This document shows, in pieces, positions 1 through 64,000 of a DNA stretch of 64,000 bases; position 1 is the stretch's first letter; each line of letters opens with the position of its first letter. Where the stretch lies: assembly GCA_041737385.1 (NCBI GenBank), contig JBGSRU010000005.1, positions 64,128 through 128,127 of the forward strand, written 5' to 3'. This DNA comes from Candidatus Saccharimonadales bacterium (lineage in GTDB: Bacteria > Patescibacteriota > Saccharimonadia > Saccharimonadales > SZUA-47). The notes below the pieces were generated by a model, which did not search any database, was not told where the DNA came from, and saw nothing but the letters and a program-made list of their open reading frames with translations. Made by a program: the position numbers and the translations under genes.

Positions 1-1541
1 AAGTAACTGACTACGAAGGCGTCAAAGCCTTCAACATTGCTCGTGTATCAGACCCACGACAAACAGACGCCCTACCAGCACAAAAACTACGCCTAGACGC
101 TTATAGCGACAGGCTAAAACTAAACAGCGAATACTATGCCTTTGACGAAACTGCCTACAAGGAAGACCGCCAAAAGTTTCGTGAGATTGTTGATAACATC
201 AAAAAGTACCCGAACTTCTGTATCGTGGTATTTGATAAGATTGACCGCTTCACAAGGGACGCTTCTAGCGACATTGTTCAGACTATGAAAGGCTTGGTCA
301 AAGAAGGTAAGATTGAACTACACTTTCCGTCTGACAATCTGATTTACCAAAAAAACTCGCCTGCCAGCGACAAAACACGGCTCGGTATGGGTATGGTTTT
401 TGGCGAATACTACTCATCGGCTATTAGCGACAATGTGAAACGCCGTCAAGACCAGAAGGTAAGCATTGGCGAGTTTCCTGGCAAAGCACCAGTCGGCTAC
501 AAGAATATCAACATCACAGACGCCAACGGCAACATCATCAGCAAAAATATTGTTCCTGACCCTGTTCGTAGCAAGTATATTGTCAAAGCGTATGAAATGC
601 GTCTTGACGGAAAATCATTTAGAACAATCGCTAAACAACTCAAAGAAGACGGCTTACGAGCCAACACAAAAGGACAAGGCATTGTTTCCCAAAGCCAGAT
701 ACAGACTATGCTTATGAACCCGTTCTATTACGGCGTAATGCGGTATAACGACAAAGAATACCCACATAAGTATCAACCAATTATTGAAAAACGATTGTTT
801 GATAAGGTTCAGTTTCTAAATGAGGAACGTAATAACAATAGCCACAAGACGCTGACACGCCAAGTATTCACGTTTAGTGGCGTTGTTCGATGTGCCACCT
901 GTGGTTGCTCGTACTCCTCATACGAAAAGAAAGGGCGTGTTTATATGCGTTGCTCAAAAGCAAGACGAGATACGATTGAATGTAACCAACCGCCAGTGCC
1001 AGAAGCCGAACTTTTACCGCAGGTTGATGACCTGCTGAAACGATTGTCTATCAGTGAAAATATAGTCAATCAGGTATTGGACGTCTTGAAGGGCGAACAC
1101 GACAATATACAGTTGTTCTACCGTAACGCAATCAAAGAAACCAAAGACAAGGTTGATGTTATAGACAAGCGACTGGAAACGCTATATGAAGACCGCTTAG
1201 ACGGACGTATTACTACGCCTGACTATGACAAATACGTAACTAAATACAAAGCAGAAAAGGAAGAATTAGAGTATAGGCTCGTTGAATACACTAACAATGA
1301 CAAAAGTTTCATTTTGACCGCTACACATCTGTTAGAACTAGCCCAAAACGCCCGCAGTATCTTCCAAAGTTCGCAACCTGCCCAAAAGAACAAAATCTTG
1401 AAGGCTCTACTTGCGAACTGCCAAATCAACGAAAAAAGGCTTCAACTCAATCTGTTGAAACCTTTCTCGGTACTTGTTGAAAGCACTCTTTCACAAAATT
1501 GGCTCCGGAGACTGGATTCGAACCAGCGACCTCGAAGTTAA
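1..1541 (+). CDS. large serine recombinase (phage-integrase type), 5'-partial at window edge
   Basis: The frame is open from nt 3. Nt 39-62 encode ARVSDPRQ (catalytic-Ser motif), upstream of the listed ORF 225..1541. Recombinase domain, Cys zinc ribbon (CATCGC..MRCS..ECN) and long C-terminal coiled coil. The last 42 nt are antisense to tRNA-Asn. Confidence 0.85.
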   Translation, partial: VTDYEGVKAFNIARVSDPRQTDALPAQKLRLDAYSDRLKLNSEYYAFDETAYKEDRQKFREIVDNIKKYPNFCIVVFDKIDRFTRDASSDIVQTMKGLVKEGKIELHFPSDNLIYQKNSPASDKTRLGMGMVFGEYYSSAISDNVKRRQDQKVSIGEFPGKAPVGYKNINITDANGNIISKNIVPDPVRSKYIVKAYEMRLDGKSFRTIAKQLKEDGLRANTKGQGIVSQSQIQTMLMNPFYYGVMRYNDKEYPHKYQPIIEKRLFDKVQFLNEERNNNSHKTLTRQVFTFSGVVRCATCGCSYSSYEKKGRVYMRCSKARRDTIECNQPPVPEAELLPQVDDLLKRLSISENIVNQVLDVLKGEHDNIQLFYRNAIKETKDKVDVIDKRLETLYEDRLDGRITTPDYDKYVTKYKAEKEELEYRLVEYTNNDKSFILTATHLLELAQNARSIFQSSQPAQKNKILKALLANCQINEKRLQLNLLKPFSVLVESTLSQNWLRRLDSNQRPRS

Positions 1542-1574
1542 CAGCTTCTTGCTCTACCACTGAGCTACTCCGGA
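1500..1574 (-). tRNA. tRNA-Asn (anticodon GUU)
   Basis: 75-nt cloverleaf on the minus strand: acceptor TCCGGAG/CTCCGGA, D-arm GCTC-AGTGGTA-GAGC, anticodon loop CTGTTAA, T-arm GCTGG-TTCGAAT-CCAGT, encoded CCA. Confidence 0.9.
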
Positions 1575-1622
1575 TTACAAGAGGTAATTATACGGTCTTA
1601 CTCCTGTTGCGTCAATTGTAAT

Positions 1623-2051
1623 CTATTTGGTGATTCGGATATGCGGTTTTTTCGTGTAGAGAAGAAACTTTTTTGACAGACGGTCTAATTTTACAAGGTG
1701 GGTGTGTTGGTGAACGACCGTTTTACGGTTAGAGAGTGGTGCTCGTCCAAAGTAGTCATAGCCCTGTAACTCGTAGGAAGAAACAATATCCATGAACTCT
1801 ATCGTTTCGTCTCGGGTAAGAGCGCTCAGGGTATCAGTGTGTTTTTTCGGGACAATAAGTAGATGATCTGTCACTCCTTGGCCGTCCCATAACGAATACC
1901 CAAACAAGTTTTTTATAATTCGATACGATTTTGTCTCTCTAACAAGCTCAGAGCCTGTATCTAAACGGCAGAATATACACTCTTTGTGGTAGTGTTCTTT
2001 TTTTCGGTGCTGAGTATACTGTTTTTCTTCTTTTCGTGATCTTGTAGCCAT
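1623..2051 (-). CDS. HIT-family (histidine triad) nucleotide hydrolase/transferase
   Basis: HQHTHLV histidine-triad motif and LLIVPKKH. ORF listed as 1623..2126; the internal Met (MATRSRKEE) at 2051 avoids overlap with the uppP upstream region. Confidence 0.7.
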   Translation of the reverse strand: MATRSRKEEKQYTQHRKKEHYHKECIFCRLDTGSELVRETKSYRIIKNLFGYSLWDGQGVTDHLLIVPKKHTDTLSALTRDETIEFMDIVSSYELQGYDYFGRAPLSNRKTVVHQHTHLVKLDRLSKKFLLYTKKPHIRITK

Positions 2052-2172
2052 AGAGGAAAGTATATAGGAGATGTAGATGCGCTGCGAATAATTAGTGGCG
2101 CAAGATACTGCTTCGAGTACTTTCATCTATTTTTTGCTTGTAGTCTATGTTGCCTCTATACTTAAGCTTAAT

Positions 2173-2943
2173 ATGTCTATTATTGAAGCGTTATTTTTGG
2201 GGTTAGTACAAGGGCTAACAGAGTTTATTCCTGTATCAAGTTCAGGTCACCTGTTATTAGCACATGAGTTGTTTGGGACCTCAGAGAACAGTTTGACCTT
2301 CGACGTGGCACTTCATGTTGGTACGCTGTTGGCGCTACTAATCTATTTCAGAAAGGATGTAGCGAGTTTGTTACTAAACATAGCCAAGAAAACAGCAGAC
2401 GGTCGACTAGCAAGATTATTAATCATAGCGACAATTCCTGCTGCACTAGCTGGGTTGTTGTTTGGAGATTTGATAGATGAGAAACTACGCTCGACAACTG
2501 TTGTCGCTGTTACATTAGCATCGGTCGGAGTAGTGATGCTACTCGTAGACAGAAAAGTCGCAAAAGTTTCTGTAAGTGAAGTCTCTACGAAGCAGGGAGT
2601 CGCAGTTGGTTTAGCGCAGGTTGCAGCACTTATTCCTGGCGTTTCACGATCCGGTGCCACCATGACTGCAGGTATTTTCATGGGACTAGATAGAAAGTCT
2701 GCGGCTCGTTTCTCATTTCTGATGGCTATACCTATTATTGCTGGATCGGCCCTTGGAATTTTACTAAAAGATTCCTCTGAACTCGCAGTCAATAATGAGC
2801 TATTTATCGGTATGATAACAGCATTTATCAGTGGACTAATCGCTATAAAGTTCTTGCTTAAGGTAATCACCCGTGTTGGGTTAAAACCATTTGCCTATTA
2901 CCGTATTGGACTTGCCGTTATCGTTTTAGTATTTCTGGTGTAG
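2173..2943 (+). CDS. uppP: undecaprenyl-diphosphate phosphatase
   Basis: MSIIEALFLGLVQGLTEFIPVSSSGHLLL and PGVSRSGATM motifs; polytopic membrane protein. The likely start is the internal ATG at 2173 of ORF 2095..2943. Confidence 0.9.
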   Translation: MSIIEALFLGLVQGLTEFIPVSSSGHLLLAHELFGTSENSLTFDVALHVGTLLALLIYFRKDVASLLLNIAKKTADGRLARLLIIATIPAALAGLLFGDLIDEKLRSTTVVAVTLASVGVVMLLVDRKVAKVSVSEVSTKQGVAVGLAQVAALIPGVSRSGATMTAGIFMGLDRKSAARFSFLMAIPIIAGSALGILLKDSSELAVNNELFIGMITAFISGLIAIKFLLKVITRVGLKPFAYYRIGLAVIVLVFLV

Positions 2944-2970
2944 AATAGTCATAAGAAGTAAGGAGTTTTT

Positions 2971-3708
2971 ATGACTTTTAATGTATCATCAAAACAATTA
3001 TTTAGCGGACTACAGTTCGCGCTACTCATTCTAATAGTAGGGTTACTTTTATGGTCTAAGCCATGGGTTTCAGCAAACGGACAAGAATCACGAAAAATTA
3101 CGGTGACGGGTGAGTCAACAATAAAGGCTGAGCCGGATGAGTTCATGTTTAACCCGTATTTTGAACTACAAGGCAGCGATCAAGAGGATATAAAGTCAAA
3201 ACTGACAGCCCAGACAAATGAGACCGTTACGAAGCTAAAAGAGCTTGGAGTCGAAGAAAAAGACATCAAACTAGATGCGAGCAGTTATGATCGATGGTAC
3301 TTGGATGAAGGTGAAGAAGGTATACTAAACGCCTACTTACAGATAAGCGTTAGGGATAGTGAGCTCGTCCAAAAAGTGCAAGATTACTTGCTCACCACTC
3401 CCGCAAAAGGTCAATTGACTCCGCAAGCATCATTTAGCGAATCTAAGAAGAAGGAACTAGATAATCGGGCCGTCGAGCAAGCAATAGAGGACGCAAAATC
3501 TAAAGCTACGTTGCAGGCCAAGAAATTTGATGCAAAAGTCGGAAAAGTACTTGAGGTTAATCAGAAACAAGATTCAGTGTTTCCAGTTGCGTACGGGGGT
3601 AGAGAACGAGACGCAACGGTAAGCGTGCAAGAGGCAACATCCTTGCCCGTTTTAAGTGGTGAAAACGAGTACTCACAGTCAGTAACCGTCACCTATGAGT
3701 TACAATAA
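2971..3708 (+). CDS. SIMPL (DUF541) domain periplasmic/exported protein
   Basis: N-terminal TM/signal, ITVTGESTIKAEPDEF start of the SIMPL fold, C-terminal SVTVTYEL. Confidence 0.65.
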   Translation: MTFNVSSKQLFSGLQFALLILIVGLLLWSKPWVSANGQESRKITVTGESTIKAEPDEFMFNPYFELQGSDQEDIKSKLTAQTNETVTKLKELGVEEKDIKLDASSYDRWYLDEGEEGILNAYLQISVRDSELVQKVQDYLLTTPAKGQLTPQASFSESKKKELDNRAVEQAIEDAKSKATLQAKKFDAKVGKVLEVNQKQDSVFPVAYGGRERDATVSVQEATSLPVLSGENEYSQSVTVTYELQ

Positions 3709-3743
3709 TAATAGAAAAATGAACCAAAGGAACATGGAATAAA

Positions 3744-4412
3744 ATGGCAAGAGCAACCACTTCAAAAAAGACACTAATGATAATAAACGTACTGCTCCTA
3801 GTAGGGTTAAGCGGCACAACAGGCTATTTGTATCTGAAAAATCGTGACTTGAATGATCAAATCACCCTCACTACCGAAGAGAAGAACCGAAGATTGGTTG
3901 AAGAAATAAATAAGGTATTTGATTTGCCTGAGGAAGAACCAGTTGTCGCAATTGTTACTGATGTTGAAGAGTTTAAAAAAGAATATGCAACTTTTGATAA
4001 TGCCAATACAGGAGACTACCTACTATTCTATAGAAAAGCTAGATTGAACGTTCTATATCGTCAAAGCGAAAAACGTGTGGTAAAGACAGCTAACGTGGTT
4101 GTTCCAATTGCAGTAGAGCTTGTCGGATCCGAAGCAGCTATTGCTGACACCGAAAAGAAGCTTGCTGAGTTTGGTAACCAGATTACTGTTACGCGCACGG
4201 TGAAAGAAGGCATTACACAGAGTTTTGTATTTGATATTGATGACGACCAGAAGGCTGAAGCCGAGAGTATAGCAAAACTACTTGGCATAGAAGGTGGTGC
4301 AACGCTACCGTCAAGCATCACTCCAACTGCCCAAACAGAAATAGTTATTGCGGTTACAGCAGAAAAAACTACACCATCAGCACCCGAGACACCAACGACT
4401 CAAGCACCGTAG
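3744..4412 (+). CDS. membrane-anchored protein, possible LytR_C-like domain
   Basis: N-terminal TM helix. The C-terminal region weakly resembles the LytR C-terminal domain. Pro/Thr-rich tail. Confidence 0.35.
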   Translation: MARATTSKKTLMIINVLLLVGLSGTTGYLYLKNRDLNDQITLTTEEKNRRLVEEINKVFDLPEEEPVVAIVTDVEEFKKEYATFDNANTGDYLLFYRKARLNVLYRQSEKRVVKTANVVVPIAVELVGSEAAIADTEKKLAEFGNQITVTRTVKEGITQSFVFDIDDDQKAEAESIAKLLGIEGGATLPSSITPTAQTEIVIAVTAEKTTPSAPETPTTQAP

Positions 4413-4413
4413 T

Positions 4414-5568
4414 TTAAGACTTTCTGGTCACTGGAAGGTTTCCAATCATATCTAGAACTATTGGGTTGTTAGCAAGCTCTCCCAGTACTTTCATAAGTAA
4501 TTCAGAGTATATATCTAAATGTTCTCTATTATGTACTTGTAAAAATTCTGGGTGAATTTTTATTTGAGATGGGGTAGGATCATCGATGTCGCGAAGTCTC
4601 ATACCCTGCGCATACACCAAGCCGCGCTTCATTGTTTTTAATACGCCAGGAGCAATCTTCCCAGCAATCTCAATATAGTCCTCGGGTCCAATATCATCAG
4701 GAATTTCAGGCAACGTTTCGTAGTTAACATCAGATCGTGTTGCTATAAATTTCTCAGTTTCAAGTATTTTAGTTAGACTTCCAGAAGTTGCCACAGCTAG
4801 TAACAAGGGTGAAATACCTTCTTTAACGGTTGCATCTTGATCGTGCCATAAACGTCTCAGCACACCTATTGAGTGACCTCTCACCATAGCACCGTGAAGC
4901 CCCCGCAATTCAGCAAATGTCGGGGTGTCTGGAATAGTTCTGTAGATACGATCAACTGCCAGACTAAGAAAATCTAGAAGGTGTATTGACCGGTCCTCTC
5001 GTACAGTAAGTCCTAGCCCAAGAGCAAATGCGTCGACGGTCTCGTCGTCAAATTCAAGTATATCAGTATTGATTCCTGTGAAATCTAAAGCTTTACTAAT
5101 AATTATCCCTGATCTATGAGGGGTATTGAGCTCATGCAAGCGGTTAGAGACATATACTAACCCGAAGAGTATGTCGGTAATCTCTTCATGCCCTGTGCCA
5201 AGCGTCACGTTAAATCCGTAAGGGTAATCATCGTCATGCTCTTCAGGTTTTAGTTTCATGAGTGTAGCCATATTTTTGAGAGTAGTTTGTAGCTCAGCGT
5301 CTTGCTTGCCAGATCTTAGCAAAGATTTATATCTTTTTTCAACGATACTCGCTACCTTATCAGCTTCCGTATAGTCAATTGGGCTACCCGTGTGAACTGC
5401 ACGCTCATCACCTATTGTGGTTGCGGTATGAAGCTGCTGAGATTCAAAGTCGGGACTATCAGGATCAACTTCATATGTAACAAAGAATCCATTACTTAGT
5501 CTTGCGTGTTCGCTTGCGCTTTCTTGGAGCATTTCTAAGACAGGTAGTTGCGTGTATTTCTCAATCAT
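4414..5568 (-). CDS. hypothetical protein (acidic, soluble, no recognised domain)
   Basis: Long uninterrupted ORF with tight spacing to neighbours. No motif recognised. Confidence 0.5.
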   Translation of the reverse strand: MIEKYTQLPVLEMLQESASEHARLSNGFFVTYEVDPDSPDFESQQLHTATTIGDERAVHTGSPIDYTEADKVASIVEKRYKSLLRSGKQDAELQTTLKNMATLMKLKPEEHDDDYPYGFNVTLGTGHEEITDILFGLVYVSNRLHELNTPHRSGIIISKALDFTGINTDILEFDDETVDAFALGLGLTVREDRSIHLLDFLSLAVDRIYRTIPDTPTFAELRGLHGAMVRGHSIGVLRRLWHDQDATVKEGISPLLLAVATSGSLTKILETEKFIATRSDVNYETLPEIPDDIGPEDYIEIAGKIAPGVLKTMKRGLVYAQGMRLRDIDDPTPSQIKIHPEFLQVHNREHLDIYSELLMKVLGELANNPIVLDMIGNLPVTRKS

Positions 5569-5797
5569 TGTATGAGATATAATAACAGATGTTTACAAAA
5601 ATACTACATGTAGTGTAGAAATTTGGTGGTACACTACTAGCAGTTTAGATAAATTAAACTTACTTAATAATAAAAACGCTGGAATCTTGTTTAATTCAAG
5701 AACTGTGCCGCAACGGTAAGCCACGACAAGTGGACAAGTCCGATCTAGCCAAATAATCCCGAGCAGGAAATAAATAAGCTGAAATTAGAATTTCATG

Positions 5798-5836
5798 CCC
5801 TCTTTTCTGTCTTTGGGACTATAAAGAGGGTTTTTT
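5798..5836 (+). terminator. intrinsic terminator/attenuator directly abutting the GTG start at 5838
   Basis: CCCTCTTT (5798-5805) pairs with AAAGAGGG (5823-5830), followed by T6 at 5831-5836. No + strand CDS lies upstream. Confidence 0.55.
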
Positions 5837-5837
5837 A

Positions 5838-7169
5838 GTGTCAACCGCAACATTTTTACAGCCGACTGAAACGCAATTTGAAGGGCTTATTGAGCATAGT
5901 TTTGGTCAGCCTGAAAGTTGGAAGCGAGTCGACCAAGCATATCCTGAGATTGAAGAACAAGCTTGGGCAGATACAAGGCGAGAAATTGGTGCTATTGCTC
6001 TCGATAATACGCTGCAGTCCCAACCGACTAACAATCAGAATTCTTCATCAACACTTATGTACGCAGCTAAAAGAGCACCGTACGATATAAAATCTTATCG
6101 ACAAACTCGAACCAATGTTGAAAAAGAAATCCCAGAGAGACTACTTAAAGTTGGATTAGTCTCCGAGACGTTTATGGAGCATGAACCGGGCTTGGGTATT
6201 GTTCAAGACGGCAGACCTATTGCAGAAATATACGCAAATAGCTTACGATTTGCTAGGTTGCAGGGCGAGATGCTGCAGCGCGGCTCTATCGAACACAAAA
6301 ACGCTGGAGTGATCAATCAGCTTGCAGATGCTGGGGTTCTAGATGAACACGACGTGCTTATTATGTCACTGGCTTCGACGAAAAAAGAAGTGATTGAAAG
6401 ATATGGAATTTCTGAAAAATATATGGCCGCATCATTGCAGCTAGTGAGCAAAGATGAAAACGAAGTTATATGTGATACAGCACTAGTTGCAGGCAAAAAG
6501 AACCCAGAGGCAGAACGAGACGATATTGCTGCAGTAATAGAGCTGGCAAGGCGTCACGGCATAGATATAGATACGACGAATCCTGCAGAGCTACTCGATA
6601 TCGTTATACTTATTCCTAAGGGTGAATTATCAAACGGTATCGCTGGTGTTGTCGAAGAACTAGATGAAATCAGAGGTGGGACGTTTTATGGGCAAGAAGG
6701 CGTTGCTCGCGAAGATTATGCAAGACACGCAGAACAACAAAGAGCGCTTAAGTTCGAGGATATTGTTGACGCTATTACCGACATACTTATTCAGGAGGCG
6801 CCGACGTTTAAGCACCCAATGCAAGCAGTGAAGCGGTTAGGACAATTGGCTGACTATTTTACCGTACAATATTCAATCGAAAACGACAATATCGATATAG
6901 ACATTTTTGGTCCTACTTCAGCAAAACTCATTGCCAAAGCACGAAAAGCATTTAAAGAAGGAGATGAAATGGGTGTCATAGAACTGACGTCACTCGCCCA
7001 TGATTCATCGACTAATAGCTCTTGTCCCATGGATATGTCGAGCGGATTCGATGAGTACGGTTCATTAAACTTTGACTGTCCTGGCTGTATGTCTATAAAT
7101 ACTAGAGAACCGGGGAAGTTATTACCAAATTGTAAAGAGTGCAATATGGAAATACCAAAGTGCGACTAA
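5838..7169 (+). CDS. hypothetical protein with C-terminal CxxC-x14-CxxC zinc ribbon
   Basis: GTG start with AGAGGG SD. C-terminus CPGCMSINTREPGKLLPNCKEC. No other motif recognised. Confidence 0.55.
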   Translation: MSTATFLQPTETQFEGLIEHSFGQPESWKRVDQAYPEIEEQAWADTRREIGAIALDNTLQSQPTNNQNSSSTLMYAAKRAPYDIKSYRQTRTNVEKEIPERLLKVGLVSETFMEHEPGLGIVQDGRPIAEIYANSLRFARLQGEMLQRGSIEHKNAGVINQLADAGVLDEHDVLIMSLASTKKEVIERYGISEKYMAASLQLVSKDENEVICDTALVAGKKNPEAERDDIAAVIELARRHGIDIDTTNPAELLDIVILIPKGELSNGIAGVVEELDEIRGGTFYGQEGVAREDYARHAEQQRALKFEDIVDAITDILIQEAPTFKHPMQAVKRLGQLADYFTVQYSIENDNIDIDIFGPTSAKLIAKARKAFKEGDEMGVIELTSLAHDSSTNSSCPMDMSSGFDEYGSLNFDCPGCMSINTREPGKLLPNCKECNMEIPKCD

Positions 7170-7192
7170 AACCTGTAGAGTAGAGTGTGAAC

Positions 7193-7363
7193 ATGGACCA
7201 ACTAAACAACGATACAACTAAGCAAAAAGAAATAGCCAAAAATTGCTCATTAGAGTACTTTTGCGAAGTATGTGAGTATTATCCGCTCATACCAGTACAC
7301 GGTCATTATGAATGTCCACAGTGTCACTATAAAACAAAGTGCTGTGAAGGAGCCCCGCAGTGA
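7193..7363 (+). CDS. small (56 aa) zinc-ribbon protein, not in the ORF track
   Basis: My translation: MDQLNNDTTKQKEIAKNCSLEYFCEVCEYYPLIPVHGHYECPQCHYKTKCCEGAPQ. CxxC..CxxC pattern. Falls below the 60-aa track cutoff. Confidence 0.45.
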   Translation: MDQLNNDTTKQKEIAKNCSLEYFCEVCEYYPLIPVHGHYECPQCHYKTKCCEGAPQ

Positions 7364-7471
7364 TTTGTAGCTCCGGAAGAGCAGCCCACGCTTGGATTTA
7401 TTCCAAGCATGGCACGATGAGAAACCGAGCATCGGTGTCTCATGAGGCGAAGCCGTCGAAGGAGCCCTGCA

Positions 7472-8068
7472 GTGAGTGATTTTTTAAAGACTTGGAAAGA
7501 TAGAAAAAGACGAACCATAGTGTTCGCGGGCGTCTTTGATCCGGTTCATAACGGACATATAGCAGCGGCTGAAGTCGCACTGAGTGAAGGCTCAAAGGTA
7601 CTATTTCTGCCAGAACGAGTGCCACAGCATAAACATGGTGCAACGCCCTATACACATCGACTAAACATGCTAGAGATCGCTATAAAAAATCAACCAGGCA
7701 TGAGTGTTGTTGACTATCCTCGTAAGCATCATTGGGTTCAACCTACGTTTATCTGGTTAAGAGACAATCTACGCACGCAGAGGTTCATATGGCTTGTTGG
7801 GAGCGATGTAGCTCCGGAAATACATACTTGGGCAGGCAGTGAAAACCTCGCTGCACTGGGCGTCTCTAAAATTGTATGCGTCAAACGCCGAGATACTGAG
7901 CCGAAAGTAGATCATGTTTATGGAACATCAGTTGTCTATGTAAAACAAAGTTCAAAAGAAAATGAAAAAATAAGCTCATCAATGATTAGATCAGATGTAG
8001 AAAAATATAAAAATTTTTTACCTGACGACGTTTACGATTATATCAAAAAGCATAACTTATATAACTGA
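7472..8068 (+). CDS. nadD: nicotinate-nucleotide adenylyltransferase
   Basis: IVFAGVFDPVHNGH (GxFxPxHxGH) motif and SSSMIR near the C-terminus. GTG 7472 has AAGGAG 7 nt upstream. The track ORF starts at ATG 7442, which has no SD. Confidence 0.85.
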   Translation: MSDFLKTWKDRKRRTIVFAGVFDPVHNGHIAAAEVALSEGSKVLFLPERVPQHKHGATPYTHRLNMLEIAIKNQPGMSVVDYPRKHHWVQPTFIWLRDNLRTQRFIWLVGSDVAPEIHTWAGSENLAALGVSKIVCVKRRDTEPKVDHVYGTSVVYVKQSSKENEKISSSMIRSDVEKYKNFLPDDVYDYIKKHNLYN

Positions 8069-9778
8069 TTCTTCCTCGGTGTCTGAACTGTGTGCGGCAC
8101 TTTCAAAATGAGAGTGAAGATAGGTTATGTGCTCATCACGGAATTTTCTGAACTCACTCTTTTTCAGTCCACTTTTTCGTATAAAGGCACCTATTTTCTC
8201 AGAGCCAATATAATGTGGAAGCATGACATACCCAGCTCCCAAAGTATAGAGCTCTGCAGCCTGTGAAATACTGTCCGCAGTACTGATGACAACGCAATTA
8301 GGGTTAACCTGTTCGACAGTCGAGAGGAGAAACTTGTTCGTTTCATGATCATCAATTATAGAAATAATAAGTTTCGCGCTTGAGACTCCAGCTTCTTCTA
8401 GCATCTCAGGATCAGTTGCATCACCGTAGATGTACGGAATATTTTTTTTCTCAAGCCCTTCGATGATTTCAGGGTCATAGTCAACAACTGCATAAGGCCG
8501 TTTCATCTCTTCGAACACTTTAATAAACTCCAGACCACCTCGTTTGGAGCCAAACAGTAGGAGCTCATTAGCACGTGTGGTTTTTGTATCCCTTTTAGTG
8601 TGTTTTCTTTCAAAGACACTTAGGTATTTTTCAAATATAACGTAGAGTTTTTCGTCGTACAAAATAACATACGAGCTAACTGCAATTGTGATAAGTCCGA
8701 CCATAGTCATGAGCGACAACGTCTCTGCAGTGATCTGTCCTGTCCTATTAGCCAACAGCAACATGACGAGCGAAAACTCGCTAATCTGAGCTACAGCAAG
8801 AGACGTTTTGAAGCTAGTTTTTTTAGTGTAGCCAAGCGTACCCATGATGATCATGACAATTATCGGGTTACCAATCAATACAAACGCTGAAAGTATAAGT
8901 GCTTGAGGAGCGATGTTTATTGCACCACTTAGATCAAGCTGAGAGCCAAGTACTACGAAGAACAGTACGATGAAAAAGTCGCGCAGTGGCTTAAGTCTAG
9001 ATGCAGCTTCTTGTGCGTAGTTGAATCCAGCAAGACAAACCCCAGCAGCAAGTGCACCGACTTCAAGTGAGAAATCTGCTGATTTAAATATGGCTCCAAT
9101 ACCAAGTCCCCACGCTATTGAAAAAAGGAACAAAAGCTCCTGCGATCCTGCAATCGTTTTTGTGAATAGTGGCAATACGAGCTTGACCACTAGATATAAA
9201 CCAGAAACCAGCATAAGTCCTTTGATTACTAACTCGAGTAGGTCATTTGCATTGAGGCCGCCGCTACTATTGGCGCTTACAACAAGAAGCGCAATTGTTG
9301 CTAATATGTCTTGGACAAGTAGAAAGCCTGTAGCTATCTTTCCGTGAAGACGGTTCTGCTCTTTTTTATCGTTAAGCAGTTTCAGGATGATAATTGTACT
9401 AGAAAAAGCTAAACCTATAGCGACATAGATAGTCGCTGTTGTTGTTAAGTCGGTTATTGCAGACACAAGGAAAAAGCCTACTATTGTCGTAAAAGCTACC
9501 TGGCCGAATCCAGTTAAAACTGCTACACGACCGACTTCTTTTATTACTTTTGGATTTAGGCCTAACCCAACTAAGAAAAGTAGAAGTGCGATGCCCATAT
9601 CTGAAAATACAGTTAGGGTTTCTCCGTTCGTTACTAGGTTTAATACAGTAGGGCCAACGAGCAGTCCGGTTATTATATGCCCAATGATCAATGGTTGACG
9701 TAAAAGCCTCATTAATAGTGCTACTGCAGTGCCTATAGCGATGATTAAACTAATTTCTAGAAATAAATTATGATCCAT
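8057..9778 (-). CDS. CPA2-family cation/proton antiporter (Kef-type) with C-terminal RCK/TrkA-N domain
   Basis: About 12 TM Na+/H+-exchanger-like N-terminal region, followed by a soluble Rossmann-like domain (LLLFGSKRGG...). Confidence 0.85.
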   Translation of the reverse strand: MDHNLFLEISLIIAIGTAVALLMRLLRQPLIIGHIITGLLVGPTVLNLVTNGETLTVFSDMGIALLLFLVGLGLNPKVIKEVGRVAVLTGFGQVAFTTIVGFFLVSAITDLTTTATIYVAIGLAFSSTIIILKLLNDKKEQNRLHGKIATGFLLVQDILATIALLVVSANSSGGLNANDLLELVIKGLMLVSGLYLVVKLVLPLFTKTIAGSQELLFLFSIAWGLGIGAIFKSADFSLEVGALAAGVCLAGFNYAQEAASRLKPLRDFFIVLFFVVLGSQLDLSGAINIAPQALILSAFVLIGNPIIVMIIMGTLGYTKKTSFKTSLAVAQISEFSLVMLLLANRTGQITAETLSLMTMVGLITIAVSSYVILYDEKLYVIFEKYLSVFERKHTKRDTKTTRANELLLFGSKRGGLEFIKVFEEMKRPYAVVDYDPEIIEGLEKKNIPYIYGDATDPEMLEEAGVSSAKLIISIIDDHETNKFLLSTVEQVNPNCVVISTADSISQAAELYTLGAGYVMLPHYIGSEKIGAFIRKSGLKKSEFRKFRDEHITYLHSHFESAAHSSDTEEESVI

Positions 9779-9831
9779 GTTTGTTGTATTAGATAATTAC
9801 TACTTTAATCTTACCATAAACCATAAGAATC

Positions 9832-9860
9832 TTGACGGTTTGCCATCTGTTCGATATACT
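9832..9860 (+). promoter_or_regulatory. sigma70-like promoter TTGACG-17 nt-TATACT
   Basis: Read directly: TTGACG 9832-9837, TATACT 9855-9860. Confidence 0.4.
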
Positions 9861-10056
9861 ATTTTTACTTCTGTAAAGTTGAGAGCAATTAAAAATTGCA
9901 CTTGCAGAAACATAAAAACAATTAAACAAACATGCGAGAGAAAGGCTGATCAAATGTCAGTCGAAGTAAAAGTAGTGTCTTCTAGACGACAAAAAATAGT
10001 TGTCACAGTCAGACGAGCTAAATGGCGTACATTCCTCACGTACTAAGAGAAAAGTT

Positions 10057-10086
10057 AAAAGAGAGCCTCTGCGAGAGCTCTCTTTT
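10057..10086. terminator. bidirectional intrinsic terminator
   Basis: AAAAGAGAGC (10057-10066) / GCTCTCTTTT (10077-10086) with a 10-nt loop. Lies downstream of the DsbA-like gene. Confidence 0.6.
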
Positions 10087-10106
10087 AAATTACGGTTAGC
10101 TTAAAG

Positions 10107-10850
10107 TTACTGTGAAGTGTCTGTTGAGCCCTGAGTAGGATCTTCAGTGGGTGCTATTTCTTCTGGTGCAAGTGCTTCAGGTGTCACATCAGCAGATTCT
10201 GGAGTTTTCCCCAGAGCTTTGTCTATAAGTGCAGAGAACTCCTCTACTGTATCAACAGTAGACGTATCGTCAATCTTTACTCCGTTTAGAATGAATGTTG
10301 GTGTTCCAGACACCTGATACTCACTTTTGCCTGCAGCAGTATCTGCGTTAATAATACCTAATGTGTTGCTGTCCTCAACATCAGCTCTAAACTGGTCAAT
10401 ATCAAGCTCTAGTTGGGCTGCATACTGCTCGAAAATCTGGATAGCTTGCTGGATGGTTACTCCGACTTGATCTGTTTGTGACGGGCCGTTCCAGTCTTCT
10501 AGGTTCTGATATAACAAGTCGTGCATCTCAAAAAACTTACCTTGTTTGCTAGCTGCTTCTGCTGCTCTGTGTGCAGCTAATGCATTGCGGTGGATTTGTA
10601 CTAGCGGAAAGTGCTTGAACTGAAAAGAAATTTCATCTTTATATTTTTCTTTGATCTGATCTACAATCGGGAAGAACGCGCCGCAAGCAGGGCACTCAAA
10701 ATCTGCGAACTCTACAATTTTGACAGAAGAGTCAGTGTTACCAAATATATGTGACGATTGCTCTCCCGTGATTGAATTATCTTTTCCGAACAATACCGCT
10801 CCGGCGATAATCCCTACGACCAGCACTACGGCTATAATAGCTTGCTTCAT
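10107..10850 (-). CDS. DsbA-family thiol:disulfide oxidoreductase, membrane-anchored
   Basis: N-terminal TM, thioredoxin fold with the CPAC active site (FADFECPACGAF). Confidence 0.8.
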   Translation of the reverse strand: MKQAIIAVVLVVGIIAGAVLFGKDNSITGEQSSHIFGNTDSSVKIVEFADFECPACGAFFPIVDQIKEKYKDEISFQFKHFPLVQIHRNALAAHRAAEAASKQGKFFEMHDLLYQNLEDWNGPSQTDQVGVTIQQAIQIFEQYAAQLELDIDQFRADVEDSNTLGIINADTAAGKSEYQVSGTPTFILNGVKIDDTSTVDTVEEFSALIDKALGKTPESADVTPEALAPEEIAPTEDPTQGSTDTSQ

Positions 10851-10931
10851 GTGACTCCTTTTATCTTGATTCTCTATACATTCTAATGCATAAAGCTTGT
10901 ACTTGACTACTGAATAAGCGAAAATAAGAAT

Positions 10932-11996
10932 ATGTCAGATTTTATTTTCGCTTTATTGCTTCTATTACTGATATTAATCTCAGCTTTTAGCTCGGGCATT
11001 AGTAACGGTATTTTTTCACTTAATCAGTACCAAATACGTCGTAAAGCCCAGCTTGGTAATAAAGACGCCAAGATCGTGTATCCCTTTAAAGCACTTGGCT
11101 ATCAGCTATTAGTAACACTTCTTATTATTAATATAACTGCTAATGCCACGATTGCCATCATGCTGGATAGTAAAACTGGTGGTTTATTTGCGGTGCTATT
11201 TAGCACAGGGTTTATTTTAATTTTTGGTGAGATTCTACCAATGATATACATGCGTAAATATGTTGTGTATGTCACCGCTCGAGTTGCACCCGTATTGCAT
11301 AAAGTCATTACTTTTATGACACCGATAACACGACCAATCGCACACATTCTAGATAAATGGGTAGGAAACGAAACGCAAGTATTTTATAGCAAAGAAGAGC
11401 TTATTAATATGTTAAATGGCCAAAAGCTTGCCACTGAAAGCGGTGTTGCAGTGGATGAGGCGCGAATGCTTCGAACAGTGTTGGAGTTTGACGAAAAGCT
11501 TGTCCGTGATGTAATGACACCGAGGCGTATGGCAAGCATAGTAACGAAAGATGATGAGGTTGGTCCGCTACTAATGGATGAACTGCACAAGTCTGGCTAC
11601 TCACGGTTTCCGGTTATTGCCGAAGAAAAACATTTTAGTTTTGTTGGTACCTTGTATCTTCGTGACTTAGTCGGTGAAACAGGTACAAAAAAGGTTAAAG
11701 ACCTGATGAGTCCCCACGTACGCTATATGCATGAAGAAGAATCACTTGATCATGCACTCCGAGCTTTTCTGAAAACACACCATCATCTGTTTGTCGTGGT
11801 AAATAACTTTGAAGAATTTGTCGGTGTTCTAAGCATCGAGGACGTCCTAGAAGAGATAATTGGCAGAGAGATAATTGACGAATTTGATAACCACGAGGAC
11901 CTGCGAGCAGTTGCAAAGTCGCTTGCAGAAAAAGAACGAAAAAAGCGCTTAACAGCTCAAGACTCTGTTAAAAATAGCCCAAAAGTGATAAAGTAG
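10932..11996 (+). CDS. CNNM/DUF21 transmembrane domain plus CBS-pair protein (CorC/TlyC-like)
   Basis: DUF21-type N-terminal TM region, then a tandem CBS region (VRDVMTPR...FPV...). Confidence 0.8.
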   Translation: MSDFIFALLLLLLILISAFSSGISNGIFSLNQYQIRRKAQLGNKDAKIVYPFKALGYQLLVTLLIINITANATIAIMLDSKTGGLFAVLFSTGFILIFGEILPMIYMRKYVVYVTARVAPVLHKVITFMTPITRPIAHILDKWVGNETQVFYSKEELINMLNGQKLATESGVAVDEARMLRTVLEFDEKLVRDVMTPRRMASIVTKDDEVGPLLMDELHKSGYSRFPVIAEEKHFSFVGTLYLRDLVGETGTKKVKDLMSPHVRYMHEEESLDHALRAFLKTHHHLFVVVNNFEEFVGVLSIEDVLEEIIGREIIDEFDNHEDLRAVAKSLAEKERKKRLTAQDSVKNSPKVIK

Positions 11997-12129
11997 CCTT
12001 GATATGACATATTTTGGTAACACTGATAATAATCTCCGGTCCGCAAGCTAGCCATTTAGGCGGACTAGCTGTGCCTTTAGGACCGAACCAGCCAAATATA
12101 AGACTAAAAAATTCTAATCAAGGAACATC

Positions 12130-13437
12130 ATGGAACGAACATTAAGTAGAGACATCGCGTCTCACATAGGTAAAGAAATACTCATTAAAGGCTGGCTACA
12201 CAAAAAGCGCCTACTTGGTGGGCTAACCTTCATAAACGTCCGCGACCGAGCTGGACTTGTGCAAGTGTTAATCGAAAACAAAGATGAAACCGAAAAACTT
12301 CGCGGGATGCAGATTGGTACAGTGCTTGAGATTACCGGAAGTGTCGTAGCAGAAGAGCGAGCCCCGGGTGGTGCTGAAATTCATGATCCAACAGTTACTG
12401 TAACCACACCAGTCACCGACGAACCACCTATTGAGATCGATAAGCCTATTAGTCATAAAAGTGAGCATTTAGACACGCTCTTTGAACACCGAGTAGTTGG
12501 ACTTAGAAATTTGCAAGAACAAAAAATATTTAAGATACGTGCTGATTTAACCAGATATATTAGAGAATTTTTGCACGAAAATGAGTTCGTTGAAATTGAT
12601 ACACCGAAACTACTATCTGGTGCAACTGAAGGCGGAGCTGAAGTATTTGAAGTAAAATATTTTGACCAAACAGCGATTCTTGCCCAAAGCCCCCAGTTCT
12701 ATAAGCAAATTATGGTTGGCGTGTTCGAACGTGTCTATGAGATAGGGCATAGCTACCGCGCTGAACCAAGTGCAACAAGCAGGCACCTCACAGAGCTCAC
12801 CATGCTTGATATTGAGATGGGGTTTGTTGAGAGTCATCAAGAAGTAATGGATACCGTTGCTGACATGACAAAACGCGCCCTTCGGCGTGTATATGACGAA
12901 CACGCAGCTGACCTCAAAAGCTTGCAAGCACCAGAACTCGTCTTAAACGATAGCGTTCCAGCTTTCACGATTGCTGAAATTCATGAGATGTACACTAATG
13001 CCACCAAAACAGATACTACTGATGAAAAAGATCTCATTCCTGACGAAGAGCGTTGGATTGCTGAGCATGCACGTAAACAGCTCGGAAGTGACCTAGTCTA
13101 CGCAGTTGATTTCCCTAAGGTAGCAGGCAAGTTCTATCACAAATTCAAAGATGACGGTACGGTTGCATGGGGCGATTTACTCTTCCGTGGGCTAGAAATA
13201 GCCACCGTTCCACTACGCGAGAACAACTACGAAAAAATGATAGAACAAATGACTGCTGCTGGACTTGATGTTACGCATGATGGATTCAAGTACTACCTGC
13301 AAGCATTCAAATACGGCCTGCCGATGCATGGTGGGTGCGGATTTGGTATTGATCGCCTCGTTCAAAAGACTATAGGCCTCAACAACGTCAAAGAGGCGAC
13401 GCTATTCCCAAGAGATATCAACCGCCTAGGACCTTAG
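12130..13437 (+). CDS. aspS: aspartate--tRNA ligase, archaeal/type-2 (possibly non-discriminating)
   Basis: Class IIb OB-fold N-terminus, LAQSPQFYKQ, YRAE, GGCGFGIDRL, C-terminal FPRDINRLGP. About 435 aa. Confidence 0.8.
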   Translation: MERTLSRDIASHIGKEILIKGWLHKKRLLGGLTFINVRDRAGLVQVLIENKDETEKLRGMQIGTVLEITGSVVAEERAPGGAEIHDPTVTVTTPVTDEPPIEIDKPISHKSEHLDTLFEHRVVGLRNLQEQKIFKIRADLTRYIREFLHENEFVEIDTPKLLSGATEGGAEVFEVKYFDQTAILAQSPQFYKQIMVGVFERVYEIGHSYRAEPSATSRHLTELTMLDIEMGFVESHQEVMDTVADMTKRALRRVYDEHAADLKSLQAPELVLNDSVPAFTIAEIHEMYTNATKTDTTDEKDLIPDEERWIAEHARKQLGSDLVYAVDFPKVAGKFYHKFKDDGTVAWGDLLFRGLEIATVPLRENNYEKMIEQMTAAGLDVTHDGFKYYLQAFKYGLPMHGGCGFGIDRLVQKTIGLNNVKEATLFPRDINRLGP

Positions 13438-14030
13438 TGAAAGTTATTTTATTCGATGCTGATGGAGTTTTGACACTAGCAGAAGAGTATTTTGTCGAAG
13501 TTTATGCGCAGTCGCGTGGGTTTGATCCTGAGCCTTTTGAAGAGTTTTTCAAAAACGATTGGCAAGATATTGTAACCGGTAAAAAAGACCTTAAAGAATC
13601 AATCAATGAACATGCCGACCTATGGCAGTGGCATAGTACAGCCGACGAGCTGATCGCTCTATGGTGCAAAACAGAAGACGTACGTAATGAAGAACTGATA
13701 AAAGTGGTTAAACAGCTAAAAGAGGCTGGCTATGCATGCTGCTTGGCAACCGACCAAGAAAAATATCGTGGAGAGTATATAAGAAATGTCATGTTCAAAG
13801 ATCTATTTGAAGACTATTTTATTTCTGCAGAGTTAGGGGTAGCGAAAACAGATCTAAAGTTCTTTGAACTAGTAATAGAATCACTGCAAAAAAAGCACTC
13901 GTTGATTAAATCGGAAGAAATTATATTTTTTGATGACAGCCAAAGCAAAGTAGACTCAGCGAAAACAGCTGGGCTTGATGCACGTTTATATACCTCAGTT
14001 GATCAAGTACGTGCTATTCTTGAGTTATGA
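13437..14030 (+). CDS. HAD-superfamily hydrolase
   Basis: ILFDADGVLT (DxDG) motif I and FFDDS motif IV. GTG start overlaps the aspS stop. Confidence 0.7.
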   Translation: MKVILFDADGVLTLAEEYFVEVYAQSRGFDPEPFEEFFKNDWQDIVTGKKDLKESINEHADLWQWHSTADELIALWCKTEDVRNEELIKVVKQLKEAGYACCLATDQEKYRGEYIRNVMFKDLFEDYFISAELGVAKTDLKFFELVIESLQKKHSLIKSEEIIFFDDSQSKVDSAKTAGLDARLYTSVDQVRAILEL

Positions 14031-14662
14031 GAGTATTGATATTCGGTGATTCAATCACCCAAGGCTTTTGGGACGGTGAAGGAGGCTGGGTTTCACGCAT
14101 TAGAAAACACTTCGATAAGCTTATTATTGCCGGCACATTAGCCGACATACCGACCGTATATAACCTCGGTGTATCAGGCGACAAAACTAAAGACATCATT
14201 GAACGCATAGAGCACGAAACAAAAGCACGAGAATGGCCAAATGAACCATTTGTTATAATGCTCGCTGTAGGCATTAACGACTCTATTCTTATTGAAAATA
14301 AGGCAGAACTGGACATCTATGAATTTCAAGAACAGTACGAAAAGCTAGTAGATATATCGAAAAAACTAGCAGGACGCGTTATCTGTGTCGGGCTAACCGC
14401 AGTCGACGAATCATTAACAGATCCATTTGCCGATAGTGAAAGCGGTAAGCAGCTTAAAAATAATCGAATTAACTTGTTTCAGGACACTATTAAGCAGGTT
14501 GCGTCCCAAAAAGAAGTTGATTTTATACCGGTGCACGATATGTTTCTAAAAATGCTCGAAAAAGGAGTAAACTCGTTGCAAGATGGTCTTCACCCTAACG
14601 ACGAAGGCCATGAAATGTTAGAGAAAATTATCCTCCCAAAACTTCTAGAATACCTCGTCTAG
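14027..14662 (+). CDS. SGNH/GDSL hydrolase
   Basis: IFGDSITQG, GINDS and DGLHPN blocks. ATGA overlap with the upstream gene. Confidence 0.75.
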   Translation: MRVLIFGDSITQGFWDGEGGWVSRIRKHFDKLIIAGTLADIPTVYNLGVSGDKTKDIIERIEHETKAREWPNEPFVIMLAVGINDSILIENKAELDIYEFQEQYEKLVDISKKLAGRVICVGLTAVDESLTDPFADSESGKQLKNNRINLFQDTIKQVASQKEVDFIPVHDMFLKMLEKGVNSLQDGLHPNDEGHEMLEKIILPKLLEYLV

Positions 14663-14663
14663 T

Positions 14664-15410
14664 ATGTCAAACATTGAGCTTATTATATTTGCAGTTGTGA
14701 CTCTGTTATCAACAATAATCTCAGCGACTTCAGGTGGTGGTGCAGGATTTATTTTGACGCCACTTGCAATATTTATGGGTCTCACTCCGCAACAGACAGT
14801 TGCAACAGGTAAATTTGTTGGATTATCCGCAGCAGTAAGCGGCTTACGGGTGTTGCGTGCTCAGAAGCTTCATTCGCGGCTAATAGCTGGGACCATGATG
14901 GTACTTGCTGCGTTTATAGGATTGAGCGCACCACAATTAATCACTAGAATAGATAACGATACTTACCAAAAAGTTCTAGGCTTCATAATTCTCGTCATGA
15001 TTCCGGTGCTATACATCAAGAAGACCGGAACATCGAAAAAAACTGTTAGCAGATCACGTCAAAAGTTTGGCTGGTTATTTATCTGTATCACGCTTCTTGG
15101 GCAAGCTGTACTTGGTGGTGGAGTTGGCACATTTGTTAATCTTGTCTTGATGAGTTTTTTTGGAATGGGTGCGCTCGAAGCAGCGATTACGAAAAGATTT
15201 TCACAGGTCATATTAAACGCAGCACTTATCATCGGCCTATTTGGTACAGGCCTGATCGTGTGGAGAGTATCAATAGTCGCTGGGATTGCAAGCGCTATAG
15301 GCTCACACATTGGTTCCAAACTGGCGATAAAAAAGGGCAATGCGTTTGTCATGAACATACTCATGATTGCCATGTTATTCTCGGGCGTAGCTCTGTTAAT
15401 AGGCCTTTAA
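14664..15410 (+). CDS. TauE/SafE (DUF81) family anion exporter
   Basis: Polytopic membrane protein with SGGGAGFILTP and a second GGGVGTF repeat. Confidence 0.75.
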   Translation: MSNIELIIFAVVTLLSTIISATSGGGAGFILTPLAIFMGLTPQQTVATGKFVGLSAAVSGLRVLRAQKLHSRLIAGTMMVLAAFIGLSAPQLITRIDNDTYQKVLGFIILVMIPVLYIKKTGTSKKTVSRSRQKFGWLFICITLLGQAVLGGGVGTFVNLVLMSFFGMGALEAAITKRFSQVILNAALIIGLFGTGLIVWRVSIVAGIASAIGSHIGSKLAIKKGNAFVMNILMIAMLFSGVALLIGL

Positions 15411-15702
15411 CAACTCAAAGCGTCAAAGATTCCAGAAACCCAAGCACACGATAGCCCTGACATAAATATTTTAACTATTAGAAATAAACTATTGTCATAA
15501 ACCAGATGACAAAGAACATCGAACAAAGTTCATTATATTAACGGTAGCCGGTAAAAATTTACTAAAAAATTCAGAGCCAGAACTTAGACAAGCACTAAAA
15601 TTATGTCTCTCATAAGTACCTACGGAAGATGTAAAGACGTATATACTCTTCTGATTCATGTAGCGTATAAAATATAGTGGGCTATTAAAAAGTAAATAAA
15701 AA

Positions 15703-15731
15703 ATCGCGGGTGAGTGATCCCGCGATTTTTT
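15703..15731. terminator. bidirectional intrinsic terminator
   Basis: ATCGCGGG (15703-15710) / CCCGCGAT (15719-15726), flanked by an A-run and a T-run. Lies downstream of the fasciclin gene. Confidence 0.7.
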
Positions 15732-15753
15732 AAATCTGTAACAACTATTTTTG

Positions 15754-16356
15754 TTATGGGAGTAGTACGGCGTTGATTACGTGTATAACACCGTTAGATG
15801 CTTTAATATCTGCTGCTGATACCATGGCTCGTCCACCGTTAGCATCGACAAAGTAGACACCTGAGTCGGTTATATCGACAGTCAATGTACCGCCTTGTAC
15901 AGTATCGACAACCATTCCGTCAGTGAGATCTGTGCTCAAAACACTTCCTGAGATTACGTGGTAGGTAAGTATGTCACCAAGATCTTCACGTGCGAGTAGC
16001 TCTTCCGCAGTAATGCCTAATGCTTCTAGTGCTGCTGCAAATGCATCATTACTTGGAGCCAAAACTGTAAAAGGTCCTACACCACTTAGTGTGTCTACAA
16101 GATTTGCCTCTGTTACCGCTGCTACCAAAGTACTTAATGACGGTGTAGCTACAGCTAATTCAACAATGTTGCTTGTTGGAGCCGCTTCTTCAGCAGTTGC
16201 CGCTTCGCTTGCTGATTCATTTGAACTTTCTTGAACTTCTGATGAAACAGTTTCGTTTGCATCATCGTCTTGTGTGAAAGCATAGATACCTATACCACCA
16301 CCGATTAATACGAGCACAGCTACGACTGCTGCAATCATTGATTTGTTATTTTCCAT
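15754..16356 (-). CDS. fasciclin (FAS1) domain protein, membrane-anchored
   Basis: N-terminal TM, TVLAPSNDAF, LTYHV, NGVIHVIN motifs. Confidence 0.85.
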   Translation of the reverse strand: MENNKSMIAAVVAVLVLIGGGIGIYAFTQDDDANETVSSEVQESSNESASEAATAEEAAPTSNIVELAVATPSLSTLVAAVTEANLVDTLSGVGPFTVLAPSNDAFAAALEALGITAEELLAREDLGDILTYHVISGSVLSTDLTDGMVVDTVQGGTLTVDITDSGVYFVDANGGRAMVSAADIKASNGVIHVINAVLLP

Positions 16357-16443
16357 TGTAACCCTCCAAAGGTTTAATTGATTGTAAGCACTACTATGAA
16401 GCTTCGTGTGTATATGACGTGTCTGTAGAGTGTAAAGCTCGCG

Positions 16444-17439
16444 TTAAGAAGGAAGTGAAAGCGTAACTGTAGTGCCTTTTTTTGGTGCGCTTTCAATTGT
16501 TTTTGAGCCACCATAGGTGTTTAAAATTTTCTGAACTATTGCTAAACCAAGACCGGTTCCCTCAATTGTCCCCGTATTGCCGGCGCGGAAAAATCTGTTT
16601 CCTATGTTTTCTAAATCTTTTTGCGGGATTCCAATTCCTTGGTCCTTTACAATAATCGTAATTGAACCTTTATATTTTCGTTGCTTAATCACAACCTTTG
16701 ACTGCGGAGAAGAATATTTAATCGCGTTATCAATTATATTTTTGACAAGTCTTACATAGTCGTCAGCAGACATTTTTTTATGTATATCTTTTTCGGTGGT
16801 TACTTCTAGTTTAATTTTTTTGCTAACAGCTAGCGGCTGTAACTCTTCAACGACATCCAGCAAAAGATCAGAGATTGAAAGCATCGAGGGCTCTTGTTTA
16901 TTTCGTCTTTCTAAGAAAAGGAGGTCTTCGTTAATGAGCACAAGACGCTTGGTTTGCCTTCTAAACGTTTTGACTAGTGGTGTAGCATCTTTAGTTTGTT
17001 GTAATGCGGCAGTCATTGCTGCAAGAGGGTTACGAAGTTCATGTGCTGCATCTTGAATAAAGCGTTCTTGAGATTCATATGCTTGCACAACTGGATGCAT
17101 AAGTTTTCGAGCTGCAAAAAGGGCGACGATTGTTCCTGTAGAAACAGCTATCACTGAGGTCAAAGCGAGACCTCTTGTAACACGATCTGCCTCTTGCTCT
17201 TTGATAGAACTTGCGAGTGTAATAAAATGTGCTTCAAAAGCTTTTTGATCTTCCAGATATTCAGCAAAGGCTTCATTTTCATTTGCTGAAGAATGCACTT
17301 CGCTAGAATTAGCAGGACTTGCAAGTTCCCTTTGACTGTATAACTGCAACATTCCCCATGAAATACTAACAACAAAAATTACTACGGATAATATGGTGAC
17401 GATAAATTTGTTACGAGTATTTTGTATAAGCTTTTCCAC
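16444..17439 (-). CDS. sensor histidine kinase
   Basis: Two TM helices, H-box AAHELRNPLA, HATPase_c N/G boxes (DNAIKYS, DQGIGI, GTGLGLAI). Confidence 0.85.
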   Translation of the reverse strand: MEKLIQNTRNKFIVTILSVVIFVVSISWGMLQLYSQRELASPANSSEVHSSANENEAFAEYLEDQKAFEAHFITLASSIKEQEADRVTRGLALTSVIAVSTGTIVALFAARKLMHPVVQAYESQERFIQDAAHELRNPLAAMTAALQQTKDATPLVKTFRRQTKRLVLINEDLLFLERRNKQEPSMLSISDLLLDVVEELQPLAVSKKIKLEVTTEKDIHKKMSADDYVRLVKNIIDNAIKYSSPQSKVVIKQRKYKGSITIIVKDQGIGIPQKDLENIGNRFFRAGNTGTIEGTGLGLAIVQKILNTYGGSKTIESAPKKGTTVTLSLPS

Positions 17440-17440
17440 G

Positions 17441-18121
17441 TTATTTGCCTCCTATAGGATCGCTGAATATATAACCAACTCCAGGTATTGTTCTGATAAT
17501 TTGAAAGTTTTTATCCTGAAGTTTTTTACGTAAATTCGCTATATGTATTCGAACAGGAGGGGTAACTAAATCTGATTGATCACCCCATGCATACTCAATA
17601 AGGTCATCAATCGGTACAAGTATTTGGTTATTTCTCATGAGTATCTCTAGCATACGCAATTCGAGCGTTGTTAATTCAATTTTTTTATTTCCTGCTATAA
17701 ATTCAAAAGACAGAGGTCGAAGTTCAAAATTATCAGTTTTAATCGTTGTTGAAGCGTCAACTTGCTTTGCATGCGCATTAATTCGGGCACGAAGCTCAAG
17801 TAAGTCAAAAGGCTTTACGATATAGTCAGTTAAACCTAAATCGAAACCTTTAATTTTATCAACAATACCCTCTCGGGCAGTCATGGCGATCAGCGGATAT
17901 TTATGTCCTTCAGCTCTAATATACTCAATGAGGTTAAAGCCTGATTTTCCGGGTAAATTTATGTCAATGATGGCAATATCAAAGTTTTTTTCATCAACAA
18001 TATCAATGCCATCTTCTGCACTAGCTACCGCACTCACAATTGAACCCTCCTCACTCAAGAAAACTTTGAGTGACTCTCGCAGGTCTTGGTTATCTTCGAC
18101 GATAAGAATTTTTTTTGTCAT
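17441..18121 (-). CDS. OmpR-family response regulator
   Basis: Receiver domain (ILIVEDN..DINLPG) plus winged-helix C-terminus (RTIPGVGY). Confidence 0.9.
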   Translation of the reverse strand: MTKKILIVEDNQDLRESLKVFLSEEGSIVSAVASAEDGIDIVDEKNFDIAIIDINLPGKSGFNLIEYIRAEGHKYPLIAMTAREGIVDKIKGFDLGLTDYIVKPFDLLELRARINAHAKQVDASTTIKTDNFELRPLSFEFIAGNKKIELTTLELRMLEILMRNNQILVPIDDLIEYAWGDQSDLVTPPVRIHIANLRKKLQDKNFQIIRTIPGVGYIFSDPIGGK

Positions 18122-18428
18122 AACTGTATTATATCGTTCCTTGGTGTAAAGTGGGCGTATACTGCACTCAATTAATAAAGCTATAAAGACAGTTTGCTAG
18201 AAAAAATAGATGCAGCGTCATAGTTAAAACATTAGTCCAAGAGAAAACCTGAATCAAAAGGGTGAAAAGCTCAAATAAATTACGAGCATAATTTCTGATA
18301 ATCGAGATGATGATGTTCTAAGCAAGGCTAAGAAATTTAAAGTAATGCTGAGGGTTTTATTAGGTTAGATGTTGTTTTTGTGTCTTGTATTATTTTCTGT
18401 TGTGTAAAATGGTAAAATAAGCATAAGT

Positions 18429-20192
18429 ATGGAAGAAAAATTTAAAGAAGAAAACGAACAAACATCAGAAACCCCTGAAAAAGAGCTGGAAAATGTTGAA
18501 TTCACCAATGATGCAGATGTCGATGCAGTCGTTGATAGGATAGTGAATGAGGAAAGTGATGAGCTCCTAAAAGCTGAAGATGATGCTAGGCAAAGATTCG
18601 CACCTCCTGAAATGAAATCTTTGAAGTCAAAACTCAAAGGTTGGATAGTTGCGTGGTGGGATAATAAACATCTTCGGTATGGTACTTTTGCCGGAATTGC
18701 TTTGCTGTTTATCATATCGATTTTCATTCCTTTTACTCGCTACGCAATGCTAAATCTTGTCGGCGCACGAGTTAGCTCTAGTTTGACGGTACTAGACATC
18801 ACCACAGGACTTCCACTAGAAAATATACCGGTGCAACTTCAGGGTACAACTATGCGCACAGATGAAGATGGCTACGTGTCATTCACGAAACTAAAACAAG
18901 GTCCAACAACTGTTATGGTCGATAAGCGTGGGTATGCGTTATACGAAAATAAGGTCACACTCGGCTGGGGGAGTAATCGGTTAGATAATCAAGAAATTAC
19001 AGCAACTGGTGCTCGGTTTACCTTCACACTGCAAGATTGGGTAACAGAAAAGTCCTTAGAAAAAGGTGAAGCTTCAAGCGGTGAAGACATCGCGCAGACA
19101 AACGACGATGGTCAAGTGACAATCACTATTGGCGAGATTGAGGGCGACACAGAAGTTGTACTGAGCGCAGAGGGGTATCGAGACGAACGGTTGAGGTTGA
19201 ATGATATTAACTCAGAAGAACAAACAGTAAAAATGGTACCAGCAAAACAACATGTTTTTGTCAGTAATAGAGACGGTCAGTATGATTTGTATAAAATATA
19301 TGTGGATGGAAAAAACGAAGAAATCTTGTTAAAAGCCTCAGGCAAAGAACGCGAAGTTCCGTTTGTGCTACCTAGCCAAACGAAAAATATTGCCGCCTAC
19401 GTATCGTCACGTGATGGTGATATCAACAAAGACGGCTTTGTCTTGGATGGGCTATTTATCATTGACGTCATAAATGGTGATTCATTTAAAGTAACGCGTT
19501 CAGAACAACTACAAGTTATTGGTTGGTCAGGGGATAAGCTACTTTATGTTGCTGTTGTAGAGGGTGTTAGCGCTGGTAACTCTAACAGGAGCAAACTGTT
19601 TTCTTATGATGTTGAGACGAAAGAGCGCAAAGAAATTGCAAGCTCAAACTACTTTAACGACGTAAAGCTTGTTAACGACACAGTTTACTATGCGACATCA
19701 AGCTTTGCAGTCCCACAAAGTCAAGCAAAACTGTTCTCAATTAATGTCGACGGAGACGAAAAGAAAACAGTTGTAGATAGCCAAGTATGGAGTATCAAAC
19801 GTGAGAATTATGAAACTTTACTGTTCAATGCAGTTGATCAGCAATGGTTTCAACAAACACTTGAAATGAATGAAGTTAAAAAACTAGAACAACAGCCACC
19901 TAACCAAGCTAGTAGAATTTATAGTGTCTCGCCAAATGGAGAAAAAGCAGTCTGGGTTGATGTTCGTGACGGCAAAGGAGTTCTACTAAACTATGACATT
20001 GGATCAAAAAAAGAAGAGGTAAGATTGACGCAGTCAGGGCTCAACGATCCAGTGTACTGGCTCAATGATGAGTACATAGTGTTTCGTGTCGAAACTGGTC
20101 AAGAAACAGCGGACTATATACTGCACGTTAACGAGGGCGAGCCACGCAAAATAGCGGACGTTATTGGCAATCGTTCCCGTTACTTTTATTAG
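18429..20192 (+). CDS. membrane-anchored surface protein with carboxypeptidase-regulatory-like repeats and a TolB/PD40-like beta-propeller
   Basis: Acidic N-terminus, one TM, two Ig-like repeats (TDEDGYVSF, TNDDGQVTI), then SNRDGQYDLY-type propeller blades. Confidence 0.5.
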   Translation: MEEKFKEENEQTSETPEKELENVEFTNDADVDAVVDRIVNEESDELLKAEDDARQRFAPPEMKSLKSKLKGWIVAWWDNKHLRYGTFAGIALLFIISIFIPFTRYAMLNLVGARVSSSLTVLDITTGLPLENIPVQLQGTTMRTDEDGYVSFTKLKQGPTTVMVDKRGYALYENKVTLGWGSNRLDNQEITATGARFTFTLQDWVTEKSLEKGEASSGEDIAQTNDDGQVTITIGEIEGDTEVVLSAEGYRDERLRLNDINSEEQTVKMVPAKQHVFVSNRDGQYDLYKIYVDGKNEEILLKASGKEREVPFVLPSQTKNIAAYVSSRDGDINKDGFVLDGLFIIDVINGDSFKVTRSEQLQVIGWSGDKLLYVAVVEGVSAGNSNRSKLFSYDVETKERKEIASSNYFNDVKLVNDTVYYATSSFAVPQSQAKLFSINVDGDEKKTVVDSQVWSIKRENYETLLFNAVDQQWFQQTLEMNEVKKLEQQPPNQASRIYSVSPNGEKAVWVDVRDGKGVLLNYDIGSKKEEVRLTQSGLNDPVYWLNDEYIVFRVETGQETADYILHVNEGEPRKIADVIGNRSRYFY

Positions 20193-20220
20193 TCGTAAAG
20201 GATTGTATAATAGGCAGTAG

Positions 20221-21021
20221 ATGGAACAGCAATTCATTACTATTCTATGGCAGTTTTATGACAAAAACCAACGATTATTGCCGTGGCGACAAGCTGAAAA
20301 AGACGGACAGTACGATCCATACAAAATACTCGTATCAGAGATCATGTTACAGCAAACTCAAGTAGAGCGAGTAATACCAAAGTATGAAGCGTTTATAGTT
20401 CGTTTTCCAACAGTACGGTCGCTTGCTGAAGCACCACTCGCAGACGTACTCGAGCTTTGGACTGGGCTAGGTTATAACCGACGAGCTCGTTACCTACATG
20501 ATGCCGCCAAGTCGCTGAGAGATAGCCCGTTTCCGAGTGGTATAAATGCGCTTACAGACTTAAAGGGGGTTGGCTATAACACAGCTGCCGCCGTATTAAC
20601 TTATTCGTATAATCAGCCATACTCATTTATTGAAACGAATGTAAGAACAGTCTATTTGTGGCATTTTTTTAAGGACGCAACGGCTATTAGTGATAGTTTG
20701 CTACTAGAGAAAGTGGAAGCAACGATAGACAAGAAAAAGCCCAGAGAGTTCATGTGGGCGATCATGGATTATGGAACACATTTGAAGAAAACTGGTATTA
20801 AAAATATTAGTGATAGTAAACACTATAGAAAACAATCAATATTCAAGGGATCACTGCGAGAGTTAAGGGGTGAAGTTGTGCGGCTTGCTCAGAAAGAAAT
20901 GAGTTTAGTAGAAATACGTCGACTTGTTAATGATAATAGACTCGACGGCGTTATAAAATCACTTGAATCTGAAGGCCTCATTGAAACTCATTCTAGCGTT
21001 TTGCGCATCAGTACACGTTGA
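20221..21021 (+). CDS. MutY-like HhH-GPD adenine DNA glycosylase lacking the Fe-S cluster loop and the Nudix-like C-terminal domain
   Basis: LPWR..DPYKILVSEIMLQQTQVERVIPKYEAF, GLGYNRRARYLH, LKGVGYNTAAAV. There are no Cys residues where the C-x6-C-x2-C-x5-C cluster belongs. Confidence 0.75.
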   Translation: MEQQFITILWQFYDKNQRLLPWRQAEKDGQYDPYKILVSEIMLQQTQVERVIPKYEAFIVRFPTVRSLAEAPLADVLELWTGLGYNRRARYLHDAAKSLRDSPFPSGINALTDLKGVGYNTAAAVLTYSYNQPYSFIETNVRTVYLWHFFKDATAISDSLLLEKVEATIDKKKPREFMWAIMDYGTHLKKTGIKNISDSKHYRKQSIFKGSLRELRGEVVRLAQKEMSLVEIRRLVNDNRLDGVIKSLESEGLIETHSSVLRISTR

Positions 21022-21027
21022 TTTTAA

Positions 21028-21720
21028 ATGCTTATGCTACAATATCTCTATAGAATGAGGAAAAATATAGTGATGAAAATTAAAGTGGTATCTCTAATCG
21101 CATTTTTGAGTGTATTTGGAATCGTTATACCCGTAACAGCCCAAGAAGCAGTGGCTCCACTAAGTACTCCAGCCCAGCAACCTGAAGAGTCAGAGACTCG
21201 TGCACAGCGGCTTGAATCAATTAAACAAGCAAGAACAGAGAATCTAAACACGACACAACTAGCTCGCATAAAAACGCGCTGTAAATCTGCGCAAGCAAAA
21301 ACTGCTACAGTGCAGGCACGAATGGATGTAGTATTTTCTAATCGTCAGCTAGTGTATACCAAAATTACCACTCAAGTTAGTGAACTGGTTGCGAAATTAC
21401 AACAAGCAGGAATAACGACAACAACACTCGAAGCAACGCAGAAAGACATGTTGAGTGAGCTGGATACACTTATAAGTGCATTTGAAGAGCATAAAACTAC
21501 TTTAGGCGACATAGCTGAAATGGATTGCGAAGTTGATCCTAACCTATTTCAAGCAGCTCTTCTGACTGCACGTGACCAGAAATCAGCAATTCGAACGCAG
21601 GCTGCAGCTTTTCGTGATTTTGTATCGACAAATCTAAAAACAGAACTCCAGAATGTTCGTGCACAATATCCTGAGACGACAAGCACAAAAGTAACCCCAA
21701 AAACTGAAGGAGAACAATAG
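21028..21720 (+). CDS. secreted alpha-helical/coiled-coil protein (start uncertain, possibly 21073)
   Basis: Signal-peptide-like MKIKVVSLIAFLSVFGIVIPVTAQE. No recognised domain. Confidence 0.5.
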   Translation: MLMLQYLYRMRKNIVMKIKVVSLIAFLSVFGIVIPVTAQEAVAPLSTPAQQPEESETRAQRLESIKQARTENLNTTQLARIKTRCKSAQAKTATVQARMDVVFSNRQLVYTKITTQVSELVAKLQQAGITTTTLEATQKDMLSELDTLISAFEEHKTTLGDIAEMDCEVDPNLFQAALLTARDQKSAIRTQAAAFRDFVSTNLKTELQNVRAQYPETTSTKVTPKTEGEQ

Positions 21721-21722
21721 CG

Positions 21723-22469
21723 ATGGACGAGCCAAAACAACCAGTAGATAATCCAGAAGATATGGTCATCGGAACTGACGGAGTTTTGAATGACACCGCA
21801 TCGAATGAGAATCAGGCTGCAGTACAGACAGAAGTAAGTCCTCAAATTAATGAAGTTACTCCGCCACCAGCTCCTGAGATTTCTACACCAGAAGAACAGA
21901 CAATCGAAGTGAAGGTTGCGCCTCAAGAAGAAGTCGAGACGGAGTCTCATGATAAAGAGACAGAGAACCTTGCTCCCGTAGCGTCCGCACCTGCCGAAGA
22001 AAAAGATAGTTCTTCTGCTGCACCTGAAGCAGTACCGCCAGCTCAAGTTGAAAATCCTGGTGAGCCTGTAGTATCAGCACCTAATGACTCTGTTATGCCG
22101 CAGATACATACTGACAACAATGAACAGTCCGCTGCGCCTGCAGTTATGGGTGTTGCAGCCTCACAAATGAACAATAAGCACCCACATAGAAATAATAAAA
22201 AGCTAGCAGCAGTAGTTACTGTTATTGTTGCTGCTTTGCTTGCAGGTATAGTTATATTTGTTTATTTACGAGCAGACAGTAATACGGCAAACCAACCAAC
22301 ACCCGTCGCGTCACCCCGCCCCGACGAACCTGAAGCAAATTCAGTAGACGCTGCGACTGCAGATGATGTCGATCAAACAATCAAAAACAATGATGCTGCA
22401 TTGAACGGTCTGGATGAATCAGCAGATTTTACTGATGAAGATCTATCCGATAGCACGCTCGGACTATAA
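21723..22469 (+). CDS. Pro/Glu-rich low-complexity protein with one TM helix
   Basis: Long ORF 2 nt after the previous gene. TM segment LAAVVTVIVAALLAGIVIFVYL. Confidence 0.45.
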   Translation: MDEPKQPVDNPEDMVIGTDGVLNDTASNENQAAVQTEVSPQINEVTPPPAPEISTPEEQTIEVKVAPQEEVETESHDKETENLAPVASAPAEEKDSSSAAPEAVPPAQVENPGEPVVSAPNDSVMPQIHTDNNEQSAAPAVMGVAASQMNNKHPHRNNKKLAAVVTVIVAALLAGIVIFVYLRADSNTANQPTPVASPRPDEPEANSVDAATADDVDQTIKNNDAALNGLDESADFTDEDLSDSTLGL

Positions 22470-22477
22470 AGAATAAA

Positions 22478-23332
22478 CTAACTTTTCTTTTTACTTGGAG
22501 GTACAGAATGTACAACTCTCTGAGGAAATGGTATTTCGATGCCGTTCTTATCAAAAGCTATTTTTAACCGTTTACGAAGTTCGCCAGTAACTTTCCATTG
22601 TTTCATTGGTGCTGTTTTACCGGTGATTTTAATTTCAATTGCTGAATCACCGAAGTCATTAACTCGTAGGAATGTTGGTGGTTCAAAAATAAATTCTTGC
22701 CATTCAGGATCTTCACTCAGCGCTTCACCTACAGCGTTAACGAGCTTTTCGAGCTTATTTAGATCGGTATCGTAGCCCACACCGACATCAAGGTTCACGT
22801 TCGCGAACTCCATCGTCATATTCGTTGCGATCTCAATTTGGCCGTTTGGTACATGGTGTACCATGCCATCTAAGTCCCTAAGCACCGTTGAACGGAGTGT
22901 TACTTGTTCTACGAGCCCAGATACTGTTTGATTTATCTCGATAACATCCCCAACTCTATACTGGTTTTCAATTAATATGAATAATCCAGCAAGATAGTCT
23001 TTTACCATTGATTGCGCACCAAATCCAAGCGCTACACCTGCGATACCAGCTCCTGCAAGTAGTGGTGCGATATCAATACCTACTTCAGCGAGCAGCAGTA
23101 GGCCAGTGATAATCCATATTGAAACTCGAACACCAGCTCCAACAGTGCTTACGAGGGTATCTTCGCGTTGTTTTTCGTCTTGGATAGTTTTGAACGATTC
23201 TGGTCGAACTGCTTTATGGACAAGTTGACGCACGAATATCATCGTGAACCGACGTAATAAATAAGCGGTCCCAAGAATTATGAATATATTAAACGAATGT
23301 ACTTTAAAAAAGTCTATAATGGTTTCTATCAT
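22478..23332 (-). CDS. small-conductance mechanosensitive channel (MscS family)
   Basis: Three TM helices, GAQSMVKDYLAGLFILIENQYRVGD pore/beta-domain signature. Confidence 0.85.
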   Translation of the reverse strand: MIETIIDFFKVHSFNIFIILGTAYLLRRFTMIFVRQLVHKAVRPESFKTIQDEKQREDTLVSTVGAGVRVSIWIITGLLLLAEVGIDIAPLLAGAGIAGVALGFGAQSMVKDYLAGLFILIENQYRVGDVIEINQTVSGLVEQVTLRSTVLRDLDGMVHHVPNGQIEIATNMTMEFANVNLDVGVGYDTDLNKLEKLVNAVGEALSEDPEWQEFIFEPPTFLRVNDFGDSAIEIKITGKTAPMKQWKVTGELRKRLKIAFDKNGIEIPFPQRVVHSVPPSKKKS

Positions 23333-23380
23333 AGTGTTAAGTATAACGGCTAACGTACCGATTGTGAAAGGTGATAACAG

Positions 23381-23722
23381 ATGACATTCAATGACTATCA
23401 GAAAGCAGCCATAAAGACCGATGTTTTTGAGGGCGATAAAAGTGTAGGTTCGCTAGCGTTCATTGCAAAACTATTAGGGTTAGTTGGTGAAACTGGCGAA
23501 GTTGCAGAAAAATTTAAAAAAATCTATCGAGATAACGAAGGACACATTACTCTAGAGCAGACCGATGAAATGAAAAAAGAGCTTGGTGATATCCTATGGT
23601 ACTTGTCAACACTCGCCGACTATCTCGGTATAGAGTTGGAAGAAATCGCTACGTTAAATATTGAAAAACTTGCAAGCCGCAAAACTCGTGGTGTACTAAA
23701 AGGTTCAGGAGATAATCGATGA
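23381..23722 (+). CDS. MazG-like nucleotide pyrophosphohydrolase
   Basis: LGLVGETGEVAEKFKK and ELGDILWYL four-helix MazG motifs. Confidence 0.8.
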   Translation: MTFNDYQKAAIKTDVFEGDKSVGSLAFIAKLLGLVGETGEVAEKFKKIYRDNEGHITLEQTDEMKKELGDILWYLSTLADYLGIELEEIATLNIEKLASRKTRGVLKGSGDNR

Positions 23723-24189
23723 AATATGACACACAGCGACCATATGCGGCGTCATACGCAATCATTCGAAACAACGAAGGCTTCATTGCGTTTGTGTTGC
23801 GTAGCAATACAAGTTGGATGAACGGTTTTTATAGTCTACCAGCTGGCAAGACAGAGGTTGCAGAGACTTTTATCGCAGGAGCAATTAGAGAAGCAAGTGA
23901 AGAGGTCGGAGTGACAGTTGCCGCAGAAGATATGACACACGTACTGACTGTCCACCGCTATTCCTCTGCTGCAAGCGAAAAAGATGGAGAATTTATGGAG
24001 TGGATTGATGTCTATTTTGAGGTACATAAATACGCAGGCGACATTTACAATGCAGAGCCACACATGCACAGTGAAGTTGCATGGCTTGATCCTAATAATT
24101 TACCTGACAACGTTATACCGGCAGTTTTAGCGAGCATAAAAGCACTGGAGGAAGGGAAGCGGTTTTTTGAGTATGGCTATGACAAATAA
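23719..24189 (+). CDS. NUDIX hydrolase
   Basis: Nudix box GKTEVAETFIAGAIREASEEVGV. ATGA overlap with the MazG-like gene. Confidence 0.8.
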   Translation: MKYDTQRPYAASYAIIRNNEGFIAFVLRSNTSWMNGFYSLPAGKTEVAETFIAGAIREASEEVGVTVAAEDMTHVLTVHRYSSAASEKDGEFMEWIDVYFEVHKYAGDIYNAEPHMHSEVAWLDPNNLPDNVIPAVLASIKALEEGKRFFEYGYDK

Positions 24190-24439
24190 CTGGAAAGAGG
24201 TTGATTACTACCCTGATGCACGGACACAAAAAGCACTCATCAAGGACTTTATTTTTAAGGATTTTTCGGAAGGACTTGAGTTCACGAATAAAGTTGGTGA
24301 GCTAGCAGAAAAAGCCAATCACCATCCTGACATAAATCTTACTTGGGGATTTGTTCGAGTGTGGCTAACGACACATAGCAGTCATTCTATAACTGAAAAA
24401 GATCATGATCTCGCAAAAGCTATAGATAAACTAGTTTAG
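24167..24439 (+). CDS. pterin-4a-carbinolamine dehydratase (PCD/DCoH)
   Basis: ANHHPDI...THS signature; about 90 aa. Confidence 0.8.
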   Translation: MSMAMTNNWKEVDYYPDARTQKALIKDFIFKDFSEGLEFTNKVGELAEKANHHPDINLTWGFVRVWLTTHSSHSITEKDHDLAKAIDKLV

Positions 24440-25692
24440 AAAGTTTTTCGAAGCCACTCATCTAAACTACCACCACCGCCCGCGGTGAGGCAGAGGACTA
24501 GATCAGCGTCTTCTATATGCTTCTTCATAGCACTTTTCAATAAGTCATTTAACTCTGCTGGTTCTCTGTGGTTCGGTACTTGCATGAGTCTGCACAGTTT
24601 TTGCGGGGTTAATAACTCGAGACTTTCGTCTTCACGTGCAAGATAACTTGGCACGATATACAGTTTTTTAACTCCTTTAAATAAGCTTTTTAGTTCATCC
24701 TTGATAAAATGCTGGCGCGTGTTATGAAGGCCTTCATAGACAACAACAACGTTATCACCAGCAACTTCATGTGCAATCTGTAAGGCGCCTTGAATTTTCT
24801 CAACTGTATGCGCGTAATCGCTGTAAATATTTTCACTGATTTTTTCAAATCTTCGTGATACTCCAGGAAAGTTGTTCACAATTGTAATGCACTTATCTAA
24901 TGGCACTTTGAATAGGACGGAGACGGTTTCTACAACGAGCTGTGCGTTTTTACGATTCACATCACCTATAAGTGTAAATTTATCTCTTGCGACTCCACCT
25001 TCACCCTCAAGGTTAACTTTCGCGAGATCCTCATTGTGTCCAAATACTTCACCACTACTATAGATAAAGTCTTCAAAAGCATCAATATAGCTTTCCTCCG
25101 TAGGATAGATGTCAGGGTGGTCATAGGCAATACCCGTTATAACAGCAACTTCAGGCTCGAAAGATAAAAAGTTACGGTCATATTCATCGGCTTCGTATAT
25201 AAAGTATTCTGCTTTTGGATTAAACTCGCCCATTTCACCGAACGATAGCTTTCCTCCAACTGAATAACTAATAGGAATTTCTAGTTGCTTTAAAAGCCAT
25301 ATAAACATAGAGGTTGTCGTTGTTTTACCGTGGGTACCTGCAACCGCAATCATTTTTTGGCCACTGTCTTCAAGCAGTTTGTTTATGAAGTCGTCTCGCT
25401 TCGATGTCCGAATACCTAATTTTGTAGCAGCTGTTATCTCGGGATGATTTGGGTTTTCTCTTACAAGTGCAGACGAGTAAACGAGCCAATCGATCGGCTT
25501 CTTTTCATGTAACGTTTTAAGTTCAGCACCAGACTGCCCAATATGAATTTGCGTAATCCCTTGTTTTTTGAGGTATGAAATATAATTACTGTCTTGTTTG
25601 TCTGAGCCAGACACGTCGTAGCCTGCTTGACTCGCAATAAGCGCTAACGGACCAATAGCGGTGCCGCCAATACCTGAGAAATATATGTGCAT
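24436..25692 (-). CDS. Mur ligase family protein (MurC/Mpl-like)
   Basis: IYFSGIGGTAIGPLA N-terminal Rossmann motif and AVAGTHGKTTTTSM P-loop. The likely start is the internal Met at 25692 of ORF 24436..25743. Not located in a dcw cluster. Confidence 0.75.
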   Translation of the reverse strand: MHIYFSGIGGTAIGPLALIASQAGYDVSGSDKQDSNYISYLKKQGITQIHIGQSGAELKTLHEKKPIDWLVYSSALVRENPNHPEITAATKLGIRTSKRDDFINKLLEDSGQKMIAVAGTHGKTTTTSMFIWLLKQLEIPISYSVGGKLSFGEMGEFNPKAEYFIYEADEYDRNFLSFEPEVAVITGIAYDHPDIYPTEESYIDAFEDFIYSSGEVFGHNEDLAKVNLEGEGGVARDKFTLIGDVNRKNAQLVVETVSVLFKVPLDKCITIVNNFPGVSRRFEKISENIYSDYAHTVEKIQGALQIAHEVAGDNVVVVYEGLHNTRQHFIKDELKSLFKGVKKLYIVPSYLAREDESLELLTPQKLCRLMQVPNHREPAELNDLLKSAMKKHIEDADLVLCLTAGGGGSLDEWLRKTF

Positions 25693-25745
25693 ATATCTAA
25701 GTATACAGATATTTGGTATAGTTGAGATGTCTAAAAAAAACAAAA

Positions 25746-26954
25746 ATGTTTAAAAAATTCCTACATTCATTCGCACGACGACGTCATCCTTGGCGCGCTA
25801 TGCAATTTGACGAGCTTGCAGAAATTTATACAAGTATGAGCTTGCGTAGCTTTGGCTTCGGAATTATTGGCATTTTTGTTCCAATCTATTTGTACAAGAA
25901 TGGCATCGATTTACAGGGAGTTTTTTGGTTTTTGTCATGGGTATTTTTACTTCGTATCCCCGTTGCTTATGTTTCAGCATTTGTTATTGGTCGGATAGGC
26001 CCGAAGCACTCAATTGCGCTTAGCACAGTACTATTTATTCTATTCCTTAGTTTGCTACTTACCTTCACGGCTGTGGGGTGGCCACTTATTTTTCTTGCAC
26101 TTATGTTTACTGTCTCCAACGGGTTGTTTTTTATCGCTTATGATACGGATTTTTCAAAAGTAAAAAACAGTGAACATGGTGGTAAAGAGCTTGGCTGGTT
26201 GTTGATTTTTGAAAAAGGGGGCAGTGCAATTGGTCCGTTCGTTGGTGGTGTGTTTGCCTCGGTTTTTGCACCTGAACTTACTATCGTATTTGCAATAACT
26301 GTTTTAATTATTTCCTTGATTCCTCTTTTTTTGACAAACGAACCTGTAAAACTACACCAGCACATCAGCTTCAGAGGTTTTAAGTGGCGTAATCATGTGC
26401 GTGAAGGGCTTGTTATGAGCTCACTTGGCATCGATAAAGCTGCCAGTCTCATGACGTGGCCACTCTTTATCGCAGCTGCAATTTTAACAGAAGATACCTA
26501 CGTGAAACTAGGAAGTATTATTGCTGTATCAGTAGGGTTGTCTCTGTTTAGTGCCCGAATGTTTGGATCATTCATCGATAGTAAAAAAGGAGCTAATTTA
26601 CTAAAATATAGTGCGGTTATGAACGCGTTCTTATATATGGTTCGACCTTTTGTTGGTTCAGTAGGGAGCGTCTTAGTGGTGACTACAGTCAATGAGCCAG
26701 TGATGCTGGGCTACCGTATGCCTGTGATTAAAGGGTTGTTTGATGTCGCTGATTCAGAAAAGGGTTATAGAATCGTCTACCTTGCTTGGATAGAAATGGC
26801 AGGGGCCGCCGGTAAACTACTGTATTGCACTGCAGTCTATCTGTTATGTTTTCTGTATAACGATATAGCTGTGCTGCGGTGGAGCTTCATGCCTCTTTCT
26901 TTAGTCGCGCTCGTTGTGCTTGTCCAAAGATTCCCTGCACTTAAAAAGACTTAA
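25746..26954 (+). CDS. MFS-type transporter
   Basis: About 12 predicted TM helices in a 6+6 layout. The likely start is ATG 25746 within ORF 25722..26954. Confidence 0.55.
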   Translation: MFKKFLHSFARRRHPWRAMQFDELAEIYTSMSLRSFGFGIIGIFVPIYLYKNGIDLQGVFWFLSWVFLLRIPVAYVSAFVIGRIGPKHSIALSTVLFILFLSLLLTFTAVGWPLIFLALMFTVSNGLFFIAYDTDFSKVKNSEHGGKELGWLLIFEKGGSAIGPFVGGVFASVFAPELTIVFAITVLIISLIPLFLTNEPVKLHQHISFRGFKWRNHVREGLVMSSLGIDKAASLMTWPLFIAAAILTEDTYVKLGSIIAVSVGLSLFSARMFGSFIDSKKGANLLKYSAVMNAFLYMVRPFVGSVGSVLVVTTVNEPVMLGYRMPVIKGLFDVADSEKGYRIVYLAWIEMAGAAGKLLYCTAVYLLCFLYNDIAVLRWSFMPLSLVALVVLVQRFPALKKT

Positions 26955-26972
26955 GCGCTATAATAGGGTTAT

Positions 26973-27575
26973 ATGAGCAAAAACCACCGTTCGGACCAGC
27001 GATCGTTAATTAAAATAGGCGTTTTAAGCGGCCTGACAGTATCTGCAGGCGGTTTGTTTGTCATAGGTATGATACAGAACGGCAATGGAGCAGTAGAGCG
27101 GTTCAATACACTCTCTGCTGTTGATAAAGCCGGCGGTGATGTTGACGGCGCGCTAAATGATCTTCGAACTTATATTTATTCACATATGAATACAGAAATA
27201 GGCGGTCCAAACGGTATATATCCCCCTATACAACTAAGTGGAACATACGACCGGCTAGTGAGCGCAGAAGAGCTTAGAGTAAATAGTATTAATGCTGAGC
27301 TGAACACTAAAGCGAAAGATTTTTGTGAAGCAAATGGCCCTTCTGGCTTTTCAGGTGGCAATAGAATAGAGTGCGTCCAGAATTATATTGATCAAAACGG
27401 CGCTAAAGCACAGACAATTAATGAATCTCTATACAAATATGATTTTGTCGCCCCAAGATGGTCACCAGATCTCGCTGGATTTAGTCTGTTGTTCTTTTTT
27501 ATCTTTTTGCTGGCACTTATCGCTCATATCATTTCCTACGTTCGCACTAAACAGCTCGTCCACCTCGCTAACTAA
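26973..27575 (+). CDS. hypothetical membrane protein (N- and C-terminal TM helices)
   Basis: ORF with good spacing. No motif recognised. Confidence 0.45.
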   Translation: MSKNHRSDQRSLIKIGVLSGLTVSAGGLFVIGMIQNGNGAVERFNTLSAVDKAGGDVDGALNDLRTYIYSHMNTEIGGPNGIYPPIQLSGTYDRLVSAEELRVNSINAELNTKAKDFCEANGPSGFSGGNRIECVQNYIDQNGAKAQTINESLYKYDFVAPRWSPDLAGFSLLFFFIFLLALIAHIISYVRTKQLVHLAN

Positions 27576-27625
27576 CAAGGACTTGATAATTAGAGCAAAA
27601 TAGTAATTAATTTAAAGCAAAAATT

Positions 27626-27654
27626 AAAACCGCTTCAGCTGCTGAAGCGGTTTT
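27626..27654. terminator. bidirectional intrinsic terminator
   Basis: AAAACCGCTTCAGC / GCTGAAGCGGTTTT palindrome between convergent genes. Confidence 0.65.
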
Positions 27655-27676
27655 AATGTAGATTTTAGGTTTTATA

Positions 27677-28366
27677 TTATGGTGTTGATGGAGTAGTTGC
27701 GTCTTCTTCGTTTCCGTTTGCTGCGTTAGTCGGCGTATCGTTTCTTTGTGGCGTGCCAGCAGGCTGTGTAGCACTGTTGTTGTTCGCCGGCTGCTGTGTT
27801 GTTGGCGTTTGCTCACCAGTTGCTTTGAACTCGGTAATTGCCGTGACAACTTGGCCATCATTTTTTAGGTTTTCCCAGTAGAGAACTTTGTCTCGAGAGA
27901 TGTACATAGTATCTTCTGGACCATGAAGCTCATTCCCAAGCTTTGCGAGACTAATATTAGGCTGTTGCTGTTGGTTTGCACCTTCAGGCTGAATTGGGTT
28001 TTCTACTCGAACATAATAAATATCTTGTAGCACATATAGATCTTTATTGAATACAGCTAGTTTACCAAAATAAACTTGCCCGTCTTGACTGTTTAAAAAT
28101 ACTGCTTGGTATTTACCAGTATCAATAAGAGCAGACTCTTTATTCCCGGTGTCTGTTTTACCACCAAATACTAGAGCGACAAGCATGACTACTGCGAGCA
28201 GTGCGACGCCGAACAATAATAGTTCAGAGCTAATCTTTCCAAACGTAAATTTCTTTTTCTTTTCAATCTTTGGAGTTGGCATATTTCCCATGCTGTTATC
28301 ACTGCCCGATTGCGGAGCAGGTTGTTGCTGTTGCATCGGGCGATTACCTCTATTGGCAAAGTCCAT
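27677..28366 (-). CDS. hypothetical membrane-anchored protein with Gln/Pro-rich termini
   Basis: One TM helix (LLLFGVALLAVVMLVALVFGG). No recognised domain. Confidence 0.5.
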   Translation of the reverse strand: MDFANRGNRPMQQQQPAPQSGSDNSMGNMPTPKIEKKKKFTFGKISSELLLFGVALLAVVMLVALVFGGKTDTGNKESALIDTGKYQAVFLNSQDGQVYFGKLAVFNKDLYVLQDIYYVRVENPIQPEGANQQQQPNISLAKLGNELHGPEDTMYISRDKVLYWENLKNDGQVVTAITEFKATGEQTPTTQQPANNNSATQPAGTPQRNDTPTNAANGNEEDATTPSTP

Positions 28367-28486
28367 GGACGTCCCACCTAACCTTTCGTTAAACTATTAA
28401 TATGATTGTAAGTGTAATGCATAAGCATCATGAAAGGCAATAGTCAAAATGTATATTTTTCAGGGATTATAAATTATTGAAAAGGG

Positions 28487-28516
28487 TTGACAAGTGTTGA
28501 GAGGAGGGAGTATGGT
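28487..28516 (+). promoter_or_regulatory. candidate promoter TTGACA-18 nt-TATGGT
   Basis: TTGACA at 28487-28492 and TATGGT at 28511-28516, upstream of the 67-aa ORF. Confidence 0.3.
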
Positions 28517-28559
28517 GGAATCACTAACTAATGTTAAGAGAGGAAAGGTGTAAAACTTT

Positions 28560-28763
28560 ATGGCAACATATAAGCACACAAACTCAAAAGGTGTCACATA
28601 CTATCTAAACTCAAAGGCTGTAACGCTTCGCGGTGGAAAAGAACAGACAATTTATTACTTCTCTAAGGATGATCGTCCTGAAGGCATCTCAGATGTTCCT
28701 GACGGAATGCAAGTCAATGAAAACCCACGTAATGGTTTCTTGACTGTCAGCCGCAAGAAATAA
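28560..28763 (+). CDS. small hypothetical protein (67 aa)
   Basis: Promoter-like and SD-like (AGAGGAAAGG) sequences upstream and a terminator downstream. Confidence 0.5.
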   Translation: MATYKHTNSKGVTYYLNSKAVTLRGGKEQTIYYFSKDDRPEGISDVPDGMQVNENPRNGFLTVSRKK

Positions 28764-28781
28764 TTTTTCGGTACTTATCGT

Positions 28782-28818
28782 AAAATAGCCCCATGGTTTA
28801 TTCTGTAGGGCTATTTTT
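28782..28818 (+). terminator. intrinsic terminator
   Basis: AAAATAGCCC (28782-28791) / GGGCTATTTT (28808-28817) followed by a T-run. Confidence 0.55.
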
Positions 28819-28854
28819 GTTATGCTACAACTATTCATTGTAAAAGGACTTAAT

Positions 28855-29139
28855 ATGGGAACAAAGAAAAGCGATGATCAACTAAAAGTAGACATACAAA
28901 GTGCGGGTGAGAAGATAGTCCTAGGTGGGGTATATCAACACTACAAATGCAGCGACAAACAATATAAAATCTTGGGATTTGCGACGTTTGAAGCTACCAA
29001 CGAATTATGTGTTATCTACAAAGCTCTTTATGGAGCTGAATTTACTTTTGTAAGGCAGGTTTCTATATGGCTAGAAACTGTAGAATGGGAAAGCAAAACT
29101 GTGCCACGATTTAGTCTAGTAAGCGATCGTGTGAAGTGA
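28855..29139 (+). CDS. DUF1653 domain protein
   Basis: GGVYQHYK...YKILGFATFEATNELCVIYKALYG pattern typical of DUF1653. The likely start is ATG 28855. Confidence 0.6.
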   Translation: MGTKKSDDQLKVDIQSAGEKIVLGGVYQHYKCSDKQYKILGFATFEATNELCVIYKALYGAEFTFVRQVSIWLETVEWESKTVPRFSLVSDRVK

Positions 29140-29609
29140 AAGACGGCTATCGACTTACGAAAGAAGACTTTAATTATATCTACGGCAAAGTTCCTCGACT
29201 GAATGTTGAGCTTGTGATACGCGGTGATAAGGGAGTGCTACTCACAAAGCGAACTATCGAGCCATGCAAAGGACTATGGCACCTACCAGGAGGAACCGTC
29301 TATTACGGTGATTCTTTTATGGATACCGTGAAAAGGATCGCGAAAAGAGAGTTAGATATCTCCGTTAAGGAGGCCGAAATGATTGGCTATATAGAATATT
29401 CTGAACATGTTAAGAGTGGTTATGGCGACCCTAGAGGCCTATCGTTTCTCATCACTGATTACAGGGGTGAAATAGTGCCAAACGATGAGTCTGATGGCTA
29501 TGAATGGTTCAATGTTTTACCAGAAAATATGCACCCACACCAAGGCGAATTCTTACTTAGTAAAAACCTCATAGAAAAATCGACACAACAGATTGATTTT
29601 AAAGCTTAA
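29136..29609 (+). CDS. NUDIX hydrolase
   Basis: GGTVYYGDSFMDTVKRIAKRELDI Nudix-box-like motif. GTGA overlap with the upstream gene. Confidence 0.7.
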   Translation: MKDGYRLTKEDFNYIYGKVPRLNVELVIRGDKGVLLTKRTIEPCKGLWHLPGGTVYYGDSFMDTVKRIAKRELDISVKEAEMIGYIEYSEHVKSGYGDPRGLSFLITDYRGEIVPNDESDGYEWFNVLPENMHPHQGEFLLSKNLIEKSTQQIDFKA

Positions 29610-29630
29610 GTGTGATATAATAGTATTATA

Positions 29631-30032
29631 ATGTCTAAAAATGTACCTTCGCCAAATCAACCGGATCTATTTGCATCATTAGCAGAGCCAGTACTGGGGA
29701 ATAATCCTCAGCCATTATCGCCTTCAGAGGCTTTTAAAACAGCTCATCCTGATTTTGTCGAACCTACGCCAGCAGAACGGATAGTTGATGCTGCTCACAG
29801 GAGGGTTGCTGAACGATCTGCTAATGTAGGAGGAGGAATAGCTGCTCTCTACAGGGGTGAACTAGAGACTGATCAAGTAGCACCAAATAAAGAGAAAGTA
29901 GATGATATAGAAGTGCCCACATCAAGATTAAAAAGTTCTGACGCAGCACTTCAACATAGAATAGCTAGAGACACAAGAATGCGAGGGCTATCAAAGGTAC
30001 GAGAAATTAAACAAAACCAAGGTCGGGAGTAA
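29631..30032 (+). CDS. hypothetical protein
   Basis: ORF only. No motif recognised. Confidence 0.4.
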   Translation: MSKNVPSPNQPDLFASLAEPVLGNNPQPLSPSEAFKTAHPDFVEPTPAERIVDAAHRRVAERSANVGGGIAALYRGELETDQVAPNKEKVDDIEVPTSRLKSSDAALQHRIARDTRMRGLSKVREIKQNQGRE

Positions 30033-30035
30033 CCT

Positions 30036-30806
30036 ATGCCAGCTCGAGAAACTAATGAGCACTACTATGTTCGACGTTTAGAAGCGCATCTTCCGGACAG
30101 CGTCGGCGAGCCTTTAGTCACGCCTACAGTGAACGACTTTCCAATTGTGAGTGATTCAAGTTATTTTGGTGATATAGCGGAGAGAGTAAAAGCAGCCTAT
30201 GAGCTAGATCTTGATAAGCCAACATTACCAGGTCTAGAACCAGAATCTATTAATCCTATTGAGCTAAGACGAAAGCAGAATGCAGCAGTTGCCATTGCAC
30301 GTCAACGAGAAGGCGCTGGTGCGGTAATGCAAGTTATTGTCACTACATTCAACCAAGATACATCGGGTGCACTATGGTGGTATCAAAAGCATGGCGAACT
30401 AATTCCAGTTCTGGAGGATGATACTCCAGATAACTTATATACTCGAACTCTTGACCATGTTGACCAACTGTTTGTAGCCGCTGCTCTCGCAAGAGTCGTT
30501 CCAAGCCAAACAACCCGTGAAAAAGGTGAAGCAGGACTTAAAGAAAAATTTAAAGCTAGAGAGGACGAGGCAGTTTTTCCGCTGTCAACCTTTGTCTGTA
30601 GAAACAGTGCCCGTATGAGAGAAGTATGGCTAGAACAACTCGAAGTAACTACAAAAGGCTACAAGTACCTACCAACTGCAGCAAAAAAAGAGTTATTGGC
30701 GTACATTGAACAAAGACCTGATAAATTTATGATGAAACCGGATATGCACAGTGTACTAGCGAGCTTGCATCCAAAAAATACAGGACGATTTCGTAAGCGT
30801 GCATAA
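30036..30806 (+). CDS. hypothetical protein
   Basis: ORF 3 nt after the previous gene and sharing TAATG with the dus-like gene. No motif recognised. Confidence 0.45.
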   Translation: MPARETNEHYYVRRLEAHLPDSVGEPLVTPTVNDFPIVSDSSYFGDIAERVKAAYELDLDKPTLPGLEPESINPIELRRKQNAAVAIARQREGAGAVMQVIVTTFNQDTSGALWWYQKHGELIPVLEDDTPDNLYTRTLDHVDQLFVAAALARVVPSQTTREKGEAGLKEKFKAREDEAVFPLSTFVCRNSARMREVWLEQLEVTTKGYKYLPTAAKKELLAYIEQRPDKFMMKPDMHSVLASLHPKNTGRFRKRA

Positions 30807-31744
30807 TGAGTAAACCGATTTTTATTTTGGCGCCGATGGATGATGTGACTGATACGGTTTTCCGGCGTATTGTTGCCGATTGTGCGGCACCTGACTACAC
30901 GGTGACGGAGTTTGTGAATGTTGACGGTCTGTGTAGTCCAGGCCGGCCGAGCCTGATTCGTAAACTAGATACCACACTAGATAGTGCTCCAGTCATAGCT
31001 CAGATATGGGGAAGCAAACCAGAAAATTTTGAAACTATTGCCAGTGAAATAGCTGATGGAACAATACCAGGGTTTGTTGGGATAGATATTAATTTTGGCT
31101 GTCCTGCTAAATCAGAAATACGCGCCGGTTGTTGTTCTGCACTACAACAACTAGAGCTGCGTCCTGACGCAGAAGTTATGATCAAAGCCACGCTAAAAGG
31201 CGCTGGTGATTTTCCTGTTAGTTTCAAGACGCGGCTTGGATTTAACAGTATTGATTATACGTGGCACGAGTTTTTGCTTGGCTTTCATCCGTCACTACTT
31301 ACGGTGCATGTTCGTACGACGAAACAAATGAGTAAAGTCCCAGCTCAGTGGGGTGCAATTCAACCAATTATAGAGTTACGAAATAAGCTATCACCAGGCA
31401 CAAAAATTATTATGAACGGCGATATCATGAACAAGAGTCACGGATTAGAAATAGTAGAAAAATATGGTGTTGATGGCGTGATGATAGGTCGTGGAATATT
31501 CCATGACCCTTATGCGTTTGCAGATCCAAGTCCGTGGCAAGCTGTCAATCAAAGCGACCGTATAGAACACTTTAAAAGACATGTATTGCTCCATGAAAAG
31601 CAGTGGCCAGACACTATGAAGCCCTTTAACCCTCTAAAGAAATTTGCTAAAGTATATATCAGTGAATTTTCGGGAGCAGCTGATTTACGAGCACGAATCA
31701 TGGAAGTTGAGACTGCTGAAGAAGCATTACAAATAATTAGGTAA
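30806..31744 (+). CDS. tRNA-dihydrouridine synthase
   Basis: ILAPMDDVTDTVFRRI N-terminus, TIM-barrel FMN motifs (INFGCP, HVRT, GRG). Confidence 0.85.
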   Translation: MSKPIFILAPMDDVTDTVFRRIVADCAAPDYTVTEFVNVDGLCSPGRPSLIRKLDTTLDSAPVIAQIWGSKPENFETIASEIADGTIPGFVGIDINFGCPAKSEIRAGCCSALQQLELRPDAEVMIKATLKGAGDFPVSFKTRLGFNSIDYTWHEFLLGFHPSLLTVHVRTTKQMSKVPAQWGAIQPIIELRNKLSPGTKIIMNGDIMNKSHGLEIVEKYGVDGVMIGRGIFHDPYAFADPSPWQAVNQSDRIEHFKRHVLLHEKQWPDTMKPFNPLKKFAKVYISEFSGAADLRARIMEVETAEEALQIIR

Positions 31745-31779
31745 GTATATTTCAACTTAACAATTTTATAAATATACTA

Positions 31780-33372
31780 ATGGTTGTATCATGTAGATAC
31801 TTACTTATGGTTATGACGTCTAAGAAAACAATGAAACCTCTTCGAGCTCACACGCTCTTTGGTTTGCTCAAAAATGATTTAGAGTTTGTCGATTCTCAAA
31901 TTTTGCGTCAAAAAATCTATGATCAATCAAGATTTTCTATTTTGTATTTCATTTTGCTTATTGGCTCGACACTTGTTTGTACACTAGGACTTCTCACCGA
32001 TAACTCTGCAATTGTTATTGGCGGTATGTTGATTGCACCACTTATGTGGCCACTTGCTCGATTAGGATATGGAATTTCACATAGTTCACGGACACATTTG
32101 ATACGCGGAGGGGCATTATTACTGGCTAGTATTTTAATTGGTGCGATTAGTGCCTATTTTATAACTAGTATTTCGCCAATTAAGGTGATAAATAGTGAGA
32201 TACTAGCCCGAACGTCACCAACACTCATGGATTTGTTCATAGCATTGACGGCAGGATTTGTGGCGGCAATTGCTATTACACAGAAGAAAATAGCTGATTC
32301 ATTGGCTGGTGTAGCAATTGCTGTATCTTTAATGCCGCCGCTTTGTACTGTAGGAATTGCTTTGAGTTTGAGAAATTATCAATATAGCGCCGGAGCTTTA
32401 TTGTTGTTTGCTGTCAACGCTGCATGCATCACATTTGTGACGACACTGGTACTTGCTTATAACGAATACGTGCGTACCAAAAAATTTCGTATTGCAACAA
32501 AAGCAGCAACGATCAATGCATTGCTAATTCTTGCAATGGCAATACCTTTAGTTAGTTTTTTGCGTGCATATAGTTTCGAAGTGTCGACATATAGTAGTGT
32601 AACAGCAGAAATGGAAGATTTCATTGAACGTAAAAGTGCAGGTGCATCATTTGAAAACATCGAAATATCTCGTGCCAGTGGAGATAGCATGTCGATTAAT
32701 GCCGATCTATTAATAGCAAATGATTCAGTGTTTAGTTTTGAAGACAATGAACTGCTCATATCATTACTAGAAAAAATTGTTAATAAAGAAGTTTTAATTA
32801 ATTTGCGGATACAGACAATCATCGAACCAATCAGTAAAGACCAATCAGAAAATGAGCAAAAGATCACCACAATTAGTAGTAAATTAACTGAAGAGCTAAC
32901 TGCGCTCAACGACAGCTATAAGATTAGTAGTATAAGTGTCTCTCAAAACGTCGCTAAAGATGGCTGGGTAATTAATGCGGAGATATTATCTGATCCAGAG
33001 CTAGTGCCAACTGGTCAATCACTTGTCAAGATCGATAATACAATAACTGAACATGTGAGCGATGAAATTGAACTTAATTTAACATTTTTGCCTCGTCTAA
33101 CATTGCGTACAGATGATCAAACGCAGTCTCAAGAAACACGAAAAGCAGCTGAAGCAGTTACGAAAACACTCAACTCTCAAGCAGAGCTTAGTTCTTTTTC
33201 ACTTATTCAAAACGAATCTCAAGCAACAGTTGCCTACACGATTACTTCTGCCAACCCATCTGTATTTGATGAGCTATATCTCAACACGGTTAAGCAGCGA
33301 CTTGGTAGTATTGTTAAAAAGGACGTTACTCTGCGCGTAAGACTCGTCACTGCAACGGACATAGTGCTGTAG
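31780..33372 (+). CDS. DUF389-family membrane protein with large C-terminal soluble domain (start uncertain)
   Basis: TM block with DNSAIVIGGMLIAPLMWPL, resembling DUF389/TIGR00341. Confidence 0.6.
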   Translation: MVVSCRYLLMVMTSKKTMKPLRAHTLFGLLKNDLEFVDSQILRQKIYDQSRFSILYFILLIGSTLVCTLGLLTDNSAIVIGGMLIAPLMWPLARLGYGISHSSRTHLIRGGALLLASILIGAISAYFITSISPIKVINSEILARTSPTLMDLFIALTAGFVAAIAITQKKIADSLAGVAIAVSLMPPLCTVGIALSLRNYQYSAGALLLFAVNAACITFVTTLVLAYNEYVRTKKFRIATKAATINALLILAMAIPLVSFLRAYSFEVSTYSSVTAEMEDFIERKSAGASFENIEISRASGDSMSINADLLIANDSVFSFEDNELLISLLEKIVNKEVLINLRIQTIIEPISKDQSENEQKITTISSKLTEELTALNDSYKISSISVSQNVAKDGWVINAEILSDPELVPTGQSLVKIDNTITEHVSDEIELNLTFLPRLTLRTDDQTQSQETRKAAEAVTKTLNSQAELSSFSLIQNESQATVAYTITSANPSVFDELYLNTVKQRLGSIVKKDVTLRVRLVTATDIVL

Positions 33373-33379
33373 TCCTATA

Positions 33380-33973
33380 TTAGTTAGTCAGATTACGCAC
33401 ACCAATAATGATTAAATCTACGCCATAAGCACCGACGACGAACCCATTTAATCTCAGGATTATTTCTGCGTTTTTATCAAATGCAACAGTAAATTTTCTA
33501 AGTAGTTTATGACGCATAAGCATGAGTGTACTAACAATTATGAAATTAAGTATCATGACGATTGCGATGATGATGGACCCTTGAATAGCATTTTCTACTT
33601 CGCCGATTAATATGCTTAGCGTGATGGTACCTGCACCAACAATAAAGGGCAGTGCAACTTCTGAGGCTATAGTACCAATTTCTCCACGGGTGTTGATCAT
33701 TGATTTTTTGCCCTGCAATATAAAACTTAGAGCAAAACTAACTAACACAATACCACCGAATATTCTAAACGCTTCGAAATCTAGCTGTAGTATTTCAAAT
33801 ATCTTTTGTCCGAAAATAGCAAAGGCAGTGTAGATAATAAACGAAATAACAGAAGCCCCTGCAAAAATACGAAAATACGTACCAAGCCCCTGTTCTTTAT
33901 AAAGCGGCAACATATATATAAATAGTGCGAATGGATTAAGAAGCACCAAAAATGAAAAAATAAATGCGATCAT
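33380..33973 (-). CDS. MarC-family (UPF0056) integral membrane protein
   Basis: LLNPFALF N-terminal motif, six TM helices, about 197 aa. Confidence 0.75.
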   Translation of the reverse strand: MIAFIFSFLVLLNPFALFIYMLPLYKEQGLGTYFRIFAGASVISFIIYTAFAIFGQKIFEILQLDFEAFRIFGGIVLVSFALSFILQGKKSMINTRGEIGTIASEVALPFIVGAGTITLSILIGEVENAIQGSIIIAIVMILNFIIVSTLMLMRHKLLRKFTVAFDKNAEIILRLNGFVVGAYGVDLIIIGVRNLTN

Positions 33974-34019
33974 ACCGCATCAAATCATAACAGTTTTTTA
34001 GGCTTATAGGTAGAGACAA

Positions 34020-34361
34020 TTAAAGAGAATATTTTTCGCCCCATGCTGCCATGTTTTGTAAAACTTCCTGGAGCTCAAGGCCTTTAGTTGTAAGCTGATA
34101 TTTATAACGAGGTGGATGATCATTGTACAGATTTTTTTGCACGATTCTACTCGATTCTAGCTTAGAGAGTCGGGCACTTAAGGTGCGGGGGCTAATACCG
34201 CTCAACATCGTCTCTAAGTCGCCAAATGTCATTGGTGACGATACGAGTTGGCCAATTAGTAGGGGCGACCATTTATCTCCAAGCACACACAGTGCGGACT
34301 GAATGCAGCCGGCTCTTTTCTCGACTTTTTCTGCTGCTGGTTTAGGGGTAGTAAATGCCAT
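34020..34361 (-). CDS. HxlR-family transcriptional regulator
   Basis: C..SALCVLGDKWSPLLIGQL...ISPRTLSARLSKLE winged-helix signature. Confidence 0.85.
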   Translation of the reverse strand: MAFTTPKPAAEKVEKRAGCIQSALCVLGDKWSPLLIGQLVSSPMTFGDLETMLSGISPRTLSARLSKLESSRIVQKNLYNDHPPRYKYQLTTKGLELQEVLQNMAAWGEKYSL

Positions 34362-34502
34362 GAATATATGTGCTTTCTTGCTTCCCTGCTAGTGTAACAT
34401 AATTTGTACTTTACAAAGTATAGTTACTTGTTCTACACTAAGAAACACATAGTTACTACACTAAGTATAGCCACAAATAATATAAACAGGAGAATATCGA
34501 GT

Positions 34503-35051
34503 ATGACTAAAAAAATAAAGCTTATCATAAGTTCAACCCGTCAAGGACGCGTCGGAAAGCAAGTTTCTGATTGGCTCGTCTCTGCTGCTAAAGATAACAG
34601 TGTTGAACTTGAGGTTCTTGACCTTCAGACAATCCAACTACCGTTTTTTGATGCTATGGTGCCGCCGGCATATATGCCAACTGAAACGCCAGAAGGTATA
34701 GCGTGGGCGAAAATGATTGCAGATGCAGAAGGCTTTGTGTTTGTGACACCTGAGTATAACCGCTCAATTCCTGCTAGCTTGAAGAATGCGATTGATTTCT
34801 TAGTTGCCGAATGGAAAGAGAAACCAGCAGCAATTGTCAGCTACGGTTATATCGATGGTGGTGGTAGCGCAGTAAAACACTTACAGGACATATTCAACTG
34901 GTTGAAGATTCATGTTGTTAATGAACCAATGCAAGTGCAGCTGACACAAGATACTTTTAACGAACAAGGACAGTTCGTTGATGTTGATGCGACGCTAGGA
35001 CAGGTTAAAGAAGCTTTTATCGCTTCGTTAGAAGCAATCAACAAAGCCTAA
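34503..35051 (+). CDS. NAD(P)H-dependent FMN reductase
   Basis: IKLIISSTRQGRVG and TPEYNRSIPASLKNAID motifs. AGGAGA SD precedes ATG 34503. Divergent from the HxlR gene. Confidence 0.8.
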   Translation: MTKKIKLIISSTRQGRVGKQVSDWLVSAAKDNSVELEVLDLQTIQLPFFDAMVPPAYMPTETPEGIAWAKMIADAEGFVFVTPEYNRSIPASLKNAIDFLVAEWKEKPAAIVSYGYIDGGGSAVKHLQDIFNWLKIHVVNEPMQVQLTQDTFNEQGQFVDVDATLGQVKEAFIASLEAINKA

Positions 35052-35190
35052 TCACGAGGTTAGAGAGACTTATGTGTAAGGTTCAAAGTCTTAAAAGAAC
35101 TAGTCGAATCAACGACTAGTTCATTTAAGTTGGAATCTAACAGAGTAATTCAGTATAATGCTAGGTAACTCAAGAATGTTTTTGACGAAA

Positions 35191-35226
35191 GGTTTAGCTC
35201 AGTGGTTAGAGCAGTCGGCTCATAAC
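35191..35226 (+). pseudogene. orphan 5' half of the tRNA-Met gene (D-arm to anticodon loop)
   Basis: 35/36 nt identical to 35254-35289 of the intact tRNA. Identity stops after CTCATAAC. No matching acceptor or 3' half. Confidence 0.65.
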
Positions 35227-35250
35227 TTAAAAATTTAGGACTTTAATGGC

Positions 35251-35326
35251 GGGGGTATAGCTCAGTGGTTAGAGCAGTCGGCTCATAACCGATTGGTCCC
35301 TGGTTCAAATCCAGGTACCCCCACCA
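35251..35326 (+). tRNA. tRNA-Met, elongator type (anticodon CAU; tRNA-Ile2 not excluded)
   Basis: 76-nt cloverleaf: GGGGGTA/TACCCCC acceptor, GCTC-AGTGGTTA-GAGC, loop CTCATAA, CCTGG-TTCAAAT-CCAGG, encoded CCA. C11:G24 is an elongator feature. Confidence 0.9.
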
Positions 35327-35450
35327 TTAAAGTCTTTAATACAAGTTGAATGGTCACTGGTGAGAACCGCCTGTAGCAGTATAGTCAAGGAAACTTTCTC
35401 TCAAAAAATTGTTTTTCAAAGAAGAAACTTCGGGCCAACGGTGACGTGGG

Positions 35451-35471
35451 CAAATCCAGGCACCCCCACCA
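35451..35471 (+). repeat. orphan 3' fragment of a tRNA-Met-like gene (T-loop to CCA)
   Basis: CAAATCCAGGCACCCCCACCA versus tRNA 35306-35326 CAAATCCAGGTACCCCCACCA (20/21 identical). Confidence 0.65.
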
Positions 35472-35499
35472 AAATTATTTTTCGTGTAATATATATGTA

Positions 35500-35952
35500 A
35501 TGGATACGCTTAAAACAATACTTCAAGATATTCGTATAAAACTCGGCACAAAAGGATTCGATGATCCAAGGTTGCTTGGGTTAGTATTACTTGCCTGTGT
35601 TGGCTTAAGCGTCATATGGAACGGCGCAAGAGTTGTCCAACAAAACTACGGACTCATTCAGAAAGTTGCCGTGTTAGAAGAACAAAACCGAATTTTAGAA
35701 CTACAAAATCGTAATAAAGAAATTCAAAATGAGTACTACCGCACGCCAGAGTTTGCTGAACTAAAAGCCCGCCGCGTAAACGGCAAAGCTTTACCTGGCG
35801 AACAAGTATATCTTATCGAGAACGAGACCGCACTTGCAGGCCTTAAAACACCACAACAAGAGACTGTCGAAGCCCAGCCTGAGAACAAGCCACAATATCA
35901 GCAAAACTTCGAAGCATGGATGGATTTCTTCTTTGGCGACAAAGACAGCTAG
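35500..35952 (+). CDS. FtsB/DivIC-like septum-formation protein
   Basis: One TM followed by a Leu/Asn/Gln coiled coil (LEEQNRILELQNRNKEIQNEY). The track ORF start at 35446 lies inside the tRNA fragment; ATG 35500 is preferred. Confidence 0.4.
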   Translation: MDTLKTILQDIRIKLGTKGFDDPRLLGLVLLACVGLSVIWNGARVVQQNYGLIQKVAVLEEQNRILELQNRNKEIQNEYYRTPEFAELKARRVNGKALPGEQVYLIENETALAGLKTPQQETVEAQPENKPQYQQNFEAWMDFFFGDKDS

Positions 35953-35957
35953 ACGTT

Positions 35958-36203
35958 CTAGCGGATCTTAGTCTTCAATTTCAGGTTTGCCATGTAATGT
36001 TGCGGGTTAACATCGGGATGCTTGTGTAAATAACTCATGTGTTTATCAACAAATGTTACTTGATGATCAGGGTGTTTTTCACTATCTGCGCTATAGCTCG
36101 ATACAGTTTTGTATCGTTCGTCTTTCTGCATAGCAATGAGCGACTCCTCAACATCTTTTGCTTCGTCAGTATCGTAGAAATTCGGTCGTTTTTTGTAGGA
36201 CAT
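35958..36203 (-). CDS. small hypothetical protein (81 aa)
   Basis: ORF 4 nt downstream of the helicase gene. No motif recognised. Confidence 0.4.
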   Translation of the reverse strand: MSYKKRPNFYDTDEAKDVEESLIAMQKDERYKTVSSYSADSEKHPDHQVTFVDKHMSYLHKHPDVNPQHYMANLKLKTKIR

Positions 36204-36207
36204 TGGA

Positions 36208-37437
36208 CTACTTTCTTATAGAACTTTTTTCAACAAATGTGAGCGCATTACCTGTTTTACCCGCGCGTCCCGCGCGTCCAATACGGTGGATATAGTCATC
36301 ATATACTTTAGGTATTGAGTAGTTCACAACGTGAGAGATGTCAGCAACATCAATACCGCGAGCAGCAACATCAGTTGCGACGAGAATACTAATTTCATTG
36401 TTCTTAAACTTTGCAAGTGCTCGTTGACGCTGACCTTGTGTTTTACCACCGTGGATTGAATCTGCATTAAATCCTCTTGTCACCAGCTCCTTGCTAAGTC
36501 GTTCAACACCACGCTGTGTTTCGTCGAACACAATAACTTTTGAAACTTCGTCCTTATTAAGTACATCGTGAAGTTTATCCATTTTCTCTACATTACCTTG
36601 ATATGAGACAACATCTTGATGGATGTTTTCGCTCGTTGTGCTGGCTTTAAGCGAAATAGTAACTGGATTATTCGTGAAGCTATCAATCAGGTTTCTGATT
36701 CGAGCGTCCATTGTTGCAGAGAAGAAGAATGACTGACGGTTTTTTGATACTTTACTTAAGATTTCACGAACATCTGGCAGGAAGCCCATGTCGAGCATCC
36801 GGTCGACTTCATCGAGCACAAGCATGTTAGTATGTTGTAGCTTGAGCGTTCCACGCTGTATGTGGTCTTTTATTCGTCCGGGCGTTCCGATGATGATTCG
36901 AGGGCGACGTTGTAGTCCTCTTAGCTGAAAGCCCATGCTTGATCCACCGATAAGTAGTACGCCAAATAGATTGCTACCTTTAGATAGGTCTTGGCATTCT
37001 TTTTCGATTTGTTGTGCTAACTCACGTGTCGGCGCAATAATAAGCGCACTGCTTGTTTTGTCTTCAAGTAGTTTGTGAAGCATTGGTAGCGCAAAAGCTG
37101 CAGTTTTACCCGTTCCCGTACTTGCAATACCGATAACGTCTTGGCCGTTTAGTGCAGCTGGAATAGCCTGGTCTTGAATAGGAGATGGTATTTTGTAACC
37201 TTTTTTAGCAAGGTTTTTTTGTAGTAATTCGCCAAGCTCAAAGTCAACGAAAGAATGTGTCGGTTCGTAGACATCAGCTTCTGCTGGTGTTGATGCTGCT
37301 TGTACGAAACGAGCAGGATCAATATATTGTCCTTGGTTGCGTCCACGGCTAGGTGGTCGTTTTTGTCCGCCAGTTCGGCTTCGTGCATATTTACTTGCAA
37401 CTGAAGAGCTGCGGCTTGATTTATAAGAGTATCCCAT
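36208..37437 (-). CDS. DEAD-box ATP-dependent RNA helicase
   Basis: Q-motif PSPIQ, ASTGTGKT, DEVD (DEAD variant), SAT, HRIGRAGRAG. The likely start is the internal Met at 37437 of ORF 36208..37530. Confidence 0.9.
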   Translation of the reverse strand: MGYSYKSSRSSSVASKYARSRTGGQKRPPSRGRNQGQYIDPARFVQAASTPAEADVYEPTHSFVDFELGELLQKNLAKKGYKIPSPIQDQAIPAALNGQDVIGIASTGTGKTAAFALPMLHKLLEDKTSSALIIAPTRELAQQIEKECQDLSKGSNLFGVLLIGGSSMGFQLRGLQRRPRIIIGTPGRIKDHIQRGTLKLQHTNMLVLDEVDRMLDMGFLPDVREILSKVSKNRQSFFFSATMDARIRNLIDSFTNNPVTISLKASTTSENIHQDVVSYQGNVEKMDKLHDVLNKDEVSKVIVFDETQRGVERLSKELVTRGFNADSIHGGKTQGQRQRALAKFKNNEISILVATDVAARGIDVADISHVVNYSIPKVYDDYIHRIGRAGRAGKTGNALTFVEKSSIRK

Positions 37438-37594
37438 TAGAATATGGTCCTTTTTGTTTAGTTTATGTACATATATTGTCTGTTGAAGACGAGTACGTGC
37501 ATCTAAACAACTCATATCCAAAATGAACAATTACACTAATTTTAGCATGAAAATATATATAAGTCAAAATCAAAAACGATTATGTCTACTGCTG

Positions 37595-40153
37595 CTAGTC
37601 GTGGTAAATAGCTTTGAGCACGTTCATACGTGCAGCTTTACGAGCTGGCCAAGCAGCGGCAATGACACCAGCAATTATTGAAAGGATAAAGTATATAAGT
37701 AGTTGTACGAACGAAACGTTATAGCCAGAAATTCCTTCAGATGCTAGAGCTTTTAGTACGGCCCACGCAAAAAAGCTTCCCATTCCAATGCCCAATATAG
37801 CACCAAATAACGCGATGATGATTGATTCATAACGTATCATACGACGGGTTTGTTCCCGAGTCATCCCAATCGCGCGCAGCATGCCAAGTTCTCTTGTTCT
37901 TTCGCTGATAGACAGCATCAGTGTATTGGTGATGCCAAGTACCGCGATAATAATTGCGAAGCCAAGTAGTCCCCAAAACAATCCAAGGATCTGATCAATT
38001 TGTTCTTCAGCAGTTTTGAAAATATCACCTTTGTCTTGGACTTCAGTCTGTGGATAGTCAGTTAACACGTTCTGAACTGCGACTTTTCCATCATCATCGC
38101 TATAGCCATCAGCGACATTCATTGCGAGTAGCGTCACACCTTCGTCGTTGAAGTTTGTACTATATGTTTCGGTAGAAATAATGAAATCACTATCAAACGC
38201 TTCTGTGAAGAATCCAACTATCTTTATCATTTGTTCACCATTTAGTGCGTATTCAATTGGTATTTCTTGCCCTACACTCCACCCTTTTTCATCATAGACA
38301 GTTTTCGAAACGAGTAGCCCGTTATCAGCCAGCGCTGTGTACGAGCCTTCGCTCTCACCAATATTTATTACATTTCCAATTGTTGCTGCATCCACACCAG
38401 CAATAAATACTACTTGACCATCTATTTTTGCTCCTTCGAATTCATAACGAAAGGCCGAAACATCTGTTATTTCAGGTAATGTTGCGATGTCCTCCCCGAT
38501 AGCGCTACTGAATTTAGCAGAACCGGGGCCTGCATCCCCAATGTTTTTTGACAAAACAGATAAGTCTGCCGGAAAGCTATTATCTAGAATGGTTGTGATA
38601 TTTGATTTAAATGTGGTGGCTAAGATAGAGAGCATTGTGACAAGCGAGACGCCAATCATGAGCGCCGCTGCTGATGATGCAGTACGCCTCGGTGTGCGCT
38701 TCGCGTTGTCACGAGCAAGTCTTGCCGTAATCCCGCGTGTTTTTACAAGTGGCCAGCTAATTAACTGTGCCAAAGGCACACTAAGGAGCGGGGCAATAGT
38801 TGAGACGCCTATAAACATCAATGTCACGCCTGCACCAACCGCATAGAGCGGATTGTTTACGTCACCATTTAGCCCATAAGCAAGTAGCCCAGCACCGATT
38901 ATCGTTGTCATGCCTCCAACCGCTCCACGCGTAAACAAAGATTTACGATTAGAAGCGCTTGCTTCATTTTCACGCATTGCTTCTATTGGTGATACTTTCG
39001 ATGCTTTAATAGCCGGTAATAAGGCCGCAAATAACGTCACGAACATTCCAACGCCTAGCGACACGACAATTGTTCTAGGTTCGATTGAAAGTGGACCTTC
39101 TGGTAAGCCAAACCCGATAGCATTCATGAGTGAACGAACGCCGCTTGAAACAACTAGCCCGAGCAAGATACCTGTAACAGACGCGAGTAACGCAATAAAA
39201 ATTGCTTCGTATATAACGAGGCGAACTACTTGCACTTTCGTCGCGCCAATTGCACGCAACAACGCAAGCTCTTTTGAGCGTTGAGCGACAATTATCCGGA
39301 AAGTGTTTTGAATAATAAAAGATCCGACAAAAATAGCAATTCCAGCAAAAGCAAGCAGCGCAGTGTTTATGAACCCTAATCCTTGGTTAATTTCATCAAG
39401 CTGTTCGTTTGACTGCTCTGTGCCAGTAATTGACTCATATTCAGCAGGCAGTATGCTGTCTATTCGTGCTTTAAGTTCTTCCGGTGAGACGCTATTGGTT
39501 GCCTTTAAATCTATCCCGCTATAACCGTCATCGTAGCCTAAAACACGTTGAGCTTCGCTTAGTTCAAAGGCTGCTAAGGTTGCTCCTGCGAGTCCGTCTG
39601 CGCTACCGAATTTTGCAATACCTACTAGTGTGAATTCTTCAGCTGGTCCCTGTAAGAGAATTTTTACTTTATCACCAACAACAAAACTGTTAGCATCGGC
39701 GGTTGCTTTGTCGATAACAACTTCACCAGGTGCTGTCGGTGCTCGTCCGTCTGCTTCGTCGATTGTAAATACTTGTAAGCTTGGTTCGGTTGTCCACTCA
39801 AATCCTAGAGTAGGTGGCCCTTGTCCGCCAATGAGCTGTTCATCCTTTCCGATTAATTGAGCGTATCCAGCTACTTCGGGCGCGACCGCACTAACACCAT
39901 CAACGGCCGATACTTTATCTAATAATTCTTGCGAAATAATCCGCTTCGTTGAGCCAAAATCAGCTTGCTTTGCACGTACCGACACATCAGTGCCTGAGTA
40001 CACTTCACTGAATAAATTATCAAATGTACTGCCAATACTATCTGTGAAAATGTATGTTCCAGATACAAAACTAACACCTAGAATAATAGAGAAGCCGGTC
40101 AAAAACATGCGCAGTTTATGACCAAGCAGATTTTTTATCGCTGCTTTAAACAT
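37595..40153 (-). CDS. ABC transporter permease with two FtsX domains (MacB-like)
   Basis: 852 aa. Two 4-TM FtsX modules, each preceded by a large extracytoplasmic domain. Confidence 0.85.
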   Translation of the reverse strand: MFKAAIKNLLGHKLRMFLTGFSIILGVSFVSGTYIFTDSIGSTFDNLFSEVYSGTDVSVRAKQADFGSTKRIISQELLDKVSAVDGVSAVAPEVAGYAQLIGKDEQLIGGQGPPTLGFEWTTEPSLQVFTIDEADGRAPTAPGEVVIDKATADANSFVVGDKVKILLQGPAEEFTLVGIAKFGSADGLAGATLAAFELSEAQRVLGYDDGYSGIDLKATNSVSPEELKARIDSILPAEYESITGTEQSNEQLDEINQGLGFINTALLAFAGIAIFVGSFIIQNTFRIIVAQRSKELALLRAIGATKVQVVRLVIYEAIFIALLASVTGILLGLVVSSGVRSLMNAIGFGLPEGPLSIEPRTIVVSLGVGMFVTLFAALLPAIKASKVSPIEAMRENEASASNRKSLFTRGAVGGMTTIIGAGLLAYGLNGDVNNPLYAVGAGVTLMFIGVSTIAPLLSVPLAQLISWPLVKTRGITARLARDNAKRTPRRTASSAAALMIGVSLVTMLSILATTFKSNITTILDNSFPADLSVLSKNIGDAGPGSAKFSSAIGEDIATLPEITDVSAFRYEFEGAKIDGQVVFIAGVDAATIGNVINIGESEGSYTALADNGLLVSKTVYDEKGWSVGQEIPIEYALNGEQMIKIVGFFTEAFDSDFIISTETYSTNFNDEGVTLLAMNVADGYSDDDGKVAVQNVLTDYPQTEVQDKGDIFKTAEEQIDQILGLFWGLLGFAIIIAVLGITNTLMLSISERTRELGMLRAIGMTREQTRRMIRYESIIIALFGAILGIGMGSFFAWAVLKALASEGISGYNVSFVQLLIYFILSIIAGVIAAAWPARKAARMNVLKAIYHD

Positions 40154-40162
40154 ATGGTTATC

Positions 40163-40924
40163 CTAGTTCCCTAGTTTTTTTAGTTTGTCTAAGATTTTAT
40201 CGACAGTCGGCTTGGCCACTTCATCGACTATTTGACCATCTTTTAGCATGACGACACGGTCTGCATATGCAGCTGCATTTGCGTCATGAGTTACCATGAC
40301 AATTGCTTGTCCGTATTCGGTTGCAGCTTTACGGAGAAATTTTAGTAACTCGGCGCTAGATTTTGAGTCAAGGTTGCCACTTGGCTCGTCGGCAAAAATG
40401 ATGTCAGGCCGTGATGCTAAAGCACGAGCTGCCGCAACACGCTGTTGCTGGCCGCCAGACATTTCGCTTGGTAAGTGGTTAAGTCTGTCTTGCAGGCCAA
40501 GTGTTTTGACTAGGTCAGCGAACCATTTCATGTCAGGTTTCTTTCCAGCAATAGAGATAGGGAGGAGGATATTCTCTTTTGCAGTGAGTGTTGGTACGAG
40601 GTTGAATGACTGGAATATGAAGCCAACGCTCTTACGCCTAAGCATAGTCAGCGCCTTGTCTTTTAACTTTCCGACATCATGCTTACCAATAAGCGCTTGA
40701 CCTTTATCGAGCTTATCGAGACCAGCTGCACAGTGGAGAAGCGTAGATTTACCTGATCCACTCGGTCCCATGATCGCAGTAAATACTCCTTCTTCGAAAT
40801 CTATTGAAACGCCGTTAAGTGCACGTACCTCTGTATCATCTTTGCCGTATATTTTGTAAGCATCTTGAACAGTTGCCATTATTTTTGCTACTTTTTTTGC
40901 TTTTGGCTTCGTTGCTGTTGGCAT
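40163..40924 (-). CDS. ABC transporter ATP-binding protein (MacB/LolD-type)
   Basis: Walker A GPSGSGKST, signature LSGGQQQRVAAARAL, Walker B IIFADEP. Confidence 0.9.
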   Translation of the reverse strand: MPTATKPKAKKVAKIMATVQDAYKIYGKDDTEVRALNGVSIDFEEGVFTAIMGPSGSGKSTLLHCAAGLDKLDKGQALIGKHDVGKLKDKALTMLRRKSVGFIFQSFNLVPTLTAKENILLPISIAGKKPDMKWFADLVKTLGLQDRLNHLPSEMSGGQQQRVAAARALASRPDIIFADEPSGNLDSKSSAELLKFLRKAATEYGQAIVMVTHDANAAAYADRVVMLKDGQIVDEVAKPTVDKILDKLKKLGN

Positions 40925-41031
40925 GGTTTTTCCTCGTTACTTGTTTATAAGTATAGCAACTTTTGTGTAGGCTACGAGCAGTAGTGTGATAACTATGAAA
41001 AGGTGTATAATGACAGTAGAAGGAGTTTATT

Positions 41032-42204
41032 ATGATTCAAGTCAAAAAGTACTCAGGGTTTCTAGTTGCTTTGTTTGGAGCGACTGTATTGTTTATGGGG
41101 ATTGCGAGCGCTCATGATTTCAGGTCTGGAACGAGCGTTGTCGTTGAGCAGGCAGCGGTCATCGATAATTCGATATTTGTAGCGGGCCGCACTATAGATA
41201 TTAATGCAGAGGTATTCGGTGATGTATTCTGTGCAGGTCAAACGATAACTGTCTCTGGAACAGTACATGGTGACGTTATCTGTGGTGGTCAAACTATCAC
41301 CATCTCAGGTATTGTAGACGGTGATGTGCGGTTGGCTGGCCAAACAGTGACGTTACAAGCGGCTATTGCTGGCAACGCAACTATTGCCGGTGAAACATTT
41401 ACGCAATCTTCCTCATCAGAAATAGGCGGAGACTTAACAGCAGGATCCAATGACATAATATTGAATGGTCGTATCGGCAGAGATGTCGCAGTCGGAGGTG
41501 GAAACGTCATATTGACGGGAGAAGTAGGGAGAAATATTAAAGGTGACGTAAACCAACTAGAGCTATTTAAGGCTGCAAAAGTTGGCGGCAATATTGCTTA
41601 TACGAGTACAAATGATATTAATGATGCTGGTGCGAGCGTTGCTGGTTTAATTTCGCGCACGGACGTCCAGCAATCATCAAATCGTGGTGAAATGTTCGGG
41701 CTCGGTCTGGCTTGGTTTATATTCTTATTTGTATCGATGTTATTAGTTGCGATGGCAATAGCGCTCATGTTCCCAGCCGTTTTGCGCAATGTAACTGATC
41801 GAGCGCTCCCAAGGCCATGGAGAGCACTGCTAGTAGGGCTAGTCGCCAGTATCGTAGTACCAGTATTACTAGTCATCGTTGCAGTGACAATTGTCGGCTT
41901 GCCGCTTGCATTCTTGCTTGGGTTGCTATGGCTATTAGTCTCAATGCTGAGTGGACCATTCAGCGGATACTATCTCGGCAGATTATTGCTTAAAAACTCA
42001 CAGCATACTCTGAAGATAATGTTGGTCGGTTCGTCTGCGCTATTAGTACTGTATTTTATCCCGTTCGTTGGTTTCTTCGCACTTATCACTGCATATTGGA
42101 TAGGGAGCGGCATGATCTTACTTGAACTTACAAGGCGTACTCCGAGACCTTTGTATGCTACTACTACAGTAAAAACAAAAGCTACAAAGAAAAAATTAAC
42201 ATAG
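41032..42204 (+). CDS. membrane protein with bactofilin-like beta-helix repeats
   Basis: Signal/TM helix, then repeats (GDVFCAGQTITVSGTVHGDVICGGQTITISGIVDGDV...), then 4-5 C-terminal TM helices. Confidence 0.5.
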   Translation: MIQVKKYSGFLVALFGATVLFMGIASAHDFRSGTSVVVEQAAVIDNSIFVAGRTIDINAEVFGDVFCAGQTITVSGTVHGDVICGGQTITISGIVDGDVRLAGQTVTLQAAIAGNATIAGETFTQSSSSEIGGDLTAGSNDIILNGRIGRDVAVGGGNVILTGEVGRNIKGDVNQLELFKAAKVGGNIAYTSTNDINDAGASVAGLISRTDVQQSSNRGEMFGLGLAWFIFLFVSMLLVAMAIALMFPAVLRNVTDRALPRPWRALLVGLVASIVVPVLLVIVAVTIVGLPLAFLLGLLWLLVSMLSGPFSGYYLGRLLLKNSQHTLKIMLVGSSALLVLYFIPFVGFFALITAYWIGSGMILLELTRRTPRPLYATTTVKTKATKKKLT

Positions 42205-42267
42205 CCCTAAATTAGAACCGAAGCACAAGCAGTTTTTTTGCGATCCAAAAGATAATAGAATAAGTCA

Positions 42268-43176
42268 ATGAGCTCAGAAGTATTTATTGATGGTTTGCGA
42301 GATGCCTATAATCAAGGCGACGCTGAAGGCTTTTTGTTGGAGCAACACGAACGTTTGGCTGAAACAACTAGACCTATAGATTTTATCGGTGCAGGCTCTA
42401 AGGTTACCTATAACTATATCCACCCTGAGAGTAGGATACAGATTACTTTAAACACTAAGGGGTTTAGAGTAAATGATCCAAACGCACTTATTGATTTTGG
42501 TGAAGCCGTATTGACGATTAGTCAGCGAGATGACGAAGTCACTTCTGATAGATTAGTGATTGATGCTGCACAATATGCAATGTTTAAATATTACAGTATT
42601 GGTGACAGTCCAGTTGATGAAAAAGTGCGAATGAAATTTCATCCACGTTTTCTAAAAGGTAAGACACGGGATCTACATGAGGTACGGGAAAGTGGTACCG
42701 CAATGTGTAGTGAGCGGGCTGCCTTAAGCCATAACTTCACAACACTCGGTGGTCTCCCGACTGCATTTGCAACAGGCATGATGGGGCCAACACCAGAGTC
42801 GGCACGGCCACATGCAACACAGATTGTTCGAGTAGACGACGAATTTATGCTATTCGATTCTGCAAACCCAAGTGTTCGGGTGAGTAATGGCCGCACTACG
42901 TTAGTCCCAACAACAGCAGTAGTTGATCCATATAAAACATTAGTTGATGGTCTTCCTCAAGCGGTGAGAATGAGTAGGGAATATGATACGGGCACATACG
43001 TTATGGATGTTGAGTTTACTCATACTGCGCTGTACCCAGCGACGTTTGAGGGATTTGATAAGTTAGGGCGTCTTGGAAAGGCCGCTATAGCTAACATGTC
43101 TAATGCAGACAAAAGAAAACTTGGAATAGAAGACGCAGCAGAACGGCTTCAAGCATCTAAGTTTATGCAAGTTTGA
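42268..43176 (+). CDS. hypothetical protein with putative transglutaminase-like Cys-His-Asp core
   Basis: GTAMCSERAAL...(26 aa)...PHATQIVRV...FMLFDSAN spacing fits a papain/transglutaminase-like triad. Judged by eye only. Confidence 0.4.
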   Translation: MSSEVFIDGLRDAYNQGDAEGFLLEQHERLAETTRPIDFIGAGSKVTYNYIHPESRIQITLNTKGFRVNDPNALIDFGEAVLTISQRDDEVTSDRLVIDAAQYAMFKYYSIGDSPVDEKVRMKFHPRFLKGKTRDLHEVRESGTAMCSERAALSHNFTTLGGLPTAFATGMMGPTPESARPHATQIVRVDDEFMLFDSANPSVRVSNGRTTLVPTTAVVDPYKTLVDGLPQAVRMSREYDTGTYVMDVEFTHTALYPATFEGFDKLGRLGKAAIANMSNADKRKLGIEDAAERLQASKFMQV

Positions 43177-43177
43177 T

Positions 43178-43426
43178 CTAGCTTTTCAGTAAATCTAGGT
43201 CAACATCTATGTCGTCAAAGCGATTTTGAAGTATTTTCTTAGCGTCTTTAACCGCTTGATTGTATATGTCAGGACCAATACTTTCTGTTACGATATCAAG
43301 AATATCTTCAGCTGCGATCACACCGATTTTTTCGTCTAACGTTTCATCAAGCCTACCAATAATCTCATTGATGCATTTCCTTTTGGTTTCATCCGAACTG
43401 AGTTCAAACTTTCTTTTTATCGTCAT
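43178..43426 (-). CDS. DUF2164-like small protein
   Basis: IGVIAAEDILDIVTESIGPDIYNQAVKDA resembles the DUF2164 core. Confidence 0.5.
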   Translation of the reverse strand: MTIKRKFELSSDETKRKCINEIIGRLDETLDEKIGVIAAEDILDIVTESIGPDIYNQAVKDAKKILQNRFDDIDVDLDLLKS

Positions 43427-43446
43427 AACTATTAGTGTAACAAAAT

Positions 43447-43480
43447 AAAAGGACCTTCACTTTCTAGCGAAGGTCCTTTT
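43447..43480. terminator. bidirectional intrinsic terminator
   Basis: AAAAGGACCTTC / GAAGGTCCTTTT 12-bp stem with a 10-nt loop. Confidence 0.65.
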
Positions 43481-43497
43481 ACGGTAAATTTTACTAT

Positions 43498-44067
43498 TTA
43501 TTTCTTGTCTTCAGAGCCTTTGATTGCTGACTCAATGACATCTCTTGGCAAAGCTGCAGCGTTTAGTAGCGCGTCGCGAACAGTTTCAACCGCACTTCCC
43601 CCAACACTAGTAGCCGCGTCCATAGCACCACCAACAGCTGATTTTGCTGCTTCTGCGGTGTCTTCTCCGACGTCGCCAGCTGCTTTAATCGCACCTTCAA
43701 CAGCAGACACGGCTGCTTTACCAACATCACCACCAGTTTCAGCAGTTCCTTTTACGACTCCTTGAGCTGCACCAAATACAGCGCCCATAACGTCACCACT
43801 AACTGATGAAACTCCCTTTATAACACCACTCATTGTACCGGTGATCGTCTCGGTGAGCGATGAACCGACATCATTTGCGGCTTTAGCAGAGCCACTCGCG
43901 ACTGACGCAACCGCTTCAATAGTTGATCCAGCCACTTCACCAGTTCCACTTATAACGTTAATAACTTGGTCTTTAACGGTTGTTGTTACTGTGCCGACGA
44001 TATCACCAGTCCCTTGGATAGCTGCACTCACTGCGCTAGTTGCTTCTTTTATGATTTTATCTAACAT
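43498..44067 (-). CDS. Gly/Ala/Val/Ser-rich repetitive amphipathic protein
   Basis: 189 aa of degenerate repeats (..GDVxGAV.., ..AVEGAIKAAGDVG..). No TM helix. Confidence 0.45.
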   Translation of the reverse strand: MLDKIIKEATSAVSAAIQGTGDIVGTVTTTVKDQVINVISGTGEVAGSTIEAVASVASGSAKAANDVGSSLTETITGTMSGVIKGVSSVSGDVMGAVFGAAQGVVKGTAETGGDVGKAAVSAVEGAIKAAGDVGEDTAEAAKSAVGGAMDAATSVGGSAVETVRDALLNAAALPRDVIESAIKGSEDKK

Positions 44068-44236
44068 TTTAACCCTCCAGTTGTTTATTCTTCCATATAT
44101 AGTGTAGCATCTAACAGGTTTGGCAACTCAGCGAATTTGTTCGACGGAGGCTTGCTGCTGTCAGCTGTGCTCTTTAGTTTTATTGGTTAATATTAGTATA
44201 GAAAGCACTCAGCAAGCCGCTTGTTTTTAGTAGTTT

Positions 44237-44842
44237 TTATTTTGAACGTATGCTGTTTACAAGTTCGTCAAACCCAGATTGGTATGAGCTACCATCGGCA
44301 CTTGCATAAAGCGCCTTCACTATCCCAGATCCGTAATCGAAGTAATAGGTTTTGACGGAAGTTTCTCTGCCGTAAGTTGAGGAAGCTAAATATTCTGTTT
44401 CAGCAACGAGACTCCGCAAATCGTTAATAAATAATGACTTACAAATATGTTTTCTGACTTCTTGAACGTCCTGAATCTGGCTACATTCAGTAATGTTTTC
44501 TGAACTTTCAGACAGGCTGATGCTCAGTTCTGGATTGTTACTACAGTCAACTTCTGGAGCGCTGTTTGGCCTAAAATTAACTGAACCAGAGCTGGAAGGG
44601 CAAGTAGATTCAGCCCACCCATCAGGGAGTGCGTAACTAACGAGTGCTTTTATATCTGCATCAGTAGCGGGGCCTGCTACATCAGTAGCGGTTTCAACTT
44701 CAGCAGCAGGGGTTGATAAGCTGCCGTTGTCGTCATTGTTTGAGCCAACGATAAATCCTATTGCTAGAGCGAGTAGAACGATTAAACTGATAATTCCAAT
44801 ATTTTTATACATGTATCCATAGTACTCCATGCGCGCAAGCAT
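44237..44842 (-). CDS. hypothetical membrane-anchored exported protein
   Basis: N-terminal TM (IGIISLIVLLALAIGFIVG), 4 Cys in the ectodomain. Confidence 0.45.
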   Translation of the reverse strand: MLARMEYYGYMYKNIGIISLIVLLALAIGFIVGSNNDDNGSLSTPAAEVETATDVAGPATDADIKALVSYALPDGWAESTCPSSSGSVNFRPNSAPEVDCSNNPELSISLSESSENITECSQIQDVQEVRKHICKSLFINDLRSLVAETEYLASSTYGRETSVKTYYFDYGSGIVKALYASADGSSYQSGFDELVNSIRSK

Positions 44843-44890
44843 TCATTACCTCGTGCCTATGCTCAGCAGTAGAGCCGAATAATTTAAAAA

Positions 44891-45601
44891 CTATATAACA
44901 GCTACAAGTAAGCCACCAAAAACTTGAACTGCGAGGTAAAGCCCAAGGATAATTAGGAGTGGGTGTATTTTACGTTTTCGGTCTTCTACTCTAACTTTCG
45001 CCACGTTGCCATTTTCGTCTGTAACTTCTTTGTAACTAAACAATAAGCTATTTTCCTCAGGGTGTTTCTGGAGGTAGAGCTTGTAGTTAATAACAGCAAG
45101 AATCGTTAATGTTGCATCGACTATACCGGCAGCAGCAAGGAGTCTAAAGTAGAAATCGCCGAAACTCTCAGTATCCATCCAGACGATGGGTAGCAATAGA
45201 GCAATTACAATGAGCATGAATACATAGTTTAAGTAGACAAGGCTATCTATGAGTGGTTTTTTGTTGACCATTCCGTAAAGCATCTCACCGTGCAAACTCG
45301 CGAATGCAAGAATTCCGTATGTGCCGTAAAGCCGTAAAACTACTTCAACGTCGAATAAATTCCATACACCAAAAACAGATGTAAAAAAACTTAATACTAA
45401 AATTACAAAAATTATATTGCTGAAAAACTTCAGTTCAGTACCGTACCTTTTCGTAGAATTATCGATATATGCAAGGCTAAGCAGTGCATGAATCGTAACA
45501 AGAAATAATGTGAACAGTGCTTTGCCTAGAGCATCATTAAACTCTCCGACAAGTACAGAAACCACTGCAATACCAGCAGCACCAACCAAACTTCCAATCA
45601 T
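44891..45601 (-). CDS. hypothetical polytopic membrane protein
   Basis: About 7 hydrophobic helices. No motif recognised. Confidence 0.5.
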   Translation of the reverse strand: MIGSLVGAAGIAVVSVLVGEFNDALGKALFTLFLVTIHALLSLAYIDNSTKRYGTELKFFSNIIFVILVLSFFTSVFGVWNLFDVEVVLRLYGTYGILAFASLHGEMLYGMVNKKPLIDSLVYLNYVFMLIVIALLLPIVWMDTESFGDFYFRLLAAAGIVDATLTILAVINYKLYLQKHPEENSLLFSYKEVTDENGNVAKVRVEDRKRKIHPLLIILGLYLAVQVFGGLLVAVI

Positions 45602-45747
45602 GATCTGAATGGCTAGTTTTTTAATATTTTCCGTAGTTATTAGTTAACTCCTTTTATGATTTTAATTATACAGAGAAGGGGGTTGGAATGCTAGTTTCTA
45701 TTGTTAGTACTCCTAGGTCTTCGTCTACGACGAATATCCTTGAGGAG

Positions 45748-46155
45748 CTATCTAGGTGGAAATTGGTACTGAATCAAACTCACTAACTCCTGGGTCGAGT
45801 CTTCTAGGTATTTTTGGTCGTTTACGTCAAAAGTTTTATCACTATCGCTTATTATTTCTAAGTTTCCAACGACGTTTCCGTTTGCTTTCACAGGGACTAC
45901 AATTATTGAGTTGATAGGGTATCCATGAAAATTTTGATTGCAGTTATTACTGATTTCCGCTATTCCAGTACTTGCTACTCTTCCATTGGTGTTTTTGTCA
46001 GGCGTGTTTTCAAGTGGATTTACTAAATCTATCCAAACTTGAGGCATGTTATAACTTGCTCCGCAACGGAGCACTCCATCTTTTTCAAATACAACCATGA
46101 TTGCCCCAGAAGAAGCGCCCAAATCTTTGACTACTCTTTCTATGTATTCATCCAT
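45748..46155 (-). CDS. stand-alone GAF domain protein
   Basis: 135 aa. GAF-like pattern (GAIMVVFEKDG...VPVKANGNVVGNLEI). Confidence 0.6.
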   Translation of the reverse strand: MDEYIERVVKDLGASSGAIMVVFEKDGVLRCGASYNMPQVWIDLVNPLENTPDKNTNGRVASTGIAEISNNCNQNFHGYPINSIIVVPVKANGNVVGNLEIISDSDKTFDVNDQKYLEDSTQELVSLIQYQFPPR

Positions 46156-46340
46156 ATAGGTATTGTCTCATAATATAACAGAGTCTAAAAAACCTCTGTT
46201 AAATAAGCTTAAGCATAATGGTAGCCCATGTATCTTCGTCTAGGAATAACATCCTCGGACGGGCTGAGTCGATGGAAACTTGTCTATAGGGGTGGTGCTA
46301 GTTTAGGTAGCCCTGGCATGTAGGTGTGGACTATTAGATA

Positions 46341-46598
46341 TTAGCCATATAGTTGTGAATGAGTGCCAATCTTAACAAAAATTGTTGCGTCTTCCTTTTG
46401 TAAATACAATGCTCGATAGTCACCAGTAATATTGATACTTCTATAGCTTGAATATTTTCCTTTTAAAGGGTGGTTACGAAGACTTGGATGGAGAGGGTTA
46501 TCGCGAAATAACTTAATGCTTTCGTACAATTTAATTTGTAGTTTAGTCGGAAGCTTCTTGGCTTGCTTAATAAATTCCTTTGAAAAGGTAACATTCAT
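46341..46598 (-). CDS. type II toxin, RelE/YafQ family mRNA interferase
   Basis: 85 aa. FxKxxKKL...L..NP..P.L..H.L.G......S..I..D.R..Y....D.I.....GTHS.LY pattern. ATGA overlap with the antitoxin. Confidence 0.8.
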   Translation of the reverse strand: MNVTFSKEFIKQAKKLPTKLQIKLYESIKLFRDNPLHPSLRNHPLKGKYSSYRSINITGDYRALYLQKEDATIFVKIGTHSQLYG

Positions 46599-46882
46599 TT
46601 TATGTTTAGTTTTTCAGCTAAAAAGTCGAGCGCTTCGTCGTTATCCTTAAATTTGTAGTAATCTCCAGCTTCTATCTGCTTTCGAGAAGCAGCTAATTCT
46701 TTTGCAGTTTTTGCATTTGGGACCTCGGGCAAGTCAAATGTAACACTCTGCTCAGTAGCAAAGCGGCGAAGTTCATTATTCAGAACTGCGCTCACGCTAA
46801 TACCAAGCTTATCAGCTGTTTTAGCTGCAAGCTTTTTTAGTTCAGGATCAGTCTTTAGGTTTATTACTGCATATTTACTCAT
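46595..46882 (-). CDS. type II antitoxin, DinJ/RelB-like (RHH)
   Basis: 95 aa. N-terminal INLKTDPELKKLAAKTADKLGISVSAVLN ribbon-helix-helix pattern. Lies upstream of and overlaps the toxin. Confidence 0.7.
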   Translation of the reverse strand: MSKYAVINLKTDPELKKLAAKTADKLGISVSAVLNNELRRFATEQSVTFDLPEVPNAKTAKELAASRKQIEAGDYYKFKDNDEALDFLAEKLNIK

Positions 46883-47160
46883 ACCAAAAGTATATACTAT
46901 TGGTATTAATTATGTCAATAGATTATTCGCCATTGATGGGCCAAAAAGAGTGACCATCTCAATCCAGCCGCCCACTATCGAAGGGGGCTGTGACTGATAT
47001 GCAAACCTGCGAAGGGTAGAGGGGTCACTCCAACGCACGATGTCAGACTAGCTCTGAGCTATTCCAACATCTAACTAAAATCTGTACAAATAAGAAATTT
47101 GACAGAGTTCGAACCTCCCGCGTTGCGGGTTAGGTTTGGAGTCGTGGAACTGGTACCAAA

Positions 47161-47183
47161 ACGAAAACCCACCAAATGGTGGG
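47161..47183 (-). terminator. intrinsic terminator following the tRNA-fMet 3' fragment copy
   Basis: Minus strand: CCCACCA-TT-TGGTGGG followed by TTTTCGTTTT. Confidence 0.55.
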
Positions 47184-47191
47184 CACTTGTT

Positions 47192-47209
47192 TTGGTAGCG
47201 GGGCCAGGA
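47192..47209 (-). repeat. orphan copy of the 3' end of tRNA-fMet (T-stem 3' strand to CCA plus 1 nt)
   Basis: TTGGTAGCGGGGCCAGGA is identical (18/18) to 47342-47359. Confidence 0.75.
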
Positions 47210-47308
47210 GAGGGAGAAATTCCGCCCGTCTTGCTGTAAAACAGCTGGGGGAATAGCGAACCTGCCCTTTCAGGGCTATCAGGTTCGAGGCTTGACTACG
47301 TCATCAAG

Positions 47309-47334
47309 ATAAAAAACCGACACGAATGTCGGTT
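47309..47334 (-). terminator. intrinsic terminator of tRNA-fMet
   Basis: Minus strand: AACCGACA-TTCG-TGTCGGTT followed by T6. Confidence 0.7.
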
Positions 47335-47342
47335 GTTCATCT

Positions 47343-47417
47343 TGGTAGCGGGGCCAGGACTCGAACCTGGGACCTCATGGTTATGAGCCATGCGAGCTGC
47401 CACTGCTCCACCCCGCG
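47343..47417 (-). tRNA. initiator tRNA-fMet (anticodon CAU)
   Basis: 75-nt cloverleaf. C1 is unpaired with U72. A11:U24 in the D-stem GAGC/GCTC. Anticodon loop CTCATAA with G-C pairs closing the stem. T-arm CCAGG-TTCGAGT-CCTGG. Encoded CCA. Confidence 0.9.
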
Positions 47418-47655
47418 CCATTGAATTGCGTTTCTTTTATGTAAACAAAAGACGTTACTTTTTTGTTTACAATCATTGAAACGAAATTCGCTCCTACTTC
47501 CGATTCAAGATTCCTCTCTTGAATCGGCAAAGCTGCATAAATATGCAAATTGACTGAAATATATCTTATCAAACAGGGGTAAAAAAGTCAACACTTGCGT
47601 GTAGGGTGCTATACTAAACCCTAATAGTGGGAATCATTCTAAACAAGGAGTTCAT

Positions 47656-48204
47656 ATGCCAAGTATAGTCGTAAACCCTAACACTGAAGGTCCTGTTTAT
47701 GCACTTTTTGAGGTGCAGCCAAGGAGAGCAAACAGGCCAGAAACCTATGATATAGCAACGATGAGTTATATTGATGGATCTGCACCTATAAAATTTGAGC
47801 AGGGTGAAAATGGGTTATATACAATGATCTCAACAGCCGACAGAACAGACGGTTCAAACCCAGAGCAAAGAACTGGCTTTAGCGTTAGAGAAGGAGCGTC
47901 GGGGGTCTTATATCTAAGTGGATTGAGGACAGAAGATTTGCGGGTAGAACTTGTCGACATAGAAGGAACAGTAGTAGAGCGAGTAAAGCCGTACTTACGG
48001 CCGACTCAAATAACAGTTCCTGGGCAACGAGCAGATACTTTTGCTTTATATGATTCCAGAACCAGGGCTAAGACACGAGCTGGATTTATGGGCTTAAGTG
48101 TTTTCACGGCTGCTACTCAGGTAACGTTAGATCGTTATGCGGTCAGGCCTATAAGAGTTGATATTGATGGACAAACAACTTCTTCAACTCGAGCAGTTGC
48201 GTAG
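47656..48204 (+). CDS. hypothetical protein (beta-rich, no recognised domain)
   Basis: Strong SD AAGGAG 6 nt upstream and a promoter-like TCAACA-16-TATACT upstream. Confidence 0.5.
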   Translation: MPSIVVNPNTEGPVYALFEVQPRRANRPETYDIATMSYIDGSAPIKFEQGENGLYTMISTADRTDGSNPEQRTGFSVREGASGVLYLSGLRTEDLRVELVDIEGTVVERVKPYLRPTQITVPGQRADTFALYDSRTRAKTRAGFMGLSVFTAATQVTLDRYAVRPIRVDIDGQTTSSTRAVA

Positions 48205-48233
48205 TTGGGCTTTTTTGCCTACACTAGTCTGTA

Positions 48234-49124
48234 ATGGCTGAGAGTTTTTTTCTGATTAAAGGTAAGCAGGACAAAATGCCTGTTATATTTTCATCGTTTC
48301 CTGACGGTGATATTCACTGTATTGTTGAAAACGTCGAAAAGTGTAGGGATAAATCAGTTTTGTTGTTCCATCGACTGTATCCAAACCAAAACTCCCGCTT
48401 CATGCAGTTGATGTTAATTGTCGACGTGATTAAAGAACACAAGGCCAAAGACATAAGTATTTTTGTACCGTATCTCCCGTATAGCAGACAAGATAAACGC
48501 TACATACCAGGAGAATCGATCAGCGCCGATGCCCTGTGTCGAGTGCTCAAGAAAGCAGGCTGTACAACGCTGTATACACTTGATTGTCATTTCATGAACG
48601 GTGAGTTAGAAACAAAACGCGGTGGTCTCACTATCAGAAGCATATCTGTTGGTGACGAACTGATCGCGGCTTATAAAAAAGCAGTTGGGTCGTCGAAGTT
48701 TGATGTAGTTGGACCAGATAGCGGCTCGAGCTATTTGACAAAAAATCATGGTGGCAAAAATATGAAAAAAACCCGTGGTGAGTATAAAGATTTGAATGAA
48801 GAAGATAGTAGTAGCTACCGTGATATTGATGACCTGCTAGACGACCATATTGAGCACAAGCACAATAAAGTACTCATAATCGATGACATGATTAGCACAG
48901 GTTCAACTATTATTAAAGCAGCTGAACGCTTACGAGAAAAAGGAATCAAATCAATCGCATGTGCCACCACACATGCTTTTTTCTTGCGTGGAAGTTACGC
49001 GACGATAAGTAACTCGCTAGATATGATGATTTTCTATAGTGATAGCATTGAGCAACCAAACGCTGTAGTTAAGTGCGAGAAAGTTTTTGAAAAACAAATT
49101 GTGCCGATGTGGCAGAAAGGATAA
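48234..49124 (+). CDS. prs: ribose-phosphate pyrophosphokinase
   Basis: PYLPYSRQDK and VLIIDDMISTGSTI PRPP-binding motifs. Confidence 0.85.
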   Translation: MAESFFLIKGKQDKMPVIFSSFPDGDIHCIVENVEKCRDKSVLLFHRLYPNQNSRFMQLMLIVDVIKEHKAKDISIFVPYLPYSRQDKRYIPGESISADALCRVLKKAGCTTLYTLDCHFMNGELETKRGGLTIRSISVGDELIAAYKKAVGSSKFDVVGPDSGSSYLTKNHGGKNMKKTRGEYKDLNEEDSSSYRDIDDLLDDHIEHKHNKVLIIDDMISTGSTIIKAAERLREKGIKSIACATTHAFFLRGSYATISNSLDMMIFYSDSIEQPNAVVKCEKVFEKQIVPMWQKG

Positions 49125-49130
49125 TCTTTT

Positions 49131-50171
49131 ATGCCAACAATAAAACTACCCGGTTTAATTGATGTACACGTTCATCTGCGAGATCCAGGACAGACACATA
49201 AAGAAGATTTACTATCAGGTACCAGTGCTGCGCTAGCAGGTGGATTTACCTGTGTTGTCGATATGCCAAACAACGCTGAACCAATAACCACTGTTGAACG
49301 CCAGAAGAACAAACAAGCAATTGCGCAGGAAAAAGCAGTGAGTGATATTGGATTTCACTACGGTTCTCTTGGTGACAACTTAGAGACGTTCGAAGAAGCA
49401 GCTAAGTATTCAGTTGGCTTGAAGCTATACCTAAACAATACAACTGGCGGCTATGTGCTTGATCCAGAAAATCTCAAGAAGATTTACGCAGCTTGGCCAA
49501 AAGACCAAGTGGTACTGTTACACGCTGAAGAAGATTTCATAGATGTCGCAATTGCTTCGATGGAAGGTCTAGAAAGACCGATTCATATTTGCCATATGCC
49601 GAGCAAAGAAATTCTGGAAAAGATCATCAAAGCTAAAAAAGAAGGTAAGCCGGTCACTTGCGGAGTATGTGCGCATCATCTATTTTTAAACGAACAAGAT
49701 GTTGATAAAATTGGTGTCTTTGCGGACATGTTGCCGTCGCTAAAGCCACAAGCGGACCAAGACTATTTATGGAAAAATCTTGACTACATAGATATATTTG
49801 AATCTGACCATGCACCTCACACCAAAGAGGAAAAAGAAGCCGGCGCACACGGCGTCCCAGGGCTTGAAACGACGCTTCCTCTTTTACTGAAAGCAGAAGC
49901 AGAAGGTAAGATTACCAGAGAGCAGATTATTGATAAATGTCATACAACACCCGCTCGTATATTTGGTATTCCGACAGATGAGAATACCTATGTAGAGGTA
50001 GATATGACACCGACAACTATCAAAAATAGCGAACTAAAAACTAAATGTGGCTGGAGCCCATTTGATGGTTGGGAAGTCCCAGGGAAAGTCTGTAAAGTGG
50101 TGCTGCGCGGTGAAACCGTCTACGAAAATGGCGAAGTCATAGCAGAACCGGGCTCAGGCAAAGTTTTATAA
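49131..50171 (+). CDS. pyrC: dihydroorotase
   Basis: LPGLIDVHVHLRDPG metal-binding HxH, amidohydrolase fold, ESDHAPH. Confidence 0.85.
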   Translation: MPTIKLPGLIDVHVHLRDPGQTHKEDLLSGTSAALAGGFTCVVDMPNNAEPITTVERQKNKQAIAQEKAVSDIGFHYGSLGDNLETFEEAAKYSVGLKLYLNNTTGGYVLDPENLKKIYAAWPKDQVVLLHAEEDFIDVAIASMEGLERPIHICHMPSKEILEKIIKAKKEGKPVTCGVCAHHLFLNEQDVDKIGVFADMLPSLKPQADQDYLWKNLDYIDIFESDHAPHTKEEKEAGAHGVPGLETTLPLLLKAEAEGKITREQIIDKCHTTPARIFGIPTDENTYVEVDMTPTTIKNSELKTKCGWSPFDGWEVPGKVCKVVLRGETVYENGEVIAEPGSGKVL

Positions 50172-51245
50172 ACTAGCTTTTATCTCTTCGGCTAGCTTCG
50201 GATTCCACATCGCGCCAGTAGCTGATTGAACACAGTTAGCTCCATGTTTTATATAGTGTGCGTAATCATCTGAAGTCATTACTCCTCCAACACCTATAAT
50301 TTGGTATGTGTAGCCTTTTTCCGTACGAAGCTCATCTAGTCGCTTCACCATATCTAACCCAGCCCATCTAACACCTGCACCACAACAACCACTTTTTAGT
50401 CGTCCTTCACCAATAAGTGCTTGATCACCGTTTTCGTCTACGATTGCAGCAGGTATGGTATTTATTGAACTTATAGCAGATATATACGGTGAAATTCCTT
50501 CAACAATTTCTTTAAGTAGCTCTTGTTGCTCTTCAGAGTAATACCCGACTTTAGCTACAAGCGCTGTGTCGCCAACGGCTGTTTTTACCCGTCTGCAGAT
50601 CTCTATAACTGCGTCTTTTGAATAGCAGAGAACTCCTTCAGAAGCTACATTTGGGCATGATAGGTTTAACTCAATTACTTTTACACCTGCATCTTTTGCG
50701 AGAACTGAAGCTTTAACAAAATCGTCGTAATATTCGTCTGGGGTGAATCCATCTTGGATGGTTCCAACCACACTCATGATGAGTAGCTGGCCTTTACCAA
50801 CCCCAGTAAGCGCTTTTTTGAGATCGTCAACCCAAAAATCAGGACCCATAGAAGGGTTTCCGAAAGAGTTCGTAATAGTAAGAGTTTTTGAGTTTTCAGG
50901 GAAAGTTCTAGTCCCGACTAAATTACCAGCCGCTTTCTCAAGTGTTAAGTCACCTTCAACATCTAAAGATAAGACATGTGGAAATTGGTTGGGCTCAAAA
51001 CTAACTGTTCGTTGAGTTTTGTAAACAACAACATCGAACCCAAGCCTAAAAGCTGCGTTTGTATGCTTAGATGACGGTAAAGGCCCAGCAGGTATGCCAA
51101 AAGGTGTAAAAACTTTGAAACCTAGAAATTCATTAGTAGGTTCGCCAGAACTTATAACGTCTTCAACTTCTGACACAAAAGGCCCGTTCTCGACATTGTC
51201 TTCGAATGTCTTGTTAGGGTCATAAAAATATGCTTGATTTGTCAT
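50166..51245 (-). CDS. pyrD: dihydroorotate dehydrogenase-like flavoenzyme (class 1-like)
   Basis: TIM-barrel FMN motifs, NLSCPN active-site loop, GIGGV. Converges on and overlaps pyrC by 6 nt. Confidence 0.7.
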   Translation of the reverse strand: MTNQAYFYDPNKTFEDNVENGPFVSEVEDVISSGEPTNEFLGFKVFTPFGIPAGPLPSSKHTNAAFRLGFDVVVYKTQRTVSFEPNQFPHVLSLDVEGDLTLEKAAGNLVGTRTFPENSKTLTITNSFGNPSMGPDFWVDDLKKALTGVGKGQLLIMSVVGTIQDGFTPDEYYDDFVKASVLAKDAGVKVIELNLSCPNVASEGVLCYSKDAVIEICRRVKTAVGDTALVAKVGYYSEEQQELLKEIVEGISPYISAISSINTIPAAIVDENGDQALIGEGRLKSGCCGAGVRWAGLDMVKRLDELRTEKGYTYQIIGVGGVMTSDDYAHYIKHGANCVQSATGAMWNPKLAEEIKASL

Positions 51246-51317
51246 TGTAACTCCCTCTATTTAGTACTACTATATCACGCTTAACTCCTGTAGAATATCT
51301 ATAAAGGGGACATCAGC

Positions 51318-52118
51318 TTGATAGAAAAGTTTATTACGGCAGCACAAAAAAATAACTCGCTTGTGTGTATTGGGCTAGACCCTGACATTGCTAAATTACC
51401 TAGCGGTGTTGACCAATTAACTTTTAATAAAGCAATTATAGACGCAACGCATGACGTCGTTGCCTGCTACAAGCCAAACTCAGCATTTTATGAAGCGATT
51501 GGAGCTGAAGGCATACAAAACCTCAAATCGACCTGTGACTATATCCATGAAAATTATCCAGAGATACCCATCATATTAGACGCCAAAAGGGCAGATATTG
51601 GAAACACTAATAAAGGCTATATTGAATATGCATATGATTATCTTGGTACAGATGCGGTCACACTGCATCCGTATATGGGGAAAGAATCTATCCAGCCATT
51701 TCTAGACCGTGCAGATAAAGTATCAGTAATACTCTGTCGAACATCAAACGTCGGTGCCGGAGAGTTTCAAGATTTGATAGTTGACGGTGTGCCGTTATAC
51801 AAAAAAGTAGCCAGTAATGTTGCAAATAATTGGAACGAAAACAACAACTGCATGCTAGTTGTAGGAGCGACGTATCCAGATGAAATGCAAAAAATTCGTT
51901 CAATTATAGGAGACGACATGTGGTTTTTGATTCCCGGTGTTGGTGCCCAAGGTGGAGACGTTGAACAGACCGTGAAATCTGGAATCAACTCAAAAGGTCA
52001 CGGCATGGTGATCAGCTCATCAAGGGGAATAATATTTGCATCAAGTGGCGATGATTATGCTAAAGTTGCTAGAGAAAAAGCAATCGAACTTAGGGATGAA
52101 ATTAACAAATACAGGTAG
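51318..52118 (+). CDS. pyrF: orotidine-5'-phosphate decarboxylase (long/type 2)
   Basis: CIGLDP, LDAKRADIGNT, PGVGAQGG motifs. TTG start. Confidence 0.85.
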   Translation: MIEKFITAAQKNNSLVCIGLDPDIAKLPSGVDQLTFNKAIIDATHDVVACYKPNSAFYEAIGAEGIQNLKSTCDYIHENYPEIPIILDAKRADIGNTNKGYIEYAYDYLGTDAVTLHPYMGKESIQPFLDRADKVSVILCRTSNVGAGEFQDLIVDGVPLYKKVASNVANNWNENNNCMLVVGATYPDEMQKIRSIIGDDMWFLIPGVGAQGGDVEQTVKSGINSKGHGMVISSSRGIIFASSGDDYAKVAREKAIELRDEINKYR

Positions 52119-52127
52119 GAGCTAAAA

Positions 52128-52739
52128 GTGGCAGAGGTATCACAAGAGACTAAGAAAAAAATTGCACTAGGAATCGTAGAGTACGGATTATTTAACTTTG
52201 GAGAATTTACCTTCAAATCAGGAATAAAGTCACCTATGTATATGAATCTGCGAAATCTGCTTTCGTACCCAGAATTTTTAAAAGAAATCGCAAAAGCATA
52301 CGCTGAACTGATTAGTGACTTGAGGTTTGATCGATTGGGTGCAATTCCATATGGTGCAATTTCAATGACTGGAGCGTTGTCATTAGAACTGAATATGCCT
52401 TGGATTTGTGCTAGAAAAGAATCCAAAGAATACGGAATGGGTAAAGACCTTATAGGTGATTTCAAAGAAGGTGAAATAGTACTAATGGTAGATGATCTGG
52501 TAACAAATGGTGACTCAAAAGTCGAATCACTCGGTTCGTTTACCGGTAACGGTCTTGTCGTAAAAGATTTTGCAGTAATGCTCGATTACGATAGGGGAGC
52601 AACTGAAATGCTAGCTGAGAAAGGGTTTAACCTACATAGAATGATGACGGTCAAAGAAGCTGTAGATATCATTCATGAAGAGGGTAAAATTGATGACTCC
52701 ATGTACACAAAATGTATTGAGTTTTTAAGCAATAAGTAA
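52128..52739 (+). CDS. pyrE: orotate phosphoribosyltransferase
   Basis: FTFKSGIKSPMY and VLMVDDLVTNGDS PRPP motifs. GTG start with AGGAG SD. Confidence 0.85.
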   Translation: MAEVSQETKKKIALGIVEYGLFNFGEFTFKSGIKSPMYMNLRNLLSYPEFLKEIAKAYAELISDLRFDRLGAIPYGAISMTGALSLELNMPWICARKESKEYGMGKDLIGDFKEGEIVLMVDDLVTNGDSKVESLGSFTGNGLVVKDFAVMLDYDRGATEMLAEKGFNLHRMMTVKEAVDIIHEEGKIDDSMYTKCIEFLSNK

Positions 52740-52742
52740 TTT

Positions 52743-53657
52743 TTACCTAGCGAATAAACTCTCGAGTAGCGCCATGCGCATGTAGAGACCGTTTTTTACC
52801 TGGTCGAAGTAGATGGCTCTAGGATCGCTATCAACATCAATAGTAATTTCATTGACTCTTGGAAGTGGGTGCATGACTACTGCATTTTTGTTTAGCTTTT
52901 TCATAATTTCTGTATCAAGTATAAAACTGTCTTTAATAGCCATATAATCTTCTATGAGCTTAAAGCGTTCTTTTTGAACGCGTGTCATATACAAAACATC
53001 AACGGCGCCAAGTATATCGTCCCATTTTTCATACATTTGATACTTGGTGCCAGCATTATTCAAAATTTCTATATATTTAGCAGGAAGCTGGAGTTGGTCA
53101 GGTGCAATGAAATAAAGTGTAACGTCGTAAAGACTTAGAACCTGAAGCAGAGAGTGTATTGTACGTCCGTTTAATAGATCACCAACTAAACCGATCTTTA
53201 AGCCGTCAATTTTGCCTTTAGACTCAAACAATGTAAACATGTCCAGCAATGCTTGAGTCGGATGTTCTCCGGCACCATCTCCGGCGTTGATTATAGACAC
53301 GTTTGAAACTGCCGCTGCTTTCGCTGCCGCACCTACTTCTGGATGACGTAATACTATTGCGTCTGCATAAGCACTAATCGTCATAATCGAATCTTCTAAC
53401 GATTCACCTTTAATAGCCGACGAAAAACTTCCTGCGTTTTCAGTACTTATCAGGTTAGCACCAAGGTTTTGAATAGCCGTTTCAAAAGATAAGCGTGTAC
53501 GGGTACTCGGTTCATAAAAAAGAGTCGCTACTGTCATGTGTAGCAGTGGCTTTGGATATTCTGCTAAAGGCATTTTTGAAAACTCATGAGCGCGCTTAAA
53601 GAGTTTATCCAGCTCTTTTTTATCGTTGAACTGCGAAATTGATGTGATGTGCTTCAT
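52743..53657 (-). CDS. pyrB: aspartate carbamoyltransferase catalytic subunit
   Basis: STRTRLSFE, HPTQALLD, HPLPR motifs. Confidence 0.9.
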   Translation of the reverse strand: MKHITSISQFNDKKELDKLFKRAHEFSKMPLAEYPKPLLHMTVATLFYEPSTRTRLSFETAIQNLGANLISTENAGSFSSAIKGESLEDSIMTISAYADAIVLRHPEVGAAAKAAAVSNVSIINAGDGAGEHPTQALLDMFTLFESKGKIDGLKIGLVGDLLNGRTIHSLLQVLSLYDVTLYFIAPDQLQLPAKYIEILNNAGTKYQMYEKWDDILGAVDVLYMTRVQKERFKLIEDYMAIKDSFILDTEIMKKLNKNAVVMHPLPRVNEITIDVDSDPRAIYFDQVKNGLYMRMALLESLFAR

Positions 53658-53700
53658 TGCAAACTATTGTACTGAATTTAGGCAGTTAAGTATACAAAAT

Positions 53701-53732
53701 AAAAATCCTGCGATTTTCACCGCAGGATTTTT
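53701..53732. terminator. bidirectional intrinsic terminator
   Basis: AAAAATCCTGCG / CGCAGGATTTTT 12-bp stem with an 8-nt loop. Confidence 0.65.
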
Positions 53733-53749
53733 CATGAATGAAATTAGTA

Positions 53750-53806
53750 TTACTTTTGCTTTTTAGGTTTTTTGATTTCTCGCTTTGGTCGATCTCGTCC
53801 TGGCAT
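53750..53806 (-). CDS. candidate 18-aa highly basic micro-ORF (MPGRDRPKREIKKPKKQK)
   Basis: GAGGAG SD 7 nt before the ATG. My own translation. Ends just before the terminator at 53701-53732. Confidence 0.2.
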   Translation of the reverse strand: MPGRDRPKREIKKPKKQK

Positions 53807-54111
53807 AAAACTACTCCTCAAATAATTAATTAGTTAAATTTCCTGTTCGAGTAATTTTATATCTTCATGAATGTTTACTCTCTCTTTTTTGTATGGAATT
53901 ATTCCAAACCGCTACGCTTTAATAGTAACATGAAAAAATATACTTTATATAGTCTGAAAAATACAATTAACAATGGTGCTTATAATCGAAGATAGGGATT
54001 TAGTTTATAAAATACACACTTTTTATTGATAGCAAACGTTATGTTTTGACAATTGAACTGGACGACTGTGGTCTAGCTCCAACTAATCATACTATTGAAG
54101 GAAACTTCAAA

Positions 54112-55029
54112 TTACCAACTAGACTGACCGAAGTCTTGTAAATTTGTTGATATTGGTACAATCTTGAGAACTATATATTCGCCTGCATTAATTCTAGTGA
54201 TTGGAGCAAGTTTTCTACCCTCTTTGTAGTCTTTAAAAGAGGCTATTTGATTCCTAACAGCTTTTATTATTTCTTTGTCCATAACTTCTTCTGCAAACCC
54301 TTTTACATATAACACCCTAAGTGATCCTGAGTTATGGATTGTTAGCGCTACAGAACTGTGTTTTTTTGCGTTTATTGCTTTTTGTGTTTTTCTCTTAGTG
54401 AGAATATAGAAGTTCTCCTCCTTATCTACTTCAAAATGAACAACTGACGCGTGAGGGTTACCATTTGCATCAACTGTTGATAAAACGGCTGTGTCATCCA
54501 TCCTTTCGATTTTGTTTAATTCTTTTATTGAGTCAAGAGCCGCTGTATGATCAATTAAATAAGGTTGATAACTAGTTTCTTTTTGGGAAATGGCAGCTTT
54601 TCCCGCGACAACTGTCTCTTTGTTGATATCCTTATTCTCTATATATACTTCTATATATTCGTCGAATATTTTTGCGCATTTAATATTCACAAAACGAAGG
54701 GTATAATCTCTGACTCTTGTATGTAAAACAACTCCTGCAAACGGGCCAATAAATGTTGTCTTTACTCCCGCGACTACTTCATAAGTAATTTCGTCCCAGT
54801 TTTTGTAAAAAGGTTTACAGTCCAAGAAAATAATTCTCTTGTCTGTAGCAACTAACATCCCTGAATCGATTGTTTTATCAATTCTGCCGTATATAACGCC
54901 TTTTATATGCTCATTTTCATGGATGATTTTAGGCAAGTAGCTTGTATCAAGTTTCATAAGTCCATAGTTAGACATACCCGCAGCTTGTAGCTCACTATTA
55001 ATCCTTTGGACATGCTCAAGATTTTCCAT
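54112..55029 (-). CDS. fusion of a bacterial PH-like domain and a pyridoxamine-5'-phosphate-oxidase-like FMN-binding split barrel
   Basis: N-terminus GVIYGRID...MLVATDKRIIFLD (bPH-like). C-terminus LSTVDANGNPHASVVHF..FYILT (PNPOx-like). Confidence 0.5.
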   Translation of the reverse strand: MENLEHVQRINSELQAAGMSNYGLMKLDTSYLPKIIHENEHIKGVIYGRIDKTIDSGMLVATDKRIIFLDCKPFYKNWDEITYEVVAGVKTTFIGPFAGVVLHTRVRDYTLRFVNIKCAKIFDEYIEVYIENKDINKETVVAGKAAISQKETSYQPYLIDHTAALDSIKELNKIERMDDTAVLSTVDANGNPHASVVHFEVDKEENFYILTKRKTQKAINAKKHSSVALTIHNSGSLRVLYVKGFAEEVMDKEIIKAVRNQIASFKDYKEGRKLAPITRINAGEYIVLKIVPISTNLQDFGQSSW

Positions 55030-55159
55030 ATAAAATACTCCCTATATACTAGTATGCTCTAATAGCTAGCACTGTTCAAGTTTGAGCAATAAATAAATAA
55101 AGAGTACTTACAGTGATTTGTAAGTACTCAATATTATTTTTAAAAAGGTGGTTTATTTA

Positions 55160-55672
55160 CTAGGATTCGTCTGTTGAATTAGAATCGTCTTCAGGTCCGT
55201 GCGGTCCATAACCTCGATGTCTACTGCCTTCGCCTTTTTCCGGTCGTATAGCGTCTAGATCGATACCTTGTTCTTCTGCCCAAGCTTTGAACGCGTCTCT
55301 AGACTCTTTCATCTGTGTACGTATTTCGTCTCTGGTTGCTCCAGAATCTTTTAGAGCTTGCATTGCTGCTTTTTGCTCTGCCTTCTTTGCGGTCATTGCA
55401 TCGGCTTGTTCTTGAGTCAATGTTCCGTTGGTGACAAGTCCTGCAAGTCTTTCTGCTTGTTGAGCTTCTCGTTCTACTTTATTTTCAGCTTTGATTTCAT
55501 CAAATGCACTTTCTACGGCGCTTGTTTCAACGCCTAGCTTTTCTGCGAGTTTCGACGCGCGTTCAGTTTTCTGTTCACTTGTCTGAGCACTTGCCGCGCT
55601 TATACCTATGATGCTACCAGCTGACACTGTAGTGATGAGTGCTGCTACTACTAGGTGTTTATTAATTTTCAT
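55160..55672 (-). CDS. secreted alpha-helical protein
   Basis: AAGGAG SD before the internal Met at 55672. Signal peptide MKINKHLVVAALITTVSAGSIIGISAASAQ. Confidence 0.5.
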   Translation of the reverse strand: MKINKHLVVAALITTVSAGSIIGISAASAQTSEQKTERASKLAEKLGVETSAVESAFDEIKAENKVEREAQQAERLAGLVTNGTLTQEQADAMTAKKAEQKAAMQALKDSGATRDEIRTQMKESRDAFKAWAEEQGIDLDAIRPEKGEGSRHRGYGPHGPEDDSNSTDES

Positions 55673-55837
55673 TATAATTCTCCTTATATTTATTATTATT
55701 TGTTCACATGGATTGCTGTATTGTTCGTCCGCATATCTGCGCTTACGATTGAATGCATTCTCAAGGAACAAGACCATAGTACAAACTAGTACTTAAATGA
55801 TACTTAGCTGCAGCTGAGTAAAGTCTGAGAAATGAGG

Positions 55838-56275
55838 TTACATTGTTTTTATAAGAGTGATTACATCAGCTATATTGCCTACTGAACTATCAAAATCAAT
55901 AGACTCTAGATCGTCCAAGTCAAACCACTGCAACCTTGAAAGCTCACTGGTTTTTATGACATCCGCTGTGCCGATAGATACAAAGAAATATAGATTACAG
56001 CGTGGGACAGCGTCAGACTCATGTCCTGTCGTTACGGAAACGACGTTATAATCACAAGTAATTGAACTTTGAGCAATGCCTAGTTCTTCTTCAAGCTCGC
56101 GTGGCAATGCCTGTCTAATTTCTTCACCATGGTCGATACCTCCGCCTGGAAAAGACCACCCTTCATTGCCATTATCTTCTGCTAGCAAAATCCTATCGTC
56201 GCGAATAATAATAGCTTTAACAGCTACTCTGTATAAACAGTCTTTAATTTTATCTAGCCGCGAATCAACATTCAT
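55838..56275 (-). CDS. NUDIX hydrolase
   Basis: Nudix box GGGIDHGEEIRQALPRELEEELGI. Confidence 0.8.
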   Translation of the reverse strand: MNVDSRLDKIKDCLYRVAVKAIIIRDDRILLAEDNGNEGWSFPGGGIDHGEEIRQALPRELEEELGIAQSSITCDYNVVSVTTGHESDAVPRCNLYFFVSIGTADVIKTSELSRLQWFDLDDLESIDFDSSVGNIADVITLIKTM

Positions 56276-56288
56276 AGTAAGAAGTATA

Positions 56289-57314
56289 TCAGCTCAACGG
56301 AAGGGTGATCGTAAATGTTGAGCCCTTAGGTGAGCTGGTAGCAGTAATTGAGCCGTTATGTGCGTTTACAATTGATTTAGCGACAGACAACCCAATACCA
56401 TAGCCATTTGTCTTGCTCTCGGTTCTTGATTGATCTGCTCTATAAAATCGATCAAAGATATGTGGTAGGTCTTTAGTGCTAATCCCACTACCTTGATCTG
56501 TGACAGAGATCACTACTGACTTATTTTGCGATTTTGTTGCGATTTTGATTGAGGACTTTTCTGGTGAGTATTTGACCGCATTTTCTAGTATCGCGACCAG
56601 CGCCTCTATGATGCTTTCTTCATGTGCATTGACTTTTTTTACCGCTATTTTCCCGACGGTTATTTTCTGGTATTTGTTTTTAGCAAAGGTGTTAGTTCTA
56701 TTTACAGCGCTGTTTATGGTTGTTTCTAGTAAAACAGGTTCTTTCTCAAGTCCACCGTTCTCTATCTGAGCAAGCTGTAGTAACCCCTCTGAAAGAGCAG
56801 TTAGTTTATCAAGTTCTTCTATGTTGCTCTCTAACTGTTTTTTTGCTTGAGCGACGGTTAGTTTTGGCTCGGTTAAAGTTATCTCAGTTTCAACCCGCAT
56901 TGCAGCAATAGGGGTCCTCAGCTCGTGTGACGCATCGGCGGTGAACCTGCTTTGTGCTTCATGTGCATCTTCAATTGGACGGAGCGTCTTACGCGCAAGG
57001 TAATAGCCGCTAAAAGCACCACCTATAGCTATTACGACATTCAGAACAACGAACTGGTATATCAAATTACTGCGTGCGTCTTCTATAGCTTGGTCTTGAA
57101 CATCACGTAACTCTTGCGCGAAGCGATTGTTCTCCCTACGCAATAATTGCTCGACAGGTCCGGGCACTCGAAGAACACTTGATCGTATTTCACTGATAGA
57201 GACGTTGTAGAGCCAAAAACTAAAAGTTAGACTTATAATCACTGTAATGATCATATAAGCTGTGGCTAGTTTAATTGAGGCATTGTGGTAGATATTTGAT
57301 TTCTTGTTATGCAT
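56289..57314 (-). CDS. sensor histidine kinase
   Basis: Two TM helices, H-box ADASHELRTPIAAM, HATPase_c (ENAVKYS, DQGSGI, GYGIGLSV). The likely start at 57314 overlaps the response-regulator stop. Confidence 0.85.
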   Translation of the reverse strand: MHNKKSNIYHNASIKLATAYMIITVIISLTFSFWLYNVSISEIRSSVLRVPGPVEQLLRRENNRFAQELRDVQDQAIEDARSNLIYQFVVLNVVIAIGGAFSGYYLARKTLRPIEDAHEAQSRFTADASHELRTPIAAMRVETEITLTEPKLTVAQAKKQLESNIEELDKLTALSEGLLQLAQIENGGLEKEPVLLETTINSAVNRTNTFAKNKYQKITVGKIAVKKVNAHEESIIEALVAILENAVKYSPEKSSIKIATKSQNKSVVISVTDQGSGISTKDLPHIFDRFYRADQSRTESKTNGYGIGLSVAKSIVNAHNGSITATSSPKGSTFTITLPLS

Positions 57315-57990
57315 TTTTATCCCCAAAATAATAACCAAAACCGCGCCGTGTGTTGATTAGGTTTGGCAAGTCGGGGAAGGCCTTGTCTATCTTGTTTCGT
57401 AAGTAGCCAATATATACTTCGATAGTGTTTGGGAGTATTTCTGAGTCGTAGTCCCAGACATGCTGCATGATATGATCTTTTGTTGTTATGCGTCCATCTT
57501 GCATCATTAGGTACTCTAACAGCGCAAACTCCTTGGCGGTCAATTCGATGTTCTTACCTGATCTTTTTGCGACAAAACTATCTCGGTCTAACTCGACGCC
57601 ACTAGATTCGATACTCGTTTCGATTGATTCTTGCGGACGACGAAGCAATGCGCGTACACGAGCTATGAGCTCTACAAACGCGAACGGTTTAATAAGATAG
57701 TCATCGGCGCCTGAATTAAGACCTTCGGCGCGGTCGAGCACCTTATCTTTTGCGGTAAGCATCAACACCGGAGTATGGATTGAAGACTCTCGCAGGGTCT
57801 TCAATATTTGCATGCCGTCAGTGTTTGGGAGCATACGGTCAAGAATGATTAGGTCGTAGGGCTCAGTTGTGGCCATAGCAAGACCGCTGTCACCTTCGTA
57901 ACTTACATCAACCGCATAACTTTGACGTTCTAGGCCACGCTTCAGCGCATTAGCAATTTTATGATCATCTTCTACGATTAGTATCCTCAT
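57307..57990 (-). CDS. OmpR-family response regulator
   Basis: Receiver (MRILIVEDD..ILDRMLP) plus winged helix (RRGFGYYF). Confidence 0.9.
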   Translation of the reverse strand: MRILIVEDDHKIANALKRGLERQSYAVDVSYEGDSGLAMATTEPYDLIILDRMLPNTDGMQILKTLRESSIHTPVLMLTAKDKVLDRAEGLNSGADDYLIKPFAFVELIARVRALLRRPQESIETSIESSGVELDRDSFVAKRSGKNIELTAKEFALLEYLMMQDGRITTKDHIMQHVWDYDSEILPNTIEVYIGYLRNKIDKAFPDLPNLINTRRGFGYYFGDKNA

Positions 57991-58194
57991 TTGGTAGCTT
58001 CCTTAGCTCATAGCATAATTTTTGTAAGTATCTTATCGGATAAAACACCTGTTTTATCACTCACCATGTCTTCAGACATGCTTCATTTAAAGAACAGAAG
58101 TTTTATCTCAATAACCTAGCTTCCAAAAATCACACTTTGAACTGAGGAAGCTACCTATTAGTATACGTGTGAAGCTGAGAATAACTTGAAAAAC

Positions 58195-58225
58195 AAAAAC
58201 GCTCCGATTTCTCAGAGCGTTTTTT
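58195..58225. terminator. bidirectional intrinsic terminator downstream of the RRM gene
   Basis: AAAAACGCTC / GAGCGTTTTT with a 10-nt loop. Confidence 0.65.
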
Positions 58226-58246
58226 GTGATTTTTCTTATAAAAGAA

Positions 58247-58498
58247 TTATCTTTGTTCGCGTTCGCGAGCTTCGCTGACATGAATTGTGCGTCCGCCCAA
58301 TTCTTTGCCATCTAGGCCATCGACTGCTGCTTTACCTTCGTCGTTTGAATCGAATTCTACGAATCCGAATCCACGAGAACGGCCAGTTTCACGGTCTGTG
58401 ATAACTTTAGCGCTTGAAACAGTACCAAAAGCTGCGAATGCTTCGCTTAGCTCTTCGTCTGTTGTTGAAAAGGGTAGACCCCCAACAAATAGTTTCAT
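58247..58498 (-). CDS. RRM-domain RNA-binding protein
   Basis: RNP2 KLFVGGL and RNP1 RGFGFVEF. Confidence 0.9.
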
Positions 58499-58672
58499 GA
58501 TGTAATTGTTACTTTCCTCTTAATATCTTTGCAGATCGACCAGTTTAGCGAGGATGTTGTAACGTTGATTGTTCTAATTCTCAAGTACTTTTCTCTCATT
58601 TATTAACTCTTGCACTTATAATTAAACCACAAAAAGAATAAAACAACTAATCAATTAACACTTAAAATATAG

Positions 58673-60070
58673 TTAGCGGCATTTAATTTTAGCAGCGCAG
58701 AGTCGAACAGCTTGGCTCCAAGTTGGATATGCGTGCATCGTGTAGTCGATTTTGCTGGCTTTCATGCGCCATTGAACGGCCATTGTTAGCTCTTGTATCA
58801 TCTCACCAGCGCGTGGAGCAACAACTGAAGCACCGAGGATTCGACCTTTTTTGTCTGCAAGTATCTTCACGAAACCTGTATCTTCTTGGCTGGTATTTGC
58901 TCTTCCGATGATGCTAGTAGGTAGTGCGGCAACTTGGTATTTGGCGCTCTTGGTTTTTAGCTCGGCTTCAGTTGCACCTACAGCTGCAAATTCAGGATCG
59001 ACAAATACACAACGGGGAACGGCGCGGTAGTCAGCAACGTGTTTTAGCGTACTAAACATATTATGACCTGCTATTCGACTTTCATAACTGGCAACATGTG
59101 TGAACATATAGCCACCTGTGACGTCACCAGCTGCGTAGATGTGTGGATTAGATGTTTGCATATGCCCATCGACTGTTATTCCACGGCGCGGGTCATAATC
59201 AACTTTTGCATTCTCAAGTCCAAGGTCTGTGTTGGGCACCTTACCAGCTGCAAGCAGCACTTCATCGACTGTAATTTTGGATACTTTACCTAGCTTCTCG
59301 AAACTGACAACTTTCTGGCTACCTTTTTTCTCGACTTTAACAACCCTAGACTCAACATGTACACTGACACCATTATTCTCAAAAATTGCTTGCAAAAGCT
59401 CGCTCATTTCTTCGTCTTCTCGAGCCATGAGGCGAGGTGCGAACTCCATAAGATGTACTTCTGTACTAAAGCTTGAGAAGTAGTGTGTAAACTCTGAGCC
59501 AATCGCTCCACCACCAATGACACATAGTTTCTTAGGAAGCTTCGTAAGTTCAAGCGCTTCTCGGTAGCCAATATAACCAGCTTCTTTAAGCCCGGGTATC
59601 GGCGGCACAAGATCGTGTGTGCCAGTCGCAATTAAAAACTGATGTGCTGTATGTCTCTTGCCGTTTACGCTAAGTGTCCATGGATCGATAAAGTGGGCAT
59701 GACCACTAATTACGGCTATACCGTCTGATTGATATGCAGCTTTGCCTTCTTCAGTACCGGTGTTTTTAACAGCTTGGTCTTTCCATGATTTTATGGCAAC
59801 AAAATCAGCTTTTGGCGCATTTACTTCAATCCCAAAATTATGAGCATGTTTGATCGTCGTAAAAGTTTCGGCTGCTTGTAAGATTGCTTTTGTCGGGACG
59901 CAACCGTAGTTAGGACACTCACCACCTAATTTTTCTTGTTCAATAACTGCTACACGTTTGCCTTTGGCAGCCGCCATGTGTGCTGCAACACCACCACCAG
60001 CGCCAGTACCTATGACGATAAGATCATATTCAGGATGAGTCGGTTTTTTAGGGTTTGTTTTATAAGCCAT
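58673..60070 (-). CDS. class I FAD-dependent pyridine nucleotide-disulfide oxidoreductase (Lpd/GR/MerA-like)
   Basis: GTGAGGG FAD motif, redox disulfide GGECPNYGCVPTK, second GGGAIG NAD motif, HAYPT dimer-interface motif, extra C-terminal CAAKIKC. Confidence 0.8.
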   Translation of the reverse strand: MAYKTNPKKPTHPEYDLIVIGTGAGGGVAAHMAAAKGKRVAVIEQEKLGGECPNYGCVPTKAILQAAETFTTIKHAHNFGIEVNAPKADFVAIKSWKDQAVKNTGTEEGKAAYQSDGIAVISGHAHFIDPWTLSVNGKRHTAHQFLIATGTHDLVPPIPGLKEAGYIGYREALELTKLPKKLCVIGGGAIGSEFTHYFSSFSTEVHLMEFAPRLMAREDEEMSELLQAIFENNGVSVHVESRVVKVEKKGSQKVVSFEKLGKVSKITVDEVLLAAGKVPNTDLGLENAKVDYDPRRGITVDGHMQTSNPHIYAAGDVTGGYMFTHVASYESRIAGHNMFSTLKHVADYRAVPRCVFVDPEFAAVGATEAELKTKSAKYQVAALPTSIIGRANTSQEDTGFVKILADKKGRILGASVVAPRAGEMIQELTMAVQWRMKASKIDYTMHAYPTWSQAVRLCAAKIKCR

Positions 60071-60082
60071 AATTTCTTCTTT

Positions 60083-60352
60083 CTACCAGACTACCCGGTG
60101 ATGTAAGTACATGTATGCCGCGTCTGGGTGGTAAGCCTTCAAATGAGCCGCTGCAGTATGTCGTATATCATTACTGGTTACTTCGTATTTTTTCTCTATC
60201 CATAGCGCCATATCTTTGGATACTTTGTCAGCAATGAGTTCAGCACTCCCACTTGGTTCTCTGACTGATTGACAAGCTGAGAAAATGCTGGCGTATAGTT
60301 TTCGATCCTCGTAAAGTTCGTTATGACCAGCTCGTTTTACAATATGTTTCAT
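60083..60352 (-). CDS. stand-alone ATP-cone domain protein
   Basis: 89 aa. IVKRAGHNELYEDRKLYASI... matches the ATP-cone pattern (V.KRDG..E.F...K...S). Confidence 0.6.
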   Translation of the reverse strand: MKHIVKRAGHNELYEDRKLYASIFSACQSVREPSGSAELIADKVSKDMALWIEKKYEVTSNDIRHTAAAHLKAYHPDAAYMYLHHRVVW

Positions 60353-60355
60353 AGG

Positions 60356-61060
60356 TTATCCAAAGTTTATTGTGCCATTGGCAATTAGTATTAAAATCCA
60401 GCCTAGCGAGACGAGTAGTAAGCCCATAAATAGTCGCATAGTACCCTTAGAGTCTTCTTTCCACTTGCTGACATCACTTATCTTTGTCCCAGAAACAATC
60501 ATTCCTAAAATAACGATTAGCGGAGCGACAAATATCAGGTTATAGAGCAACATAAGTCCAAAAGCAATGAGGTTGAAATCTATTCTCAGTATCGTGATGA
60601 TAGCAAGGTAAGGCGCACCAGTACAAGGTAGCTCAACTGCTGCAACAAAAGCTCCAAGAAGCATAACCCCCCACAAGCTTTGTTGTTGAGTCGACCAGTC
60701 ATGAATTTTGTTCGCATACTTAGTAGGAATTTGTAGAGAGAACCCTTTCCCGTACCAGAAGAAATCTTTTATTTCTAAGATACCGGCGCCGATAACAAGT
60801 AGCCCGACAGCGATACTCAAGTATTCAGCAATGACAATAGGTATCGCTGAGAAGAAGTATACGAGCCCAAGTCCGGCTATCAAGTAAGTAGCAAAAATTG
60901 CGAAGATGTAGGCTGAGCCCACTTTTAGTAGTCGCGCAGGTGAACCACCTTGACCAAGTACAACAGAAACCATGAGGATGAGCACACCTATTGCACAAGG
61001 GTTGATAGAGTCAATAGCTGCTGAACCGATGACGAGTCCAAGTGTTGGTAAATCTAACAT
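60356..61060 (-). CDS. CcdA/DsbD-family membrane thiol-disulfide electron transporter
   Basis: Six TM helices with the two conserved Cys (DSINPCAIG and ELPCTGAPY). Confidence 0.8.
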   Translation of the reverse strand: MLDLPTLGLVIGSAAIDSINPCAIGVLILMVSVVLGQGGSPARLLKVGSAYIFAIFATYLIAGLGLVYFFSAIPIVIAEYLSIAVGLLVIGAGILEIKDFFWYGKGFSLQIPTKYANKIHDWSTQQQSLWGVMLLGAFVAAVELPCTGAPYLAIITILRIDFNLIAFGLMLLYNLIFVAPLIVILGMIVSGTKISDVSKWKEDSKGTMRLFMGLLLVSLGWILILIANGTINFG

Positions 61061-61061
61061 A

Positions 61062-62024
61062 TTATAGGTCCTCCAGATTGAACAGTTCGTCTACTGCTTC
61101 ACGTAAATTACTAGTTTCAGACTCGCTGATATTGCACAGTTTAGGGTTGAACTCTGATACACCGAATGACTCACAACGATCTTTATCACGGACACCGAAT
61201 TGCTGACATAATTTATCAGTTCTTGATTTTACTTTGTCGAATTCAACGACAACACAGTCTCCCGGTGGCACTGTTGATTCATCTCTCATGATGTAGCTCG
61301 CAGGATTTTGTAGTTTCGTCTGAGAATATGTATCGTTTTCTTTGTTGAAACTGATGAGAAAGGCTTGCACTTCGGCGTAGCCTTGATCTGAACAGCCGTT
61401 ACCGTTTTGCATTGCAAGTGTTGTTCTCTGTTGACCATCATCATCAGATTTTACGATGAATTTTTGTACTTGTTCTTCATCGCCCGATACAACATCTCCA
61501 TCAACATCGTCTTCGAATATTTGATCGTCGTTTGTCGGGATAACTAGTTCAGAAGCAGATATACTGCCCCCCGTTACTGTCATGAATTTTCCAAGCGACG
61601 CATCTATTTCTTTGTCTATGACGACGCCTTCTAAGTGGATTCTTTTGTCGTCGTGTTCATGGAAAGTGCTCGTTCCGACTTTGTTGCTCAAAAACGCGTA
61701 AGGATCACGGAGCTCAATTTCTTGACCGCATACCCAGAATTCTATATCGGTATGCCAGTGAACCGGACCTTTAGAATCGGACACGGTGTTTAAGACAATG
61801 GTTGATCCAGTCATATAGATAGATGGAACAATTATGGTGATTGCAATTAGGATGAATAGTGGCTTTTTGTACTTATCATTTTTCTTATTTTTATCTTTAA
61901 TTATTCTGGAAGATACAAGAACCAGTGTAATAAGGATCAAACTTGCCACCATAACGGTCTGGATGCTCGTAGACTTTATCTGATCTTCTAAATTACTGTT
62001 CGCTAGCGTCGATAGTAGATTCAT
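61062..62024 (-). CDS. membrane-anchored exported His/Cys-rich protein of unknown function
   Basis: The track ORF (TTG 62105) would leave only 22 bp to the divergent ATPase, so ATG 62024 is preferred. Motifs HWH...HEHDD; 6 Cys in the ectodomain. Confidence 0.5.
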   Translation of the reverse strand: MNLLSTLANSNLEDQIKSTSIQTVMVASLILITLVLVSSRIIKDKNKKNDKYKKPLFILIAITIIVPSIYMTGSTIVLNTVSDSKGPVHWHTDIEFWVCGQEIELRDPYAFLSNKVGTSTFHEHDDKRIHLEGVVIDKEIDASLGKFMTVTGGSISASELVIPTNDDQIFEDDVDGDVVSGDEEQVQKFIVKSDDDGQQRTTLAMQNGNGCSDQGYAEVQAFLISFNKENDTYSQTKLQNPASYIMRDESTVPPGDCVVVEFDKVKSRTDKLCQQFGVRDKDRCESFGVSEFNPKLCNISESETSNLREAVDELFNLEDL

Positions 62025-62127
62025 AATTATTTGTATTGCCCACCCTGTAAATTTTAATTGCTTAAGCTTTAAAATCACTATAACATGGAGCGTATATAGG
62101 AGCAATAAGTAAAAAGGATCAAAAATT

Positions 62128-64000
62128 ATGGGGTGGTTTCAAAAGGACTCAAAACAGGTAGCTAAAGAGCAAACAGTCGCCATTGAGCACGGTCTCAGTT
62201 CAGTTATCGCTAGTCAGAGACTAGAAAAGTTTGGTCCAAACCAGCTTCAGGCAGGCAAAAAGATCAATCCGTTGATGCTATTCCTCGGTCAGTTTAAAGA
62301 CGTGCTGGTTATTATTCTGCTTGTTGCTGCAGTGGTGTCTTGGGGAGTTGGACTAGTTGGGGAGTCTAGCAATAATTCAAATCAGTCTAGTAAGCAAAAT
62401 GAAACCCCTGCTTACTGTGCGTATACTACAAGCGAAGAATGTTTCTCATATGCTATAGCTACAGACTCACAAAAAGAACCAGCAGACGAATCTAGTGAAG
62501 GGGGTCAAGAAGCATTACTTATATTTGCCATTGTTATTGCTATTGCGGTTATTGGGTTCTTTAATGAATACAAAGCCGAAAAAACAGTTGAAGCACTGAA
62601 GAAATTAGTCGGCTCAAAAGCAACAGTTCGCCGTGACGGCAAAACTATTGAAGTTGATGCAGTAGATGTAGTACCTGGTGACATCGTGTTATTAGAAGAA
62701 GGCGCAAAGGTACCGGCAGACCTTAGGCTGGTGCAAGTTCGCAACTTACAGATAAATGAAGCGAGTCTAACAGGCGAAAGCCTGCCGGTTAATAAAAATA
62801 TAGACACGATTGCTAAAAACGTCTCCCTCGGTGATCAGAAAAACATGGCATTCGCCGGCACGTTTGTCACCCAAGGTACCGCCGAAGGTGTGGTCGTCGA
62901 GACTGCTCAGAAAACTGAACTTGGGAAAATTGCTACCTTGGTGAATGACGTTGAAACCGAAGAAACACCAATGCAGAAAAAGCTTGATGATCTTGGCAAG
63001 AAGCTAGGACTACTTATACTTGCCATTTGTGCAGTTGTCTTTGTTATTGTTCTGTTGTTAGTTGATGAAGCTCGGGATAAGGAGTTCGTCGCAAGAATGA
63101 TATTTGCCTTTACTGCAGCGGTTGCACTCGCAGTTGCGGCAATACCTGAAGGATTAGCATTTGTGGTGCGCATATCGCTCGCTCTAGGAGCCCGGCGTAT
63201 GGCAAGCAAAAATGCACTCGTACGCAGATTAAGCGCAGTTGAAGCACTTGGTTCGACGGACGTCATTTGTTCAGACAAAACGGGGACACTAACAAAAGGT
63301 GAGATGACTGTGCGCGACCTTGTCGCAGCTGGCCAATCAATGCAAGCTACTGGTACCGGATACGGACTTGAGGGTGATTTTGAATTAGACGGGAAGAAAG
63401 CGAAGCTTTCTGCGGTACACGAACGATTATTATATATTGGTGCACTTTGTAACAATGCACGCTTAAAAGGAGATATAGTACTTGGCGATCCAACGGAAGG
63501 ATCATTGCTCGTCTCTGCAGGTAAAGCGGGTATGTCATATGAAACGCTCCAAAAAGATAATGCTCGTGTTAACGAAGTACCGTTCACTAGCGACCGTAAA
63601 TTCATGTCCACTGTTCATAAACAAAAAACAGGATTTCTTGTTGCTGCAAAAGGCTCCCTCGAAGCAACGCTGGCTAGATGTACACACATGCTCGATCCAA
63701 AAGGAAAAGTGGTGCGACTTACACCAACTGACAAGCAAGCAATTATTGAACAGAATAATGCGCTCGCCTCGAAGGCGCTGCGAGTATTAGCATTTGCACA
63801 AAAAGAAGTTAAATCTGAGCCAAAATCTGAGAAAGATATAGAAAAAGGCCTTGTGTTCATCGGTTTGCAAGCAATGATGGATCCACCGCGCGAAGAAGTA
63901 ATCGAAGTCATTCACCGTGTGCAAACCGAGGCTGGGATGCGCGTTATCATGATCACCGGAGACTATATTGAGACCGCCAAAGCAGTTGCAAGCGAAATAG
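62128..64000 (+). CDS. P-type cation-transporting ATPase (type II, Ca2+/Mg2+-like), 3'-partial; absent from the ORF track
   Basis: My translation from ATG 62128 is open to the window end. Motifs TGES (LTGESLP), PEGL, phosphorylation site ICSDKTGTLT (about 63265-63294), TGD (MITGDY). Confidence 0.9.
   Translation, partial: MGWFQKDSKQVAKEQTVAIEHGLSSVIASQRLEKFGPNQLQAGKKINPLMLFLGQFKDVLVIILLVAAVVSWGVGLVGESSNNSNQSSKQNETPAYCAYTTSEECFSYAIATDSQKEPADESSEGGQEALLIFAIVIAIAVIGFFNEYKAEKTVEALKKLVGSKATVRRDGKTIEVDAVDVVPGDIVLLEEGAKVPADLRLVQVRNLQINEASLTGESLPVNKNIDTIAKNVSLGDQKNMAFAGTFVTQGTAEGVVVETAQKTELGKIATLVNDVETEETPMQKKLDDLGKKLGLLILAICAVVFVIVLLLVDEARDKEFVARMIFAFTAAVALAVAAIPEGLAFVVRISLALGARRMASKNALVRRLSAVEALGSTDVICSDKTGTLTKGEMTVRDLVAAGQSMQATGTGYGLEGDFELDGKKAKLSAVHERLLYIGALCNNARLKGDIVLGDPTEGSLLVSAGKAGMSYETLQKDNARVNEVPFTSDRKFMSTVHKQKTGFLVAAKGSLEATLARCTHMLDPKGKVVRLTPTDKQAIIEQNNALASKALRVLAFAQKEVKSEPKSEKDIEKGLVFIGLQAMMDPPREEVIEVIHRVQTEAGMRVIMITGDYIETAKAVASEI

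Follow-up and report, generated by a model that had tools for sequence, protein, structure and literature searches.

Small, strongly folding repeat units stacked behind the initiator tRNA gene of a Saccharibacteria genome

Tandem islands at the 3' ends of tRNA and tmRNA genes, with accretion and cis-mobilizable remnants, are exemplified by the Dehalococcoides ssrA islands and their large serine recombinase DsiB (PMC3146451). The 460-base gap lying 3' of an initiator tRNA gene in the DNA analysed here (a stretch of 64,000 nucleotides, hereafter the window) consists of three small repeat units (U1 to U3) stacked one behind the other, which fold strongly, are built round copies of the tRNA-fMet 3' end and resemble these islands in several respects. 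In both, a direct repeat of a tRNA-like 3' end starts in or beside the T-loop (20 nt in the units termed type A below, 18 nt in the window), tandem arrays lie downstream, the repeat borders on a conserved motif on the element side, some members lack an integrase, and a reverse-strand large serine recombinase adjoins attL (here at loci L006 and L052 and at the tRNA-Asn gene of the window). In contrast to the ssrA islands, the units are only 140-260 nt long, geneless and of the same compact architecture in many species, and they hold an inverted copy of the tRNA 3' half together with covarying hairpin domains; the serine-recombinase islands found here have other ends (element R, see below) and are inserted beside units, of which they are not the parents.

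Three other kinds of elements invite comparison. Integron attC sites and the folded single-stranded attP of CTX phage are imperfect inverted repeats whose strand-specific fold mimics the duplex of a partner site, as the fold of the units would; like the units, they have a variable structured centre and a structure that is kept while its sequence is highly variable, and integron cassette arrays also stand beside a fixed anchor and include short or ORF-less cassettes. Unlike integrons, no IntI/Xer-type recombinase was found near the units, the anchor is the end of a tRNA gene and not attI or dif, and the unit arms (16-30 nt) are tRNA-derived. MITEs and REP/BIME elements are also small and non-coding, with inverted-repeat ends, strong hairpins and several sequence families, whereas copies of the present units were found only 3' of tRNA genes (within the 64 kb, the 18-mer is confined to this site), their ends reproduce the sequence of the resident tRNA, and, unlike MITEs, they lack a target-site duplication of the transposase type. 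Finally, the tRNA-like domain of tmRNA, YrlA and viral tRNA-like structures share with the units a stem resembling the T-arm, a 3' strand that looks like an acceptor and ends in ACCA, and a terminator just downstream, but the units have no 5' acceptor strand that would free the CCA (their inverted arm pairs with the CCA too), carry an insert in the T-loop, and match no family model.

Anatomy of the array behind tRNA-fMet

The tRNA-fMet gene (47343-47417, minus strand, as are all features below unless stated otherwise) is intact, with anticodon CAT, an encoded CCA and the initiator-type 1:72 mismatch (ARAGORN; Rfam tRNA, 61.5 bits), and the array is anchored on its attB-like 3' end. As the original prediction had it, this end recurs as an exact 18-nt copy (47192-47209 = 47342-47359, 18/18 nt), and no further copy with up to 3 mismatches exists elsewhere in the 64 kb (0 expected from 100 shuffles); the insert lies between two perfect direct repeats of that end, the proximal of which belongs to the intact tRNA. 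The gap contains no ORF longer than 46 aa and no promoter was found inside the array, while terminator-like sites are frequent (7 found vs 0.9 expected). Minimum free energies of the region 46920-47345 are -162 kcal/mol (z -6.8) for the minus strand and -176 kcal/mol (z -8.9) for the plus strand, and 0 of 100 shuffles folded as well. The absence of an ORF, the richness in structure and the two terminators proposed earlier, both of them intrinsic, with a GC-rich hairpin and a T-run on both strands (cores 47315-47334 and 47168-47183), are all borne out. The left end of the gap (46881-46918) is outside the array, and is instead the promoter and palindromic operator of a relB-yafQ-like toxin-antitoxin operon (TTGACA-18-TATACT, 11/12 match; Pfam RelB and YafQ).

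Each unit follows the same order: it opens with a terminator and runs through a degenerate copy of the tRNA 3' half in inverted orientation (a'), a hairpin, the direct T-arm 5' segment GGTTCG (a5') and a structured, type-specific insert placed at the T-loop position or just after it, to a copy of the tRNA 3' end in direct orientation (a3'), for a total of about 140-260 nt, most units measuring 140-195 nt. In U1 (47193-47341), which is intact and about 150 nt long, the first module is terminator T1 (47307-47342, core hairpin 47315-47334), which also follows the tRNA in most of the Saccharibacteria loci; its A-tract pairs with its U-tract and extends the hairpin, so that termination is possible in both directions. 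The a' that follows (TGATGACGTAGTCAAGCCTCGAACCTG..., 47275-47306) aligns locally with the antisense sequence of the tRNA 3' end (CAAGCCTCGAACCTG vs CAGGACTCGAACCTG, 13/15) and has homologous segments at other loci. It pairs with the direct, T-arm-like GGTTCG segment to form the bulged hairpin P2, which was located in the sequence at 47257-47287 (CGAACCTG..CAGGTTCG) and extends to 47257-47290 when fold and alignment are considered (CTCGAACCTG / CAGGTTCG(AG), with the cap GCCCTgaaAGGGC), the differences from relatives in its apical part being compensatory changes. The insert of U1 is of type C (P3, 47217-47256; ATTCC-CCC-[GCTGttttaCAGC]-GGG-C-GGAAT), as seen in alignments A1 and A3, and the unit ends with a3', the exact 18-nt copy retrieved by the repeat search (TCCTGGCCCCGCTACCA+A, 47192-47209), which is probably the displaced original tRNA end.

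U2 (about 47081-47191) is partial. Fold and terminator scan place its first module, terminator T2, at 47154-47197 (core 47168-47183), and the 9-bp outer stem described earlier is present (TACCAAAAC/GTTTTGGTA, that is ACCAAAAC/GTTTTGGT), one base away from its first coordinates, at 47154-47162 / 47189-47197; in this stem, the copy of the tRNA end pairs with the beginning of the U2 a'. The body of U2 (47107-47158) comprises this a' (TGGTACCAGTTCCACGACTCCAAACCT, 20/27 against the antisense tRNA 3' end), the hairpin CCCGCaacGCGGG and then AGGTTCGAAC. The smaller motifs of the original prediction were all located, namely the CCCGCgttGCGGG stem (47117-47129), a T-arm-like motif resembling GGTTCGAA (47104-47118), the palindrome TAGCTCtGAGCTA (TAGCTCaGAGCTA, 47049-47061) and the GTGAC/GTCAC stem (46990/47024). 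The rest of U2 (47049-47106), which includes that palindrome and a hairpin TCTGTC..GTACAGA (47081-47106), found no homologue among the other loci. U3 (about 46933-47010) is a decayed type-B unit, made of GCAGGTTTGC, a type-B hairpin (46956-47000) and a degenerate tRNA-end copy (TTTGGCCCATCAA, 46933-45), and is 78% identical to L044 by BLAST; in alignment A4 it keeps the hairpin of its family by means of compensatory changes, together with an invariant G.U pair. Decay increases with the distance from tRNA-fMet, and the three tandem units keep attL- and attR-like ends without recombination genes, as expected for an accretion array. Tandem units also occur at L059, L032, L044 and L006.

A unit family with covarying folds

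Homologous units follow tRNA-fMet, and also tRNA-Met, at most of the Saccharibacteria loci sampled and in some other bacteria. In a set of 22 loci, mostly from Saccharibacteria and with three bearing other taxon labels, a second copy of CCTGGCCCCGCTACCA (up to 2 mismatches) lies 138-257 nt downstream at 9, and degenerate copies were seen at 5 more; the conserved, modular repeat family was recognized at about 15 loci of Saccharibacteria and, within the same window, behind a second tRNA. Metagenomes provided further units, including the tandem pair of L059, through a pattern search that returned 9 loci, and retrieval of loci anchored on FtsB brought few new units because synteny is not conserved. 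About 30 Dehalococcoidia/Chloroflexota loci have an identical tRNA end, and the downstream copies there were only tandem tRNA-fMet genes (L027 and L035) and one weak match. The same architecture was also found behind the other tRNA-Met of the window (35327-35470) and behind those of L006 and L104, with a direct copy that matches the 3' end of that tRNA-Met and, in L006 and L104, an inverted copy that matches it too; similarly, behind the CCTAG variant of tRNA-fMet, a3' is likewise CCTAG. While a3' and a5' remain identical to the tRNA, a' drifts. Judged from these sequences, the units appear to form an undescribed family that marks a hot spot of repeated foreign-DNA insertion in Saccharibacteria, and would account for a class of "structured non-coding" gaps after tRNA genes in CPR genomes.

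Unit content changes among relatives. Four loci (L010, L044, L007 and L066) have upstream flanks that are 92-98% identical and different unit sets, and L066 and L007 have a left module in common and differ in both hairpin and insert, several unrelated insert types being able to fill the same slot; such differences would be indirect evidence of mobilisation of units in trans. Decayed units are not restricted to U2 and U3 of the window, as they are also found at L007, L036 and L046. At L044, the tRNA-proximal a3' is degenerate and the distal one exact, a pattern that does not fit a simple order in which the newest unit is the nearest. The sequence after the second copy in the window resembles the direct tRNA flank and terminator of L040, which aligns with window 47143-47209 at 76% over 67 nt, and the closest relative on the upstream side (L011, 89% over 203 nt) is without a unit; this empty-site evidence is moderate because L040 and L011 are not close relatives.

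Alignment with relatives and a test for covariation, as suggested in the original prediction, revealed both homologous units and compensatory changes. Type A inserts share 37 pairs (93% paired), with double changes at 26 of them, while none of 500 shuffles did as well and slid controls reached 28-46% paired; a covariance model built for this type, which has no Rfam entry, recovers members outside its training set at E 1e-15 to 1e-19. Most type A inserts (15/17) are oriented as the adjacent tRNA. Type B inserts, including that of U3, have 16 pairs (94% paired, 6 with double changes), and both of these types contain, on the tRNA-sense strand, a G.U pair that is invariant. In the type C alignments A1 and A3 (U1 of the window with L066, L044, L042, L006 and L104), RNAalifold found double changes in 16/37 pairs. 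Conserved single-stranded motifs (GGUGAGAA, GU in the H1 loop, and CGC...GUG) accompany the helices, and the pairing of a' with a3' is present in the minimum-free-energy folds of units. Taken together, these alignments and models suggest that the single-strand structure of the units is selected, and a fold kept by covariation with strand-specific G.U pairs would suit a site acting as a folded strand, DNA and RNA folding being indistinguishable here.

Origin and possible functions of the units

The interpretation that we favor, with a probability of roughly 50%, is that the gap represents three tandem, cargo-less, site-specific integrative mini-units accreted at the tRNA-fMet 3' end, the single-strand fold being selected in a mobile or recombining form. 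Each unit would open with a replacement terminator for the tRNA and close with a copy of its 3' end, and, as a single strand, the pairing of a' with the direct copies would yield a duplex that mimics the end of the tRNA gene, with the insert bulged out. U1 would be the latest arrival, now supplying the tRNA 3' end and T1, and would have displaced the previous tRNA end (47192-47209) and T2 outward, leaving U2 and U3 as older, decaying units. A recombinase acting in trans may move or exchange units, for which the large serine recombinases, shown to target tRNA 3' ends in this lineage, are candidates, as would be some other enzyme acting on folded single strands in the manner known for integron attC sites. 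More generally, integration at tRNA 3' ends in Saccharibacteria would leave, or use, compact structured units that mimic the tRNA. Several points weigh against accreted mini-units, besides the order of copies at L044 and the lack of a recombinase gene in or beside the array (see below): a double-stranded circle of 150-190 bp is implausible as an intermediate, neither a free nor an attP form of any unit turned up in viral contigs or in phage and plasmid records, and textbook serine or tyrosine att sites do not explain a' or the exact position of the insert. Invariant G.U pairs are, moreover, more typical of functional RNAs than of DNA sites.

These pairs bring to the fore the main rival, which we consider rather unlikely and in which the units are functional structured RNAs, read through from the strong tRNA-fMet promoter, each mimicking the tRNA 3' half as an acceptor/T minihelix closed by a' and bearing a type-specific T-loop domain; such an RNA might signal processing, act as a decoy, or regulate tRNA-fMet or the neighbouring cassettes. 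The strong covariation, the tRNA-sense G.U pairs of two insert types, the conserved single-stranded motifs and the shared direction of 15 of the 17 type A inserts and their tRNA would all suit such an RNA, as would arms a3' and a5' that equal the tRNA while only a' drifts, and a unit end ...ACCA followed by a terminator as in a tRNA gene. Against it, the array has no internal promoter and a strong bidirectional terminator precedes every unit, several unrelated insert types occupy one slot, no Rfam family matches, and the units vary among close relatives and decay in place (U2, U3, L007, L036, L046), and are therefore unlike a housekeeping RNA. The earlier proposal of one or more unannotated structured RNAs is partly supported: covarying structure outside Rfam is present, an internal promoter is not.

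Could the units have arisen in place, with no recombinase dedicated to them? Replication that folds back or switches template at the terminator hairpin, or self-primed copying there of the terminated tRNA transcript, would give a direct-inverted-direct triplication of the tRNA 3' half, followed by insertions and decay, an origin that we regard as improbable. The extended palindrome formed by ACCA, the terminator and TGGT, the second palindrome formed by a', the hairpin and a5', the inverted duplications of the type A insert joined via tRNA-like sequence in L046 and L015, and the invariable origin of a', a5' and a3' from the resident tRNA all speak in its favor, but covarying insert families common to several species and two tRNAs, an exact a3' beside a drifting a', and the reassortment of modules among close relatives would be left unaccounted for.

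A bolder extension, just as doubtful as copying in place, is an undescribed cassette system anchored on tRNA genes, in which units would serve as recombination sites or guide-like RNAs, the sense and antisense tRNA 3' halves rebuilding the target duplex with the type-specific domain at the crossover point, and a recombinase in trans inserting and shuffling small cassettes after tRNA-fMet and tRNA-Met. Such a system would be integron-like or bridge-RNA-like and would extend over Saccharibacteria and some other phyla; if the fold were indeed a recombination substrate or guide, it would represent a new mode of targeting tRNA genes and possibly a tool for site-specific insertion.

Very little weight is left for a plain decayed att scar with functionless tRNA debris, whose hairpins would be the two terminators plus chance palindromes. 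This had been the other proposal of the original prediction, and part of it holds: the att-type duplication is real, units degenerate with distance, and neither a known RNA family nor a promoter is found. Debris is nevertheless not what the relatives show, with homologous units in many species where compensatory substitutions preserve helices, a decayed U3 that still has the type-B fold, and a conserved modular architecture that recurs at a different tRNA and in other phyla, so that this reading is ruled out in the main by covariation.

A divergent known RNA (tmRNA, including permuted forms, SRP RNA, RNase P RNA, 6S RNA, YrlA or a small ribozyme) can practically be dismissed: the T-arm-like GGTTCGAA motifs and ...ACCA ends offer superficial support, but cmscan of the window and 18 related loci, at gathering and permissive thresholds, returned tRNA only (the best other matches being microRNA models, with YrlA at 13 bits and permuted tmRNA at 10 bits), the known RNAs of L002 in Rfam are likewise only tRNAs, and ARAGORN found no tmRNA, in agreement with the by-eye negatives for tmRNA, SRP RNA and RNase P RNA. 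Other candidates were rejected as well. Neither Rfam nor inspection by eye revealed hammerhead, twister or similar motifs in the type A insert. A coding role, as the frame of a serine-recombinase C-terminal tail, is interrupted by stops in L032, L059, L060 and the window, and the hairpin compensations would alter amino acids. Scans of viral contigs for the tRNA-end junction and for type A and type B motifs, which could have revealed a phage attP origin, detected no unit; they matched only a phage tRNA that is unrelated (L056), a tyrosine-integrase att site of the ordinary kind (L057) and, by chance, coding sequence, and blastn of units against phage and plasmid records found no match. The half-site symmetry of serine-recombinase attP/attB sites (P roughly inverse of P') misfits the observed spacing.

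Recombinase islands at the unit junctions, and element R

Larger islands with large serine recombinases are inserted at the same tRNA-end/terminator junctions. The 6-kb island of L061 is flanked by a whole unit on either side. L006 has a 5.5-kb island, with a gene for a large serine recombinase of 530 aa, that is bordered by the tRNA on one side and by 'CTACCA' and then a unit on the other, and in L010, units separate small groups of genes. Large serine recombinases abut tRNA 3' ends at L006, L052 and the tRNA-Asn gene of the window (3/225-1541), where a reverse-strand gene of about 500-540 aa adjoins attL, and in L006 and at tRNA-Asn the last codons of the recombinase are the antisense of the tRNA. 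No such reverse-strand gene is present at tRNA-fMet of the window: Pfam and tblastn found no recombinase gene in or beside the array, U1 (150 nt) has no ORF that could encode an integrase, and no recombinase lies within 8 kb of the loci that contain units only. Pfam scans of the neighbouring genes were negative for IntI-type recombinases, and tblastn with a single query integrase, a search of low sensitivity, gave no match to a tyrosine recombinase in either the window or the loci.

Outside the array, a repeat of about 110 nt ending in ...ACATGGGCTACCA (element R, 46219-46329, minus strand) shares 81% identity with the right end of the recombinase island in L006, an island that itself abuts a unit, and R-like ends are also found in L023, L066, L010 and L061. 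From this likeness, element R is interpreted as the right-end remnant of a serine-recombinase-type island, whose cargo here would be the toxin-antitoxin pair; by eye, it does look like a split-off recombinase 3' end, with a conserved WN.ILEELSRW on the reverse strand. By repeating tRNA-end/terminator junctions, the accreted mini-units may thus multiply the landing sites available to larger islands, and since Saccharibacteria genomes are tiny, a large part of gene flux at the strain level may take place at such hot spots. The cargo of the islands found here consists of a toxin-antitoxin pair together with defence-like and small metabolic genes. A 182-aa protein encoded in the flank is a singleton (one cluster, one member) among 5.8 billion protein clusters.

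The gap behind tRNA-fMet and its relatives

The tRNA-Met(CAT) gene at 47343-47417 (minus strand) is an initiator, judging from its unpaired 1:72 position and encoded CCA, and its 3' end (47342-47359) recurs as an exact 18-nt repeat at 47192-47209, with no third copy at up to three mismatches in the 64 kb (none is expected by chance). In the gap downstream, two terminators (47315-47334 and 47168-47183) are called as intrinsic and bidirectional, 46920-47345 folds far more stably on either strand than its shuffled versions do (z -6.8 and -8.9), and no ORF exceeds 46 aa. The original prediction had described this region as structure-rich and ORF-free, with a duplicated tRNA end and two terminators, and every motif it listed is present where it was placed or at most one base off. 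The leftmost 40 nt of the gap lie outside the element and hold the promoter and palindromic operator (46881-46918) of a RelB/YafQ toxin-antitoxin operon. The earlier failure to confirm tmRNA, SRP RNA or RNase P by eye is borne out: at the gathering threshold, Rfam 15 returned three tRNAs and nothing else in the whole window, a permissive scan of 46.7-47.6 kb added noise (mainly microRNA models, E >0.005), and ARAGORN found no tmRNA; the array matches no known RNA family in these scans.

As the source genome is a database singleton, relatives were sought through the tRNA 3' end, and its last 32 nt, searched against 185,579 species genomes, retrieved 55 loci, mostly from Saccharibacteria and Dehalococcoidia/Chloroflexota. 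Of 22 loci, mostly Saccharibacteria (three bear other taxon labels), nine have a second CCTGGCCCCGCTACCA copy, with no more than two mismatches, at 138-257 nt downstream from the tRNA, and five more have a degenerate one. Among loci of other lineages with the identical tRNA end, downstream copies amount to two tandem tRNA-fMet genes and one weak match, so that the duplication is not inherent in the tRNA sequence. A metagenome scan for paired copies spaced 136-196 nt contributed nine further loci, including one with tandem units (L059) and one with a unit-flanked island (L061). A 54-kb viral contig (L056:10797-10868) carries an atypical, phage-borne tRNA-fMet-like sequence, unrelated to the units, whose last 22 nt are those of the window tRNA.

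Anatomy, tRNA context and fold of the units

All units share one plan of six parts in fixed order: a terminator whose A-tract pairs with its U-tract; a', an inverted, degenerate tRNA 3' half (ideally TGGTAGCGGGGCCAGGACTCGAACCTGGGAC); a short hairpin of variable sequence and conserved pairing; a5', a direct variable-loop/T-stem segment, GTCCCAGGT(TCG); a type-specific insert, with types A to E distinguished; and a3', the direct T-stem 3' strand followed by the acceptor 3' strand and CCA. Minimum-free-energy folding joins a' to both a5' and a3', and the insert exits at the T-loop position. Counting from the tRNA, the first unit of the window (U1, 47193-47341) is an intact type-C unit with homologues in L104/L105, L066, L044, L042 and L006; the second (U2) opens with the distal terminator, continues with an a' matching at 20/27 positions, then CCCGCaacGCGGG and AGGTTCGAAC, and loses similarity beyond; the third (U3, 46933-47010) is a decayed type-B unit with terminal TTTGGCCCATCAA.

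The same plan recurs at other tRNAs. Downstream of the second tRNA-Met(CAT) of the window (35251-35326, plus strand) come TGGTCACTGGT, a type-A insert (model match at 35352-35462, 73.5 bits) and AAATCCAGGCACCCCCACCA, which is that tRNA's own 3' half, split in the T-loop; L006 and L104 have this arrangement behind their tRNA-Met, plus matching inverted copies. A tRNA-fMet variant with T-stem CCTAG is followed by a type-C unit terminating in CCTAGCCCCGC. On this sequence comparison, the tRNA-derived parts of the units track the resident tRNA. Among the loci from the metagenome scan are also analogous units of other bacteria (L058, L062-L064), downstream of another tRNA-fMet variant. In L058, L063 and L064 this is a non-Saccharibacteria tRNA-fMet with T-loop TTCAAAT, and the units, of 165-190 nt and in tandem in L064, comprise a terminator, an inverted ..GCCAGGATTTGAA.., a long hairpin, a conserved GGCCGACCYGAG.GAAGCG.AGG.CGCCAAAT and the tRNA end, so that the architecture extends beyond Saccharibacteria.

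Two further arrangements were observed. At 35188-35470 (plus strand), fragments of an older copy surround the tRNA-Met gene: 35191-35226 repeats 36 nt of its 5' half at 97% identity, and downstream lies the 3' half split by the type-A insert. The complementary 13-mers AGGACTTTAATGG and CCATTAAAGTCTT flank the intact gene, as though a disrupted gene contained a whole tRNA, as a mini-insert, in its anticodon loop. Type-A inserts at L046:1545-1650 and L015:3579-3685 are oriented opposite to the tRNA and joined via antisense tRNA-end sequence (TGGTAGCGG / GGCCAGGAC), forming inverted duplications, a sign that palindromes drive rearrangement of such arrays.

The fold itself covaries. For the 12 aligned type-A sequences, which come from two tRNA contexts, RNAalifold predicted a T-stem enclosing three hairpins, with 93% of cells paired and double compensatory changes in 26 of 37 pairs; none of 500 shuffles did as well, slid alignments were 28-46% paired, and the covariance model found members outside its training set (L104, 1.9e-19; L046, 1.6e-15). 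Type B (seven sequences, U3 of the window among them) has 16 pairs, 94% of cells paired and double changes in six pairs, and again no shuffle in 500 matched its pairing or covariation score. For type C, compensatory changes occur in the terminator and in hairpins P2 and P3, as read from just 5-6 sequences. Such patterns indicate that the unit structures are under selection. In each of types A and B, a G.U pair is invariant; on the opposite strand it would turn into a C.A mismatch, so that what folds is the tRNA-sense strand, whether RNA or single-stranded DNA.

Turnover at an integration hot spot

Units turn over: L010, L044, L007 and L066 have upstream flanks 92-98% identical and different unit sets (type B, then an island and more units; types C and B; type B; and type C, respectively), L066 and L007 sharing a terminator and a' module with different hairpins and inserts. 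In L061, two complete type-D units, each about 155 nt long and differing from one another at five scattered positions, flank a 6-kb island (1393-7706). Its genes include a GDSL lipase, an IrrE/HTH gene and a HigB-like gene; it contains two tRNA-like 3' fragments, has no recognisable recombinase or integrase, and shows ...cacggCTACCA|terminator at its right junction. L006 has a 5.5-kb island between the tRNA and ...gggCTACCA|unit, with a 530-aa large serine recombinase reading into tRNA-fMet, and in the similarly laid out L052 a serine recombinase abuts tRNA-fMet. A comparable junction exists in the window, where a full-length large serine recombinase (3/225-1541, plus strand; Pfam Recombinase and Zn_ribbon_recom in the C-terminal part) ends inside tRNA-Asn (1500-1574, minus strand), its last ~14 codons being antisense of the tRNA 3' end, the layout seen in L006 at tRNA-fMet. 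The boundaries between tRNA end and terminator, real or copied, are therefore where serine-recombinase islands land.

At this integration hot spot lies a decaying array of units from an undescribed family, structured and mimicking tRNA ends. Its place in the known class of tRNA 3'-end integration hot spots with accretion follows from the duplicated tRNA end, comparison with L040 and L011 as empty sites, decay of the distal units, turnover, and the junctions of the islands. The original prediction had opposed an att scar to structured RNA, and each alternative was right in part. The nearest published case is that of the Dehalococcoides tandem ssrA islands, in which a 20-bp repeat begins within the T-loop and attL is adjoined by a large serine recombinase (PMC3146451). 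In contrast, units of the window type are compact, constant in architecture and devoid of genes, contain an inverted tRNA half, and have covarying, strand-specific structures. These non-standard features favour cargo-less, site-specific mini-units whose single-strand fold would matter for propagation or recombination, a reading to which we give a probability of about 0.5, and in which both the enzyme involved and the kind of molecule that folds are inferred. Against it, unit-only loci have no linked recombinase, searches of viral, phage and plasmid data turned up no unit in free form, the reading leaves the role of a' unexplained, and the invariant G.U pairs favour RNA. If the fold proved to be a recombination substrate or guide, the family would gain in significance.

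Those G.U pairs point instead to structured RNA made by read-through, the main rival, which is nevertheless unlikely given a terminator ahead of each unit, the absence of promoters, decay in place and variability between strains. Fold-back duplication in place would explain the palindromes; it leaves the shared insert families unaccounted for and seems improbable. A functionless scar, contradicted by the covariation, is very unlikely.

The R repeat and the toxin-antitoxin pair

Island right ends in several loci, window included, are marked by R, a repeat of about 110 nt separate from the units and ending in ...ACATGGGCTACCA (in the window at 46219-46329 and 45720-45762, both minus strand). R is shared with L006 and L066 (two copies each), L023, L010 and L061, and small gene groups invariably have it at their far end. 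Its reverse-strand translation has a conserved tail, V-A-H-V-A-S-S-W-N-G-I-I-E-E-L-S-R-W, like a recombinase C-terminal tail, so R probably represents a serine-recombinase 3' end that integration detaches from its gene. The two genes between the unit array and R (46341-46882, minus strand) encode a RelB-like antitoxin of 95 aa and a YafQ/ParE-like toxin of 85 aa. Their near-consensus promoter overlaps the palindromic operator, and they look like the cargo of an island now decayed. Many segments after ...CTACCA start with A(A/G)CATAAGCA and a terminator hairpin (L010:1-3700; L066; L020), whether after a unit, after R or, in L020, immediately after the tRNA; this motif could be native flank or an island left end.
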